From Candidatus Poribacteria bacterium (GTDB taxonomy: Bacteria; Poribacteria; WGA-4E; UBA9662), in the NCBI GenBank assembly GCA_036339735.1, contig JAYZAL010000047.1, positions 64,001 through 128,000 on the forward strand: 64,000 bases of DNA. Reading direction: 5' to 3'. Shown here one piece after another: positions 1-64,000 of the stretch (position 1 is the stretch's first letter; every line of letters starts with the position of its first letter). The notes below the pieces were generated by a model. The model was given only the letters and a program-made list of their open reading frames with translations. It was not told the DNA's origin and ran no database searches. Position numbers and translations under genes: made by a program.

Positions 1-182
1 TTTGGAATAAGAGAATTGAAGTCAATCCTGCGATTCAGCAAGCTGAGTTAGCTAAGATGCTAAAACCTCTAGCTGAACTCTGCCATGTTCTCTATCAAAG
101 TGAGAATGGTCGAGCTGTCATCCCTGAATTGGCTGAAGCCTTATTTGATCTGAGAAGTTTGCTTCACAACGTTGAGGATTAG
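1..182 (+). CDS. 3' end of a gene truncated by the window edge (hypothetical protein)
   Basis: Open frame from position 3 (WNKRIEVNPAIQQAEL...LLHNVED) ending in TAG at 180-182, 25 nt before the sulfatase start. Confidence 0.6.
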   Translation, partial: WNKRIEVNPAIQQAELAKMLKPLAELCHVLYQSENGRAVIPELAEALFDLRSLLHNVED

Positions 183-207
183 CGAGGACCTGTGGTTCTA
201 GTAAACC

Positions 208-1683
208 ATGTCAAAGTCGGAAAGCCTGCCGAATATTCTTTTGATCTTAGCTGATGATCTAGGATATGGTGATGTCTCGTGTTACAACCCCGAGTCAAAA
301 GTATCAACTCCAAATATTGATAAACTGGCCACCGATGGCGTGCGCTTTACTGATGCTCACAGTCCATCGACCGTTTGTACACCTAGTCGTTACAGCATAC
401 TAACTGGGCGAATGGCTTTTCGTACGGGTTTTAGTGGGGTCTTCACTGGGGTTGGTGGCCCTTGCTTGATTGAAGATTCACGTTTAACCCTACCAGCGAT
501 GTTAAAAACAAAAGGCTACAAAACAGCTCTGTTTGGAAAGTGGCACGTTGGCTTAAGTTTCCTTGATCGTGCAGGAGTACCGATCAATGAGAATGGATTC
601 GAACCAGTACGAAGAATAGATTACAAACGTTCAATACCAGATGCTCCTATTCATCGTGGATTCGATCACTTCTTTGGTACTGCTTGCTGTCCAACCACTG
701 ATTTCTTGTATGCCTTCATTGATGGAGATCGAGTTCCAGTGCCACCAGTAGCCTTATTAGATAAAGCCACTTTACCTAATCACCCTTATTCTCTGGATAA
801 TCGAATTGGCTTCATTGCACCAGACTTTGACTTAGAAGAAGTAGATATGGTCTTTCTCGACAAAAGTAAGGCCTTTTTAGAAAACCATGCCCACGAAAGC
901 CCAGATGATCCATTTTTTCTGTTTCATTCGACACAGGCCGTTCATCTACCTTCCTTTGCACAAAGAGGTTTTCAGGGGAAAACCAATGTGGGGCCACACG
1001 GTGACTTTATCTTTCAGTTTGACTATTTGGTTGGTGAATTACTGCACACGTTGCAAAAATTAGATATGGTTGAAAATACGCTAGTTATAGTGTGCAGCGA
1101 TAATGGACCAGAGGTTACTAGCGTAGTTAATATGCGTGCTGATTATCAGCATGATGGTGCAAAGCCTTGGCGAGGGATGAAACGCGATCAATGGGAGGGT
1201 GGGCACCGAATTCCATTTATTGTTCGTTGGCCATCACAAGTCCCAGCTGGTGTCACTAATGATCAAACTGTTTCCTTGTGCGATATTATGGCAACTTGTG
1301 CTGGTGTAGTTAATTTTCCGTTGCCGGATGATGCTGCCGAAGATAGCTTCAATATTTATCCAATCATAGGGAAACAAAAGGTATCTGTACCTACTCGAAC
1401 ATATACTTTACATCAGACTATTTCGCTGGCACTTTCCATTCGCAGGGATCAATGGAAATATCTTGACCACCAAGGTTCTGGGGGTAATGATTATGAATCT
1501 CCGGTACTCCAACCTTATGCTTTGAAAGAATATCAACCTACTGCTCCTGCACAGTTATACAATTTGGATGAAGATCCTGGAGAAACAACCAACCTTTACT
1601 TTGACTACCCGAAAATAGTAGAAGAATTAAAAATGCAATTAGATTGCGCCGTCAATTCTGGCCGAACCAGGCCTTACCAATGA
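208..1683 (+). CDS. Arylsulfatase family sulfatase (Cys-type, formylglycine-dependent)
   Basis: PNILLILADDLGYGD, CTPSR signature, GKWHVG, SDNGP, EGGHRIPFIVRWP, QLYNLDEDPGE; GAGGA RBS upstream. Confidence 0.95.
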   Translation: MSKSESLPNILLILADDLGYGDVSCYNPESKVSTPNIDKLATDGVRFTDAHSPSTVCTPSRYSILTGRMAFRTGFSGVFTGVGGPCLIEDSRLTLPAMLKTKGYKTALFGKWHVGLSFLDRAGVPINENGFEPVRRIDYKRSIPDAPIHRGFDHFFGTACCPTTDFLYAFIDGDRVPVPPVALLDKATLPNHPYSLDNRIGFIAPDFDLEEVDMVFLDKSKAFLENHAHESPDDPFFLFHSTQAVHLPSFAQRGFQGKTNVGPHGDFIFQFDYLVGELLHTLQKLDMVENTLVIVCSDNGPEVTSVVNMRADYQHDGAKPWRGMKRDQWEGGHRIPFIVRWPSQVPAGVTNDQTVSLCDIMATCAGVVNFPLPDDAAEDSFNIYPIIGKQKVSVPTRTYTLHQTISLALSIRRDQWKYLDHQGSGGNDYESPVLQPYALKEYQPTAPAQLYNLDEDPGETTNLYFDYPKIVEELKMQLDCAVNSGRTRPYQ

Positions 1684-1774
1684 ATTTGAAATGCTTGCAC
1701 CACTTGCTCAGACTAGACGGTGTATGATATTATCTAACTTTTAATGTACAGAATGTAAAAGGAATAAAATAGAC

Positions 1775-3670
1775 ATGATTATCTATCTTCGAGAAAAGGG
1801 GCTGGCACAAATCCTAATTGGTGCAGTTACTGTTGCTTTTGTTATAGGCTCTATTTTCTTGTATGGTAGTTCTGACTTAGCAAGTAATACTGGTCCTGAT
1901 GAAGTTGCTTTGACCGTCGGAGAAACGAAAATCTTCCAAAGTGAGTTAGATCGAGCTATAAGTAATCAGGCCGCTGGGAAACAAGATCAAGAGGAAACAA
2001 AAAAACGGGTGATTGAGCAATATGTACTAAGAGAACTTGTTAAACAAGAAATGCCAGTTCAACAGAGTGAAATTGAACAGTACATAGCCTCTAACCCAGA
2101 CCAACTGAGTGCCTATAGATTATACCAAAAATCAGGAGTGAGTGATGAGTTTGAGAAAGACATTCAAGTCCAGCTTAGTTACCAAGGAATGGAGCAACTC
2201 CTTCATCATTTACCAATAGTAACAGATTCAGAAATCCAAGAAACCTACCAACGTGAGAATACGAAAGCAAAGCTGAAATTTATTCGGTTTCGTCACTATG
2301 AGTATAATAGTCTTGCCACAGTCACTGATGAGGAAGCAAAATCGCATTTCGAGTTAAATAAAGAGAAGTACAAAAAATCGGATCAGATTAATCTCAAGTA
2401 CGTACAAATCAAGCCCGAAGACTTTGTTACCGACGAACAAATAAAAGCCCATTATGAAAAGACAAAAGACCAGTATTCGGAAGTAACAGAAGTGACAGCT
2501 CGGCATATTTTGAAAAAAGTCGCTGAAGGTGCCAGTCTAGATGAAAAAGGCAAAATCCGCCAACAAGCAGCTGAACTGCTTGAAATGGTAAAAACAGAAG
2601 TGGTAGCGGGCAAATCTTTTGCAGAACTAGCAAAAGTCCACTCAGAAGGTCCATCGGCTAGTAATGGTGGTTCGCTCGGTTCTTTTGGTCGTGGTAAAAT
2701 GGTCAAACCTTTTGAAACAGCGTGCTTTGATGAGTTAGATATAGGTGAAATTAGTGGTTTAGTCGAAACTAGTTTTGGGTTTCATATCATCAAGTTAGAA
2801 GACAAAAAAGTTAATATGCAAACTTTTGATGAAGTTAAGCAAGAAATAAAAACCTTGCTGATAAAAACTGATGCCTCTCATGTTAGCCAACAACTAGCCG
2901 ATAATCTCCTGATGGATGTAGAACTTGATGATTACGAAACCGCTATGGGGCAAGAAGCTTATTCTAGTCGAAATTTGACTATCCAGGAAACTGGACTATT
3001 TGAACAAGATGCCAGCTCGATTCCCAACATCGGTTCTCGTTACACTTATGGGGATTTAATCGAAAAAGCCTTCGATATGGAAGTCAATATAAACGAAATG
3101 ATAGAGGTGAAGCGAAGTAATGGAGAAGTGGAAAGTTATTTCGTAGCCTTAGTCTTGGAAAAAAAGGCTGCGGCTATCCCAGAATTTGAGGATGTTAAAG
3201 CTGAAGTTAAGAACGACTTGCAAGAGGAAAAGGCAAAGGGGTTAGCAATGGAAGACGCTAACAAACTATTCAAACTTCTTCAAGCCGGTCAATCGCTAGA
3301 TGATTTGGTTCTATCGTACTCCGCACCTGAAAATACATCGATCAAAGAAAAAAAAGTCGAAGAGAGCGGACTATTTTCTCTAAGTGTTAATAGCATTTAT
3401 GTCTCTAACATGGGATCTTGCCAAGATGCTATGTTTAAGGCTTTTCAGATGGATATAAATGAAGTTGCTGGGCCATTTGAAGGCGACGTAGCTCACTACC
3501 TGATTCAGCTAGTCGAGAAAGATGAAGCAGACATGGAAAAGCTAAAGACCGATCCAAAGGTTCGTACAGAGATCATGAAGAAATTAGTTCAGGCAAAGAA
3601 AAATGAAGTCTTTACTGATTGGTATAATTCTACACGAAAGCAGATCACGGTCACAGACCATCGTTCTTAA
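1775..3670 (+). CDS. PpiD/SurA-like parvulin peptidyl-prolyl isomerase chaperone
   Basis: N-terminal TM helix; parvulin motifs ARHIL, FAELAKVHSEGPSASNGGSLG, MVKPFE, ETSFGFHIIK; PpiD-like length. Confidence 0.9.
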   Translation: MIIYLREKGLAQILIGAVTVAFVIGSIFLYGSSDLASNTGPDEVALTVGETKIFQSELDRAISNQAAGKQDQEETKKRVIEQYVLRELVKQEMPVQQSEIEQYIASNPDQLSAYRLYQKSGVSDEFEKDIQVQLSYQGMEQLLHHLPIVTDSEIQETYQRENTKAKLKFIRFRHYEYNSLATVTDEEAKSHFELNKEKYKKSDQINLKYVQIKPEDFVTDEQIKAHYEKTKDQYSEVTEVTARHILKKVAEGASLDEKGKIRQQAAELLEMVKTEVVAGKSFAELAKVHSEGPSASNGGSLGSFGRGKMVKPFETACFDELDIGEISGLVETSFGFHIIKLEDKKVNMQTFDEVKQEIKTLLIKTDASHVSQQLADNLLMDVELDDYETAMGQEAYSSRNLTIQETGLFEQDASSIPNIGSRYTYGDLIEKAFDMEVNINEMIEVKRSNGEVESYFVALVLEKKAAAIPEFEDVKAEVKNDLQEEKAKGLAMEDANKLFKLLQAGQSLDDLVLSYSAPENTSIKEKKVEESGLFSLSVNSIYVSNMGSCQDAMFKAFQMDINEVAGPFEGDVAHYLIQLVEKDEADMEKLKTDPKVRTEIMKKLVQAKKNEVFTDWYNSTRKQITVTDHRS

Positions 3671-3709
3671 TCTTTACTGATTCGTAACAACTGGTACAGT
3701 CTACTTACC

Positions 3710-4708
3710 GTGCTTACTAATAGCCTTCGAACTGTTTTATTTTGTTTCTGGTCGATTGCTGTCACTTTATCTGTTTCTCAATGGAGCCAATCAGACAATC
3801 GTGTAGTTCCTCACCAACTAGAGGCTAATTCTTTTCAAACCTCTCAAGATTTAGATCTAATTAGAAAATTTGAAACCTACCAAATTCCAATGATGCTGAG
3901 AAAGGTAACAAAATCAGATGATGTCTATATTGTACCTTGGTTGCGAAAAAAAACGGGTGAGATCCATGATTACCAATTAACCATTGAAACTATGAAACGT
4001 GGTGTAATGGTAACAAATCAGCAATTTTCCTGGGTTCAAGAAGAAGTTAAGCGGTGTGCTGAGATTCTAAATTTGTCTCAAATCCCCTTGGTCTTCATCG
4101 TAGGCGACCGAGAGATGTATGCCGATATAGTTAATTTTTATGATCCTTTTCTCCTTTTATCCTCTGACTTGATTGAAAAATCAGGTTTAGCCGAGCTTCG
4201 TTTTATCATTGGACGAGAGCTCGGGCATTTGAAGTGTGATCATGTCTTTTATCATACCTTATTTGATGGTGGTTTAGATTCGATTAACTTAGTTCTAGGA
4301 AAATGGGTACAAGAATTAGTAAAAGCCTTTTTGGGCAAGATTTCCGACCTGATTTTGGCGGACTGGGTTTTAGCCAGTGAAATATCAGCTGATCGGGCAG
4401 GTCTTATTGCTTGCCAAGATTTGGCGGCTGCCAATCGCGCTTTGCTAAATTTTAAACTGTCGGTGGCTTCTAATATGATTGTTATTTCACCCACAGATTA
4501 TATCCGGCAGGCAAAAATTGTTCAGCAGAAACGAAAAAATGCACTCGACAGACTTCCAGAAGCAGGGCAAAATTCAATCAATAGATGGGAGAAATCAAAA
4601 CAGCTTAAATCTACACAGCCCTTTCTATCGAGTAGATTTGAAAAACTGCAGGAATACGCGACCTCAGAAGGATACCAAATACTATTATCAATCCAACCGA
4701 GAAACTAA
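3710..4708 (+). CDS. M48/HtpX-like metallopeptidase fold protein with variant zinc motif (RELGH)
   Basis: ELRFIIGRELGHLKCDH, SEISADRAGLIAC and QPFLSSR resemble M48 motifs; N-terminal signal peptide. Confidence 0.75.
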   Translation: MLTNSLRTVLFCFWSIAVTLSVSQWSQSDNRVVPHQLEANSFQTSQDLDLIRKFETYQIPMMLRKVTKSDDVYIVPWLRKKTGEIHDYQLTIETMKRGVMVTNQQFSWVQEEVKRCAEILNLSQIPLVFIVGDREMYADIVNFYDPFLLLSSDLIEKSGLAELRFIIGRELGHLKCDHVFYHTLFDGGLDSINLVLGKWVQELVKAFLGKISDLILADWVLASEISADRAGLIACQDLAAANRALLNFKLSVASNMIVISPTDYIRQAKIVQQKRKNALDRLPEAGQNSINRWEKSKQLKSTQPFLSSRFEKLQEYATSEGYQILLSIQPRN

Positions 4709-4720
4709 GAGAGGTATAAA

Positions 4721-5230
4721 ATGCTTGAAGATCTCCAAGTCAACATTATTGGGGTATTAGAACGTCGAGTTGAACAAGCAGTCGAACTCATCAACCAGAT
4801 GAAGAGCGAACGGAACTCACTGCAAGAAGAAATTAGTCGTTTGCAAGGGGTAATTCAACAAAAAGACAATAACATACAAGAATTAGACAATCGCAATCAA
4901 GAACTTCTGCAAATCAAAACAGACTTCGATAAGCTTGAGGAACAACAAAGAGCAGAAAAACAATCGAGAGAACAGGAAAAAAGTGAACTGCGACAGCGAG
5001 TAGAAAGTGTAATTTCGATTTTGGATAGTTTGCCACTGGGCACCTCTCCAAAGCTCGATGTATCCCAAGTTGGAGCACATCCAGAAACTTCCCCTGTACA
5101 AGCAACAACTTCCAATCAAATCTCTTTGCCAGCTGATAAATTTCCGACGCCTACAAGTAACCAGGTGAAATCTCCGTCGCCTACACCACTCGGTTCTATT
5201 CAGCCACCCTCCAATAAAAGTCCTAGTTAA
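4721..5230 (+). CDS. ZapB-like coiled-coil protein with Pro/Ser-rich tail
   Basis: LERRVEQAVELINQMK start, long heptad coiled coil ending LRQRVESVISIL; GAGG RBS. Confidence 0.55.
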   Translation: MLEDLQVNIIGVLERRVEQAVELINQMKSERNSLQEEISRLQGVIQQKDNNIQELDNRNQELLQIKTDFDKLEEQQRAEKQSREQEKSELRQRVESVISILDSLPLGTSPKLDVSQVGAHPETSPVQATTSNQISLPADKFPTPTSNQVKSPSPTPLGSIQPPSNKSPS

Positions 5231-5268
5231 TCACTCTGCTATTCTTCAATTTTTCATTGGTTTAGGAC

Positions 5269-6456
5269 GTGAAGGCGCGGATTCTAGTCTTATCTCATTC
5301 CTACATTATGAAATCCTACAGGAAAAAATTTACCCTGATAGGACAATTAACAGCTCATCTGCCGGAGTTCCAGATTCGTGTTATTACGCCAAACACGTGG
5401 ATTGAAAACTTTCAGCAACTTACTTTCGAACCTACAACTAAAACTAACTGTCAAGAAATCCCTCTACCGGTCATTTCTTCTGGTTATGCTAGTCGTTTTG
5501 TTTATCAAGAAGGGTTAGTTCCTCACTTTCGTGATTTTCAGCCAGATATTATTCACTTGGAAGAAGAAGCTTGGAGTCTTAATGCGTTGCAAACACTCCT
5601 CTTACAACGATGGTTTTGCCCACACAGCAAGTTGATTTTTCGTACATCTCTAAGTGTAGAAATTAGCCAACGGTTCGGTCCCATCCCCAAATGGATTGAA
5701 AAACAAGTTTTTAAGAGGACGGATATGGCTTTTCCATTGAGTCAGAATGCGGTACAAATTTTAGCTAATCGTGGCTATACTGGTCCCTCAACAGTATTTC
5801 CAAATGGAGTTGATATTAGTCTTTTTCGACCACTAGATAGTATGACGATTACTGATCAACAAAGTGTAGCATTTCTGAAGCATTCACTAAATCTCAATGG
5901 GTGCTTTGTAATTGGCTATGTCGGTCGATTACTTCATATGAAAGGGATTGATATTTTATTTAGATCAGTCAAATCAATAGCGGAAAATAGCCTAATACAG
6001 TTCAAAATTTTGTTGTTGGGTCGTGGAAAATATAAATCCGAATTAGAGCAATTAGCGAAAAATCTTGGTATTGAGAATAATTTGATATGGATTGATGCAG
6101 TTCCACCTGAAGCCGTACCAAACTACATAAACTGTATGGATACACTAGTACTTCCTTCTCGAACGACACCCGATTGGGTGGAATTTTTTGGTCGTGTGTT
6201 AATAGAAGCAATGGCGTGCCGAGTCCCAGTCATTGGATCAGATTCGGGCGAAATCCCCAAAGTCATTGGAAAGGCTGGACTAGTTTTTCCAGAAGAAGAT
6301 ACAGAAACCTTAGCTCAGCACTTAAAGGCAATATACCAAGATCAATCCCTTCGACAACAACTTACCCAGCGTGGGTTCGAACGAGTCCACAGATTTACAT
6401 GGGAAACAATCGCGGATAATACCTTTAGAGCTTATATTAATTTGTTATCGGAATAG
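5269..6456 (+). CDS. Glycosyltransferase family 4 (GT-B)
   Basis: PNGVD, GYVGRL..KG, EFFGRVLIEAMACRVPVIGSDSG, RFTW. Confidence 0.93.
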   Translation: MKARILVLSHSYIMKSYRKKFTLIGQLTAHLPEFQIRVITPNTWIENFQQLTFEPTTKTNCQEIPLPVISSGYASRFVYQEGLVPHFRDFQPDIIHLEEEAWSLNALQTLLLQRWFCPHSKLIFRTSLSVEISQRFGPIPKWIEKQVFKRTDMAFPLSQNAVQILANRGYTGPSTVFPNGVDISLFRPLDSMTITDQQSVAFLKHSLNLNGCFVIGYVGRLLHMKGIDILFRSVKSIAENSLIQFKILLLGRGKYKSELEQLAKNLGIENNLIWIDAVPPEAVPNYINCMDTLVLPSRTTPDWVEFFGRVLIEAMACRVPVIGSDSGEIPKVIGKAGLVFPEEDTETLAQHLKAIYQDQSLRQQLTQRGFERVHRFTWETIADNTFRAYINLLSE

Positions 6457-6635
6457 TTTTATCCTCTACTAGAAAAACAATAATGGACTCAATTTTCGCG
6501 ATTTATGCATTCTCTTTCCGCGTTTTTTGTTTCATCTTAAGTAACTTTGATCGAATAGATTATAACTATGACGGTAGTTAAATTTTTACTTTTGTATGAT
6601 GTTTTCTTGTTTATTTCAGGAATATTGTTGGGTAA

Positions 6636-7895
6636 ATGAAAATTATCTTGACAACTTGGGGAACTACAGGGGATGTACAACCCTTTATTGCTCTTGCCAG
6701 CGGTCTGATAGCGGCCGGCCATCAAGTTCGATTGTGTACGTCAGAAATTTATAGAGAGAAAGTTGAGTCTGTTGGTGCCGACTTTTTTCCTGTAGGTTTA
6801 CCATTTAACTCCGATCATTTTAACAGACTGATGGACCGTATTATCAAAATACGTAATCCATTTAGTTCAGCCCTAGTAGTAGCTAAAGAGGGTATTCTGT
6901 CAGGAGCCAAGTTTTGGTATGATGACTGCCTAAAAGCAATGAATGGAGATTTCGACTTGTCGATATCTCACTCTGCGGATATCCCTGGTCAAGAAGCTGC
7001 CATTCGGTCTGGGTTGCCAAATATTACTGTTAGTTATTGCCCCGCTTTTATTAAGTCAATATATGCACCGCCACCGCCAATGCCTAACTGGGGATTACCT
7101 ATTAGTTGGTTACTATGGCAAATGATCGGTCTTGCGATGTGGACCAAAGTTGATCCACTATTTAATGAATTTATTCATCAAGTAAAAGGAGAGCCGCGTC
7201 GGATGATTGGGTTTTCTGGTATGTACTCAACTGATTTGAACTTAGTTGCAGTTTCACCAGCTATCGTACCACCACCACTGGATTTACCAACTAATCATCA
7301 ATTTACTGGGGATTGGTCATTAGATGAACCTAGTTATCAACCACCAACTGACTTGCTTAAATTTATAAACGATGGTCCAAAACCAATTGTAGTGACATTT
7401 GGTTCCATGGGAGGTAATCAAGACCCCACTTCGATTATCTGCGCCGCAATACAGCGGACAAATCAGCGAGCGATTATACAATCTGGCTGGGGTAACCTCG
7501 GCCACGCAACCCAACTACACGAAGATATATTTTTTGTTGACTATGTGCCACATAGCTGGTTATTCCAATCAGCTAAAATGGTTATTCATCATGGGGGAGC
7601 AGGAACCACAACCGCAGTTTGTCGAGCCGGTGTACCATCGGTGGTTGTTCCCCACTTAGCTGATCAACCTTACTGGGGAGGGGTGCTTCATCAGCGCGGC
7701 GTAGCGCCAAAACCGGTTCACCGCCGGCATTTAAAAGTCAAGAATCTAGCACAACGGATCCAAGAAGTCTTAGATAACGGCCAGAAATTCGAACAAGCCC
7801 AACAACTTGGAAACGCTATGCGAAGCGAAAATGGAGTAAAAACAGCAATAGGCCTAATTGAGAGTTTTGCAGGGAATAAGTCGACTGATTATTAA
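6636..7895 (+). CDS. Glycosyltransferase family 1 (sterol glucosyltransferase-like)
   Basis: GTTGDVQPFIALA..L...GHQV, VTFGSM, VPHSWLF, HHGGAGTT, ADQPYWG. Confidence 0.92.
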   Translation: MKIILTTWGTTGDVQPFIALASGLIAAGHQVRLCTSEIYREKVESVGADFFPVGLPFNSDHFNRLMDRIIKIRNPFSSALVVAKEGILSGAKFWYDDCLKAMNGDFDLSISHSADIPGQEAAIRSGLPNITVSYCPAFIKSIYAPPPPMPNWGLPISWLLWQMIGLAMWTKVDPLFNEFIHQVKGEPRRMIGFSGMYSTDLNLVAVSPAIVPPPLDLPTNHQFTGDWSLDEPSYQPPTDLLKFINDGPKPIVVTFGSMGGNQDPTSIICAAIQRTNQRAIIQSGWGNLGHATQLHEDIFFVDYVPHSWLFQSAKMVIHHGGAGTTTAVCRAGVPSVVVPHLADQPYWGGVLHQRGVAPKPVHRRHLKVKNLAQRIQEVLDNGQKFEQAQQLGNAMRSENGVKTAIGLIESFAGNKSTDY

Positions 7896-8600
7896 CTATC
7901 TTAATTCAAAGGTGGAAGGTAATATTGTATCCTCGTCGTAGATTAGTTGTGAACAGTTTGTGTTCACAAGGTTGGCTTTCTCGAGGTTTGCTCCCCTGAT
8001 ATCAGCGTTAGTTAGATTGGCTCCGTATAAATTGGCACCAGTTAGGGTTGATTTATATTTTTCATCATCACTATCGCTATCGCTATGGTGGCTAAAATTA
8101 GCTTTGGCCAAGTTAGCTGAAGTCAAATTAACACCTCTCAGATCAGCCTCCACTAAATCAGCATTCGACAAATCAGCCAGGGTTAGATCCGATCGTTCTA
8201 ATTTTGCCTGACGCAAGTTAGCTTTTGTTAGTTGTGCTTCTCTCAAATCTGAACCACTCAAGTTTACCCAACATAAATTAGTTGCATTTAGACGAGCGTA
8301 GCGGAGATCTGCCCCATTGAGACTGGCACCATATAAGTCAGCACCATCAAGATTTGCTCCAGTTAGGTTCGCGCCTTCCAGGTTTGCACGACTTAGGTCT
8401 GCATTGGTTAGATCAGCACCGGCCAGATTAGACCATCTAAGATCGCTATATGCCAAGTGGGCATCAGTTAAATTTGCACTTTCAAGATTGGTCCAGCTTA
8501 GATCACATCGACTCATATCGGCTCCAGTCAAATTAGATGCTACTCCGAGCTCGTACTTTCTTCCATTTTTCTCGACAATTTTCATGTTTTTTGTTTCCAA
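7896..8600 (-). CDS. Pentapeptide repeat protein
   Basis: Continuous A(D/N)Lxx repeats, interrupted once by HHSDSDSDDEKYKS. Confidence 0.92.
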   Translation of the reverse strand: METKNMKIVEKNGRKYELGVASNLTGADMSRCDLSWTNLESANLTDAHLAYSDLRWSNLAGADLTNADLSRANLEGANLTGANLDGADLYGASLNGADLRYARLNATNLCWVNLSGSDLREAQLTKANLRQAKLERSDLTLADLSNADLVEADLRGVNLTSANLAKANFSHHSDSDSDDEKYKSTLTGANLYGANLTNADIRGANLEKANLVNTNCSQLIYDEDTILPSTFELR

Positions 8601-8671
8601 TCCGTCACACTAGTTCTTAGTTAAGATATTGAAATCTTTATTGTCTTTTGTTGATCCTGTATTATTTGAAG

Positions 8672-10753
8672 TTAATTTTTGGTTTCTAATTTCTTGACTA
8701 ATTGATCAATTTGCCGGAACTGCCAACTCCAGCGCACGTTGTATAAGAATTGTCTCAAATCGAAACGATTATCCTCTGGTGAATACAGCTCAGCGTGATA
8801 GGATGGCGTCATAGTCGTCATCTTATGACGGTTAACTGAGTAGTAAAAAAAGAATCGTTTGACTTTTTCTGCAACTATGGCGGGGGATAGGTGCTCCCAT
8901 TCGTAAACTAGTTTCTCGAACATTCTCACAGGCCCACATCGGTGAACTTTACGTAAGATTCCAAATTTACCGAGTTCATCGTATGTCATTCCCATATCGA
9001 TTTCGTCTTTCTGATTATAATTCTCAGTAATCGGTTCAAGTTCTGCTGTTGGGGGAGCATTAACTACGTCAATCAAAGCTGGATATCCCAAGTGGTTCGC
9101 GGCCCAACGAAGAAATTGTCGAAGGTCCCTCTTACTAATACCACCGATTGGATTAATATCAGCGCTACTACAATCGTATTTGGTAACATATCCGCGCAAA
9201 CTTTCATCTACGTTTGCACTACCGAGAACAAGTAGTCCTCCTTTATAACCTCTAACCCAAGGCAATAATTGAGCCAATAGATATGCTAAAACCATGCGGG
9301 TCCGCGCCTGAATATTTTGTAACGCCAGATTTTCGGATAGTGATCCGCCGTTAACTTTAAATTGAGGCTGTTTGCCAGTCAAACGTACAAACAACGACAA
9401 AAAAGCATTAACAATTCCATCAATGTTAGCATTTAGATGAAAGTTGCCAATTTGTTCAGAAATGGCTTGAGCCCGGTCTTTTGTATCTTTTGAGCTATTC
9501 TCCGAAGCCATGTAACAGGTGTGCAAAATTCGATTAGCCAATTTATGTGCTGAACTTGGCATATAAGTCTCGTCTGCCAACACTTTACGGATATCAGCTA
9601 ATGTCTGTTGATTGCCTCTACTAATAGACTCTACAACCAGTTGACACATTGAACCAACTAACGCAATTGTGGATGAGCTATCAGCACCACCAGAAATCGG
9701 AACGAAGTAACCACTACTACCTGAGCGACGTAGATAATCCCAAAGCCAACAGGCTGGGCCATATGCTATTTCTTCTTCTGGTTGATGGTAAAAAACCGTA
9801 ATAGGTTTTGTCGGTGCTACAAACTGGGATGTTGTTAAATCAAAATCGATCGAAATTCTCTGAATATTGTCAACTTGTGTCGCTTGCGCCGATCGACTCG
9901 AAATTGATCGGCGAAATGAACAGACCTCTTGTAAGTCAACTGTAGCAGTTATGACTTCCACATCGTCAAGAGAAAACTGAGAGCCTTGTGCCACTATTTC
10001 ACCATTGATTGCAATCAAGGCGCAACCATCAAAATAGAGCCGGCTGCCGTCACAACCCTGTTGGTTGGCATATAGATAAACACCACCACCTTTCGCTGTT
10101 GCTCCTCGAATCAGATCAATACGTTCATTAAGTTTACGCAACTGATGATGCGAACCCGATCCATTAGTGATAATTTCAATACCATCCAACCCAAAACCGA
10201 TGTGTGGACTCTTCGGTGTAAAGAGCTCTTCACAGGTTTCTGATGCAACAGTAGTATCCCTAGTAGCGATAGCTGCAATTCCAATGGGTGCAGTGTGCTG
10301 TTGGTTCAGGTCACGGATCGTTTCTGGCAGGGAAAAAGGTTCAATACTTCGTTCTTGACTCCAGGCTGAGAACCAACGTGTTTCCCTATAATTTCCATCA
10401 TTAGCCAAAAAGATTTTGGGCCGAATCATCAAGATTTGCTGATTCAGAACTAATACACGACAATTGTAACTAACATTTTTGTGTGAGATAGGCATCCCAA
10501 TATCACACAAAATTCCCTCGGTTGCATCGCTGGATAATATCTCAGCCATCACTTCCCAAGCATGCAAAAAGGTGTCTTCTTCTAAAAACGCATCTTCACA
10601 ACTATAACCAGTAACTTCTAACTCTGGTCCAAGGCGATAAGTCGCATCTTGCTCTTTGGCAATTTGAATGGACTGAAGAATTCGATCTAAATTACCGTCA
10701 AAATCTAAAGACCACTGGTTCAGATTACAAGTAGCGAGGGTTGCTAGTCTCAT
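8672..10753 (-). CDS. nadE: Glutamine-dependent NAD+ synthetase (two-domain, eukaryote-like)
   Basis: Nitrilase-type glutaminase domain ([30 protein letters not shown]) plus synthetase domain ([45 protein letters not shown]). Confidence 0.97.
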
Positions 10754-10804
10754 AGCAAGATATTTTAAGATAGAGAACTATATTATTTGCAAAAAAACTA
10801 AATA

Positions 10805-10847
10805 TAAAAAGGGCGGGACGACAAGGTTGCCCTCATCGTATCCCGCC
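10805..10847 (-). terminator. Intrinsic terminator after the TPR lipoprotein gene
   Basis: Minus strand GGCGGGATACGA...TCGTCCCGCC followed by CTTTTTAT. Confidence 0.75.
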
Positions 10848-10889
10848 AAATTAAATTAAGTACTTCGCTGGCTTGCTAGGCCAGATATA

Positions 10890-12254
10890 TTACTTTTCTG
10901 GTTTGCTATTGCTATCTTGATCTGAAGTTCCAGCTTCCTGTTCTTGATAAAACATGAAACCATCTTCGTCTTGGTCAAGGTCAAATTGACGTACTAACTG
11001 TTGAGCTTCTCTGTAATATTTCAATTCGTCTGGATTATCTAAACTCATATATGCTTTGAACATTTCTCGGGCTTTAGCAAACTCACGAATACTTCGATAA
11101 CAAACGGCTTGCTGATAAACAGCTTCGTTTCGCCAAGTTGACTGAGGTGCTTCTGTAAATAGATTGTCATAGCCCTCTATTGCTTTTGTATATTCACCGT
11201 CTAGCTGGTGAAGACGACCTATTTGATATAGAGCATCAGCCTGAGCGAATTTATTACCAGTTAAATTTTCCGATAGTTCTCGATAAGCAAAAGTAGCATT
11301 AGGGTAATTTCTCATTTTGATCCAGCCAGCAGCGATGTTCTGGTAATCTTGAACGACTCGATCCCTTTGACCCATCTGGTATAAGTCTGCGGAAGTTACC
11401 AAGCGACCAGCTCTTCTCATGGCCATGGCCTTGGAATTAGTGTACTTAGATACATCATCTTGGTCTTGCTGAATCATAGTCAAAGTTTGGCGTGATCTTT
11501 TGAGTAATGTTTCAGCTTCACCAGCTTCGTAAGTACCGTTGTAGTCTTCTGCAACTTTCACAAAAGCACCCCAACCACCTGCATTGGTGTAATCATAAAG
11601 CTGGTAAAAATACAAATTGCCAACTTTAAATAGAGAACGAGGGGCAAGATCATGTTCCGGAAATTCATCGACTAGCTTTTCATAATTTGCAATAGCTTCT
11701 TCAAAATCACCTAGCCCAACATATGCTTCCGCTACTTTATACAGAGCTTGTACTGCGGCTTCCTGGCTTTCAGGTGTTTCGACTAAGCTGCGGTTTCTAT
11801 AAATTCGAAGTTGTTCCTGCACTTCTTGCCGATTACGCCGAATTGACGAAATATTACCTGCAGCTTGACTCCCTAAATAGCCAGTAGGAGCGATATCTAC
11901 CACCGACTGATAATGGATGATAGCATCATCTAGCTTCTTTCTATTTTTATGAATTTCAGCGATTTCGTAGTGGGCTCGTTGTTTGTAATTCATAACAGCC
12001 TTGCTAGTTTTGGTTGCTTGAGTAACCTCTAGGTATCCACCAACGGCTTCGTCGTATAGTTTGTTCTTTCGATCTTTTAGTTCATCTGCTCGTTTTTTAT
12101 CACTTGCAATTAAATCTTTATTGATTTGGATCAGTTCTGCCAGTTCAACTTTTCGATCGGCATTGCTAATTTTAACACTAAGTGGAACACATCCAATCAG
12201 CGATGTCATCACAATAAGCACAATCGGAAATAGCCAAACCATTAACTTTTTCAT
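10890..12254 (-). CDS. TPR-repeat lipoprotein (BamD/CpoB-like TPR pairs)
   Basis: ATG at 12254 gives MKKLMVWLFPIVLIVMTSLIGC with a lipobox; repeated TPR motifs (ALYKVAEAY, YEKLVDEFP, ALYQIG); Asp-rich C-terminus DLDQDEDG. The ORF track start at 12359 is probably too long. Confidence 0.8.
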   Translation of the reverse strand: MKKLMVWLFPIVLIVMTSLIGCVPLSVKISNADRKVELAELIQINKDLIASDKKRADELKDRKNKLYDEAVGGYLEVTQATKTSKAVMNYKQRAHYEIAEIHKNRKKLDDAIIHYQSVVDIAPTGYLGSQAAGNISSIRRNRQEVQEQLRIYRNRSLVETPESQEAAVQALYKVAEAYVGLGDFEEAIANYEKLVDEFPEHDLAPRSLFKVGNLYFYQLYDYTNAGGWGAFVKVAEDYNGTYEAGEAETLLKRSRQTLTMIQQDQDDVSKYTNSKAMAMRRAGRLVTSADLYQMGQRDRVVQDYQNIAAGWIKMRNYPNATFAYRELSENLTGNKFAQADALYQIGRLHQLDGEYTKAIEGYDNLFTEAPQSTWRNEAVYQQAVCYRSIREFAKAREMFKAYMSLDNPDELKYYREAQQLVRQFDLDQDEDGFMFYQEQEAGTSDQDSNSKPEK

Positions 12255-12397
12255 CAAAATCTTCGCAGCTAAGCCCCAGCTTTCTAGAGTGGGAAATAAA
12301 CTGCACCTCCTTTTTTGGGTTAAAAAGCGTTGATAGTGTGTAATTTTCTTGTAACTCAATGACCAAGGGAAAATAGCTCTTCTCTTTCTTCCTTGCA

Positions 12398-12581
12398 GGA
12401 CAACTGGTATTAAATAGGCTCCACCTGTCTCAGGTTATTGCGACAGTTCGTGGCGAGCACGTGGAATTGCAAACCAAGACCGAGAAGAATGCAATCTCCT
12501 AACGACTGCTTTACTAAAAGCCAACTTAGGAAACAGCCCAGAATTTTTTCGGCTTGAGGGACTAAATAGCCTAACCTGTCC
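12398..12581 (-). ncRNA. Candidate structured RNA or long structured 5' leader (about 184 nt), family unknown
   Basis: Begins 8 nt after a TATAAT box; 5' GGACAG/TAGGCT pairs with 3' AGCCTA/TTGTCC; two internal hairpin arms; G-U wobbles work only on the minus strand. Confidence 0.45.
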
Positions 12582-12589
12582 GGATCGGT

Positions 12590-12617
12590 ATTATATCGTA
12601 TTCCCGAAAAATGGCAA
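12590..12617 (-). promoter_or_regulatory. Sigma70-type promoter
   Basis: TTGCCA-16 nt-TATAAT on the minus strand. Confidence 0.6.
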
Positions 12618-12662
12618 GATATTTTTGCTGATATGGGGTAACTAGCAAATGGATGAGTTCTT

Positions 12663-13505
12663 CTACTCTCTTCTTTCAAATCGAACAGCAATTTCTCCAG
12701 ATTGGTCTTCTTGAGGTAAATGGACAGGTAATTTATTAAAAATAAACTGAGCCACGAAACTTTGAGCTTTCTGCCTCAGTTCCCCCGCACGATTTTCTAT
12801 GACTTTGACTTTATAAACTGTACCATCTGGTCTTACCAAAAAACTGAGCTGGACTATCCCACCTTGGATACTACCAGCAACCAGTGATAGCGTTGGCCGA
12901 TAACGAATGCCTCGTCCTTTGACTTCACCTTCAATACTGTAAGGTAAAATCCCAGAGACTTTTTGGGATTGGTTTTTCCTTTGACCTTCAGATGAAACCT
13001 TGCCTGCAAAAAGTTGGTCGCCCCTGTCCGTCCTAAGTAGTTTTTGATTAGAATTTGTCGTACCGATTGGGTCTGATAGAGATTGATGTCCAACATCACT
13101 TGAAAACGACTTTGCTCGGATAGTAGCGTTGAAGTCGGTTTCATTTCCACGTTGCTTTTGTCCTTTTGGAACATTATTATCAATCCACTGTTCGGATGCT
13201 TGAGATCGAATTTGTGGAAAATTTGGCAAATTAGAATTTTCAGAATGGCCGCTTAAGAAACTGTCTAGACTTTGTATCGACTGCAGAGGTGGCAAGTCAA
13301 CTGGAACCTCTGTAGGTTCTGGCACGAAAGAAACTACTGGTTTATTTATTTCTTTCTTTTCTGGCTCTCGTTGAAAAATTTCAACTTGATAAGCTGTTTC
13401 CTCAATTTTAAGCGATGGTGGTTGGTACACTAACCAAGCAAAAAACAGAATGGCCACCAAGTGTTCAACAATTGCTAAAGGTAAAAAAAGACCGATCTTA
13501 AACAT
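12663..13505 (-). CDS. TonB/TolA-like energy transducer
   Basis: N-terminal TM helix with His (AIVEHLVAILF), Pro-containing linker, C-terminal VQLSFLVRPDGTVYKVKVI...AQFIF TonB-C pattern; ATG overlaps the ExbB-like stop (TAATG). Confidence 0.7.
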   Translation of the reverse strand: MFKIGLFLPLAIVEHLVAILFFAWLVYQPPSLKIEETAYQVEIFQREPEKKEINKPVVSFVPEPTEVPVDLPPLQSIQSLDSFLSGHSENSNLPNFPQIRSQASEQWIDNNVPKGQKQRGNETDFNATIRAKSFSSDVGHQSLSDPIGTTNSNQKLLRTDRGDQLFAGKVSSEGQRKNQSQKVSGILPYSIEGEVKGRGIRYRPTLSLVAGSIQGGIVQLSFLVRPDGTVYKVKVIENRAGELRQKAQSFVAQFIFNKLPVHLPQEDQSGEIAVRFERRE

Positions 13506-14212
13506 TAGACCAACTTGTTTGGGGGTTTTGCCCAATCTCGGACATTTTCGTATTTTTCCTGAAACAGTTTATACTCTTCTGTCACTAGGAATCGAATTAG
13601 GGACATTCCATGTCGCTCTAGTTCATTTAACAAGTTCTTAGCTTTTCGATTGAAGTAGTGATAAGCTATTAGCGTTGGAAGGGCAACAATCAACCCAGCT
13701 GCTGTTGTCAACAAAGCTTCCGAAATACCATCAGCAATATCCTGGAGATGCTTTCCTGATTGGTCTCCTTTCCAAAGAGCCTGAAAAGATGAAGTCATGC
13801 CCAAAACTGTTCCCAACAGACCAGTGTACATCGAGACACTAGATAACATCGCCAGAGTCTTCAGATGCCTGACAATTGGAGGCCTTTCGAGTCTAACAGC
13901 CGTACCAACCGCTGACTTTAGTTCTTTTTCATCATAAGAACGATTAGAAATTCCGGCTTTCAAAATATTAGTCAGGGGTGAAGGAACCCGCTCACACATC
14001 TGAATTGCAGTTTCTGGCTTACCGTCTATAAGCTCAGCATATATACTCTGGGTTACATAAACTGATGGGATTACCCGTTTCCTGCGTAAATAGTGCGCTC
14101 TTTCGAAAATTAGAGAATGCGACCAAATAGAAAAAAAAATCAAAAGAGCTAGTAGGTAGCCCCCACCCGCTAGTCGTTCTAACCCTTGTAATATTTGGTC
14201 AGCTATTAACAT
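13505..14212 (-). CDS. MotA/TolQ/ExbB proton channel family protein
   Basis: GLLGTVLGM...F, IADGISEALLTTAAGLIVALP...Y.YF; three TM helices. Confidence 0.93.
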   Translation of the reverse strand: MLIADQILQGLERLAGGGYLLALLIFFSIWSHSLIFERAHYLRRKRVIPSVYVTQSIYAELIDGKPETAIQMCERVPSPLTNILKAGISNRSYDEKELKSAVGTAVRLERPPIVRHLKTLAMLSSVSMYTGLLGTVLGMTSSFQALWKGDQSGKHLQDIADGISEALLTTAAGLIVALPTLIAYHYFNRKAKNLLNELERHGMSLIRFLVTEEYKLFQEKYENVRDWAKPPNKLV

Positions 14213-14237
14213 GGTTTAAAATCCAATTTATGTATAA

Positions 14238-16046
14238 TCAAAGCTGTAGTTCAACACCAAGATCGACATAGCTACCACGAAGGGGGTGATATGGCATAAC
14301 CATCGATCCACTAGATAAATATGCTCCCCCAATAAAGATTGTTAGATACTGACCAAGGTTTCTCTTCATTTTTCCTTTTAGATGAATCAGATTCGCTAGG
14401 TTTGGCAACTGAATGGCTTTTGTCGTTTCTGATTGTAAATGGTCTCTCGTATCGATTTCAATTGTAGCTGTTAACTCAGTTTGCAAAATGCCAAACAACC
14501 AGTATTTGCAATCGATGTAAGCACGATTTTTGGCTTGGTAAGGCACATAAATCGGCTGTAAATCTCTTTGGTAGGAAAACTGTAGTTCATCGCCATTAGA
14601 AGCCCTTAGTTTACCCGACAGGATAAAGCCGTATCGAGTAATCACCCGATCAGAATTAGTTGGCACCCAATTTAGTGGCTTCACTCGGTTATTCATCAAC
14701 CCAATCGTTACTCCTGAACTATTACCTTCAGCTAAGTAAATCAAATCTGTTGTTCTATTGGCGAATGTAGATAAGCTAAAGTCAATTCTTTGCCCCCTAT
14801 TGTAGGTTAAGTCAATTAGTTGAGACCAGTTCTTCTCTGGGTTCAAGAAAGGGTTTACCCGAACATAATTATTATTGAGATAAAGTTCGGAAATTGTATA
14901 GTGATGAATCTTTCTTTTTCCCTCGAAGTTCAATCGCCAATAGTTGCTGAGTTGGGTTGTTATCGTTAAGGTCCCACTCGGTTCTATTTGGGTGGATTCT
15001 ACATAACCTAGTCTGCTATCTTTGCTTACATCACTTGGCTCTAAATTGCGGAAACTAACAATACCAAGACCTAGACCGAAAACAAAAGGACCTATTTGAG
15101 TAAATTGGTCTTTGGCGTAAAGCTCCAATAAGGTCGACCAATTCTGGCTACTCTGACCCGTTGATAAATTCTCCGCGACGGATAAATACTGCGAATTGAT
15201 CCCAAAATGAATTGGATTTGCCAAATTTAAAAAATGGCTTCTGATGTTAAAGTTAGCCTGTAAGTCAGTCACTCCGTCATTCAATACACTAAATGATGGA
15301 TTAGCACCGAAGACTTCCAGTTTTCCATTAGATGTAAATTGAGTCTTGTCAGATAGCCAATGGTGAAGATTCCAATTAGATGCAAATAATTGCAAATTAT
15401 ATATGTTGGCTAGTTGGTCTGACACATTCAATGGATTAGCGTTAGGTTCAGGAGATTCCAGTGTAGTTATTCCCGAAGTTTCTAATGGCCAGGGTAAATC
15501 TCGAATTGATATTTGTGATGATAGTGCTATCTCACTTAAGGGACGATAGGCTAAATTCAATCCTGCTTCTAGGGCTATATCCGTTCCTTGATTGCTCTTT
15601 TTTAAATCATCCAAGTCTTGATAGTTGAACTGCATATAACCATTAACTTTATTATACGCAGAGCCAGCCAAAAGTGCCCTAAAGAATGGAGCGATGGGAA
15701 TACTAGGAGACGCTGTTACTAAAATGCTAGGATTCTTATTTGTTTCGAGCGTTTGCCGATCTATTTTCTGTGGTGTATGGATCGAAGGTAGATTCCACAA
15801 ACGTTCTTTGGCGTATACTCCAAGTGCTTGGTGTACAAATGGCCTAAAAGGGGAATTAAATCTGATTCTTGGCTCAAGTTGAATTTGAGTTGTATCAATA
15901 ATACCGATGGTTTGTTCGTCTAAACGAATACTTTCCTCATCGTCCAAATTCTGGGGGTATACCATCGACGACATAAAAAGTAAAAAAAAGATAGTGAAAG
16001 TCAAAAAGCCTTGGTTGTCCTGGTACCGAGATGCAAGTATTATCAT
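14238..16046 (-). CDS. Putative outer-membrane beta-barrel (TonB-dependent receptor-like, no clear plug)
   Basis: Signal peptide, amphipathic strands, NPFLNPEK motif, C-terminal GSYVDLGVELQL beta-signal-like end. Confidence 0.6.
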   Translation of the reverse strand: MIILASRYQDNQGFLTFTIFFLLFMSSMVYPQNLDDEESIRLDEQTIGIIDTTQIQLEPRIRFNSPFRPFVHQALGVYAKERLWNLPSIHTPQKIDRQTLETNKNPSILVTASPSIPIAPFFRALLAGSAYNKVNGYMQFNYQDLDDLKKSNQGTDIALEAGLNLAYRPLSEIALSSQISIRDLPWPLETSGITTLESPEPNANPLNVSDQLANIYNLQLFASNWNLHHWLSDKTQFTSNGKLEVFGANPSFSVLNDGVTDLQANFNIRSHFLNLANPIHFGINSQYLSVAENLSTGQSSQNWSTLLELYAKDQFTQIGPFVFGLGLGIVSFRNLEPSDVSKDSRLGYVESTQIEPSGTLTITTQLSNYWRLNFEGKRKIHHYTISELYLNNNYVRVNPFLNPEKNWSQLIDLTYNRGQRIDFSLSTFANRTTDLIYLAEGNSSGVTIGLMNNRVKPLNWVPTNSDRVITRYGFILSGKLRASNGDELQFSYQRDLQPIYVPYQAKNRAYIDCKYWLFGILQTELTATIEIDTRDHLQSETTKAIQLPNLANLIHLKGKMKRNLGQYLTIFIGGAYLSSGSMVMPYHPLRGSYVDLGVELQL

Positions 16047-16095
16047 CTATTCTGCTAAAATCTGTTCTGCTTAACTTACTCGCTCAATTCTATTT

Positions 16096-19000
16096 TTACT
16101 GTATTTTTCGCAAAAGCTCTTGGTACATTTTAGTTGCATATTGATGTAACTGATTCCAGTCCTTTTTTTGATTAGTATTGACTGATGAAATGTAATTTTT
16201 GTACAGGCTGATTGCATCTTCGTAGCTATCCTTAGCTAGGAGCTCTTTTTTAGCTTTTACGTAAGCGTCTGCTGCTCGAACTGCCGCATGCAGAGCTGTT
16301 AGTGGACTGTGCTGCTCCCTGAGATGACGGACCCGGAGATAAGTAGAGCCAGCTTCATAATATTGACCATTTAAGCTCAGGGTTTCCGCCAATCGTAATT
16401 CAGCATCAATGACAATCTCAACAGGATATTGATCACTTCCACCATCACGAATTTTTGCATAAGCCGAAATTGCTTGCGTATACTGTTTTTGGGCTCGATA
16501 GACATGACCCAAAAGGAGTTGGGTCATTTTGGCTTGTTCTGAACTAGCATACTTATCGAGAATCGTTCGATAAATCTCAGCAGCTTCCCCCCACCTTAAT
16601 AACTCTTGATTGCAATTTCCAGCAAGTAACAACGCTTGTGGTGCATCATTACTACTCGGGTATTCCCTCGCTACTGACAAAAAAGCTGCAATTGCCTTTT
16701 CGAGATTTCTCCCAGGATTGTTTTTGTTATACCAAACATAGCCAGCTTCATAACGAGACGTGGCGGCTAGTTCACTTTTTTTCGAGACCTTCTCAAAAGC
16801 GGCTATTGCTTGTTTGAACGATCCGATTTCTAGATAAGATTTACCTATGTGATATCGTGCTAAAGATGAGGATTCTGAGCGACCGTATTGATCGATGACT
16901 TTTTGGAATTCAGATATAGCCCTACTATAATTTTTTTGGATAAAGTAGAAACGGCCAATGTGAATCTGAACATCAGGTGCTAGAGGGCTATCCGGGTAGT
17001 TCTTAATAAGATAATTGTAGGCTTGGAGTGCTTGTTCACTTTTCCCTTGGTCCTCGTGGGCTGTAGCGATACCATATTGCGCATCATCAGCCCACAGACT
17101 TTTCGGATAGTGTTCAATGACTTTTTGATATCCTTGAATTGCTTTTTGATAATTTTTCAAATTGATATAGCTCTCAGCAACGTAATACTGAGCTTCAGGT
17201 CTCAGATCAAAAGTCTTTTCTGCTCCAGGTCGACCTGTCTGTAACTTCAGATTTGGAAAATTTTCGATAACTCTTCGGTACTCAGTAATAGCACTTGCAT
17301 ATTTCCCCAATTTAAAATAGGCATTCGCAATACCAAAAATGGCCTTTGGCTCTAGCTGCGAAGCAGGAAAAGATCGTAATTGCTCTTGAAAAGCCATTAT
17401 CGCATCGTTGTAACGTTCCAATTTGTAGAAGGACCAGCCAATCTGGTATTGAGCATCATCCCGCCAATTGCTAGTCTGATACGTTTGTAATAGTTCAGAA
17501 AAAGTATTTATTGCTTTTTGGTAACGCCTCAAATTGCTTTGTGCTACGCCTTGGTGATATTGTGCTTGGTCAGAATAACTACCAGACGGATGTTTTTTTA
17601 TCATTTCTTGCCAACTTATTACTGCTTGGCCATATAATCTATCCTGTTCATTCCCATCAGATAATACTGCCTCTGAGAAATAAGTCCAGCCGACACCAAA
17701 TCGGTATTTTTCAGCCCATTCCTCATCGGATTCTTTGTCTAACAAATCTTGATATTTTTGTCTGGCTGATTGGTACGCAGATTTGGATTCTTCTTGCCAA
17801 TAAGTACTTTCAGCAATAAAAAAGTCGGCTTGCTGACGAAACTGGCTTTCTGGATACCTTTGGATCAAAGTATTACAAACTATGATAACTTCGTTGTAGT
17901 TCTCGGCTTCGAATAAAGCTCTAGCCTTCCAGTACAAAGCTTCGTCGGCACTAGTAGTTGATAATTTACGGTCATCTAAGGTAATGAAATAATTATCAAA
18001 AGCCGATGCACTTTCAGAATATTGTCGCAGATTGAAGTAGGACAATCCAAGATGGTACAGAGCATAAGGTTTTAGGTCAGTGTTAGGCGTCAATTTCAGA
18101 AGGCTTTCGATCACCGAAACAGCACTCTGATAGTCTCTTAGCTCAAAGTAACTAATAGCAATCTGATATTGGGCGTCATCAGCATAAGGTGAGTCTTCCC
18201 GCACTTTTTGATAATTAAGGATCGCAGAATTAAATTCTCTGGATAACCGGAAACACTCACCCATTCTAAATCGAGCAGCGTCACTCAATTCTGAGTTAAG
18301 ATCATCCGCCACTAGTTTGAAAGCGGTTTTAGCCTCTGTATAGTCCTGCGTATTAGTACCGAGATTGAAATAGACCATCGCTATCCCGTATTGAGCATTA
18401 TCAGCTACTGTACTATCTGGATATAAGCGAATGACTTTTTGGTATTCGTAAATCGCCTCGTTTACCTTATCTTCTTCGGCGAGAATCTCACCAATCCAGT
18501 ATTGTGCTTCTGCCGACAAGGACGACTTTTCACTTTCATCTAACAAGTATGTGAATGTATCTCTGGCTTCAGTCATCATCTTTTGTTGAAAATAACATTC
18601 ACCTAATCGAAAGCGTGCGTCAGTGATGTATTGTCTTAGCAAATTTTGGTCTTGATGACTATGGTTTTGGTACCTATCAATAAATTGTTGAAATTCAATT
18701 TGAGCTTCCTGCCACTCATACATTTGGAATAAGGATTCCGCAGCTCGGTAAGTAGCCTCAATTGTAGCAGAGTGATCTGGGTATTGATCGACAAAGAGCA
18801 GTAACTGATCGTGAGCTTTCTGGAATTTTTTCAACCTATAATCAACCCATGCAATTGAATATAAAGCATCTGCGGACTGTTTCGTCTGTGGGTAATCTGT
18901 TAGAATTTGATCATAATACTCACGAGATTTTTGATACAATCCTAACTTTTCGTAAGACTCCCCTATTAGGTAAATTGACTCCGAAATGACCTCTGGTGAG

Positions 19001-19428
19001 TAAGAATTAATGTCCTCAGTTGCAGCTTCCCAAAACTCTTGAAACCCCTTGATTGATTCAGTATATTTGCCCTGACGAAACCAAGCAATTGCTATACCTC
19101 GAACGGCATCTAAGCGTAAGGAGCTATTTGGGTGTTCTGCTGTCAAGCGCTTGAAGTTTTGAATGGCTATACCGTATTGTTCTAAATTAAGCGCTGATTC
19201 ACCAACTAACAGGCGGGCATCGTCAACATTTTTACTTTCAGGATATTTCTGGATAAAGATCTCGAATTGGTCCTTGGCAACGGCATACGCTTTTTTTTCG
19301 TATAATTTATAGGCAAATGTATAATCTTCACGCTCACCGGCATTTGCCGTAATGGTACAAAACAGGCATAAGAGTACAAAGAAATGAGGTAGGAATCTTG
19401 AGATCGATTGCTTATCGTAAGACTTCAT
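16096..19428 (-). CDS. Giant periplasmic TPR-repeat protein
   Basis: Signal peptide (ANA-G); many paired TPRs of the type A.Y.IG..Y...Y..A...YQ.V...YP.S..ADDA. Confidence 0.9.
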   Translation of the reverse strand: MKSYDKQSISRFLPHFFVLLCLFCTITANAGEREDYTFAYKLYEKKAYAVAKDQFEIFIQKYPESKNVDDARLLVGESALNLEQYGIAIQNFKRLTAEHPNSSLRLDAVRGIAIAWFRQGKYTESIKGFQEFWEAATEDINSYSPEVISESIYLIGESYEKLGLYQKSREYYDQILTDYPQTKQSADALYSIAWVDYRLKKFQKAHDQLLLFVDQYPDHSATIEATYRAAESLFQMYEWQEAQIEFQQFIDRYQNHSHQDQNLLRQYITDARFRLGECYFQQKMMTEARDTFTYLLDESEKSSLSAEAQYWIGEILAEEDKVNEAIYEYQKVIRLYPDSTVADNAQYGIAMVYFNLGTNTQDYTEAKTAFKLVADDLNSELSDAARFRMGECFRLSREFNSAILNYQKVREDSPYADDAQYQIAISYFELRDYQSAVSVIESLLKLTPNTDLKPYALYHLGLSYFNLRQYSESASAFDNYFITLDDRKLSTTSADEALYWKARALFEAENYNEVIIVCNTLIQRYPESQFRQQADFFIAESTYWQEESKSAYQSARQKYQDLLDKESDEEWAEKYRFGVGWTYFSEAVLSDGNEQDRLYGQAVISWQEMIKKHPSGSYSDQAQYHQGVAQSNLRRYQKAINTFSELLQTYQTSNWRDDAQYQIGWSFYKLERYNDAIMAFQEQLRSFPASQLEPKAIFGIANAYFKLGKYASAITEYRRVIENFPNLKLQTGRPGAEKTFDLRPEAQYYVAESYINLKNYQKAIQGYQKVIEHYPKSLWADDAQYGIATAHEDQGKSEQALQAYNYLIKNYPDSPLAPDVQIHIGRFYFIQKNYSRAISEFQKVIDQYGRSESSSLARYHIGKSYLEIGSFKQAIAAFEKVSKKSELAATSRYEAGYVWYNKNNPGRNLEKAIAAFLSVAREYPSSNDAPQALLLAGNCNQELLRWGEAAEIYRTILDKYASSEQAKMTQLLLGHVYRAQKQYTQAISAYAKIRDGGSDQYPVEIVIDAELRLAETLSLNGQYYEAGSTYLRVRHLREQHSPLTALHAAVRAADAYVKAKKELLAKDSYEDAISLYKNYISSVNTNQKKDWNQLHQYATKMYQELLRKIQ

Positions 19429-19519
19429 TTTGAAATATCCGATCACGCTGTTGTTGGTGGGGCTTATGGCTGTAAAAGCAGGAGGCCATTTTGATCGAAA
19501 ATCCGCCGGTCAATTTTCA

Positions 19520-19548
19520 ATTATATCACTGGTTTTTGGTCTTTTCAA
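19520..19548 (-). promoter_or_regulatory. Sigma70-type promoter for the TPR-barrel-ExbB-TonB operon
   Basis: TTGAAA-17 nt-TATAAT with extended -10 (TGa). Confidence 0.7.
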
Positions 19549-19673
19549 CTTACGCAATACAATCATATACAGCATTAGAAGCAACAAACAAAATCAAAAA
19601 AGCCAAGGAACCAGTACGATAAATGTATCATTTTGGGCTGATAAATTTCGAGCTGAATTAGAAAGATACTAAT

Positions 19674-20678
19674 CTAGGTAGTCGTGTAGTCTTCCTCAGA
19701 TACGATAGTCTCAGTTTCAGCCTCGACTGCCTCAATTGCTTTTGTATCGCTTTCAGTTTGAATGAAATTACCGTCGGCATCCCGAGTTGTTTCGCTATTA
19801 CTTAAGGGATCAAAACTTTTGACAAACTGACCATCAATAAAGAGCGTAACTTCACTAGTTTCTTCACTGACTACAATAGCAGCCATAACCTCATCCAAGG
19901 ATGAAGCATAAAGTGCTGCATTATGTCGCGCACTACCCTTGGTTAAACGCTCAACCTTGTCGTATACGCGATAAGTTCTTACACCTTCAACCATCATACA
20001 AGTGCGGAATGCAACACCTTGTAAGTCGATCAATAAAGCACCATCTCGCTCTTCGTGTCCGGTTACTTTCCCTGTCTCATCTCGCAAAAACGTTTTTTCA
20101 CCCATGAAGGCTAAAACTTCATTCACTTTGGTTGAGAAAATGTGGGGCAGGAAGTCAATCCCTTTATATTTACTCTGGTCGAGATGTTCCAATTGGCCAT
20201 CGTGAAACTCAGAAAAGTTCTCACCAGCCATATTTCTGTAGTCAGCCAATACTACAAATAACCCTCGGTTTTTCTCCATTCCTCGACTGGACATAGCAAA
20301 ATGCCGAGCTAGTGAATATAACTTGTTGATATAGAGTTGAATCAAGTCTTTTCTGTCAGATTGCAATTTTTCGATTTGTGTCCGATTCAAACCCAATCCA
20401 TTGATCGTTTCCTCTACAACACTATCGATATTTTCTTTTGTCTTTTCCTCAATTTCCGACAATTTAATCTGCAATTCGTTATAATTTTCGGATAATTCTG
20501 TTAGACTAGTAGAACGTTCCTCCAGTTCTTCCTCTTGTTCGAGTTTAGTTTCTAATAACTGTTCTCTTTCCCCTACTAAAGTTTTAATCTCTTTTTCTAG
20601 CTCATGGCAACGCTCCTGAAGCTGTTTTTGTTCACTCAGCATACTACGGTATTTTTGCCCACTTAAAATTTTAAACAT
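19674..20678 (-). CDS. Diadenylate cyclase (DisA_N/DAC domain) with N-terminal coiled coil
   Basis: ERDGALLID (DGA motif), GSARHNAA (RHR-like), AIVVSEETSEVTLF..G; GGAG RBS before the ATG at 20678; no TM helices. Confidence 0.8.
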   Translation of the reverse strand: MFKILSGQKYRSMLSEQKQLQERCHELEKEIKTLVGEREQLLETKLEQEEELEERSTSLTELSENYNELQIKLSEIEEKTKENIDSVVEETINGLGLNRTQIEKLQSDRKDLIQLYINKLYSLARHFAMSSRGMEKNRGLFVVLADYRNMAGENFSEFHDGQLEHLDQSKYKGIDFLPHIFSTKVNEVLAFMGEKTFLRDETGKVTGHEERDGALLIDLQGVAFRTCMMVEGVRTYRVYDKVERLTKGSARHNAALYASSLDEVMAAIVVSEETSEVTLFIDGQFVKSFDPLSNSETTRDADGNFIQTESDTKAIEAVEAETETIVSEEDYTTT

Positions 20679-22269
20679 CACAACTTCTCCTTTTTCCTTT
20701 CCTGAAAAAGACAAATACCAGTAACAAAGATAAGATTATAATAGTCACGAGCAGGTAATAATAGACCAAATAGAACGATTGTAATTTTTGTCCAGCTAGT
20801 TTGTGAGCTTCGCTATTTCTTTCTGCTGTTTTTAAAGCCTTTCTCAAATATTTTTTTGCAATCTCTGGCTTGTTTGTTCTTGTTGCGAGTTCCCCCATCA
20901 CTATGAGGTAAGTGGCTGGCAGATCTGCCTGTCCCATTACATCTAAAAAAGAGTCATACAACATACTAGTAAAAGAATCAGAAAACGATGGAAAATCCAA
21001 GGTACCTTCAATCCCACTTTGGAAAGCTTGGATTGCATCTTGGTATTCAGACAAATCGTACAGCATCTGTGCTAATTGAAACCAATTCTTTTCTGTTAGG
21101 TTTAGGTGAACGTCAATTGGTTTAACCCCCTGATATATGAAACTTGCTGCTCCATAATGTCGCTGGTTCCCTTTTGCTAAAATTGTATATGACTTACCTA
21201 CTTCAAGGTAACCATTTGTCCAATCATCAAATACAAATTGACCTGTACCTTCTATTTTAATCTGGTAATCAGTATCCAAAATTTCAACAATCAATGAGCG
21301 AATACTCGACAAAGATTCACTCTTACCTCTCACTGAGATTGGTTCCAACTGGTATCTAATCGAAGTTTGTTGACCAGGTACAATTGAAATTTTCGGCAAG
21401 ATTAGTTTTTTGAGTTGGTATCCCGACTTGTGCAATTCAATAAAACGAGCCATTTGGTCTAATTTATCGGTCAGGCGTAGCTCAGTTTGGCCGATTTTCG
21501 TACCATTCATCATAACCGAGGCTGCTGTTGGGTTCCCCCAAATCTTAACCATAGCAGGTAGTTTGAATAAAACTTTTTCTAGGTCTCCTGTTGGTACGAA
21601 AACTCCAGAATGAAGAGAACGAGATAACAATGTCTCGTAAATTTCAGAAATCGTCAGTTGGCGATTATCATCAGTGTCCGCAATAGATGGGTCATCAAAA
21701 AGGGCTTTCAAGCCGACGATTAGCCCCACACTTGAGTTCATGCCCGTTGAACCACTTATAACCGAGACAAGAGCTGATTGGCCAAGCTGTTGCCGATTAG
21801 CATAAAAAGCTCCCAAATTACTATTTGGGGTAATACAGTCTAACAAAACAGTGGAGTCAATTTTTTCTAACCAACGATTTATGTTTTGGCCACTAATCAA
21901 ATCATCACCTTTCAAAACAAAGTAGATTTGATTGTTCGCATTTGGTGTAGTAATCCGGCCTCGGAATAAAAAAATCAACCGGTCATGTGTACTAAACGAA
22001 TTCCTGATTTTTGTGATTGATCTCTGTATGTCATTTTTACTACACTCCTCACCTGTTAGAGAAACAATTCGAGAACTTATACCCATAGACGATTCAAAGT
22101 CTTTCACAAAGTGAGCACTAGAAAAATCATCTGTTGTATCCACTACTAGCCACCACAAGATTCCGTTATCATTATCGGCGAAGCAACTAAGATTATAGAA
22201 GAGAAGAAAAAAAATCCAAAATACTAGGTTACTTATGCAAAGAACGTGGTACCTGAACAAATGTTTCAT
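20671..22269 (-). CDS. Membrane-anchored protein: inactive caspase-like (C14) domain, PEGA domain, TPR and C-terminal TM helix
   Basis: Signal peptide; LTGEECSKNDI, DRLIFLFRGR, VLLDC, ADTDDNRQLTISEIY; GNPTAASVMMNGTKIGQT; C-terminal hydrophobic helix followed by RKGKRR. Confidence 0.65.
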   Translation of the reverse strand: MKHLFRYHVLCISNLVFWIFFLLFYNLSCFADNDNGILWWLVVDTTDDFSSAHFVKDFESSMGISSRIVSLTGEECSKNDIQRSITKIRNSFSTHDRLIFLFRGRITTPNANNQIYFVLKGDDLISGQNINRWLEKIDSTVLLDCITPNSNLGAFYANRQQLGQSALVSVISGSTGMNSSVGLIVGLKALFDDPSIADTDDNRQLTISEIYETLLSRSLHSGVFVPTGDLEKVLFKLPAMVKIWGNPTAASVMMNGTKIGQTELRLTDKLDQMARFIELHKSGYQLKKLILPKISIVPGQQTSIRYQLEPISVRGKSESLSSIRSLIVEILDTDYQIKIEGTGQFVFDDWTNGYLEVGKSYTILAKGNQRHYGAASFIYQGVKPIDVHLNLTEKNWFQLAQMLYDLSEYQDAIQAFQSGIEGTLDFPSFSDSFTSMLYDSFLDVMGQADLPATYLIVMGELATRTNKPEIAKKYLRKALKTAERNSEAHKLAGQKLQSFYLVYYYLLVTIIILSLLLVFVFFRKGKRRSCDV

Positions 22270-22342
22270 GTTTAGCCTAAAGACACAAACAAGTAGTTTT
22301 TTTACAAGTTATGCTGTGTGTGCACCATACAGGTAATCACAA

Positions 22343-23338
22343 TTATTCAGATCGCACACCAGCTTCCAATACAGGACTAGAGCGTGGGTCTAAGACTTCA
22401 TCAACACCATAAAACTGTTCGCTATTTCGGCTATTACTCTGCTCAACCCTTGCTAGATTATTATTGCCCCGGATAAAATTGTCTCGCAATCTTCCTCCTT
22501 CATAAACGGCCCATCCACTGTTACTTGTAATATTGTTTGCGGTGATTTCCGGATCGGCAGAAGCGTAACAAGCTACTCCATATTGATAATTTGTGGAAAT
22601 GTCATTATGATGGATGTTGGGTCGGGCATCATCGTTGCAAACGACACCGTACTCATTTGCCTGAAGTCTATTATAGCTTATTTCACTTTCAGCCCCTTGA
22701 TCACACTGAATACCAGTACCATTCTTATTGATCTCATTTTGAGTGATAAAGGGTGAAGTGTCCTGACATAAAATTCCGATTTCGTTCTCAACAATCAGAC
22801 ATCGTTCGATATGAACAGTGTCTGATTGACAAAGTAGCGCTGTTGATGCATGTTGTAAACGACAATAGGTCAGACGAGCGTTTGGGCTAGTTGGCAGAAT
22901 CCTCACACCTAACCAGTCCCCTGATTTAGGCAACTCAAATTCATCTTCCGTGCCTAAAGAGCCAAAAACAATCATTCCTTCTGTGTTACCTTCTGCATAA
23001 AAAGAACCGTAGACAATCAATTGATGAGTTCCAACTAAAGGGTCAAAACCTATAATAGCACCCGGCTTTATTGTAAGAGTAACACCTTCAGGCACCACTA
23101 CATCACCCGTAATTTGAATCACACCTGCCCAGACCTCATTTTTTTCAAGCTCTCCCGACTTGTAAAGAGGCCGGCTACGTGTACCTACTTTCGAATTCGT
23201 TATGCCAGAGCAACCTAAACTCAGCCAAGTCAGAAAAAGAAAAAACGAAAAAAACAAGTTTCGGGAGTGATAAGGAGGTATAAAAAATCGAGTTGGCTTA
23301 TACTGCTGCGGACTGAATAAGAAATCAATCTTCCTCAT
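22343..23338 (-). CDS. Right-handed parallel beta-helix (NosD-like) putative lipoprotein
   Basis: SLGC lipobox; ITGDVVVPEGVTLTIKPG, GDWLGV, repeated N..GI.C...P.I..N.I. Confidence 0.8.
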   Translation of the reverse strand: MRKIDFLFSPQQYKPTRFFIPPYHSRNLFFSFFLFLTWLSLGCSGITNSKVGTRSRPLYKSGELEKNEVWAGVIQITGDVVVPEGVTLTIKPGAIIGFDPLVGTHQLIVYGSFYAEGNTEGMIVFGSLGTEDEFELPKSGDWLGVRILPTSPNARLTYCRLQHASTALLCQSDTVHIERCLIVENEIGILCQDTSPFITQNEINKNGTGIQCDQGAESEISYNRLQANEYGVVCNDDARPNIHHNDISTNYQYGVACYASADPEITANNITSNSGWAVYEGGRLRDNFIRGNNNLARVEQSNSRNSEQFYGVDEVLDPRSSPVLEAGVRSE

Positions 23339-24255
23339 TTGATAAGGAATCTAACAACTCCACGAGGCAATCGGTGATCAGAAGGGAGAAGATACTGACG
23401 CATATCGACAAGATTATCTAGGGACTCGCCATTAGGCTGAGTCAATTTCGGGCTTTTCCCCTTTATAGATTTGACTCGAATTTCACTCGTTCCAGCCTTT
23501 ACTGCACGGAACTTGGCTATTGCGATTATTTCACCTTCCTGACCTATAGCGATTGGCTTTTGCCCCTTAGTCAACGTAAGTGCAATCTGCATTTGACCGG
23601 CTCGTGAATCTAAATTCAAATCATGAAAAACAGGGAGGCTTGATTTCGCAAATTTAGTACTTGGGTAAGCTTCGACCCCAAGTGGGAAAAATCGACTTCG
23701 ATTATACTCTAATTCTAGTGCCACACCGAACAAATCTGATACATTTTTCAGGCGAATGTGGAGTAGCATTTCATCTCCAACTTTATAGGAAGTTTGTGGG
23801 CTAGAAATACTGAGAAGTGGTATCCCGACTGGGTCGAGTCTGATATTGGCAATTACTGCTCCATCCCCAACATAATCAATAACATGACGTCCTGTCAAAA
23901 CCAATTCACCAAACTCATACCCTTTCACATCGACGATCCTTCCTTCACCCATCGGGACTTTCAATTTGGCAATTTGTGGCTGAACCGTGCCTAGCGAAAT
24001 TTTTTTAATCACAGGAGGGTCAAACGAAAACTCAGCACCATAACGGTCAAAGCGTAGAACTTCAATTTCAATATCCAGATTTTGGGAAAGATCCATCTGT
24101 CCGTAAGCAGAAGGAGCAAATGCTATCTGTACTGAAACATCATCAGTAGTAGGAGTAAGCTCTCCTTCGTAGTCCCGCTCACACCCTACGAAGAAAACGA
24201 GCATCACATAGGGGAAAAAATACGTGCAAATCATCAAAGCCAAGCGGTTCATCAA
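23335..24255 (-). CDS. Lipoprotein with C-terminal cohesin-like domain
   Basis: FVGC lipobox; SYKVGDEMLLHIRLKNVSDLFGVALELEYN...GEIIAIAKFRAVKAGTSEI cohesin pattern. Confidence 0.7.
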   Translation of the reverse strand: MMNRLALMICTYFFPYVMLVFFVGCERDYEGELTPTTDDVSVQIAFAPSAYGQMDLSQNLDIEIEVLRFDRYGAEFSFDPPVIKKISLGTVQPQIAKLKVPMGEGRIVDVKGYEFGELVLTGRHVIDYVGDGAVIANIRLDPVGIPLLSISSPQTSYKVGDEMLLHIRLKNVSDLFGVALELEYNRSRFFPLGVEAYPSTKFAKSSLPVFHDLNLDSRAGQMQIALTLTKGQKPIAIGQEGEIIAIAKFRAVKAGTSEIRVKSIKGKSPKLTQPNGESLDNLVDMRQYLLPSDHRLPRGVVRFLIK

Positions 24256-24271
24256 AAAAATCCTGTGTCCT

Positions 24272-27200
24272 TTATTTCAAAATAACAAATCGGCGTTGGG
24301 ACGAAAAAACATCCGATTGGGCATCTTGGCTATTGGTTTCCGCGAAGAAGTGGTAGAAATAGACTCCACTGGAAACTAACTCTCCAGTATCGTTTGTACC
24401 ATCCCATTTTAGAGATCGAGACTGATCTGTGTAGTATCCTGCTTTTTTGTAACCAAGATTAAAAATCCGAATAGTTTCCCCTTTCTGATTATAAATTTCA
24501 ATTTTGACCGTAGCAGCTTGAGATAATTGGTAGGGAATCCAAGTCTCAGGGTTGAATGGGTTAGGATAGTTGGGCAAGAGTTTGCTAACAGAAGGTATCA
24601 AAGAATTTTCTGATCGACTGACCATTTGTTCTAATGCGAATAGTAGTTCAGGGTTACCATCTATTTCCCTGAGTTTTTGGTAAATTTCATTATATATTAG
24701 TCTGTCATTCTCGTTGGTCATTGGACCCAATTTGTCGATTGATTCTGATTCAGTCGGAGCTTTCCTTATGCGCGTATTTCGCCAATTCTGGCTGATCGGG
24801 ACAATATCATCTTGGTTAATGATCCCATCTCCGTTGGCATCCGCATAAGTAGCAACTTTATCTTTCCAGGCTACAGCAGGTTGAAGTTTCCAGCTATTAT
24901 CGCCTTTGTCACGCACTGGCCCAATACTTCCCCAGAATTGGCCTAGTGGTAACACATCGAAAACATCAACCTGACCGTCTCGATTCGTATCCCCTGGCCA
25001 AACGATCAAACCCGTACGAAATACGATGTCACTGGCTTCAACGTATTTGCCACTCATGTCCTCAATTACACTGCTGACACTAATCGTAATCTCTTCTTCT
25101 GAGCGAAAAATTGACTGAGGGTCAAATAAAATCAAGTTGGATCCCTCAATTTTGAACTGAGTCTGTTGAGAGGAGTAAGTTTTACTGGACTCATCTGCTA
25201 ACTTCCCACGGACCTGAATGCTAAATGGTGTAATAGTCTCTTCCCGTAATTGAGCGAAAGTTGGCATTCGTATCCGAATTTTAGTAGTGACTTCAACGTT
25301 GTCCAGTCGGTTTGGCTCAACTAATCGCCAAATTTCACCCTGTTGTTGGACACTTGCAACTTCCTGTTGAATATTCCAGAACAAAATTGTTCCGTCGAGT
25401 GAACTTGACGCCAAAATGTTGGTGCCATCATTCCGCTCAGTAAAGGTCAGCCCCGTCACTTTATCAGTATGACCACGGAATAATTTCGGTCCCTTTTGTA
25501 AACTTGAGTAATTCCATACCCAAACAGCATCACCAATTCCTGCGGCAAAGAAGCGACCATCTTTCGACAAACATACCGCACGAACTTTTCCTGAAGATAT
25601 ATTACGATCTACGTTGAACTGTCCATTGCGACCGACTTTCCCTCCAGCCAAAACTTCCCAAGTTTGAACCGACCCGTTTTCTAATCCTACAACAAACCTA
25701 TTGTCGCCTTTTACTCTACTAAAACTTACAGCTGTTAAAGACCCACCGGCCGGTACAGTTACAATTTCTTGTAACCCATCTTTATCTGACAAGCTAAAGA
25801 GTGCAATCTGTCCATTTGAAGTAACCACAATCATCAGTGTTCCATCATAGTTGAAATCGACATCCTGAGCAGAAACATTGACAAACATGTCATCATTACC
25901 AAAAGGACTTCCTCCTTTCCGACGAACTCTCAGGCTACCGTCGGTGGCTACTGACGCTACCCAATCCCTCTGTGCAGAAAATCGAACTGAGTTAAGAATC
26001 GATAGAGGTGGATGGCTATTACCAAACTGCCCATTGATGTTTTTAGGAGGATCCGTGGATAAGTCAGTAACTTCGACTTGATTTGTTTTTGTAGCAACGG
26101 CCAAATCTAAACCTGACGGCGCATAATCAAGGCTAACAATTGGGCTGGGAGAGGTCAGTGTCACAACTGGTAACAAGTCTTTTTGATTCCAAATTATGAT
26201 TTCTTGTGACTGATATGCAGCAACAATTCTGCCATTTGGCTGGTTTGGAAAGCTAACATCAATCACTTGAGAATAAAAGTCATTAAAAGGTAGAACCGTT
26301 CGAGCAGGTACTTCCACCACACCAATCTCAAAGTGTACCAGAGATTCGCCAAAGGGGTTGTTTTCAGCACCGACAATGAGTTCCGTATCATATGGGTGGA
26401 ATGCTAATGATATACCGGTGGATGCAAAATCTCTCTTCAAAATTTGAGGAGGTTTTGGGGTCGCATCCGATGTGTAAAGTTCCCAAATCCGCAAGGTTTT
26501 ATCCGTTGCATAAGCAATAAGATTCTTATTGCCCATGTAGAAAGCTAAATCGTAAAGTTTTTCAGCCCCCAGCTGTTGCCAAAATTGTGGCTTAGGATTT
26601 TTAACTTCTTGGATGTAAATGTCAGAAGTATTGTTGCTGAGGTTATATGTACCGACAAAAAGGAACTTTCCGTCGTAATTATAAGCGATTTTTTGTATTT
26701 CGGTCTGACGCCCGTAGACGCCCTTTTGAATTCCGCGGAAGACTGATTCGTTGACACCTTTACGCCATAAGTGGAGCTCTCGTGTCGTTGCTACTGCTAA
26801 CATCTGATCATAACCAGTTGGCGCAGGATCGAATAGAAGATCTTTAACACTCCCTTCTAAACTCAGAACTTGGGCTTGTGAAAAAGTTGGAAGATTGTTT
26901 CCGGCTTCCTGAACTCTTACTTCAATCGAATAGATATACACGAGACTCGATGCAAGATTTTCATCTTGTCGGTTTTCCGTTAATGCAACCACTAACCAAT
27001 TTCCATCTCCACTTACTGTAACGGAATCAACTGTCTTTCCTTGAACCAAGGCTGGCGTTTCGATAATCAATCGTGGATCGACCAGATCGACAAATTTTAA
27101 TCCTTCATCAGTTGCTAGAGCGATCAGTTGGTTGGAAATGAATGCCAGATCGTTAATGTAACCATCTTGCCGGTAGAATCCAATCTGTCGATTGTTTTCG

Positions 27201-27427
27201 GTATCGATCAAACGCAATCCGATAGTGGTTGCTACGGCAAGTCGTTTGCCATTAGGCGAATAAGCGGCCTGACGAATAGTTCCATAGCCAATTCGACCGA
27301 TTGATCCAGTCGGCAAATAGCTATTAGCATCAGCCAAGCAAACCCACACAAACAAAAACGCGAAAAAACTAAGAAGTTGCGCGATAAAACGACTGAATGG
27401 ACTTAAATTCACTGGAATTAATTTCAC
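24272..27427 (-). CDS. Secreted WD40 beta-propeller protein with Ig-like, dockerin-like and FlgD/T9SS-like C-terminal domains
   Basis: Signal peptide; AYSPNGKRLAV, GHTDKVTGLTF...LASSSLDGTILFW; PGDTNRDGQVDVFD and ADANGDGIINQDD; NYPNPFNPETWIPYQL...SGVYFY. Confidence 0.88.
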   Translation of the reverse strand: MKLIPVNLSPFSRFIAQLLSFFAFLFVWVCLADANSYLPTGSIGRIGYGTIRQAAYSPNGKRLAVATTIGLRLIDTENNRQIGFYRQDGYINDLAFISNQLIALATDEGLKFVDLVDPRLIIETPALVQGKTVDSVTVSGDGNWLVVALTENRQDENLASSLVYIYSIEVRVQEAGNNLPTFSQAQVLSLEGSVKDLLFDPAPTGYDQMLAVATTRELHLWRKGVNESVFRGIQKGVYGRQTEIQKIAYNYDGKFLFVGTYNLSNNTSDIYIQEVKNPKPQFWQQLGAEKLYDLAFYMGNKNLIAYATDKTLRIWELYTSDATPKPPQILKRDFASTGISLAFHPYDTELIVGAENNPFGESLVHFEIGVVEVPARTVLPFNDFYSQVIDVSFPNQPNGRIVAAYQSQEIIIWNQKDLLPVVTLTSPSPIVSLDYAPSGLDLAVATKTNQVEVTDLSTDPPKNINGQFGNSHPPLSILNSVRFSAQRDWVASVATDGSLRVRRKGGSPFGNDDMFVNVSAQDVDFNYDGTLMIVVTSNGQIALFSLSDKDGLQEIVTVPAGGSLTAVSFSRVKGDNRFVVGLENGSVQTWEVLAGGKVGRNGQFNVDRNISSGKVRAVCLSKDGRFFAAGIGDAVWVWNYSSLQKGPKLFRGHTDKVTGLTFTERNDGTNILASSSLDGTILFWNIQQEVASVQQQGEIWRLVEPNRLDNVEVTTKIRIRMPTFAQLREETITPFSIQVRGKLADESSKTYSSQQTQFKIEGSNLILFDPQSIFRSEEEITISVSSVIEDMSGKYVEASDIVFRTGLIVWPGDTNRDGQVDVFDVLPLGQFWGSIGPVRDKGDNSWKLQPAVAWKDKVATYADANGDGIINQDDIVPISQNWRNTRIRKAPTESESIDKLGPMTNENDRLIYNEIYQKLREIDGNPELLFALEQMVSRSENSLIPSVSKLLPNYPNPFNPETWIPYQLSQAATVKIEIYNQKGETIRIFNLGYKKAGYYTDQSRSLKWDGTNDTGELVSSGVYFYHFFAETNSQDAQSDVFSSQRRFVILK

Positions 27428-27564
27428 CTAAACTATTTTTGTTTCAATTTTTTAAACATTGGCCTTTCTTTTTCCACGCAATACAGTCCAAGAATATTCT
27501 TGAGTTATTACAGCCACCCTGTTTCCGAAAAGACCAGACCTAAGCTCTACACTCGCCATCCAAT

Positions 27565-27593
27565 AATTTAGCATAGGAGGTAGAATGTGTCAA
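27565..27593 (-). promoter_or_regulatory. Sigma70-type promoter for the WD40-dockerin...DAC operon
   Basis: TTGACA-17 nt-TAAATT with extended TG. Confidence 0.65.
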
Positions 27594-27612
27594 CAGTCAA
27601 GCCTAACTAGAA

Positions 27613-28440
27613 TCAGAATCGGATAGCCTTGAAAGATTCGATTTGTCTTCTAATTGCAGTTTCAGTTGGAAGCCGTTCTGCACTTGACGCTCCATAGAAT
27701 CCCACTACACCTTTTGTATGATCTAAGATGTATTGGGCATCCGTTGGCTCTGCGATTGGCCCTCCATGGCAAATGACCAAAACCTCCGGATTAACACTTA
27801 CCGCTGCATCATGGATGGACTGTACCTTTTTAGCGGCTTCTTCCAAGGTTAATGCAGTGTGGGCACCAATCGATCCTTTGGTAGTTAAACCCATATGAGC
27901 TACTAGAATGTCAGCACCAGCCCCCGCCATCTGCTCGGCTTCCACTTCGTTGAAGGCGTAAGGAGTTGTTAATAGATCCTTTTGATGGGCTTGACGAATC
28001 ATCTCAACCTCTAGGCCATAGCCCATGCCAGTTTCTTCTAGATTTTGGCGAAAGATACCATCAATCAGTCCGACAGTGGGAAAATTTTGCACACCTGAAA
28101 AACCAACATCCTCAACCTCTCGTAAAAAATTACTCATGATACGAAAAGGGTCGGTCCCACAGACCCCTGCTAAGACAGGTGTATCCTTAACAACGGGCAA
28201 AACTTCCCTCGCCATGTCTATTACGATCGCATTAGCATCTCCATAGGGCATCATACCAGCTAAGGATCCACGACCAGCCATTCTAAAACGACCAGAATTA
28301 TAGATAACTATTAGGTCTATACCACCAGCTTCTTCGCATTTGGCCGAAATGCCAGTTCCAGCACCACCTCCGATAATTGGTTGACCTCGATCAATATTTG
28401 CGCGCAAACTTTCTAACACCTGCCGTCGAGTAAACTGCAT
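27613..28440 (-). CDS. Phosphoenolpyruvate hydrolase-like (Tm-1-type) TIM-barrel protein
   Basis: [66 protein letters not shown]. Confidence 0.9.
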
Positions 28441-29020
28441 TCTCTAAACTACCCCTTAATTTTTTTACAAGTTAATATTCTATTTCCTAAATGCCACTGG
28501 CAACCGGCCTAAACCCCTAAACCTTTGCCACTCAAAATTATTATTTTTCACTGTCCAACCAAATTTTTAGAGTCAGGCTCTCTACAGATGGCATCCGGCA
28601 GTTAGTAAGATGAAATTGCACAGACATAACACCATTTCCTATCTATGTACAATGTGTAAGATATTCTCAATAGGAAATAAGAACACGCCGACTTATCAGG
28701 AAACTGATCTCCACAGCCTCACTTCATTTACAATTTACAACGAGAGAATTAAGAAGCACAAACTCAAACAAACACGCCTTAGAAACGACGGCTAAACTGA
28801 GTATTCTGATTTTGTTGGATAACACCATTGGAACAAGTGGTTCGGAAATTTTTTAGCAAGCTTGAAATTTTGTAGTCAAACGACTAAGCAAACAGCATCA
28901 TCTCGCACATCCAAAATATATCATATACCATACGATTTTAGCCAAGAGGTATTGAAAATACTAAGCTTGAACTTTTGTTAGAAGGGGTTTCAGGCATGAG
29001 GAAAATTTTGACACTATTCA

Positions 29021-29920
29021 ATGGCCGTGCTAAAATCCTGCCATCAATTTACACAACTAGACATGGCCTTCACCCGAAATCAAATCAGATCCTTTCAAAA
29101 ACAAGACTATCCAGCCGATCTATACCAGTTCGACAAGGCAGCGCGAGGAGTCGACGGCGGGTTTGGTAAGATTACAACTGATCACATCCAACACTTCCAA
29201 GACCACGGATATCTGATTGTAAACGAAGCATTTGACACCAATGAAATCCAACGAGGGAAAAAGGGCATACAGAATCTAGTAAGCCAGAAGTACCCTGATT
29301 TTCGTGGCCTACAGATTGAACCACGACTTGTAAAACAACAGAGAAAGCTCACGGTCGACGAACGAATCCATTCAACCCGCAAGGCCTTTAATTTTTTACA
29401 AACTGAACCATTGCTCAAAGACTTGTTTTATACCCCCAAATTACTAAAAGTTGTGTCAAAGTTACTCAATGATACCCCTGTCCACCTGCAAGACATGGCT
29501 TTGCTGAAACCCGCTAATTTTGGCACAGAAAAACCATGGCATCAAGATTGCGCCTACTTTAACTTCCCATTAGACGTTACTATTGTCGGTGTATGGATAG
29601 CTCTGGATGAAGCTAAACCAGAAAACGGATGTATGCATATCGTTCCTGGATCACACAAAAAACCTAAAATCCACTTCAAAAAGCGAGACTGGCAAATTTG
29701 CGACACAGATGTTGATCGGAAAAACGATTTTTTCGTTCCCCTCAGACCTGGCGGGGTTTTGTTTTTTCATGGTTTAATTCATCACGGAACACCATCCAAC
29801 CGATCTGACCAAAGTAGATGGGCGCTCCAGTTTCACTATCGCCCCCAAAACGCCCGTGAGATTTCGAACGATGATCGGCTCTCAATTTTCGGCAGCCAAG
29901 GTAAAGACGTAGACTGCTAG
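29021..29920 (+). CDS. Phytanoyl-CoA dioxygenase (PhyH) family 2OG-Fe(II) oxygenase
   Basis: KPWHQD, WIALDEA..ENGCM..VPGSH, HHGT..N.S...R; start may be the ATG at 29063. Confidence 0.92.
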   Translation: MAVLKSCHQFTQLDMAFTRNQIRSFQKQDYPADLYQFDKAARGVDGGFGKITTDHIQHFQDHGYLIVNEAFDTNEIQRGKKGIQNLVSQKYPDFRGLQIEPRLVKQQRKLTVDERIHSTRKAFNFLQTEPLLKDLFYTPKLLKVVSKLLNDTPVHLQDMALLKPANFGTEKPWHQDCAYFNFPLDVTIVGVWIALDEAKPENGCMHIVPGSHKKPKIHFKKRDWQICDTDVDRKNDFFVPLRPGGVLFFHGLIHHGTPSNRSDQSRWALQFHYRPQNAREISNDDRLSIFGSQGKDVDC

Positions 29921-29926
29921 TTTCCT

Positions 29927-30382
29927 ATGCATCGTCATACATTTCACACTAACACACCTGTAGAAACAGAGAAAGTTGGTCACATAATAGGTCAGACTCT
30001 GGTAAAACGGGATATAGTCGCCTTGATAGGTGATCTTGGTGCTGGGAAAACCTGCCTCACACGTGGTTTAGCTTCGGGGCTTGGCCTGCTTTCCCCCCAA
30101 GAAGTCACTAGCCCATCGTATACCCTCATCAATGAATATGAGGGGCAAATTCCAATCTACCATATCGACTTATACCGAATTGACCAACGTGAGGAAGTCT
30201 GGGATTTAGGTCTTGATGAGTACCTGGAAAGCGAGGGCGTTTGTATTATTGAGTGGGCAGATATAATTCTACAAGAATTACCTAACCATACGATTGAAAT
30301 AAAACTAAGTTGGCTAGGAGAAAACCGTAGATCCATTGAGACAAAAAATACCGTTAACTTAAGTACTTATACTTCCAAGTGA
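29927..30382 (+). CDS. tsaE: tRNA threonylcarbamoyladenosine biosynthesis ATPase
   Basis: GDLGAGKT, VTSPSYTLINEY, HIDLYR, IIEWA. Confidence 0.96.
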   Translation: MHRHTFHTNTPVETEKVGHIIGQTLVKRDIVALIGDLGAGKTCLTRGLASGLGLLSPQEVTSPSYTLINEYEGQIPIYHIDLYRIDQREEVWDLGLDEYLESEGVCIIEWADIILQELPNHTIEIKLSWLGENRRSIETKNTVNLSTYTSK

Positions 30383-30409
30383 ACTCGCTAACATCCGATA
30401 AATAGAGGT

Positions 30410-31579
30410 TTGATGATCAGTAAAAAATTGATTCCCTTGAGCCGCCCCTGGATAGATGCAGATGGGCCCGAGATCCCGGCACTTAAAGAAGTTTTCTCCT
30501 CCCGATGGCTGAGTACTGGCCCAAAGTGCCAAGAATTTGAGCAACGTTTTAGTCAATACATCGGGGCTAAGCATTCAATAGCAGTCAATTCCTGTACCGC
30601 TGCGCTTCATCTATCCTTACATGTTTCAGGAGTAGGACCTGGAGATGAGGTGATTACTACCCCATATACTTTCACTGCAACTTCTGAAGCTATTGGCTAT
30701 ACTGGAGCCAAGCCCGTTATGGTCGATATAGATCCTCTCACACTCAACTTGGACACCTCTCAAGTCGAGGCGGCTATCACGCCTCGTACGAGGGCTATTG
30801 TTCCGGTGCATATGGCAGGTCACCCCTGTAAAATGGATGATTTGGCCGAAATTTGCAATCGTTACAACCTAGTGTTAGTTGACGATGCCGCCCATGCAAT
30901 TTCCAGCCAATATCGGGATACAATGATTGGCAATACGGGCAACCTGTCTGCATTTAGCTTTCATGCTACAAAAAATTTGGCGATTGGGGAAGGCGGCATG
31001 ATAACCACAAACTGTGACGAGTTAGCTAAACGCCTGAAAGTCGTCAGACTTCACGGTATTAGTAAAGATGCTTGGAAAAGGCAAAGCCGGAAGGATTCTT
31101 GGTATTACGAAGTCGTTGAGCAGGGGTTTAAGTATAACCTTAGTGATATCCAAGCAGTTCTCGGGTTATGCCAACTTGCTAAATTAGAAAAACAGTTTGA
31201 AATTCGGAACATGCTTGCTGAAGTTTACCAAAACGAGTTGAGTTCAGTGAGCCAAATTACTCTACCTAAAGTTCCTATCGATGGCAAACACGCTTGGCAC
31301 TTGTTCATTATCCAATTGGATTGTCAGCACTTGAACACCGACCGAAGTAAAGTAATCAGGCAATTACGAGCTGCAAATATTGAGTGTGGAGTGCATTATA
31401 TTCCTCTTCACTTATTCCCCTATTACCAAGAAACCTATGGTTATCAAATTGGTGACTTCCCTTCAGCTGAATCGGTATATAAACAAGCCATTAGCCTTCC
31501 TATGCATGCCTTACTAGATTCGGATGATGTTCGGACGGTTACCGATGCACTCAAGCAACTCATTGAAAATGCTTGTTGA
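30410..31579 (+). CDS. DegT/DnrJ/EryC1/StrS sugar aminotransferase
   Basis: NSCTAALHL, PVHMAG, DDAAHA, FSFHATKNL..GEGG, GFKYN.SDI. Confidence 0.95.
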   Translation: MMISKKLIPLSRPWIDADGPEIPALKEVFSSRWLSTGPKCQEFEQRFSQYIGAKHSIAVNSCTAALHLSLHVSGVGPGDEVITTPYTFTATSEAIGYTGAKPVMVDIDPLTLNLDTSQVEAAITPRTRAIVPVHMAGHPCKMDDLAEICNRYNLVLVDDAAHAISSQYRDTMIGNTGNLSAFSFHATKNLAIGEGGMITTNCDELAKRLKVVRLHGISKDAWKRQSRKDSWYYEVVEQGFKYNLSDIQAVLGLCQLAKLEKQFEIRNMLAEVYQNELSSVSQITLPKVPIDGKHAWHLFIIQLDCQHLNTDRSKVIRQLRAANIECGVHYIPLHLFPYYQETYGYQIGDFPSAESVYKQAISLPMHALLDSDDVRTVTDALKQLIENAC

Positions 31580-31600
31580 TCACTTTATGCCATTACCAAA

Positions 31601-32881
31601 TTGATGTTGACTGTTAGGCGTGCTTTTCGACAATCTGGATCACCGAAAGCAAAAGCTCTATTCCTTGTTATTGCTCTTGGATCTTGGTTTCTTTACTTTT
31701 TCTCTCACCGAATTTTTGACCGAACTGCCCCCAAATTAACTATCAACAATTTAACTGATGGCGAAACTTTGAAAACTTCACTACTACTCGAAATTACAGC
31801 CAGCGACCAGAGAGCTGGTATCAAAGACCTATACCTACAAATCAACGATGAGCAACCTCAAAAACTGCAAAAATTACCAAAACAAACAATCAAACGTGCC
31901 CGTGAATATAATTATGACCTATCTGGCTTAGAGGATGGGCCGTATCAGCTGACTATTACCGCACTAGACAGAGCATTCCGAACAAACGAGAGCTATTTGC
32001 ATGTCAGTTTTTCTGTAGATCGCAACCCACCCCAAATCCATTTTACGACCAAGCCAAAAATTGGTCTTCAAGGTAATACTATAGCAGTCTTTATTGTGAG
32101 TAACGAGCTACTAGGATCAATTGAAGCCAATATGTTTGGAAAAGTACAGACCTTCTACCCACTACCGGTGTCAGGAAAAAGTTCTGAATACTACTGGTAT
32201 CGATGTTTAGTGGGCATTGGTGTTACACAGCAAATTGGCTATCATTCCCTTGATTTGATAGCTACTGACAGGGTTGGAAACCAAAGTACAGCGGCGTTTG
32301 TTGTGGAAATCGAAAAAAATGAGTTTGAACGAGGTGGTTATATCAAACTATCACCCCAAAAACAGAAACTTATGCTAGACAAAAGCAAAAGCCGCTCAGA
32401 TAATGCTAAACGCGGTCAGGCTTATACGGTGTCGGAACAGACTACACAACAACTGTGGAACGGTCATTTTATCCGTCCTGCTTCTGGTATACTAACTTCA
32501 CCCTTTGGTAAATACCGGGAATATAACACAGGTGTCAAAAGGCATCACCTGGGCACCGATATTGCCAATCAAACTGGTACTGCTATCTACGCCAGCAACA
32601 CTGGTGTGATTACGTTGGCCGAGAGACTACACATATACGGTTATAGTATTATAATTAATCATGGGCAAGGTGTATCGACCAGCTATAGTCATCTTAGTAA
32701 AATTGAGGTGGCTGTAGGTGATAATGTTGCAAAAGATCAGCTAATTGGTTTAATGGGAGCAACTGGACAAGTTACGGGCCCCCACTTACATTGGCATATG
32801 GCTGTCAATGGTGTTGCGGTAGCTCCCGAGCAATGGACAGAAGTGAACTTTTCAAGCCCTAAGAGTAAAACCCCGAATTGA
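31601..32881 (+). CDS. M23 family peptidase with N-terminal TM and Ig-like domains
   Basis: HLGTD, YSHLS, GATGQVTGPHLHW. Confidence 0.92.
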   Translation: MMLTVRRAFRQSGSPKAKALFLVIALGSWFLYFFSHRIFDRTAPKLTINNLTDGETLKTSLLLEITASDQRAGIKDLYLQINDEQPQKLQKLPKQTIKRAREYNYDLSGLEDGPYQLTITALDRAFRTNESYLHVSFSVDRNPPQIHFTTKPKIGLQGNTIAVFIVSNELLGSIEANMFGKVQTFYPLPVSGKSSEYYWYRCLVGIGVTQQIGYHSLDLIATDRVGNQSTAAFVVEIEKNEFERGGYIKLSPQKQKLMLDKSKSRSDNAKRGQAYTVSEQTTQQLWNGHFIRPASGILTSPFGKYREYNTGVKRHHLGTDIANQTGTAIYASNTGVITLAERLHIYGYSIIINHGQGVSTSYSHLSKIEVAVGDNVAKDQLIGLMGATGQVTGPHLHWHMAVNGVAVAPEQWTEVNFSSPKSKTPN

Positions 32882-33164
32882 CCCTTTAATCGCTCCCAGT
32901 GCTTCCACGGCAATTTAGCCAAGACGGATAGAACCTTTTTGCCAATTTGCTACGACTGAGAGAGGAGCGGCTCATTTAATCTAATCATTACTTAGCAAAT
33001 TGATCGTTCAGAGATTAACAGTAATCAAAAGCAACATGGAGGATTCGAGATATCGAATAGGACCAATAATATAACATGGTGAAGCGAAGTGTACCGACAG
33101 CCTTGATCATACTTTCGATTAGCGGTGAAACAGTATATTGTATTGATACTAGAATGTTTCCTTT

Positions 33165-34466
33165 TTATATCTCAGTCTTTCCAATCTGTTCAATTCCTGA
33201 GAGATAAGGTTGCAGCACCTTTGGTATGCGAATTGTACCGTCGGCCCGTTGGTTATTTTCTAGTAGTGCAATCATTACACGAGGTAAAGCTAAGCCAGAA
33301 GCATTTAGCGTATGGACGAACTCCGGTTTTGCCCCTTTCTCTGGCCGGTAGCGGATATTAGCTCGTCGGGACTGAAAGTCTTCAAAATTACTACAAGACG
33401 AAATTTCCAAGAATCGTTCTTGTCCTGCGGCCCAAGCTTCTATGTCATAACACTTAGCAGCAGAAAAACCAAGATCACCTGTACATAGAGAAATTACTCG
33501 ATAGGGTATCCCCAATGCTTGAACCACATCTTCAGCATCAGCCAACAAGGATTCATGTTCATCATAGCTACTTTCAGGCGTAGTGAATTTCACCATTTCT
33601 ACTTTGTCAAACTGATGCAATCGGGTCAGCCCACGTGTGTCTTTTCCATAAGACCCTGATTCCCTGCGAAAACAGGGTGTGTAAGCAGTATAGTAAGTGG
33701 GGATTTGTTCTGGTTGCAAAATTTCGTTCGCTAATAAGTTGGTTACTGGGACTTCAGCTGTCGGAATCAGAAATAGGTCATTATCAGGATTTTCACCATC
33801 AGTATCACAACGATACATATCGTCCTCAAACTTGGGTAATTGTCCTGTTCCTCTCATAGCAGTTCGGTTAGCAATAAATGGAGGTGAGACCTCAACATAC
33901 TTATGCTTGTTAGTATGCAAATCAAGCATAAAATTAATTAATGCCCTTTCCAGCCTTGCTCCCAAACCAGTAAAGAGAACAAAATTACTTCCGGAAACCT
34001 TAGCACCTCTTTGAAAATTGATTAATTCATTCTGTTCAGCCAATTCCCAATGTGGCTTAGGGGTAAAATCAAAACTTGGTATTTCCCCCCAGCGTTTGAT
34101 TTCAAGATTTTCGTTTTCATCCGAACCCACAGGTACACTTTGGTGAGGTACATTAGGTAAATACATAAGAACCTGATTAACTTCTTTTTTCAGTTGGCGA
34201 GCCTCTTCACCTAGTTGCTTTATTTGGTTGGAAACTTGCTTCATCTCTGTGATTAGGCCTGACGCGTCTTGACTTTGTTTTTTAAAAAGTCCAATTTGTT
34301 TTGAAACATCGTTTTGTCGATGACGCAGATCTTCGACTTGCTTTTGAGTATCTAACCACTGTTGATCCGTAGCCAGCAGACGATCCAAGTCAACGTCGGT
34401 GCCACGATCACTGAGCATCTGGCGAACGACATCAGCATTCTGCCGTATGAACTTGAGATCTAGCAT
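33165..34466 (-). CDS. serS: Serine--tRNA ligase
   Basis: MLDLKFIR start with AGGAG RBS, LIPTAEVP, FRRESGSYGKDTRG, HQFDKVE, EISSCSN, HTLNASGLA. The ORF-track extension to 34652 runs through tRNA-Asp and is spurious. Confidence 0.98.
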   Translation of the reverse strand: MLDLKFIRQNADVVRQMLSDRGTDVDLDRLLATDQQWLDTQKQVEDLRHRQNDVSKQIGLFKKQSQDASGLITEMKQVSNQIKQLGEEARQLKKEVNQVLMYLPNVPHQSVPVGSDENENLEIKRWGEIPSFDFTPKPHWELAEQNELINFQRGAKVSGSNFVLFTGLGARLERALINFMLDLHTNKHKYVEVSPPFIANRTAMRGTGQLPKFEDDMYRCDTDGENPDNDLFLIPTAEVPVTNLLANEILQPEQIPTYYTAYTPCFRRESGSYGKDTRGLTRLHQFDKVEMVKFTTPESSYDEHESLLADAEDVVQALGIPYRVISLCTGDLGFSAAKCYDIEAWAAGQERFLEISSCSNFEDFQSRRANIRYRPEKGAKPEFVHTLNASGLALPRVMIALLENNQRADGTIRIPKVLQPYLSGIEQIGKTEI

Positions 34467-34526
34467 GGTAAGTACTCCTTGGCAGGGCCGGTAATAATTA
34501 AACTGAAAAATTGGCAGGCGAAGAAC

Positions 34527-34570
34527 AAAAGCAAAAAACACGGGTGAGGAAGGTACCTCGCCCGTGTTTT
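34527..34570 (-). terminator. Intrinsic terminator after the tRNA-Val/tRNA-Asp operon
   Basis: AAAACACGGGCGAGG-TACCTT-CCTCACCCGTGTTTT followed by TTGCTTTT. Confidence 0.85.
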
Positions 34571-34575
34571 CTTGA

Positions 34576-34650
34576 CGACCCCGACGAGATTTGAACTCGC
34601 GACCTTTTGCGTGACAGGCAAATATGCTAACCAGGCTACACCACGGGGCC
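34576..34650 (-). tRNA. tRNA-Asp(GTC), CCA not encoded
   Basis: GGCCCCG acceptor stem, TTTGC-CTGTCAC-GCAAA anticodon arm, GCGAG-TTCAAAT-CTCGT T arm, discriminator G, then TCA. Confidence 0.95.
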
Positions 34651-34661
34651 ACTTTCTTGCT

Positions 34662-34738
34662 TGGTAGGCGGAACAGGATTCGAACCTGTGACTTCTGCCT
34701 TGTAAGGGCAGCGCTCTAACCAGCTGAGCTACCCGCCC
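34662..34738 (-). tRNA. tRNA-Val(TAC)
   Basis: GGGCGGG acceptor stem, CTGCC-CTTACAA-GGCAG anticodon arm, ACAGG-TTCGAAT-CCTGT T arm, ends ACCA. Confidence 0.97.
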
Positions 34739-34752
34739 GAAAAGCGAACCAC

Positions 34753-34782
34753 AGTATATGTCACTGGCCTTTATATTGTCAA
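34753..34782 (-). promoter_or_regulatory. Sigma70-type promoter of the tRNA operon
   Basis: TTGACA-18 nt-TATACT just upstream of tRNA-Val. Confidence 0.75.
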
Positions 34783-34880
34783 GAGAAAATTGCTTTTTTC
34801 AGTAAAATAGCCAAGCGAACGAAAAGTAGAACTATGATAGGAAAATAACTAGGAACAAGTTAAAACGCTAACCGTTTCTA

Positions 34881-34910
34881 TTGTCAGCAGTGTCTTAGCT
34901 TGTGTATAAT
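34881..34910 (+). promoter_or_regulatory. Sigma70-type promoter of the ArsA-like/phosphoesterase/hslVU operon
   Basis: TTGTCA-18 nt-TATAAT, followed by an AGGAGG RBS and GTG at 34937. Confidence 0.65.
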
Positions 34911-34936
34911 TGGCGGTCTCAGGTAGGAGGTTGTTA

Positions 34937-36136
34937 GTGAGGATTATACTCTATACTGGGAAAGGAGGAGTTGGAAAAACCAGTATTGCGGCATCTACTG
35001 GTTTAAAACTGAGCCAGAAAGGTTATAAAACGATAGTTATTTCTTTGGATATGGCTCATTCCTTGTCTGATGCTTTCGACTTGGATAACGAGTTAATACA
35101 CCAGTCTGAAGACCCTGTTCGAAGGATTAATGATCGATTATTCATACAAGAAATCGATATTCAACAGGCTTTAAAACAATATTGGTCTGAAGTAACGTCT
35201 TACCTGGAGTTAGTGCTTAAAGTCTCAGGTTTAGATCAAATTGTGGCTGAGGAAGTCGCAGTCTTTCCTGGAATGGAAGAAGTTTGTGCTCTGCTCTATA
35301 TTAACCAGTATTATCGTCAGAAAAAATATGATGTAATTATCCTAGATTGTGCCCCAACCGGTGAATCCCTGAGATTTGTCAGCATTCCTACCGTTCTGGA
35401 CTGGTATATAAGACATATATTCAAAGTTGAGCGACAGCTAGCTGGTGTAGCACGTACCTTTGTTAAAAAAATTGCTTCAGTTCCTCTACCACAAGACAGT
35501 TATTTCCGTAATTTAGAAGATTTGTTTAGCCGTATAGAGGGTGTAGATCAACTGCTATTAGATCCCAAAGTGACCACCGTTCGCTTAGTTACTAACCCGG
35601 AGCAGATGGTAATAAAAGAAACTCAGCGAGCATTTATGTATTTTAGTCTATATGGTTTAGCGGTCGATGCAGTTATCATCAATCGTATACTGCTACCGTC
35701 AATTGACGATTCCTTTTTCGGGAAATGGAAAAAAACTCAGCAGGAATGCATTCGGCAAGCAGAACTTTACTTCACCAGGGTACCAATCTGGAAAGTTAAC
35801 TTGTTTAACGATCAGATTGTGGGTGTAGAGGGACTCAATAAGCTGGGCGATCAACTATATGCAGAAGTTGATCCTATGATCATTTATCAGGATGAAACGG
35901 CTTATAAATTTAGTAAAAACGGTGAACAGTACCAAATTTCTCTTCTTTTACCTTTCGTACAAAAGGGAGAAATTCTTCTGGCGAAACGAGCTGAAGAAGT
36001 TATCATTGAAATCGGTGGATTTCGTCAACATATTCCATTACCACGCTCTCTAACAGATAAAAAACCGTTGACGGCAAGATTAGTAGGAGATCGACTGGTA
36101 ATCATCTTTGATGATAAACCGAATAGTGGTGATTAA
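34937..36136 (+). CDS. ArsA/Get3 family ATPase with C-terminal HSP20-like domain
   Basis: GKGGVGKTS, DMAHSLSD, FPGMEE, DCAPTGESLR, RLVTNPE; C-terminal alpha-crystallin-like segment. Confidence 0.9.
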   Translation: MRIILYTGKGGVGKTSIAASTGLKLSQKGYKTIVISLDMAHSLSDAFDLDNELIHQSEDPVRRINDRLFIQEIDIQQALKQYWSEVTSYLELVLKVSGLDQIVAEEVAVFPGMEEVCALLYINQYYRQKKYDVIILDCAPTGESLRFVSIPTVLDWYIRHIFKVERQLAGVARTFVKKIASVPLPQDSYFRNLEDLFSRIEGVDQLLLDPKVTTVRLVTNPEQMVIKETQRAFMYFSLYGLAVDAVIINRILLPSIDDSFFGKWKKTQQECIRQAELYFTRVPIWKVNLFNDQIVGVEGLNKLGDQLYAEVDPMIIYQDETAYKFSKNGEQYQISLLLPFVQKGEILLAKRAEEVIIEIGGFRQHIPLPRSLTDKKPLTARLVGDRLVIIFDDKPNSGD

Positions 36137-36891
36137 TGAGGATTTGTATTTTTGCTGATGTTCACGCCAATTTTGAGGCGCTAAAAGCGGTCTTATTCGA
36201 TGCTCAATCAGAAATGCCAGATGGTTATATCTGTCTGGGAGATTTAGTCGGTTATGGTGCTACTCCCAACAAAACCATTGATCTGATTCGGAGAATCCAG
36301 CCTAATCTGGTATTACGGGGTAATCATGATCGGACTATCGTTGATCTACAATACCGTAACCCTACACGCTGGCACCGTCACCAGCAATTAGAACGATTCA
36401 GCCTACTCTGGACACACAATCAAATTACCCCTGAGAACCTGATGTACTTGCAACGTCTACCCGAAGGTCCGCAATGGCTTGATGAGATACAAGCTGTTCA
36501 GTTTGTCCATGGTAGTGCGTTCCAAATTGACGATGATATTCTTACCCAAGGCGATGCCAAGCGTCATCTGAAGAAATCACTGAATTGGGTTACATTCTTT
36601 GCACATACACATATTGCTGCCATTCATTCGACTAATCAACATTTACCGCTTATCTACCCTGAACCTGATTTTCCTTATCCTTTGAGTACTAAGAATCGAT
36701 ATTTAATCAATCCGGGTTCGGTTGGTCAACCTCGTGATATGGATTCAAGAGCTAGCTACGCTATTTTCGACCATGAATCTCGTACTATTCACATTAAACG
36801 AATCGTATATAATATCAAAGCTGCGCAGGATAAAATTAGGCTAGCGAAACTTCCTAAATGGCATGCCGATCGTATAGCGAACGGTCGGTAA
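36136..36891 (+). CDS. Calcineurin-like metallophosphoesterase
   Basis: DVHAN, LGDLVGYG, RGNHD, HGS, AHTH, INPGSVGQPRD. Confidence 0.93.
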   Translation: MRICIFADVHANFEALKAVLFDAQSEMPDGYICLGDLVGYGATPNKTIDLIRRIQPNLVLRGNHDRTIVDLQYRNPTRWHRHQQLERFSLLWTHNQITPENLMYLQRLPEGPQWLDEIQAVQFVHGSAFQIDDDILTQGDAKRHLKKSLNWVTFFAHTHIAAIHSTNQHLPLIYPEPDFPYPLSTKNRYLINPGSVGQPRDMDSRASYAIFDHESRTIHIKRIVYNIKAAQDKIRLAKLPKWHADRIANGR

Positions 36892-36917
36892 TATAAATGA
36901 AGCATAGAGAGGAAAAG

Positions 36918-37445
36918 ATGTTAAAATCAACAACGATACTAACCGTTCGACGAGATCATAATGTAGCACTTGGTGGAGATGGACAGGTTACCTTAGGGCA
37001 TACGGTTGTCAAGCATGGCGCTAAAAAGATTAGGAAAATACATCAAGATAACGTCATGATTGGTTTTGCAGGCTCAGCGGCGGATGGTCTCAGCCTCTTT
37101 GAAAAACTGGAAAAAAAGTTAGGGCAACACCGGCACCTGCAACGTGCGGCCTATGAATTGGTTCAAGATTGGCGTGGCGATCGGGTTCTACGACGTGTTG
37201 AAGCCCTTATGATCGCTGCAGATATTGAAGATTCTTATTTGATTTCTGGCAATGGTGATTTGATCACTTCTGATGACGGTATATTAGCAATTGGATCTGG
37301 CGGTAATTACGCACTTGCTGCAGCACGCGCACTCCTAGAAAATACCGACTTGTCTCCAGCACAAATCGTTTCCAAGGCTCTAAAAATTACCAGCCAAATT
37401 TGTATTTATACCAATGATCAAATTGAAATTATTGAGCTAACTTAA
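36918..37445 (+). CDS. hslV: ATP-dependent protease peptidase subunit
   Basis: [42 protein letters not shown]. Confidence 0.97.
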
Positions 37446-37461
37446 TCAACCATCGTTATTA

Positions 37462-39033
37462 ATGAATAAAATAGGAAATTCAATGAACGAAAAACAAACC
37501 ACTTTGCATGCTGAACCTTCACCGATTAGTGACCTGACAAATGCATTAACACCCAAACAGATTGTGGCTGAATTAGACCGGTACATCATAGGCCAAAATG
37601 AAGCAAAAAGATCAGTCGCTATAGCCTTACGCAATCGTTCACGTCGCCAAATGCTACCTGAAGATATGAGAGATGAAGTCGCGCCAAAAAACATTATCAT
37701 GGTTGGTTCAACGGGAGTTGGAAAAACAGAAATTGCCCGCCGACTAGCAAAGCTCGTGGACGCACCATTTATCAAGGTTGAAGCTTCGAAATACACCGAA
37801 GTTGGCTATGTAGGGCGTGATGTGGAATCCATGATTCGAGACCTAACCGATCTGGCAGTCAACATGGTTAAGTCAGAACACACAGTTCGGATGAAAAGTA
37901 AAGCTGACCGAATGGCTGAGGAACGAATTCTGGATATTTTATTTCCTCCACCTCGTTCTCAGTCTCCATCTGATTCAGAAGATACAAGTCAGGCCCAATC
38001 GAAAGTGGAAGAAGGCGGAACCGTCTTGGAAATCTATATTGGAGACAGCTCAGATGATGGAGCAGAGGCTACATCATCAACGAATACTGATCTTGAGGTT
38101 AACCCAAGAACTTCAGAAGATGATCAAGCAAAAAAAGCACAAGAGCGGTATAAAAAGACACGAGACAAATTTCGTCAAATGTTACAAGACGGAAAATTTG
38201 AAGACAAAGAAGTAGAAGTAGAGGTCAAAACGCGTGGCAACACGCCTTTAATTGAAATTTTTTCATCCAGCGGTATTGAAGAAATGGATATCAATTTCAA
38301 AGATATGTTCGGTAGTATGATGCCCAAAAACTCTCGTAAAAGGCAAGTGAGCGTTAGTGAAGCTCGAGAAATTTTGGCTCAAGAAGAAGCCGAGAAATTG
38401 ATTGACGTCGACGCGGTTGTAGTAGAAGCAGTGGATCGGGTAGAAAATTCTGGTATCGTATTTCTAGATGAAATAGATAAAGTCGCAGGGAGAGAATCAA
38501 CAGCTGGTCCTGATGTCTCGCGTGAGGGAGTACAAAGGGATATTTTACCCATTGTCGAAGGTTCAAATGTGATGACAAAACACGGAATGGTAAAAACCGA
38601 CCACATACTGTTCGTGGCCGCAGGTGCGTTTCACACATCGAAACCATCAGACCTAATCCCAGAACTCCAAGGGCGTTTTCCGATTCGTGTTTCACTGAAA
38701 AGTCTGGACCAAAAGGATTTTAAAAAGATTTTAACTGAACCTAAAAATGCTTTAACAAAACAATATATTGCTATGATGAAGACAGAAGATCTCAATGTGG
38801 ATATCACAGAGTCTGCCGTAGATACTATCTCTGGTTTGGCTTTCCAAGTCAACGAATCAGTGGAAGATATTGGAGCCAGACGATTGCATACCATTATGGA
38901 AAAGTTATTTGAACAAATATCATTTGATGCACCGGATATTGAAGATAAACAAATCTGTATTGATGCGGAATATGTAGATGAACAGTTAGCCGAAATCGCT
39001 CAAAATCAGGACCTCAGCCGTTATATCCTTTAA
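37462..39033 (+). CDS. hslU: ATP-dependent protease ATPase subunit
   Basis: [69 protein letters not shown]. Confidence 0.97.
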
Positions 39034-39454
39034 ATCTAATTTTCATTTGTTCAACTTGATTTATTTATCTTGCTTTCCAAGATAATATCTTCCGTACACA
39101 GGTTATGCGAATTCGTCATTAAGTATCAGTTCGTCCACCCCATATAGTTCTAGGAGCCAAATCATGAAAATTCCATTCAGAATTCTAATTGGGTCATCAA
39201 GTTACTAGATCGTAATATAGAACGATACTCGATCTAATTTCTTTTGCTCGGTGAATTTCAGGTTTGGCAATGTGTGTGCCCCTGTCTGTGAAACAAAATT
39301 TAGTTGGTCGATTAACGGTTTTAAATAAGACGTTTTTCTGATTAAATTTCTGTTCATTGGTCATTCTATCTCATTTATGATTAGAGACCATCTATCTCAT
39401 TTTTTACTTTAGGGAAACCTTCAATCACGTTAGAATGGGATAAAACAAGTGAAA

Positions 39455-39480
39455 AATTAGGTAATTAGGTAATTAGGTAA
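39455..39480 (+). repeat. Tandem 8-bp repeat (AATTAGGT)x3
   Basis: AATTAGGT AATTAGGT AATTAGGT AA runs directly into the AAGGAG RBS of the EEP gene. Confidence 0.9.
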
Positions 39481-39488
39481 GGAGTATA

Positions 39489-40217
39489 ATGCGAGTAAAA
39501 TCATCGAACCTGACCATACGCGTGATGACTTACAATATCCATCATGCAGAGGGAATCGACGGAAATATAAACTTGGATCGTATTGCCAACCTGATTAATT
39601 CTTCTTGTGCCAATTTCGTTGGGTTACAAGAAGTTGATCGGTATGCCAACCGGTCTAACAATCTCGATATGGTGTTAGAACTCGCTCGCTTAACCGGTAT
39701 GTATTGGGCTTTTGGAAAAAACCTTGAACTCAACAACGGCGACTATGGTAATGCTATTCTCTCTTCTTATCCTATCTTAAATCAAAAGAACAGGAATTAT
39801 AAAATGATTAGATCCTCTGAGCGCCGTGGCCTACTTCAAGTGCTGGCAAAATTTGGAAATAAAGAAATTGTATTCATGAATACTCACATTGATCATTGCA
39901 TAGATGATGCAGAATCAATTTCTAACGCTGAAGAGATAAAAGAATCCATAAATTCCCACAGAAATAGTCCTGTAATTGTCTGTGGTGATTTCAACAAAAC
40001 GCCTGAAAGCCCGATGGTCAAAGAAATGGAGCTCGATTTAACAAACGTGTCCACTTTTGATGATCGACCATTTCTAACATACCCCTCTAGCAATCCAGAA
40101 ACTCAAATTGACCATATTTTCACGTCAAAAGACTGGAAAATTCATTCTGTAGAAATACTTCAATCTCTTGCGTCTGATCACCTTCCTCTTGTTGCAGAAA
40201 TTTCCTTGAATGGATAA
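39489..40217 (+). CDS. Endonuclease/exonuclease/phosphatase (EEP) family protein
   Basis: VMTYNIHH, LQEVD, YGNAILS, NTH, GDFN, IDHIF, SDHLP. Confidence 0.93.
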   Translation: MRVKSSNLTIRVMTYNIHHAEGIDGNINLDRIANLINSSCANFVGLQEVDRYANRSNNLDMVLELARLTGMYWAFGKNLELNNGDYGNAILSSYPILNQKNRNYKMIRSSERRGLLQVLAKFGNKEIVFMNTHIDHCIDDAESISNAEEIKESINSHRNSPVIVCGDFNKTPESPMVKEMELDLTNVSTFDDRPFLTYPSSNPETQIDHIFTSKDWKIHSVEILQSLASDHLPLVAEISLNG

Positions 40218-40551
40218 TAATCATGATAATTGACTTCAGCGACCACATATTAACAAGTAAGAAATCAGCGAAATAGAATCAGAAAGAATAGACAAAGTTG
40301 CTTCAGGTTAAGCTGTATATTGAAATAAACTATCGATTATAGAACTTTCTGATAAAATAAGGGTAAATACGGCTTATTGATTTTGAAAAGTCGTAAATGG
40401 AAGAGATGTAAAAACCCACCAAAAGGAGCTAACCTAATCTGGAAGTTGGCCGGTGAGTTCTATGCATACGAGTTGCGGATTCTGTATCCAAGGTGTCTTG
40501 GAACCGAAGAGTAGCGGTCTTATTTTTCAGTGATAAAGAAATTAGGAAGTA

Positions 40552-41358
40552 ATGTCAGCCATTCTAACTCACGACCACTTTGCAAAACTAGAAAGAGATA
40601 GTTATATTATCATTCATAATTTTTTATCTGAAACAGAGAGGTCAGAAATTGCTGCAGCAATTCGTCGTATCTTGCCACCTTGGTCAGATTTGGAAGACAA
40701 AACAAAAACTAGCGACGCCACTTATTTCCCTTACGAAGAACAATGTCTCAACCGGGCTATTCTCAATCGTGAATGCATCCGTTTTTCACAAAAATGGCTT
40801 GGCACTAAAAAAATTCACTACCGACCTGGTCTGGCTTTAGTTCGGTATCCTGGGTTTAAGGGATATTCCAATAAACCACACATAGATAATGGAAATAATT
40901 CCCTTCTGCCCCCGAACGAACTGGACCAAAATCATGGCCAACTCAATTTTTGGTTTTACCCAGAAGATGTGGCTGAAGATCAAGCACCAACTTACCTGTT
41001 AAAAAAGTCAGACGGTCAAGATATGGAACGCGCAAAAAAGTTCGTTGCACCTGGTGGATCGTTAGCTATTTTCACAAATTACAACTGGCATTCAGCTGGT
41101 GATTACTTGCGGGACGACGGACAACGATATGTATGGAAATTTGCCTATGGAAGGGCCGACCATCCCTGGGAGGGCGTCCTTCACTATACCAACGTTGGTC
41201 AAAACTCACATTTTCGCCACTTCATTGGTTTATTAACGCCTAAGGAAAGAGAATTCTTTCGCTTTCCACCGGTAGGACATCCTTATTATACTTTACAGAC
41301 CCTTGAAGCCTTGTCGAAACAGTATCCGGGGTGGGATAAAAAAGAATACCTGAAATAA
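40552..41358 (+). CDS. PhyH-like 2OG-Fe(II) oxygenase
   Basis: YIIIHNFLS, PHID (HxD), GSL.IF...WHSA, R; C-terminal FPPVGHPYYT...YPGWD. Confidence 0.75.
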   Translation: MSAILTHDHFAKLERDSYIIIHNFLSETERSEIAAAIRRILPPWSDLEDKTKTSDATYFPYEEQCLNRAILNRECIRFSQKWLGTKKIHYRPGLALVRYPGFKGYSNKPHIDNGNNSLLPPNELDQNHGQLNFWFYPEDVAEDQAPTYLLKKSDGQDMERAKKFVAPGGSLAIFTNYNWHSAGDYLRDDGQRYVWKFAYGRADHPWEGVLHYTNVGQNSHFRHFIGLLTPKEREFFRFPPVGHPYYTLQTLEALSKQYPGWDKKEYLK

Positions 41359-41455
41359 TTCGGGATGAATGTTAGGTTCACTGGCTATAGAGAGCCTATT
41401 CATCTCGAAAAATCAGTTTAATTCAACAAAAGTCAATTATAATTAGGAGGAATAT

Positions 41456-42823
41456 ATGTCAGAGACTTTAAAATTTATCTTAGACGAAAAAGAAATTCCA
41501 GAAGCCTGGTACAACATTGCTTCAGATTTACCAGAACCACCGCCACCTGTTCTCCATCCTGGAACTGGACAACCAATTGGACCAGACGACTTAGCTCCAC
41601 TTTTTCCAATGTCCTTGATCGGTCAGGAAGTTTCAACAGAAAGAGACATTGAAATACCAGACGAAGTCCGGGAGATCTACAAACAATGGCGCCCAACACC
41701 TCTTCATCGTGCAAAACGACTAGAAAAAGCTCTCGATACTCCGGCGAAGATTTACTACAAATATGAAGGAAGTAGTCCTGCTGGATCTCACAAGCCAAAT
41801 ACGGCTATAGCTCAGGCCTATTACAATAAAGCCGAAGGGGTAAAACGATTAACCACTGAAACAGGGGCAGGTCAATGGGGATCAGCATTATCTCTAGCGT
41901 GCTCCTTTTTTGAGCTTGAATGTAAAGTTTTTATGGTCCGTGTGAGCTATGAACAAAAACCTTATCGAAGGGCCTTTATTGAGTCTTATGGTGCCGATGT
42001 CACAGCTAGCCCAAGTAAGGAAACAGACTCAGGTAAAGCCATACTGGAAAATGACCCCAACACCACAGGCTCTTTAGGGATTGCTATTTCTGAAGCTGTC
42101 GAGTTAGCTGCGAAGGATGAAAATACGAAGTATGCACTTGGTAGCGTTTTAAACCATGTTTTAACGCATCAAACAGTAATTGGCTTAGAAACCATGAAAC
42201 AGTTAGAAATGGCTGGCGACTATCCCGACGTGATTGTTGGTTGTACCGGCGGGGGGTCGAATTTCGCAGGAATAACATTTCCATACATTGGACAAAAACT
42301 AAGAGGTGAAACCAATCTAAGAATTATTGCGGTTGAGCCTGCTGCTTGTCCGTCGTTGACTAAGGGTAAATTTGCCTATGATTTCGGCGACACAGCTCAT
42401 ATGACACCACTGGTCAAAATGCATACTCTTGGTAGTATGTTTGTACCAGAAGGTATCCATGCTGGTGGGCTACGTTATCATGGTATGGCACCAATGGTAA
42501 GCCACCTCTTGGATATAGGTCAAATTGAAGCTATTGCGACACCACAGTTAGAAACCTTCTCCGCCGGGCTCCAGATTGCTAAAGCAGAAGGTATCATCCC
42601 CGCACCAGAAGCAAACCATGCAGTCGCAGGCGCCATTCGTGAAGCCTTACGTTGCAAAGAAGAGGGGCGAAGCGAAACAATCCTATTCAATTTATGTGGA
42701 CATGGTCATTTCGATATGCAAGCATATAGTGACTACAATGCAGGCAAGTTGAAAGACTATGAATATCCCGATGAAGAAATCGCAATGGCATTGTCCGGGC
42801 TACCCAGTATTTCTTCTTCATAA
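41456..42823 (+). CDS. trpB2: Tryptophan synthase beta chain type 2 (TrpB-like PLP enzyme)
   Basis: [45 protein letters not shown]. Confidence 0.95.
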
Positions 42824-42846
42824 TTTTTGTTGATTTTGACTAAATA

Positions 42847-42888
42847 TGTGAGCTAGCGTTTAACGAATTACTTTTATGCTAGCTCACA
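42847..42888 (+). terminator. Hairpin downstream of trpB2 (terminator-like)
   Basis: TGTGAGCTAGC...GCTAGCTCACA 11-bp inverted repeat; no clear U-tract on the + strand. Confidence 0.5.
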
Positions 42889-43155
42889 AAGTAGAGAAAA
42901 GTTTGTGAACTAACACGAAACTGTTAGTGATTCTGATAGCTTTTATGCATATTTTAATTGTTCCGAGGTTCTAACCTGCCCCAAATCATCGCCCAGTCAG
43001 TTGATGATCCCATTCAGGTCGCAGCTTTTTACTTATTAAATTTTCAGCATATCAGTATAAACCAAAAATCCTTTCACCCTTCACCCAATTTCTCAATGTG
43101 CTGTTTGCCATAAAATTGCTGTAAGTAAATAGTATATAAATGGAATTAGATGAGG

Positions 43156-43497
43156 TTAAATAATTCTATCAAAGAAACTTCTTCTTTTCAGAATACTTCC
43201 ACGGATCAACAGGCCCTATTCTCCTCTCAGGCCGATTCTAACAATCATGATTTCGATTAGCAACGACTCAAGCTTCAACCCCTGTAACTTTGGCAAGATC
43301 AACAGCAACAATTAGGTAACCCCCTGTCCTCCAACGCTGATCTTTATCAGATTATGCGAAGTGAACATCCCCTTGGTATTGATGCCTTCGTCCCTCAGGC
43401 TTGTCAATTAAGCCCTCATATCAACCCCATTCAATCCCTTCAGCTACTCCAGAAGTGTATTAAGATCATGCCCAAAACTGGTGGGAATGGTCGTCAC
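43156..43497 (-). pseudogene. Decayed reading frame of unknown family
   Basis: 114-codon frame from GTG at 43497 reads as protein-like text, interrupted by four TAG/TAA stops. Confidence 0.4.
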
Positions 43498-43820
43498 GTC
43501 GGACGTCCTGGTTGGTTACGGCTTCTCTATCTCTGATTCTTTCTTCAAACGCGCTTGGGCCAATACCTTCGATTTTCTGCCCCTCTATTGGCAGCAACAT
43601 CAAAATCCTGCTCCTCATCCCCGTTCTCCCAAATCCATTAATTGGCTTCTTAATTGCTCTGGCCAAGCCTGGTCTTCTCACTTTTAACCAACTGTAGCCC
43701 GATTCTAAATTCAAATTAAGTTAATCAATAAATCCCTTTTAAAACCTATTTAATGGGCTACGTAAATTTCATATATGTTGACTTATAGAGAGTTTCTTGT
43801 TACCCTCAAACGATTCTCTT

Positions 43821-43916
43821 CGGTACATGGGGAAGTATACGACAATTATGACCCACGAACAGTATGCTGAAGATAAAATTGGCTATTTAAATGAGAAAAA
43901 ATCGCGAGTTGAATAG
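43821..43916 (+). pseudogene. C-terminal remnant of a paralog of the downstream lipoprotein
   Basis: MGKYTTIMTHEQYAEDKIGYLNEKKSRVE* aligns without gaps to MGVHTNILIHEKEAEDGIGYFNDKKSRVR* (18/29 identical). Confidence 0.85.
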
Positions 43917-44022
43917 TTTTTTCAAATTAGTAAGCTTTTTGGAACACAAGAGTTTGTTATCATTGAACTCACCAGATTAACTACAATCACAACCGATTTG
44001 AAAATTGAAGAGGTTTTACAAA

Positions 44023-44850
44023 ATGCAGAAAGTGACTAAATCAATTGCCATTTGTTTTCTGTTGGCAGTTATTTTCGTGATAGGATGTGGGGAAGATTCT
44101 ACCTTACCAACAAAGGTAAAGAAAGACGGAGGCGAATCGATCGGATTGGCGGTTAGTCATACCGAGGCCTTGAACGGAGAAGATTTTAGTGTTGCCATAG
44201 CTCAAGAACTTGCAGAGCAAGGCGTCAAATTGTCAGAAACATCAACCATTTGGGCCCGAAAAGCCGATGAAGAATGGCTAGTTACGGATACAGAAAACGA
44301 GTTAGCCTATGTCATCACGAACGCTGGTGGCGACAAATTAGAAGTCAGTAAAACCGGTTACATTGACTATCAGGGAGAGGCTGACCAAGTAATTAAACTT
44401 TGGGAAACCTTTAGGGAGTATTACAATAGTGGAGAGCTAACTAAGACGGTCTCACTTTTAACAGGTAAAGAGTCAGATCAGTTGTACATTAATATTGCTG
44501 AAAACGAAATGATCGAGGCGTCAGCGAATGGGGTTTCAGAAACCCTTAAAAAGCTACAAAAGGGGCATCATACAACTGCTAATGATAAGTTTGTTGGTAC
44601 TCCTATGAGTGAGGTCTATATTAAGAAACGAGGGTCTCAATTAGTCGCATCTGCTACCGGACCAAATGCTTTTCGCAAAGCTGGTGAAACATGGATCTAT
44701 TGTGTCAAGGTGCTAAACAAGTGGAAGATAAATAAGCTTGAGTCAATTGAGCAACGAAATATGGGCGTCCACACAAACATCCTAATCCACGAGAAAGAAG
44801 CCGAAGACGGAATTGGCTACTTCAATGATAAAAAATCTCGGGTAAGATAG
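44023..44850 (+). CDS. Hypothetical lipoprotein
   Basis: MQKVTKSIAICFLLAVIFVIGC lipobox; GAGG RBS before the ATG at 44023. Confidence 0.75.
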   Translation: MQKVTKSIAICFLLAVIFVIGCGEDSTLPTKVKKDGGESIGLAVSHTEALNGEDFSVAIAQELAEQGVKLSETSTIWARKADEEWLVTDTENELAYVITNAGGDKLEVSKTGYIDYQGEADQVIKLWETFREYYNSGELTKTVSLLTGKESDQLYINIAENEMIEASANGVSETLKKLQKGHHTTANDKFVGTPMSEVYIKKRGSQLVASATGPNAFRKAGETWIYCVKVLNKWKINKLESIEQRNMGVHTNILIHEKEAEDGIGYFNDKKSRVR

Positions 44851-44973
44851 CTTTTGGGGGATTGCACATCTTGTGGCGGAGGCTAGAAAAGGCACCACCA
44901 TGAAAATTGCGTTACGTTACTTTAATAATTCTTAACTCTTTCATAGGTTAGAGTGTTTTCTCTTCATACTTTG

Positions 44974-45006
44974 TGCCTAGTTGGTGGACTCCAACTAGGC
45001 ATTTTT
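44974..45006 (+). terminator. Intrinsic terminator
   Basis: TGCCTAGTTGG-TGGACT-CCAACTAGGCA followed by TTTTT. Confidence 0.8.
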
Positions 45007-45060
45007 AATGCATTAACTAGACTGTCCCAAATAGGGACTCAACCGACTCTTTATTGTCTA

Positions 45061-45288
45061 TCATTTAAAACCACCTAACAGGAAGAAAATCACCAGGACT
45101 AAAAGCGAAATAATCAAGGCTGATATTATCAAAACCCCGTCCTTCAGCTCCTTACCCTTCTCATCTGGTGGAGCAGGGTAACCACATTTTGGACATGATT
45201 TGAATACCTTACCTACCAAATCCCCACATTTTTCACAGATTCTCCGTGTGGGATCTATTTTAAAATCTACATCACCCGAATCCATCAT
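45061..45288 (-). CDS. Small zinc-ribbon membrane protein
   Basis: CEKC...CPKCG plus C-terminal TM helix; AAGGA RBS. Confidence 0.75.
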   Translation of the reverse strand: MMDSGDVDFKIDPTRRICEKCGDLVGKVFKSCPKCGYPAPPDEKGKELKDGVLIISALIISLLVLVIFFLLGGFK

Positions 45289-45436
45289 AACTACAGCTCA
45301 TCCTTTTGTGATCTACTAATCACAGATTCTATCTTGAACTGAACCTTTTTCTATTTATAAAAAGAATGACCCTATCATTCCGGGGCATTTACAGTTTTTT
45401 CTGCTTTTGCCCTGTTATTGATTCCTAATCTTCTGT

Positions 45437-45453
45437 TAATTGACCGTCAATTA
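45437..45453. promoter_or_regulatory. Perfect palindrome, candidate operator
   Basis: TAATTGAC-C-GTCAATTA in a divergent intergenic region. Confidence 0.45.
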
Positions 45454-45748
45454 CAGGTTTTTTCTGTGAAACTCAACATAATAATATATAACTCATATTG
45501 AATCTTAGGCATTTTTTCTATATAAACATGTCTAACCAAAGACGATCTAAACTAAAAACTTTTTTTTGCGTCTAAGCGGGAGCATAGCCTTTCTTGTTTT
45601 TTTAAGCCTATAAGGCAGTGAAGCGAGTAATCGATTTACTCACCCTTCAGAACGGTCTATACACATAAATATAAGTTTTATTTCTAGAGGGAATGTGGAT
45701 ATCGAATTTTGTTGATAGATTCTTTTTGTCAGATTTGTTTGAACATGG

Positions 45749-45780
45749 CGTTTTCTCTTCGGATAAAGTAGGAGAAAACG
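45749..45780 (+). promoter_or_regulatory. Hairpin sequestering the helicase Shine-Dalgarno sequence
   Basis: CGTTTTCTCTT pairs with AGGAGAAAACG (11 bp, one G-U), 3 nt before the TTG start. Confidence 0.55.
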
Positions 45781-45783
45781 TAC

Positions 45784-47097
45784 TTGAAAACCTTTTCACA
45801 ACTCAATCTAATTGAGCCTCTTTTGCGGGCTGTATCAGCTCAGGACTATCAAACAACAACCCCAATACAAGCAGCAACTATTCCGCCGCTTTTAGCCGGC
45901 AAAGATGTCCTAGGTTGCGCCCAGACCGGCACTGGGAAAACTGCAGCTTTCGCCCTTCCCATATTACAAAAAATTGCACAACAATCGAGTTTGACGAAGC
46001 ATGCGAACATTCGAGCTTTAGTGCTAGCACCTACCCGGGAATTAGCGTCCCAGATTGGAACTTCTTTCGAAGACTACGGTCAGTTTCTGAATATTCGTCA
46101 CTCAGTTATTTTCGGTGGTGTCAATTCTAATAGACAAATCCAAGCACTCGAACGTGGTGTCCATGTGCTAATTGCTACTCCAGGCCGTTTACTTGACTTG
46201 CAACAACAGGGATTCGTTGATTTAAGCTGCTTAGACTTTTTTGTTTTGGATGAAGCTGATCGAATGTTGGACATGGGCTTCATTAGAGATATACAACGTA
46301 TCATTTCTTTATTGCCGACGCGTCGTCAGAATTTACTGTTTTCTGCTACTATGCCAGGTGCTATTACTAAATTGGCAGATTCTATTTTGGTGGAACCATT
46401 TCGATTCCAAATTTCGCCCCAAAAATCTGTGGTGCAGGAAATTCAACAAGAAGTGATGTTTGTCCAACAATCTGACAAACGTCATTTGTTAGTCGAAATT
46501 ATCCAGAAAAGTTATATCCAGCAGGCTATAGTTTTCATGAGAACAAAGCATCGTGCTAATCGTTTGACACAGCAACTTAATCGCGCCAAAGTAAACGCGG
46601 TAGCTATTCACGGTGACAAATCCCAGTCTGCGCGCCAACGTGCCCTGCGCAGTTTTCGAGAAGGAAAAAGCCATATTCTTGTTGCAACTGATCTGGCAGC
46701 TAGGGGCTTAGATATTGATGGTGTTAGCCACGTATTTAATTTCGATTTGCCAAATGAAACAGAAAGTTACGTACATCGGATTGGTCGAACTGGTAGAGCA
46801 GGACGGTCAGGAATGGCAATTGCCTTTTGTGCCCCCGAAGAATATGACTATCTTACTAACATCGAAAAAACAATAGGTGTCCAAATCCCAGTTTCTAAGG
46901 GGGATCCCGGTTGGGATCGTCAACCGATCAGGATAGAAGATGAGACTAAAAATGGAAGTAAAACGGGACTGAAAAAATTTGAAAGTCGACGTCGAACTAG
47001 GAAGACCAAACAAAATAACCACAAGCGTAAGCAAACTCGATTTCGAAAAGAACATCCATCAGCTAATCAATCCAAACTGCAAGTATCGAGCCGTTAA
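45784..47097 (+). CDS. rhlE: DEAD-box RNA helicase (RhlE-like)
   Basis: Q motif, AQTGTGKT, PTRELA, TPGRL, DEAD, SAT, ARGLD, HRIGRTGRAG; basic C-terminal tail. Confidence 0.9.
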   Translation: MKTFSQLNLIEPLLRAVSAQDYQTTTPIQAATIPPLLAGKDVLGCAQTGTGKTAAFALPILQKIAQQSSLTKHANIRALVLAPTRELASQIGTSFEDYGQFLNIRHSVIFGGVNSNRQIQALERGVHVLIATPGRLLDLQQQGFVDLSCLDFFVLDEADRMLDMGFIRDIQRIISLLPTRRQNLLFSATMPGAITKLADSILVEPFRFQISPQKSVVQEIQQEVMFVQQSDKRHLLVEIIQKSYIQQAIVFMRTKHRANRLTQQLNRAKVNAVAIHGDKSQSARQRALRSFREGKSHILVATDLAARGLDIDGVSHVFNFDLPNETESYVHRIGRTGRAGRSGMAIAFCAPEEYDYLTNIEKTIGVQIPVSKGDPGWDRQPIRIEDETKNGSKTGLKKFESRRRTRKTKQNNHKRKQTRFRKEHPSANQSKLQVSSR

Positions 47098-47133
47098 CCT
47101 ATAAATAAAACCAATCTGTACCTGCAAAATGCA

Positions 47134-47180
47134 GCAGTCCAGATAGCTAGGTGGAATCTTCCATCGGTTATCTGGACTGT
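47134..47180 (+). terminator. Long hairpin after the helicase gene (terminator or stabiliser)
   Basis: GCAGTCCAGATAGC...GTTATCTGGACTGT stem with inner TGGAA/TTCCA pairing. Confidence 0.55.
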
Positions 47181-47775
47181 GATAGGTCTATTCGTTCAAT
47201 TTAGACGATACATACTTATTTACAAAAAGTATTAAGGATTCGGTTGTGTACACGATCGTCGAAGTGATGACAGATCGGACTTTGAACAAATTCATAAAAA
47301 CCCGCCAAGTACAGCTCATCTCTATTCGATGATTCGATACCCCATATCTTTAGTCTATATGGATAGGCCTAGTAGTGATAAAAACTAGGGTGTTTATTCG
47401 TCGTTAACATCGTATTTTCACTTTCCATCAACTAATCTAAGGATAGTTCATTGGCGTGGTGATGACCTAAGGTCATACCCATACGATTGCAATTAGTCTG
47501 GTTAAACCTCGAAGTCTAGTCGTCGCGAAACAAACGGTATTACGACTATGATTGTTCTGACAGATACCAGTTTAATTAGAATATTCCCTACGAGAGCAAC
47601 ACTGATGAGCGTTAAGCAGTTTCAAAAAGCTAAATAATCTCAATTTCACTCCCAAAATTTGCGAAAATGCACAGAAAACTAGGCTGTATGATCAATTCAG
47701 AATTAAGTTAATCTTAAAAATGGGACCACATATAAATGGTTCCTAGTAGAAATGAAATTAGTTAAGGAGTAAAGT

Positions 47776-48237
47776 ATGAACAAAACTTGGTTTATTGATA
47801 TAGATGGAACTTTGGTTAGACACCTTGAAGATGATGACATTGATAGAGGCGTAGAGGAAGAACTTCTACCTTTTACCTTAGAATTTCTGAGAGAAATCCG
47901 AGAGCAAGGTGATTACATCGTAATTACAACAGCAAGGCTAGAAAGACACAGAAAAGTCACGGAGCAAATGTTAAGTGAATTTGGTATTATATACGATCAC
48001 ATAATCTTTGGTCTCGGATCACAAGAAAGAGTACTAATTAATGATATCAAACCCACAGGATCATATGATGGAGGGGCAGAAGAACATCCTTTGCCTACCG
48101 CATATGCAATTAATATGGATAGAAATCAGGGTTTTGGTAATTTACTAAGTAAAGAATTATGGCAGACACCCAGTAATGCCAAAAACAAGGTGAAGGACCT
48201 AATGCCTAATGCAACCCTTGAGACTACTAAAAATTAA
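47776..48237 (+). CDS. Small capless HAD-superfamily phosphatase
   Basis: FIDIDGTL (motif I), ITTAR (motif II), VLIND; AAGGAG RBS. Confidence 0.85.
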   Translation: MNKTWFIDIDGTLVRHLEDDDIDRGVEEELLPFTLEFLREIREQGDYIVITTARLERHRKVTEQMLSEFGIIYDHIIFGLGSQERVLINDIKPTGSYDGGAEEHPLPTAYAINMDRNQGFGNLLSKELWQTPSNAKNKVKDLMPNATLETTKN

Positions 48238-48430
48238 CCTTTATGAACGAATGTAAAAAAAGAAACGGCTAACCAAAACAAGCTAAGCAGTTGAGTTTCT
48301 TTTTTTCAGCTTCTAAATTTTGCTATTACACAGGGGCTGCTATGGGTAAGGTCAGCTTTCAGTTTTGAATGAGATATGAGCATTAAAAAATTAAATATTT
48401 ACAAAATACAAAAATAGAAGGAAGTTTAAA

Positions 48431-49261
48431 ATGACAATTAGAAATCTATATCTGGTATTCATTATGCTGAATTTTCTTTGGCCCGGAATCTCATGGTCCG
48501 TGACAATTAAGGATGCCAAAAATGAGGTTAATATCTCTAGTGATCAATACAAATTAACTTGGAAGAAAGCTGAGACGATGGGTTACAGCACCGCTATTCC
48601 GTCAGGTTCTAAAAAAAGTCTTATTCAAAACCTTAAAGATCCTTTTTACCATGGTGGTGATTATGCGAATTGGGAGTTTTGGGGGGCAACAGGAAAAGTT
48701 AAAATTTTGGAGCAGAATGTGGGTAAATCTGTAGTCGAGTACCAATCTAAAGGTACAGAAATTATGGCTTACTCAATTACTGCAACTTATTGGGATGCTG
48801 TGCCTTATTTCATGCATGAAGTTAGAGGAACTAACTTACACAAAGAACCTCAAGCTTTTCCCGTTTCAGGCTATGACCCAATGTTTAATCCTGGGTATGA
48901 ATTTAAAGAGGAAGAATTCAAAATTTGGAAAGAGCCGATCCCACATGTTGCTATCTGGCAACCCAACGGATATTTTATTGCACTTTACAGTAAAAATCCA
49001 AGAGCTCGGGCTCGTAAAGGCGACTGGCAAGGCAAGGGCAGTGTAGTTCAGTTAAACCACGATTGGCAACTAGATATGATTGACAGAAAGAAACAATCGG
49101 AGCCAGTTACTTATTGCGTTGCATTAGCCAAAGGTGGAGAGGGCGAAGCTCATCAACTGGCAGCTGAAATCAAAACTATGTTCGAGGGAAAAGAGCCAAA
49201 ATCCGTCAACCATAATGGAAAAATTCCGGTATTTTGGTCCTCAATTAAAGATAAGCACTAA
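48431..49261 (+). CDS. Secreted hypothetical protein with Poribacteria-type C-terminal motif
   Basis: Signal peptide; ends SVNHNGKIPVFWSSIKDKH. Confidence 0.7.
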   Translation: MTIRNLYLVFIMLNFLWPGISWSVTIKDAKNEVNISSDQYKLTWKKAETMGYSTAIPSGSKKSLIQNLKDPFYHGGDYANWEFWGATGKVKILEQNVGKSVVEYQSKGTEIMAYSITATYWDAVPYFMHEVRGTNLHKEPQAFPVSGYDPMFNPGYEFKEEEFKIWKEPIPHVAIWQPNGYFIALYSKNPRARARKGDWQGKGSVVQLNHDWQLDMIDRKKQSEPVTYCVALAKGGEGEAHQLAAEIKTMFEGKEPKSVNHNGKIPVFWSSIKDKH

Positions 49262-49365
49262 ATACTGTTCCGGGGCCTACTTCTTAGTAGTTGTCCATTT
49301 CGATTTAGAGGGGTTTTTGTCAAAAGTTTTGCTTACGGGGTCAGGAGCTACTTCAAGTACCTAAA

Positions 49366-50214
49366 ATGCCAAGGGATTTCGCACAACATTTGACTGAATT
49401 CGAACAAAAAGGATTGACTTGTTTTCCAAACCAATTAGATAAACCTACGATAGAACAATGGCAGTCCATTTTTCAAAATGAGGCTCTTGACCCACAACCT
49501 GACCGTAAGCGTTATGATACCTACCAACTGATTGATAAATATCCACAGACAACGATTCCTTTTGTCTCAAACGCTGAAGTTCTTGATTTCCTCGAAATGT
49601 TGATGGGTCCTTTTGTCAGTTTAGAGGCTCTGGCCATGGCTGCTACTTTTCCCACTCAAACAGATCCAAATGAAGTCGATTATGGGATACACTGGCACCG
49701 AGATATGTGGGCAACAGTTGGGCGGACTAACGATTATCTGCCACCTAACGCAGTCAACGTCTTAAACTACTTTCCCAACCTTAACCAAGATAATGGAGCG
49801 TTTCGATACATTCCTGGGTCGCATCGAAAGCATTTTTTCATCACAGGAAATCAGGCTCAAGAAGTTCACTCCGAGGAGAAGTTACTATATCCCAAAATGG
49901 GTGATACTCTTTTAGTTCATAGCGGATTATTGCATTCCGGGTCAGGTAATTTCAGCGGCCAAATGCGTTACTTTGTTTCGCGCTTTTACGCGAAATGTTG
50001 GTATCCTCGCCGAGAACAAACCAATATTTCACCGATCCAATCCTTTATTGCCGATGCTGAATCAAAAAGAGATCGGCGACTCATGCGTCTGTTTGGCAAA
50101 GATGATCTCTTGCTATCACGAGCTGGTCAAAGTGGAAGCTTACCTGAATCGGAAATTTGGCAACAGTGGATTTTAGAGGACCAGCAGTATAAATTAGCTG
50201 AGAAAACGACATGA
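49366..50214 (+). CDS. PhyH family 2OG-Fe(II) oxygenase
   Basis: HWHRD, NGAFRYIPGSH, GD..L.HSGLLHSG..N.S...R. Confidence 0.88.
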   Translation: MPRDFAQHLTEFEQKGLTCFPNQLDKPTIEQWQSIFQNEALDPQPDRKRYDTYQLIDKYPQTTIPFVSNAEVLDFLEMLMGPFVSLEALAMAATFPTQTDPNEVDYGIHWHRDMWATVGRTNDYLPPNAVNVLNYFPNLNQDNGAFRYIPGSHRKHFFITGNQAQEVHSEEKLLYPKMGDTLLVHSGLLHSGSGNFSGQMRYFVSRFYAKCWYPRREQTNISPIQSFIADAESKRDRRLMRLFGKDDLLLSRAGQSGSLPESEIWQQWILEDQQYKLAEKTT

Positions 50215-50470
50215 ATTGTTTACTTTTTCTAACAAGATAAACCCCAGTAACCATATGTTCAACTTATCTGATTTGAATAAGCCTGATTGTTGTGACATCC
50301 TTTTTCGCTCATTGTTAGATAAAATTCGGCGTCTTTTATTATTTATCTGTTATTAGTTCTTCAGGGGAACTTTCTAACCAAACGTACTTAAGATAACTAA
50401 CTTGTTGAATAATATTATATTTCAGCTTGCATAATCTTTCGGCGAACTCAATGAAGTTAATTGAAAGAAA

Positions 50471-53400
50471 TTACTTCAAAATCACCATTTTGCGAATTTG
50501 AGAGTAATCACCAGCCCGAATCCGATAGAAATAAACGCCACTAGCGACTGGCTCGCCTTGCTGGTTTTTTCCATCCCAATACATAGCCAGTGTCTTATCT
50601 CGATAGCTGCCCGCAGGCTTTAGCCCTAAATTTATATCTCGGATTAACAAGCCTTCGCTATTGTAGATATTCAAACTCACATCAGCCTCTTCAGCCAAAT
50701 CAAATGGTATCCAAGTTTCTGGGTTAAAGGGATTAGGGTAGTTTTGGCGCAAAGTAGTAGTGATTGGCAAATCTCGCTTTAGACTCAAGGACACACGCCT
50801 ATCAGCTAAGTGAAACTGCTGACCTATAGTAAAAGCTTTTCCTTGTAACAAAAATTTATATCCGGTAGGGATATGACCCGCTTCTATGGTCAAATATGAT
50901 TCAGAACTAGTGATTAACTGCCAGCGAGCATCTTCTAAATTTGGCCGAATATCAGTTTGTAATCTGATGCTACTGTTAGGTTGTAGTAGGTAAGCACTTG
51001 GCTGATTGGCGATTGGTGAATTTGGTGGTATTACCCGATCATATACATCTAAATCTGGGTCAGCTAGCTCGCCCCATCCTATAGCCAACTGAGTTGGTTG
51101 ACCTTCTACTGTCACAGTTAGCGGTAATTGAAAATTTGGCTGCGGTGTGGAAATGGAGAATAAAGGCGCAGCTGAAGACGATTTTTCGATTGTATTAGCA
51201 TTAACCTGAAGTTGACATTCGCCCATACTCAACACCCAGTAACCTTTCCCAGGTTCCAGCCAGCTAGAAAGGTCGTAGGCGTACACATCAGGTTGCCAGT
51301 TATAAAGCGAATTGCGTAGAATTGATGGAATCGTAGAATCAGCTACGCTACTTCCATCGGATACATTGGTCATATTTGTGAAATCAACTGATTGGTTAGG
51401 TGCTCCAACCAGATTCCAACCGGTGGAAATGCTTCGCTGGTAGGACTCGGTTTCGATCAATGGTATTTCTAGCTGGATTGTATTGGGGGCAGTCGATAGA
51501 ATCCAATAGCCTTGACCAACCACCAGCTCTGTCGTTGGTCGGTAATTGTATTGAGCACTATCCCAACCGTAGAATGGAGGTACTAAGCTAGAATGCTGAG
51601 CGAAAACAGCCGAAATCTCAGCAGTTTTGGGAATGCCCGGAATTGAGATTAAATTCCAACCAGACAATAGATCTAAGGTGAAAATGTGGTAAGTACCAAC
51701 AGTTATTTCGAATACATAATCTTGGTCAGTTTCTGGCTTTAAGGTGAATTCTTGTCTTTGACGCATATCGTACACCATAGATGATGGTGGTGAAATGACC
51801 TGTATTGACACACAATCAAATTCAGCTGGAATAGCCGACATGTTCCATTTCATCCGAAAGTTCTGCCCATAGCTCTGTACCCTGATTCTGTAGGTAGCTG
51901 TGTCAAAAGGTGATCGGAAATCAGCCACCAATGGATCTGTATCGGATTGGTTACCAATTAGATAGCTATTCCAGAGCGATTGTGTCTTTGGTGGAATTTC
52001 CAGTTGATCGATACCTGAGTCGAAACCATCGGTAGCTTCCTCGGAAACACCAAAAAATAATTGCCTAGAGTTCATGGTGGCAGACAAACTTTCAACTGTG
52101 ATCTCCGCTTTCCAGATCGGTATTTTTTTTGGGTTCTGAACCAAATCTTTTAGCTTTTGTGTGGTCATCCCAGATTTGATTTGATTATCATATAATACTG
52201 ATATTACCTGCTGATCAATAGGAGCTAGCTCCGCCACACTATTTCTACCTTGGTAGAAGATACTATCTGGGTAACTTTGGCCATCCATTATCAAACCTAA
52301 CCCTTGCACTACCCGCTTTCGAATCAAATGGGCACGTTGCGTTTGACTATTACTAAAACTGTCGATTAAGATTTTACTTTCGATGATTTGATCTTTTTGC
52401 CAACGGATACTTAGAAAGCTTGGGCTACCGAGTTTATAATTCGATTCCAGAAAACCGAGCATAATAGATGGGTAAAAATAGATATTAAAGTTTGGTGCTT
52501 GATCTGTAAGCCGAATTTGTACCGTATCCATTAGAGAATTAAGTAAGTCAATAGTATCGTTCAGAACGGACAAGTCATTATTTCTAACAAATCCATGAGG
52601 TTGGATACGAATTTCTGATGCCCACTTTTTCAATCTATTTTCAGTTGATTCGGACAAAGTAAGCTCAATTAAGTAATCGATTACTGAAGGATTAATATCT
52701 TCCTCATCGTTCGAGGGAAGAATTGTGATGGCAAAATGTTGCGTCTGACTCCAGTAACCAAGCGGATCATAGCCCCTAACGTGTAACCACCATTTTCCGG
52801 GTTCCAATCCGTAGAATTTGAGTTGATGATTAGTCACCTGTAGATCGGCCTCTGTATCAGGAATAGTATTGGGCTGTCGGTCAAGTAGATAGCTATATAC
52901 ACTCTTTGACTCATTGATCGAATCAATTGGTAAAATGGAGAGGTGGAATATCGGCGAGTTATTAGCTACCCCGATTTGAGACTGTGGGTGAGTAGGAGAT
53001 GTTACCTCTGGTGGCTGTATAGGCGTTTGATCAATAATTACTGTTGACCGGGAGGACACTTGGACTGATTCACCTTTACTGTCGGTAACAATAGCCAACA
53101 AGTAGTATCTTCCATTAGAAATATTTGTTGTGTTCCACAAATAACTCTTATCTTTTACTTGCTTTGAAATAAGTTTGGGTTGCGTAGAGTGATTTTGGCC
53201 ACTGGGATAGTAATAGAGGTCGACTTGGTAATCGTCACCGTCTGGGTCATTGGCTATCCAGTTAATCTGGTAAATTTGACCAGCCAGAACATCGACTTCT
53301 GCTGGGCTCACAAAAGTAAAAGTCGGTGCTTGATTTGGTTGAGATAAAGTCCGATGATTAGCATAGATATCTTGTAGTGCTTCCCAGTCAGGATAATCCT

Positions 53401-54964
53401 CCTCGCGCCAGGCTTGGGCTATTTCTACGATCGTCTTTGGGCGTCGATCTCGAAGAATCGACCATAATAAGTCAAATCTGTTTTCGATCTGGTCATCGTC
53501 GATGTTAGGGGTCAGATCGATAGAATTAGCTGTGTCGAAAATATCCCATAGAATACTGGCTACTGCCCCCTCAACTAATGCTCCGTTCGAATTAGATCCA
53601 TTGCCATCATGTGCTCCAGACCACCACCGGTTATTTTCTAGATTAGGATCTCGACCATTCAGAAAACCGGTCACATTGAGAGCTCGGTCATCGATGGCTG
53701 CTTCTAGGAATTCGGCCCAGCCTTCACTCAGAGCAAACTCGGCATCAGTTACCATTTCTAAGCGATGAAATTCTCGGTACTCGCCGCGTGGTATATCACT
53801 GAAATCGTAGTTATAAACTGCTGACATTAGAGCGTGTCCATACTCGTGGTACATCACATTTTTCCTCCATTGGTCTGCTCCAGCAGCAATATGAATCGAT
53901 TCGCTGCTGATGCGACCGAAAAATTGTGTTGTGTAATAGTAGGAACCATCAGTTGATTCTGGCCAAATCACCGAAATAGATTTTGTACGCCGAGTATTCA
54001 CTTGATTTACTAAAAAATCATGTGCTTTCTGTATAGTTTCGAAGATATATCCTACTCCACGGTTGGGATTGGTCTCATCCAAAATCAGATCTCGCTGAAT
54101 ATGTCCAGCTTCGACATTTCGAACCAGATCGGACGTAAAAGTGTAGACTTCACGGCTTGGGCTGGCAACAACCAAAATATCATTTTCCATTTCGATTGAG
54201 ACTTGAAGAACATTGGTTATCTGCGGTTGAAGGCTTACTTCCTCAAATAGGTATTGGCCATCCAAGTCAGAGAACGTCTGGTCGAGTAGTACGTCTGATT
54301 GAAATAACTTCACCTTAGCTCGAACAAGTGGTCGTATTTGACGGAAGTTATCGTTGTAATAGTTAATGGTTCCGCCTAGGCTGAGGCCTCCAAATGCCGC
54401 TAAGTTCACACGCCCACCGACTTGGAGTTGTTGATTCTGTTGTTGACTTACTAAAGGACGTCGTGCTATCTCGGCCTGGCTAGGTGTGGTTTGAAGATAC
54501 AAGTAGAAGTGTTCAGCCTTCTGGCCATCAGTTTCAGTGTATTGGAAGGATGCTTGAAGTGGGTAGTGGCCAGCATGATCAACACGGATGACAACCTGAT
54601 ATTGTTGTTGCCCGTAGGCAGGAAGATAAGTTTGGTCAAAACTCGCCTGAGATAGAGTCGTAATTCCTTTTGGTAATCGGAACTTGATTTGTCCTCGTAA
54701 TGCTACGTTGGATCTAGAAGAAAAGTGGAACGTCAAAGTGCCACTTTGACCGACACGCAGAGATGAGCTCAATTCCAACTGCCCTTCTACCAAGGATTGG
54801 ACAGACCTATTTCCGTGTGATTCCACAGGCATTACCCATGTAAGCAAACAAAAAAGTGATAGCCAATACCCAGACAGACTACTTAAAATTAGCTTGGGCT
54901 TTTTGCTTAATTGGGTTGAGTATCGATGAGGTTTCGTAAAATAAGTATGGCTAATAGATCCCAT
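50471..54964 (-). CDS. Large secreted multidomain zinc metalloprotease-like protein with Ig-like, DUF2927-like and FlgD/T9SS-like C-terminal domains
   Basis: VMYHEYGHALM...ALSEGWAEF; two GWNL(I/V)...G.GYW repeats; NYPNPFNPETWIPFDL...SGVYFY...KMVILK. Confidence 0.8.
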   Translation of the reverse strand: MGSISHTYFTKPHRYSTQLSKKPKLILSSLSGYWLSLFCLLTWVMPVESHGNRSVQSLVEGQLELSSSLRVGQSGTLTFHFSSRSNVALRGQIKFRLPKGITTLSQASFDQTYLPAYGQQQYQVVIRVDHAGHYPLQASFQYTETDGQKAEHFYLYLQTTPSQAEIARRPLVSQQQNQQLQVGGRVNLAAFGGLSLGGTINYYNDNFRQIRPLVRAKVKLFQSDVLLDQTFSDLDGQYLFEEVSLQPQITNVLQVSIEMENDILVVASPSREVYTFTSDLVRNVEAGHIQRDLILDETNPNRGVGYIFETIQKAHDFLVNQVNTRRTKSISVIWPESTDGSYYYTTQFFGRISSESIHIAAGADQWRKNVMYHEYGHALMSAVYNYDFSDIPRGEYREFHRLEMVTDAEFALSEGWAEFLEAAIDDRALNVTGFLNGRDPNLENNRWWSGAHDGNGSNSNGALVEGAVASILWDIFDTANSIDLTPNIDDDQIENRFDLLWSILRDRRPKTIVEIAQAWREEDYPDWEALQDIYANHRTLSQPNQAPTFTFVSPAEVDVLAGQIYQINWIANDPDGDDYQVDLYYYPSGQNHSTQPKLISKQVKDKSYLWNTTNISNGRYYLLAIVTDSKGESVQVSSRSTVIIDQTPIQPPEVTSPTHPQSQIGVANNSPIFHLSILPIDSINESKSVYSYLLDRQPNTIPDTEADLQVTNHQLKFYGLEPGKWWLHVRGYDPLGYWSQTQHFAITILPSNDEEDINPSVIDYLIELTLSESTENRLKKWASEIRIQPHGFVRNNDLSVLNDTIDLLNSLMDTVQIRLTDQAPNFNIYFYPSIMLGFLESNYKLGSPSFLSIRWQKDQIIESKILIDSFSNSQTQRAHLIRKRVVQGLGLIMDGQSYPDSIFYQGRNSVAELAPIDQQVISVLYDNQIKSGMTTQKLKDLVQNPKKIPIWKAEITVESLSATMNSRQLFFGVSEEATDGFDSGIDQLEIPPKTQSLWNSYLIGNQSDTDPLVADFRSPFDTATYRIRVQSYGQNFRMKWNMSAIPAEFDCVSIQVISPPSSMVYDMRQRQEFTLKPETDQDYVFEITVGTYHIFTLDLLSGWNLISIPGIPKTAEISAVFAQHSSLVPPFYGWDSAQYNYRPTTELVVGQGYWILSTAPNTIQLEIPLIETESYQRSISTGWNLVGAPNQSVDFTNMTNVSDGSSVADSTIPSILRNSLYNWQPDVYAYDLSSWLEPGKGYWVLSMGECQLQVNANTIEKSSSAAPLFSISTPQPNFQLPLTVTVEGQPTQLAIGWGELADPDLDVYDRVIPPNSPIANQPSAYLLQPNSSIRLQTDIRPNLEDARWQLITSSESYLTIEAGHIPTGYKFLLQGKAFTIGQQFHLADRRVSLSLKRDLPITTTLRQNYPNPFNPETWIPFDLAEEADVSLNIYNSEGLLIRDINLGLKPAGSYRDKTLAMYWDGKNQQGEPVASGVYFYRIRAGDYSQIRKMVILK

Positions 54965-55168
54965 CTTTTTACTTCCTAATCTCTTTTCATAATTTGATCA
55001 ACGGACTCAAACGAATTAGTTTTACCTTTGGCTAGAATCAGGTTAGGCTCCTAAATTCGGTTACGAGATAACACAGGACGGTGTATAATCATTTAGTCTT
55101 AAGTATTAATGACGTGGTAGTTGGAATTTTAGAGTTCGCCCTACTATGCTGGGCACTCATAACGGTCT

Positions 55169-55216
55169 CTGTTAGTTAACAGCTTTTCGGTAGATAGTAT
55201 TACCGTTAACTAACAG
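55169..55216. repeat. 12-bp inverted repeat in a divergent intergenic region
   Basis: CTGTTAGTTAAC (55169-55180) and GTTAACTAACAG (55205-55216). Confidence 0.7.
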
Positions 55217-55500
55217 TTACAAGTTTACTGATATGATTTGAATTAACAAATTACTTTTGTTATCGGCCTGTTGATTGGACGCTGTTATAAATCGAGGAAT
55301 AGTTGTCTTTTCAACGTTTATCATAGAATATGTTCTGAAGGTTGAACCCAAAAACCATTTGAGTTAGTCTGAATTATCAATTAAAATGAACAGACTTGCT
55401 CTTTTTGAAAAAAACTGATTGCTACTTTGTTTTTTAGAAATCAAGATTTTTTGATCTGAAAAATTAGTTAGAGCCTACCTAGATCAAAAATTGGAATAGA

Positions 55501-57483
55501 TTGGTGTCCCAGTCAGAAAGTATTAAATCAATTATTAACTTAGGCGTTGAGCAGTATAATTCTGGGGATTTTCCTGCAGCTATTGAGACTTACCAGAGTG
55601 GGTTAGTTCTGGAAGAGAATAACCCTTTGTTGTACTACAACTTAGGCCTTGTTTTCCAAAAGATAGGACAGTTGAAGCATGCCATATCCGCCTATCAAAA
55701 AAGCTTGGAATTAAAAGCTGATAATGCTCAAGCTTACAATAATATCGGTGTTATTTGGGTAGAAGAAGGAAAATTTGATCTAGCCTTATCAACCTTTAGG
55801 CAAGCGGTACTGATCGATAACAATTATATTGAAGTCTATAACAATATAGGTCAGGTTCTGGAAAAGACAGCACGTGTAGAACAGGCTATTATCATATATA
55901 AAAGAGCTTTGGACATCAATATAGGGCATGCTCCTACTCATAATCATCTTGGTCTAGCTTATCACAAGACAGGTCAGTTTGATCTTGCCATTGACAGTTT
56001 TCGTCAAGCCATAATTATTTGGCCCGAATATGCCGGGGCATATTCGAATTTGGGCGTTTCTCTGAAGGAACAAGAAAATTTGGAAGAAGCTCTCGAATGT
56101 TATGAAAAAGCACTCCAACTTGAGCCGAATCAACCAGAAGCAAATAGCAATAAAGGTAAATTATTACTAGAAATCGGGGAAACAGATTCTGCTTTATACT
56201 TTTATGATAAAGCTACCCATTTTGCGCCGAATGATCATACCATTCGTAGTAATATGCTATTTGCTAGTCTTCATTCATCAGAAATTACTCCCCAAACCTT
56301 AGCTGAACGCCACCAAAAATGGGGGAAAATCTACCCACCAAGTACTACGGCAGGTAGTACTCGGTTTATGGACCGAGACACATTGAACATCGGTTATGTC
56401 TCACCCGATTTTCGTCAGCATGCCTGGGCCAGTTTCATCGAGCCTATACTCGCTAACCATAACTTGGATAATCGTAATAAATTCGATGTTTTTTGTTATT
56501 CACAAGTCAATCATAAAGACAATATTACCAGTCATTTCCAGTCTATGGCTGATCATTGGAGGGATATTTCGCATTTGTCAGATCAACAAGCTGCAGATAT
56601 GATCGTGGAAGACAAAATTGATATTCTGGTTGACTTAAGTGGACATGCTGCGGACAATCGACTTCGAATGTTCAATTTGAAACCTGCGCCTATTCAGGCA
56701 ATATTGGGACACTACCAGTCTACCACAGGCCTGAAAACGATGGACTATAGACTTACTGATTGTTGGATCGACCCGCCAGATACTGCAAATTTATACGATG
56801 AGAAACTTATATATCTGGATTATGGTACACTTTGCTACGACCCACCCGATTTGGCTCCTCCTATCCAACCTCCACCATCAGAACAGAATGGATATATCAC
56901 CTTCTGCTCCTTCAATCGATTGACCAAGGTCAATTGTCAAGTGATCGCATTGTGGGCTCAAGTCCTAAAAGCTGTACCTGATTCGATGCTTATGCTGAAA
57001 GATCGCTGGTTTTCCCAGAAGTTTGTGCGAAATAAATTTTATGATTCTTTTTTATCACATGGAATTGAACCTGATAGACTTAATCTAATCTCGACCGTTG
57101 AAAGCTATCAGGATCATCTTGATTTGTACAATCAGGCCGATATTGCACTCGATCCATTTCCTTGCAACGGTCAGACAACTAGCTGTGAAGGACTCTGGAT
57201 GGGGTTACCAGTTTTAACCTGGTCTGGTAATCGATGTTCACAAAGGTTTGGTAATTCTTTATTATCTCGACTAGAACTTAGGGAACTAATCGCCACGGAT
57301 AAAAGTGAATACGTAGTCAAGGCCACAAGTGTTGCTAAAAATCGAGAGATGCGAAATTTTTTGAGGGCTGATCTAAGACAACAAATGAGGCAGAAGATTT
57401 GCGATGGATCGACTTTTGTTCAACAACTAGAAAATAGCTACCGGAAGATGGCCTCTGCCCATCTCCAAAGCATTAAATCTTGA
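55501..57483 (+). CDS. TPR-containing GT41 glycosyltransferase (OGT/SPINDLY-like)
   Basis: About 7 canonical TPRs, then IGYVSPDFRQH, DILVDLSGH, SFNRLTK, DIALDPFP.NG.TT..EGLWMGLPVLT. Confidence 0.92.
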   Translation: MVSQSESIKSIINLGVEQYNSGDFPAAIETYQSGLVLEENNPLLYYNLGLVFQKIGQLKHAISAYQKSLELKADNAQAYNNIGVIWVEEGKFDLALSTFRQAVLIDNNYIEVYNNIGQVLEKTARVEQAIIIYKRALDINIGHAPTHNHLGLAYHKTGQFDLAIDSFRQAIIIWPEYAGAYSNLGVSLKEQENLEEALECYEKALQLEPNQPEANSNKGKLLLEIGETDSALYFYDKATHFAPNDHTIRSNMLFASLHSSEITPQTLAERHQKWGKIYPPSTTAGSTRFMDRDTLNIGYVSPDFRQHAWASFIEPILANHNLDNRNKFDVFCYSQVNHKDNITSHFQSMADHWRDISHLSDQQAADMIVEDKIDILVDLSGHAADNRLRMFNLKPAPIQAILGHYQSTTGLKTMDYRLTDCWIDPPDTANLYDEKLIYLDYGTLCYDPPDLAPPIQPPPSEQNGYITFCSFNRLTKVNCQVIALWAQVLKAVPDSMLMLKDRWFSQKFVRNKFYDSFLSHGIEPDRLNLISTVESYQDHLDLYNQADIALDPFPCNGQTTSCEGLWMGLPVLTWSGNRCSQRFGNSLLSRLELRELIATDKSEYVVKATSVAKNREMRNFLRADLRQQMRQKICDGSTFVQQLENSYRKMASAHLQSIKS

Positions 57484-57503
57484 AACATAAAAACGAGGTC
57501 AAA

Positions 57504-58544
57504 ATGAAAGCGGCGCTTTTTTATGGTGGTAATGATATTCGTTTAGAGACCGTACCAATTCCTGAGCCCGAAAGAGGCCATGTTCAAGTTCGTGTTCAAG
57601 CAACCGGTATCTGCGGTGGGGACATTGCTGGTTATAAGGCCCAGCCAGCGCGACCTCATTCTGCGCGTATGGCAGGACATGAACCAACTGGTATCATTTC
57701 TGCATTAGGGGAAGGAGTTAGTAAATTTGAGGTAGGAGACCGAGTTGCAATTGAACCAACGGTACCTTGTAATGAATGCCCGCAATGCATGAATGGCAAT
57801 TACAACATATGTTCAAAATTGCAACATGTTGGTGGAATGAAAAGAGGAGGAGGTTTTGCGGAATATATGACGACACCCGTAGATAACGCTTACTTTCTTC
57901 CTCCCAACGTTTCGTTTGAAGCCGGTGCACTAGTTGAGGTATATGCAGTTGCAGTCCACGCTCTGACCCGAACTCCTGTTCAGCCTGGAGACAAAGTCGC
58001 AGTGATCGGTAGTGGACCAGTTGGTATGACCATTGCTCAGATGGCAGACGTAGCTGGAGCTCAGTCAGTAATTATACTAGGCAAACCGGATCAACCGCTC
58101 AAAATTGCCCAAGAGATGATGTCTTGTCAAACAATTAATGTTGACCAAGAAGATCCTGTGCAAACTGTTAAAAAATTAACTGGTGGAACTGGAGCAACCG
58201 TCGTATTTGAGGCTGTTGGTGGACGAGCGAATACCCTCGAGCAAGCGACAGAAATTGCAGCTAAACGGGGGCGCATTTGCATGGTAGGAGGGCATTCAGC
58301 GCCGCTGTCATTCCACGAAGGTCACGCCCGCAGTAAAGAACTAACCATTTCTTGGTCGTTCTGCTATGGTCGTCGTGATGGAGAAAAAGAGTTCCAATTG
58401 GCCATTGACTTACTAGCAACTGGAAAGTTGAATCCAGATCCTCTTATTACTCATCAATACCCATTGGATAATGTCCTACAGGCATTCGAGGCTGCTGCTG
58501 GGCGAGAAGTCTATGGCTCCATTAAGGTATTAGTATTACCTTAG
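57504..58544 (+). CDS. Zinc-dependent (MDR) alcohol/sugar dehydrogenase
   Basis: GICGGD, GHE, C..C..C.......C structural Zn site, GSGPVG; GAGG RBS. Confidence 0.93.
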   Translation: MKAALFYGGNDIRLETVPIPEPERGHVQVRVQATGICGGDIAGYKAQPARPHSARMAGHEPTGIISALGEGVSKFEVGDRVAIEPTVPCNECPQCMNGNYNICSKLQHVGGMKRGGGFAEYMTTPVDNAYFLPPNVSFEAGALVEVYAVAVHALTRTPVQPGDKVAVIGSGPVGMTIAQMADVAGAQSVIILGKPDQPLKIAQEMMSCQTINVDQEDPVQTVKKLTGGTGATVVFEAVGGRANTLEQATEIAAKRGRICMVGGHSAPLSFHEGHARSKELTISWSFCYGRRDGEKEFQLAIDLLATGKLNPDPLITHQYPLDNVLQAFEAAAGREVYGSIKVLVLP

Positions 58545-58897
58545 CGCATCAAAATTGACCGCGGGATAAAATATTGATGTAAAATTTTAACAAAACTTAG
58601 CATCAATTTGAATTAGATGTAGTAGAAGGCAATTTGGATCACCTTATTCTTACGGATAGGTGTATGGCTACACTTCCACTTATTTGCGAACTTTGATGGG
58701 GATGGAGATTGATTCCTCGGTTTATGAATTTGGACAGGATTCTAACCTTTGTCTAGTTGACAGCTCACTATATCCTTCCAATATGTGTCTAACCTAATGT
58801 ACTATGCTAAATGATACTATCGGCCGATAGTTTGTTTTCACATAGTAATTAAAGTATTATAGATCCGATAATAAAAAACTTAATCAAAATCAAAACA

Positions 58898-61630
58898 ATG
58901 TCAGAAAAGCTAAGCAACCAAATCTCTATAGATGACCGATTAGTCGAATTCACAGAAGGTGAGACACTTTATCAAATCGCCCAAAGATGTCCAACGAATG
59001 ACCCATGTAGTCATCCAATTCCGACATTGTGTTACGATGATCGCTTAGACCCAGTCGGTAGTTGTCGACTGTGTGTGGTGGAAGTCGATGGTTTTCGAAA
59101 CCCAGTTGCTTCCTGCACAACCAAAGCCTCACCAGGTATGGTAGTTCAAACTCAGACTGATCAGATAGAAAAATATCGCCAAACTCTTCTGGAAATGGTG
59201 GCTTCTGAAAATCGACAGATTGAAGTTGATCCCTTACGAGGCTACGCTTCACAGGAATTGAGTTCACTTATAGAACAATATGAAGTGAGAACCGATCGAT
59301 TTTCTGGTCATCAATCAGGAAACAGTCATCAGACTGATGATAACCCATTCATTCTACGAGATTATGACTTGTGTATTTCTTGCTATCGATGTGTCCGTGT
59401 TTGCGCTGAACAAGAAGGTGATTATGCCATTAACATTATGAATCGCGGGTTTGAGTCACAAATCACTACTGAATTTAATACAATTCTAAAAGACTCAGCA
59501 TGTACCTTCTGCGGTCAGTGCGTACAAACTTGCCCGACCGGTGCCTTAGCCGACAAAAAAGCATTGAGAGCGGTCAACGATGATAGTGAGTTGGAAAAGA
59601 CCCGGTCTGTTTGTTCATATTGTGGAGTTGGTTGTTCAGTAGACTTAGTCACCAAATCAGATAGAGTTGTTGCTATCCAACCAGCTATGGATGGCCCCGC
59701 CAATCAGGGGGCTTTGTGTGTTAAGGGGCAATTTGCGTTTGATTTTGTTCATCACCCAGACCGACTTAAGGTGCCACTGGTTCGTAATAAAAATGGTCTT
59801 TTAGAAGAGAGCAGCTGGGAGTTCGCTTTGGATCGAGCAGCAGCGGGCTTCCAAAAAGCCAAAGACTCTCACGGACGACATAGTGTCTATGGTGTCGCTT
59901 CGGGTCGAGCACCAATAGAAGCCGCCTATATGATGCAAAAATTTATTCGCGCTGGCTTCGGAACGAATTATATTGATAATTGTAGTCGTGCCTGACATGC
60001 ACCAACTGTCGCCGGTCTGGCGGCAACAATTGGTCGCGGTGCCATGTCAAACCCACTGGCTGACATGCAAAAACCAGAAGTCATTTTTTGTATCGGAACC
60101 AACATGACTGAATGTCATCCGGTTGCAGCTACAGGTATTAAAAAAGCTATTGCAAAAGGTAGTAAATTGATCGTTGCAGATCCACGGCGAATTGGGTTAG
60201 CTGATTTATCACATCTGTATTTGCCGCTTCGTGTTGGCTCAGATGTAGCATTATTACTAGCGATGGCACATGTTATTCAAAGGGAAGGTTTAGCTAATAA
60301 TGACTTCATTGAAACACGAACCAAGGGAATCCAAGATTTTTTAAATCATATCGAGGATTTTACACCAGAATGGGCTGCGACTATCACTGGTTTGAATCCA
60401 AAAGATATCGAAACTGCCGCAATTTTATATGCTTCTGCTAATCGCTCTGCAATCTACTATACACTCGGTATTACTGAACATATCTGTGGAGTTGATAATG
60501 TCCAGAGTTTGTCAAATTTGGCTCTGATGACTGGACACATAGGAAAAGAAGGTACTGGACTCAACCCAATGCGTGGCCAAAACAATATTCAGGGTGCTGG
60601 TGATAGTGGTGCTTTACCCAATAATTATCCCGGTTTTCAATCTGTTTTGGTTCCCGAACATCAAGCTAAATTTGAAAAACAGTATGGACGTAAGATAGAT
60701 CTGGAAAAGGGCATCACAAAGGTGACGGCCTTGAATCAGTGCGGAAACCAAATTCGAGCCATGCTGATCAATGGCGAAAACACACTGATATCGGACCCTG
60801 ATCGGCATCATTGCCAACACGCTTTGGAAAGTTTGGACCATTTGGTAGTAATCGATATATTTTTGACTGAGACGGCTGAATTAGCAGATGTGGTTCTTCC
60901 AGCTACTGCTTTCGCTGAAACTGATGGGACAGCTACCAACACGGAACGTCGTGTACAACGTTTGCGAGCGGCGGTTTCTCCACCTGGAAAGGCAAAACCA
61001 GATTGGTGGATTATAGCCCAAATGGCCCAAAGACTGGGTCTGTCTAATTTCGACTATCAGCATCCAAAAGCTATTTTCAACGAACTGTGTCGTTTGTCCC
61101 CAGTCTACGCTGGGCTAAATTGGGAGCGTATTGAGGATGGTCAATATCAATGGCCAGTTCCTGAGGTCGGCCATCCAGGAACACCAGTTTTGCACCAAGA
61201 CGAGTTCGTGAATGGACGTGGTGTTTTTAAGATCACCAGTTATCGGGATCCTCACGAGACTATCAGCAACGAATATCCTATTTGGCTAACAACCGGTCGC
61301 CGTCTGACCTCCTATCACACACGTACTCAAACTGGCCGTTCCGCCGGAATTGATTATTTATTAGCCGAAGAGGCTCTCGAAGTCAATCCCAATGATATGC
61401 AAGAGTGGGGGTTAACCGAAGGCGAATGGTATAACCTTTCCAGTTCAAAAGGTAGAGTCAAAATCCGAGTTCGCGCAACGGAAAAATCACCACCAGGTAC
61501 TGTATTTGCGAGTTTTAGTTTTAGTGATGTACCAATTAACGTCCTGACCGGTGGAGGCTACGACCCAATTACCGAAACAGCAGAGCTGAAAGTTTGCCCA
61601 GTTAAAATTGAACCTATTTACAATAAATAA
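58898..61630 (+). CDS. fdhF: Selenocysteine-containing formate dehydrogenase alpha subunit with N-terminal Fe-S (NuoG-like) domains, 910 aa
   Basis: ORFs 58898-59995 and 60044-61630 are in one frame, joined across TGA at 59993-59995 in IDNCSRA-U-HAPTVAGL; CSYCGVGC, RGQNNIQG, C-terminal AELKVCPV. Confidence 0.93.
59993..60034 (+). promoter_or_regulatory. Bacterial SECIS element following the Sec UGA codon
   Basis: TGTCGCC-GGTCT-GGCGGCA stem-loop starts 11 nt after UGA; lower stem ACCAA/TTGGT. Confidence 0.85.
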
Positions 61631-61960
61631 ATTGAGAATTGCTGAGATCTAAATTCGAAAAATATCTATCTTTATTAGGGTTTAGAAACTTGATCTCGGT
61701 AAATTTGTGGCGTGTTATGTATTGTCAGTCAGAATGACCAATTGTTACTTAATACAGAAACAGTTGACAACAGTTGTGTGTATTCTGGCGGACTGCTATA
61801 CGAAGTAAACCATCGAACTACTAAAGTTTTAGCTCGTGGTGTATTTTTGCTTAGTCAGCCAATATGATCTTTTTTAATTCTAATTTTGGGTTTTGGTTCA
61901 ACCTTGAACCGTATACTGCCTTTCCGATATTATACTCGCATCTTTTTAAGGTTATAGGCA

Positions 61961-62827
61961 ATGCGTCAGGCCAATCAAATCAAGCGAAAAATCTGGTCAA
62001 TTAGATCTGAAGGCGGATTTTATCAATCAGAAACTAGACTAGATTCGATTGCCATTGAAGAACCGTTAGAAATTCGATTAAAATCGGGAAATGAAGTCCG
62101 AACTGTTGCGATTACGATGCGGACACCAGGCCATGACTACGAACTGACAACGGGTTTTTTACTGAGTGAAGGTATTCTTCGGCACCGACAAGACTTTTCC
62201 GATATGCGCTATTGCCTGGATCAATCTGATACTGTTACGCAGGAATACAACCAACTAATGATTACCCTCCGTAATGGTGACCTTAGCAAACTACCACAAC
62301 TGGACAGGCATTTTTTCACTAATAGCGCTTGTGGCGTTTGTGGCCGTACAATGATCGAAGATCTACAACATCGGTCTGAGCCCTTGCCCAATGATGTTGA
62401 ATCCACATTAGCCATTTCATCTGATACCATACGATCCTTACCGGTTTCACTACGATCATCTCAAAAAATCTTCGACCGTACAGGAGGACTGCATGCTGCA
62501 GCCCTTTTTTCTGCAAATGGTGAAGTCGTAACAGTTCGGGAAGACATAGGCAGACACAATGCTCTGGATAAATTGCTTGGTTGGGGGTTTCTGAACGATC
62601 AACTACCTTTCAATAATCATATCTTGTTAGTTAGCGGTCGGGCTAGCTTTGAATTATTACAAAAATGTGCCGTTGCCAAAATCCCGATCTTTTGTGCTAT
62701 TTCTGCTCCCAGCAGTTTAGCTGTTTCACTAGCTCAACAATTTGGGATTACCTTGATTGGTTTTCTGAGAAACGAAAGATATAACATTTATACTTATCCT
62801 GAACGCATCACCAACACTAAGTCATAA
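61961..62827 (+). CDS. fdhD: Formate dehydrogenase accessory sulfurtransferase
   Basis: EEPLEI, TMRTPG, SACGVCG, TGGLHAAA, EDIGRHNALDK, SGRASFE, SAPSSLA. Confidence 0.96.
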   Translation: MRQANQIKRKIWSIRSEGGFYQSETRLDSIAIEEPLEIRLKSGNEVRTVAITMRTPGHDYELTTGFLLSEGILRHRQDFSDMRYCLDQSDTVTQEYNQLMITLRNGDLSKLPQLDRHFFTNSACGVCGRTMIEDLQHRSEPLPNDVESTLAISSDTIRSLPVSLRSSQKIFDRTGGLHAAALFSANGEVVTVREDIGRHNALDKLLGWGFLNDQLPFNNHILLVSGRASFELLQKCAVAKIPIFCAISAPSSLAVSLAQQFGITLIGFLRNERYNIYTYPERITNTKS

Positions 62828-62843
62828 AACCAGAGGAAAAAAT

Positions 62844-64000
62844 ATGGCAACAACAACCAAACCGGTGCGAGTGCGTTTCGCTCCATCTCCGACCGGATAC
62901 CTGCACATTGGAGGTGCACGTACGGCACTATTTAATTGGCTTTTTGCCAAGCGCCACAATGGCACCTTCATTTTACGCATTGATGATACTGATGAACACA
63001 GGTCAACTGAGTCATCGATGAAACAGATTTATGAATCTTTAAATTGGCTTGGATTCAACTGGGATGAGGGAGAAAAAGTTGGTGGCCCCTATGGTCCTTA
63101 TACTCAATCTGAGCGCCATTCTATTTATCAAGAGTATATTGGAAAATTAATCGAAGGTGGTAATGCCTATTATTGTTATTGTAGTCCCGATGAGTTAGCC
63201 CAAATGCGCCAACTAGCGAAAGATGAGGATCGACCAGCCCACTATAACCGAAAATGCCTTCATCTAACAAAAAAGAGCCAAAAGCTGATGGTTGAACAAG
63301 GTCGTAAGCCAGTAATTCGGTTTAAAGTGCCAGACCAGACTGTGGCTTTAGACGATCTCATTTTAGGGCGTATCGCTACTAAATCTGATACATTGCAAGA
63401 TGAAGTAATCGTCAAATCTAATGGTTCTCCACTCTATAACTTGACCTCGATCATAGACGATCACGAAATGAAAATCAGCCATGTTATCCGTGGTGCAGAT
63501 CACCTCTCTAATACACCTAAACAAGTTTTACTTGCACAAGCCCTAGAATTGGATATGCCCCACTTTGCCCATTTGCCAATGGTTTTGGGTAGTAGCAAAG
63601 GTGAAAAATTGAGTAAACGACACGGGGCGACATCGATCGAACAATATCGTAATGAAGGTTACCTTCCACAGGCCATGATCAATTTTTTAGTTAGACTAGG
63701 CTGGTCTCTCGATGATACCACCGAAATTTTTTCAGTGAGCGAATTGACTCAATTTTTCGACATTGGCCGCGTCGGAAAAAGTGGTAGCGTGTTTGACATT
63801 AAAAAACTACGATGGCTAAATGGTCACTACATAAATCAGTTAAATCTTTCTGAACGGACATCAGCAGTTATTCCCTTCTTGCAACCTTTGTGTTCGACTG
63901 ATTCAACGGAGTTGGAAATAAACCGATTAGAAGCAATTGTTTCAGTCATCGATGACCGATTAGTTACTCTGGCTGAGATTAAAGAACATGCATACCATTT
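62844..64000 (+). CDS. gltX: Glutamate--tRNA ligase (runs off the window end; absent from the ORF track)
   Basis: MATTTKPVRVRFAPSPTGYLHIGGARTALFNWL, RIDDTD, HVIRG.DH, KLSKRHG. Confidence 0.96.
   Translation, partial: MATTTKPVRVRFAPSPTGYLHIGGARTALFNWLFAKRHNGTFILRIDDTDEHRSTESSMKQIYESLNWLGFNWDEGEKVGGPYGPYTQSERHSIYQEYIGKLIEGGNAYYCYCSPDELAQMRQLAKDEDRPAHYNRKCLHLTKKSQKLMVEQGRKPVIRFKVPDQTVALDDLILGRIATKSDTLQDEVIVKSNGSPLYNLTSIIDDHEMKISHVIRGADHLSNTPKQVLLAQALELDMPHFAHLPMVLGSSKGEKLSKRHGATSIEQYRNEGYLPQAMINFLVRLGWSLDDTTEIFSVSELTQFFDIGRVGKSGSVFDIKKLRWLNGHYINQLNLSERTSAVIPFLQPLCSTDSTELEINRLEAIVSVIDDRLVTLAEIKEHAYH

Follow-up and report, generated by a model that had tools for sequence, protein, structure and literature searches.

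A predicted eukaryote-type NAD+ synthetase in a marine member of the Poribacteria

Gene and neighborhood

The window, meaning the whole 64,000-nt stretch of DNA analysed here, belongs to a marine Poribacteria genome whose own lineage is found in seawater and marine metagenomes of 11 studies. On its reverse strand, at 8672..10753 (stop codon included), is an intact frame with an ATG start codon encoding a protein of 693 aa, assigned from the ORF list, Pfam and a match to PDB entry 6ofb as a probable eukaryote-type (NADSYN1/Qns1-like) glutamine-dependent NAD+ synthetase. [quoted passage not shown] Beyond the latter is a C-terminal extension of eukaryotic type that continues to residue 693, the alignment with the human enzyme reaching residue 690.

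The surroundings are bacterial. Upstream is a gene for a TPR-repeat protein of 489 aa (10890..12359, reverse strand; Pfam TPR), followed by an ORF without assigned function (12663–13535) and an ExbB gene (13505–14212; Pfam MotA_ExbB). This arrangement of TPR gene, intervening ORF and ExbB gene is common to the closest pelagic relatives (tblastn; loci L006, L007, L086, L089, and L094). Downstream, a gene for a pentapeptide-repeat protein of 234 aa (7896..8600, reverse strand; Pfam Pentapeptide, 185.8 bits) is found beside the NAD synthetase gene in no other locus examined, its only tblastn match being at the window's own locus, L005. The NAD synthetase gene has a GC content of 0.42 and a GC3 of 0.346, within the range of 0.29–0.36 for the GC3 of 13 neighboring ORFs. 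A reading of the window made earlier from the sequence alone had described the gene as intron-free, host-like in composition and flanked by bacterial genes, and all three descriptions hold: the 693-aa ORF is intact, its GC3 is that of its neighbors, and Pfam identifies glycosyltransferases, the pentapeptide-repeat protein, TPR proteins and ExbB around it.

Upstream region

The intergenic region upstream of the gene (10754..10889, reverse strand; 136 nt) was characterized from its sequence, RNA folding and a promoter scan. It includes a hairpin with its stem at 10847–10812, followed by CUUUUU at 10811–10806. The hairpin folds at -25.1 kcal/mol (z -4.64), and none of 200 shuffled sequences folds as well; together with the CUUUUU tract it is the intrinsic terminator for the TPR gene upstream. 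The AT-rich stretch after the terminator holds TAAAAT at 10767–10762, then 8 nt, then the ATG at 10753. Both the box and the lack of a clear Shine-Dalgarno sequence had been pointed out in the sequence-only reading, and there is indeed no GGAG-like motif between TAAAAT and ATG.

These two features had suggested a leaderless mRNA transcribed from the TAAAAT box, and the closest relatives, in which just 13–25 nt separate the T-run of the upstream terminator from the ATG, point the same way. However, two studies have RNA-library contigs over the gene's 5' end that extend to 10821 (X15) and 10819 (X16), ending 66–68 nt upstream of the ATG and within the terminator stem, although contigs cannot show RNA ends. 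Scanning for consensus promoters gave no sigma-70-like site in the 136-nt spacer; across the region there were five sites, where chance predicts 6.7, and none lies upstream of the NAD synthetase gene. Absence of a Shine-Dalgarno sequence is itself common here, at 25 of the window's 38 crude ORF starts and in 18 of 19 Poribacteria orthologues. A leaderless transcript is thus not supported, and seems improbable. In X15, an adjoining contig with threefold depth begins at 10823, and the RNA-contig pattern fits partial read-through of the terminator or a start near the hairpin, with the same reservation about contig ends. The gene is probably expressed, as judged from the RNA-library contigs of the two studies, with the caution that such libraries may contain DNA. 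RNA-contig cover along the gene is incomplete, some bins having zero depth.

Enzyme type and conserved residues

The window protein aligns from end to end with human NADSYN1 (6ofb; 932.7 bits, E 1.2e-279, residues 2–690 to chain residues 4–696), a full-length, collinear match of the 60% class that includes the same two domains. The next PDB matches are 3ilv, at 219.7 bits, and the Mycobacterium tuberculosis enzyme 3dla, at 66.5 bits; 5kha and 4f4h each score about 45 bits. Both bacterial equivalog models are missed, PRK02628 scoring 132.9 bits (cut-off 473) and PRK13981 119.4 (cut-off 479), and the sole NadE-type model passed is the nadE domain model (89.8 against 63.65). The closest Atlas clusters are 91–100% Eukaryota. 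The protein is thus very probably an NAD+ synthetase of the eukaryotic NADSYN1/Qns1 type; yeast Qns1, like human NADSYN1, is a eukaryotic glutamine-dependent NAD+ synthetase. The sequence-only reading had arrived at this type from five motif strings, all of which are present (residues 6–21, 326–344, 474–501, 507–541, and 657–679). The likeness that it claimed to NADSYN1 is real and far above chance, and the claimed difference from typical bacterial NadE is borne out by the two missed cut-offs.

Individual residues were compared in an alignment of 39 rows, 15 from the bacterial clade described below, 20 from eukaryotes and four from PRK13981 outgroups. The glutaminase triad read from the translation is Glu44, Lys113, and Cys174 (codon at 10232–10234), with a second glutamate at Glu175. 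In the 6ofb alignment these map to human Glu45, Lys114, Cys175, and Glu176, whose roles are taken from passages of PMC6946656, and all four are invariant across the 39 rows. The loop DGNYRE at residues 119–124 matches the human YRE loop, and the PP-loop SGGADS (pattern SGGxDS) is at residues 354–359 (nt 9677–9694).

The residues at the constriction of the ammonia tunnel, Tyr123 and His203 in human numbering, are described in the same passages of PMC6946656 as conserved in eukaryotes, with Phe and Pro in prokaryotes. The window protein has the eukaryotic pair, as Tyr122 and His202, and so do all 15 bacterial-clade rows; among the eukaryotes Tyr is found in 20 of 20 rows and His in 19. The four PRK13981 outgroups all have Phe and Pro.

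The enzyme thus shares with human NADSYN1 the triad and second glutamate, the GNYRE core, the Tyr/His pair, the PP-loop and the C-terminal extension. It differs in its setting, a bacterial chromosome with bacterial neighbors, bacterial composition and no introns, and in a few details: it has about 13 fewer residues than the human chain, and has Phe178 in place of the gating Trp179 and Leu57 in place of Tyr58, states that are also common in other eukaryotes in the alignment. With the ordinary bacterial enzymes of the PRK13981 (about 545–585 aa) and PRK02628/3dla (about 680 aa) types it has in common the predicted reaction as well as the domain order, triad and PP-loop, but it misses the cut-offs of both types, matches 3dla only weakly, is separated from them by 5–7 changes per site in the trees, and has Tyr/His where PRK13981 has Phe/Pro, as in the prokaryote/eukaryote contrast drawn in those passages of PMC6946656. 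The nearest solved bacterial relative is the Cytophaga-type two-domain NadE 3ilv (634 aa; organism as given in a section of PMC3376133), which aligns over both domains and some of the C-terminal region but scores about a quarter as high as the human enzyme.

By analogy with the human enzyme, the N-terminal nitrilase-like domain would hydrolyse glutamine by means of Cys174, Glu44, and Lys113; the ammonia would cross a tunnel with the eukaryote-type Tyr122 and His202 in its lining; and the C-terminal PP-loop domain would adenylate and amidate nicotinic acid adenine dinucleotide (NaAD) to give NAD+. NadD, fed by the de novo pathway through NadA and NadC, would supply the substrate, and the genome encodes all three (nadD, 186.6 bits; nadA, 321.1; nadC, 196.8). 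The domains, catalytic residues and pathway context can be read directly from the genome, while the activity itself, the preference for glutamine or ammonia, the oligomer and the tunnel geometry are expected from human NADSYN1, an octamer whose ammonia tunnel runs within each subunit. A search for another nadE, proposed in the sequence-only reading, found none in this genome (a 107-contig draft, 92% complete): of four PF02540 matches, one is this gene and the others are GuaA, MnmA, and LarE (318.2 bits). Judged from this 92%-complete genome, the gene probably encodes the cell's only NAD+ synthetase.

Distribution among bacteria

All 94 genomes from the window's Poribacteria order carry a full-length match, at 61–100% identity, and the Poribacteria families f2, f3, and f4 are each recovered in the gene tree. 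The seven other Poribacteria genomes have no eukaryote-type gene, their matches all being weak (E 1e-5 to 3e-12), and the three of these other Poribacteria that were tested carry an ordinary PRK13981 NadE (728–750 bits). Because other Poribacteria classes have the PRK13981 enzyme, the eukaryote type does not go back to the phylum's ancestor. It was probably fixed in the common ancestor of the whole order, where it would have displaced the PRK13981-type NadE that other Poribacteria retain, and would since have been inherited vertically within the order, with a composition now fully host-like.

A scan of genome contigs found 204 prokaryotic relatives, of which the best 80 are 48 from Poribacteria, 30 from Chloroflexota/Anaerolineae lineages, one from Trueperaceae and one from another bacterium. 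In samples of these wider groups, the eukaryote-type enzyme was found in one of 401 Chloroflexota genomes, one of 151 from the class Anaerolineae, 33 of 151 from one Anaerolineae order, and one of 101 from the order of the Trueperaceae, the last a Trueperaceae MAG. Other Anaerolineae have a PRK02628 NadE (902–926 bits).

A literature search found no paper dealing with NAD synthetase together with Poribacteria. The closest parallel is the archaeal-type phosphopantothenate synthesis reported for Poribacteria in PMC7883664. It likewise concerns a housekeeping cofactor enzyme typical of another domain and in the same phylum, but in the CoA pathway and with an archaeal donor, where the present case concerns NAD.

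Phylogeny and direction of transfer

The bacterial sequences, from the Poribacteria order, some Anaerolineae and one Trueperaceae, form a single, compact clade (FastTree support 100; SH-aLRT 94 in one tree and UFBoot/SH-aLRT 90/91 in another). It lies among the eukaryotic NADSYN1/Qns1 sequences and not in a widespread clade of ordinary bacterial NadE. Outgroups were the PRK13981 NadE of other Poribacteria and, later, the PRK02628 NadE of other Anaerolineae. The trees were made without sequences from Amoebozoa, Discoba, Metamonada, Asgard archaea or sponges, and Lupinus P0042 (1201 aa, with two SGGADS motifs) was excluded from all of them as a partly duplicated gene model. P0285, P0289, and P0207 were considered as intermediate outgroups and rejected, being themselves of eukaryotic type (301.8–512.2 bits to 6ofb, at most 173.8 to 3ilv).

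With ordinary NadE as the root, the bacterial clade falls within the eukaryotic sequences in every unconstrained maximum-likelihood tree, but its nearest eukaryotic neighbor shifts, being the red algae (FastTree), a polytomy, or the Opisthokonta (88/90 in one tree, 82 in another). The red-algal affinity was rejected, as it vanished under a mixture model and a one-residue insertion of red algae is absent from the bacterial clade in the alignment; with a red-algal query, the Chloroflexi and Poribacteria proteins have 57–59% identity, level with other red-algal classes. No indel linking the bacterial clade to any eukaryote subgroup was found in the 39-row alignment. Within the clade, a nesting of Chloroflexi in Poribacteria (80/87) was dropped, monophyly of the Poribacteria not being rejected (p-AU 0.291).

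Since the bacterial clade is compact and branches among eukaryotic supergroups, an ancient inter-domain transfer followed by spread from bacterium to bacterium is suggested. Transfer from eukaryote to bacterium is the favored direction because the enzyme has a narrow, patchy range among bacteria but is universal among eukaryotes, and taken as a whole this explanation has somewhat better than even chances. The sequence-only reading had paired it with a bacterial lineage sister to the eukaryotic enzyme, and the trees give grounds for both: the bacteria are nested, as sister to Opisthokonta at 88/90, but monophyly of the eukaryotes is not rejected. A tree constrained to make the 20 eukaryote rows monophyletic and the bacteria their sister group is only 2.91 lnL units worse (p-AU 0.316).

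The bacterial clade could therefore also be the sister of all eukaryotic NADSYN1/Qns1, a living relative of the bacterium that donated the gene to the eukaryotic stem, with later movement of the gene between a few bacterial phyla, and this is a serious if distinctly less probable possibility. The nesting that speaks against it depends on outgroups with branches of 5–7 changes per site, which join the longest eukaryote branch, a ciliate, and which, when long rows are kept, also separate an ascomycete from the remaining fungi. This resembles long-branch attraction, and because the distant outgroups behave in this way the root and the apparent nesting are unreliable. The bacterial clade also has a very short stem (0.04–0.05), which arises where the eukaryotic radiation begins. 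Without a root, the bacteria join the tree between Opisthokonta and the remaining groups, and a division of Opisthokonta from other groups is one proposed position of the eukaryotic root. An earlier tree points the same way, a section of PMC3376133 concluding that the eukaryotic NAD synthetase branch derives from a bacterial one. On such a history, the enzyme and its "eukaryote-specific" tunnel design might be a bacterial invention, acquired shortly before the last eukaryotic common ancestor, and we hold this tentatively. The bacterial range counts against it, being confined to one Poribacteria order and the scattered Anaerolineae, Chloroflexota and Trueperaceae genomes counted above, with the PRK13981 enzyme in other Poribacteria classes, and the bacteria form one compact clade, not a paraphyletic basal series.

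Many Poribacteria live as sponge symbionts, and the clade is sister to Opisthokonta in the UFBoot/SH-aLRT tree, which would suit a recent, symbiosis-related gain of a eukaryote-like gene from an animal host, for example a sponge; this is very unlikely. In trees that lack sponges, the clade is outside the animal rows (100/99) and outside animals and fungi together (98/99), and identity to the best animal-like representative is 58%. Moreover, the gene is in every genome of the order, with 61–72% divergence among them, its composition is fully host-like, and the window's lineage is found in seawater and marine metagenomes. An assembly or binning artefact, in which a eukaryotic fragment was fused to a bacterial contig, as the sequence-only reading had asked to be checked at the gene borders, can practically be dismissed, since DNA contigs of two other studies span both borders (X8 records 23, 24, and 27; X13 records 1 and 7), orthologues are in single-contig (closed) chromosomes of 4–7 Mb and throughout the order, the gene is intron-free with host-like GC3, and the ExbB–TPR synteny is kept in five relatives.

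Implications

These bacterial sequences break the prokaryote/eukaryote dichotomy stated for NAD synthetase at the tunnel constriction, where Tyr/His is set against Phe/Pro, and would also break its contrast of an intra- with an inter-subunit tunnel; the same dichotomy is used in the case for inhibiting the M. tuberculosis enzyme selectively. As intron-free bacterial genes from non-animal sources, they may offer tractable models of human NADSYN1. For the Poribacteria, the gene is a clean synapomorphy of one order, with 94 of 94 genomes inside it and none of seven outside. It would also be a case in which an essential cofactor enzyme was replaced by a xenologue from another domain, beside the archaeal-type CoA-precursor enzymes of the phylum. 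If the clade is instead sister to the eukaryotes, it would bear directly on the origin of the eukaryotic NAD pathway, and if it descends from the donor lineage, this would be a rare case of a core eukaryotic cofactor enzyme with a bacterial source still open to sampling.

Identity of the enzyme

The gene at 8672–10753 (minus strand) is a single ORF with an ATG start, encoding 693 aa, and all five motif strings quoted in the sequence-only reading are present in its translation. A nitrilase-like CN_hydrolase domain (Pfam, residues 6–281, 132.2 bits) is followed C-terminally by an NAD_synthase domain (residues 336–596, 95.8 bits). A comparison with all PDB chains puts human NADSYN1 first (6ofb; 932.7 bits, E = 1.2e-279), aligned collinearly over residues 2–690, so that the resemblance to the human enzyme, correctly noticed from the sequence, extends from end to end. 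There are 23 distinct PDB sequences matched, the runners-up being a bacterial 634-aa enzyme (3ilv, 219.7 bits) and M. tuberculosis NadE (3dla, 66.5 bits). The NCBIfam models of ordinary bacterial two-domain NadE are failed widely (132.9 vs. a cut-off of 473 for PRK02628, 119.4 vs. 479 for PRK13981), in line with the contrast to typical bacterial NadE drawn earlier; the only NCBI nadE model passed is the generic domain one.

Active-site residues were mapped by PDB alignment to human NADSYN1, using residue names from PMC6946656. Cys174, Glu44, and Lys113 make up the glutaminase triad, with Glu175 as the second glutamate; a DGNYRE loop (119–124) is the counterpart of EGNYRE, the YRE loop of the human enzyme, and a PP-loop, SGGADS, can be read from the translation at residues 354–359. 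According to that paper, two tunnel-constriction sites (human Tyr123 and His203) are conserved in eukaryotes, with Phe and Pro conserved in prokaryotes; the residues at these sites in the window protein are Tyr122 and His202. In a 39-row alignment, Tyr and His are found in all 15 rows of the bacterial clade to which it belongs, Tyr in 20 of 20 and His in 19 of 20 eukaryotic rows, and Phe and Pro in all four PRK13981 outgroup rows. By analogy with human NADSYN1, the N-terminal domain would hydrolyze glutamine and the released ammonia would be channelled into the C-terminal domain, where adenylated NaAD would be amidated.

The window comes from contig C47 of a draft genome (4.32 Mb, 107 contigs, 92% complete), in which PF02540 has four matches: this gene, a GMP synthase, MnmA, and LarE (318.2 bits). 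No other nadE is among them, and the window enzyme is thus the only one found in this draft for the last step of the NAD+ route. Since nadA (321.1 bits), nadC (196.8 bits), and nadD (186.6 bits, above cut-off) are all present, so is a de novo route to NaAD; a NAPRTase-family match is weak (37.4 bits). The LarE-type sacrificial sulfur transferase, at L003:880–1749 on contig C104, adjoins MnmA.

Contig integrity and gene neighborhood

Logan DNA contigs from two independent studies, neither flagged as a possible source, cross both gene borders (3′: sequencing run X8 records 23 and 24, run X13 record 1; 5′: X8 record 27, X13 record 7). Orthologs are found in single-contig chromosomes of 4–7 Mb. 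The host-like composition and bacterial neighbors reported in the sequence-only reading both hold, with GC (0.42) and GC3 (0.346) in line with those of adjacent genes. Upstream, a cluster at 12663–19446, partly syntenic among relatives and all on the minus strand, consists of an ExbB/TolQ-family gene (13505–14212), two ORFs without Pfam matches (12663–13535 and 14238–16046), and one encoding a 1116-aa TPR/YfiO-like protein (16096–19446). The order ExbB, unknown, TPR, nadE is common to the window and five relatives (loci L006, L007, L086, L089, and L094). Together, the bridged borders, single-contig orthologs, matching composition, bacterial neighbors, and shared synteny rule out an assembly artifact. 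On the other side, 71 nt downstream on the same strand, is an ORF for a 234-aa pentapeptide-repeat protein (7896–8600), a neighbor found only in the window's genome among the loci compared.

Distribution among bacteria

All close homologs with names are from "Candidatus Poribacteria bacterium." The window stretch itself was detected at 78–100% of sampled words in 14 DNA runs, labeled as seawater or marine metagenome except for one unlabeled; with RNA runs included, these come from 11 studies. Of 101 Poribacteria genomes searched, the 94 in the window's order (families f1–f4, its own genome included) all have a full-length match, at 61–100% identity and with no internal stops. The seven that belong to different orders or classes match only weakly (E = 1e-5 to 3e-12) and have no full-length eukaryote-type gene; the three of these tested against NCBIfam have ordinary PRK13981 NadE (728–750 bits). 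Five genomes of the order (G057, G058, G060, G071, and G080, in genera g8 and g12) match in two pieces, at about residues 4–311 and 315–691. The one open frame of 719–779 aa in each, as at locus L028 where it is continuous over 734 aa, rules out a split gene and indicates that extra sequence is inserted in the linker joining the glutaminase domain to the synthetase domain.

A wider scan, with one genome per prokaryotic species, gave 204 relatives. The best 80 of these comprise 48 Poribacteria, 30 Chloroflexota (Ardenticatenaceae, Promineifilaceae, Caldilineaceae, Leptovillus, and other Anaerolineae), one Trueperaceae, and one unnamed bacterium. In even samples centered on one Chloroflexota genome, the type was found in 1 of 401 genomes of the phylum (the centre genome itself), 1 of 151 of the class, and 33 of 151 of the order; in the order of the Trueperaceae it was found in 1 of 101, the Trueperaceae genome itself. 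Four further genomes in the class sample match at 31–32%, and the two tested are of PRK02628 type. From these counts and the 94 of 94 in the window's order, the eukaryote-type enzyme is fixed in one order of Poribacteria and patchy elsewhere. One Ardenticatenaceae genome with it also has a single-domain NadE-like gene (G104:C36:68815–69684, 326-aa frame, 101.3 bits to PF02540), which may represent an intermediate state before replacement.

Upstream region and expression

At the start of the 136-nt spacer upstream of the gene is a strong hairpin (−25.1 kcal/mol, z = −4.64, matched by none of 200 shuffles). With its stem at 10812–10847 (minus strand) and a T-run after it, it forms the terminator of the upstream TPR gene. 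In the five syntenic relatives the corresponding hairpin ends merely 13–25 nt before the nadE start codon, leaving almost no space for a separate promoter, so nadE in the pelagic lineage may depend on terminator read-through. An AT-rich 33-nt part of the spacer (10778–10811) recurs in contigs of two DNA runs (records 8 and 28) that have no other relation to the window, probably a low-complexity coincidence.

A TAAAAT box does lie 8 nt ahead of the ATG, as first noted, and a promoter scan scored no sigma-70-like promoter in the spacer. The absence of a Shine-Dalgarno-like motif is nothing special: it is missing from 25 of 38 crude ORF starts in the window, and from 18 of 19 Poribacteria orthologs vs. 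3 of 7 from Chloroflexota and Trueperaceae. RNA-library contigs from two studies cover 26 and 21 of 30 gene bins, and at the 5′ end reach 10821 and 10819, 66–68 nt upstream of the ATG and within the terminator stem; in one library (X15) an adjacent contig begins at 10823 with roughly threefold greater depth. This weakly favors read-through or a start at the hairpin over the leaderless mRNA proposed earlier, given that contigs do not mark RNA ends and RNA libraries may contain DNA.

Phylogenetic position

When 1.84 billion cluster representatives were searched exhaustively with HMMER (E up to 1e-30), 915 proteins were returned, the best at 58% identity and 933.0 bits. No separate Poribacteria representative is listed among them, which suggests that bacterial and eukaryotic proteins fall in the same 50% clusters. 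One plant entry, P0042 (Lupinus angustifolius, 1201 aa), combines a single N-terminal TCNLN motif with a pair of SGGADS PP-loops, at positions 351 and 873; its gene model is partly duplicated or mis-joined, and its bit score is inflated accordingly. Named eukaryotic rows include red algae (Chondrus, Gracilaria, Cyanidium, Galdieria, Cyanidioschyzon, and others), the green lineage (Raphidocelis, Physcomitrium), Rhizaria (Amorphochlora, Plasmodiophora), Mucoromycota fungi, one ascomycete, an insect, and a ciliate. They are about 55–60% identical among themselves and to the bacteria; seen from Chondrus, a Chloroflexi MAG (59%) and the Poribacteria (57–58%) are level with cyanidialean red algae.

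FastTree reconstructions with 86 and 117 rows gave a single bacterial clade (support 100) beside red algae. In a quick IQ-TREE run (LG+C20 PMSF, 52 rows) the bacterial clade (SH-aLRT 94) formed a polytomy with animals, Mucoromycota, Rhizaria, and Archaeplastida, and long rows were pulled to the outgroup, among them the ascomycete, away from other fungi in a clear long-branch artifact. For a more careful tree 13 rows were removed beforehand, seven as long or unplaced (P0160, P0161, P0157, P0170, P0153, P0152, and Durotheca P0165) and six as near-duplicates or unplaced unknowns (P0370, P0346, P0359, P0425, P0433, and P0361). The remaining 39 recovered Opisthokonta (98/99), Rhizaria (100/100), and green (100/99) and red (80/99) lineages, with the bacterial clade (90/91) sister to Opisthokonta (88/90). 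A quick tree with four PRK02628 outgroups added had the same topology (SH-aLRT 82). Throughout these trees the outgroup has branches of 5–7 changes per site and attaches to the ciliate. In AU tests, forcing the 20 eukaryotic rows to be monophyletic cost 2.91 lnL (p-AU 0.316), and forcing the six Poribacteria rows together cost 5.29 lnL (p 0.291). No indel in the 39-row alignment ties the bacteria to any eukaryotic subgroup; they lack a 1-residue insertion present in all seven rows of the red-algal clade.

The bacteria group with the eukaryotic family in all trees, rather than with an ordinary bacterial clade. Judged by these alignments and trees, the bacterial enzymes are members of the eukaryotic family, forming one clade whose point of attachment is either basal to the eukaryotic supergroup radiation or inside it.

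Direction of transfer

Of the two histories envisaged in the sequence-only reading, transfer or a bacterial sister lineage, both imply membership in the eukaryotic family, and that part stands; the choice between them is less clear-cut, with the bacteria nested in every unconstrained tree, yet eukaryote monophyly surviving the AU test. Transfer from a eukaryote to bacteria is slightly favored. The enzyme type is universal among the eukaryotes sampled; in bacteria it has a narrow, patchy distribution and forms one compact clade, and other Poribacteria have the ordinary enzyme.

These same features of its bacterial spread weigh against the clade being a sister or donor-like lineage of the eukaryotic enzymes, a history that seems somewhat less probable but would fit a very short bacterial stem (0.04–0.05) and a nesting that hinges on an outgroup placement that looks artifactual. 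The unrooted tree attaches the bacteria between Opisthokonta and the remaining groups, a branch that is one proposed position of the eukaryotic root. A donor-like lineage would also agree with the conclusion, in PMC3376133, that the eukaryotic branch of this enzyme derived from bacteria. Recent acquisition from an animal host, sponge or otherwise, is unlikely, as the bacterial clade falls outside the animal rows of the 39-row tree (which include no sponge sequences), the whole order has the gene with divergence of up to 39%, and it is found in a seawater lineage.

The enzyme family itself is well known. The main texts of openly available papers yielded none combining Poribacteria with NAD synthetase (or synthase), and none bringing together at least three of Qns1, NADSYN1, bacterial homologs, and prokaryotes. 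The papers retrieved on horizontal gene transfer from eukaryotes to bacteria make no mention of NADSYN1, and NAD synthetase with Chloroflexi gave two papers, unrelated by title. The new element is the occurrence of an NAD synthetase of the eukaryotic family throughout one bacterial order and in parts of a second phylum, and the interest of this rests on the question of which way the gene was transferred.
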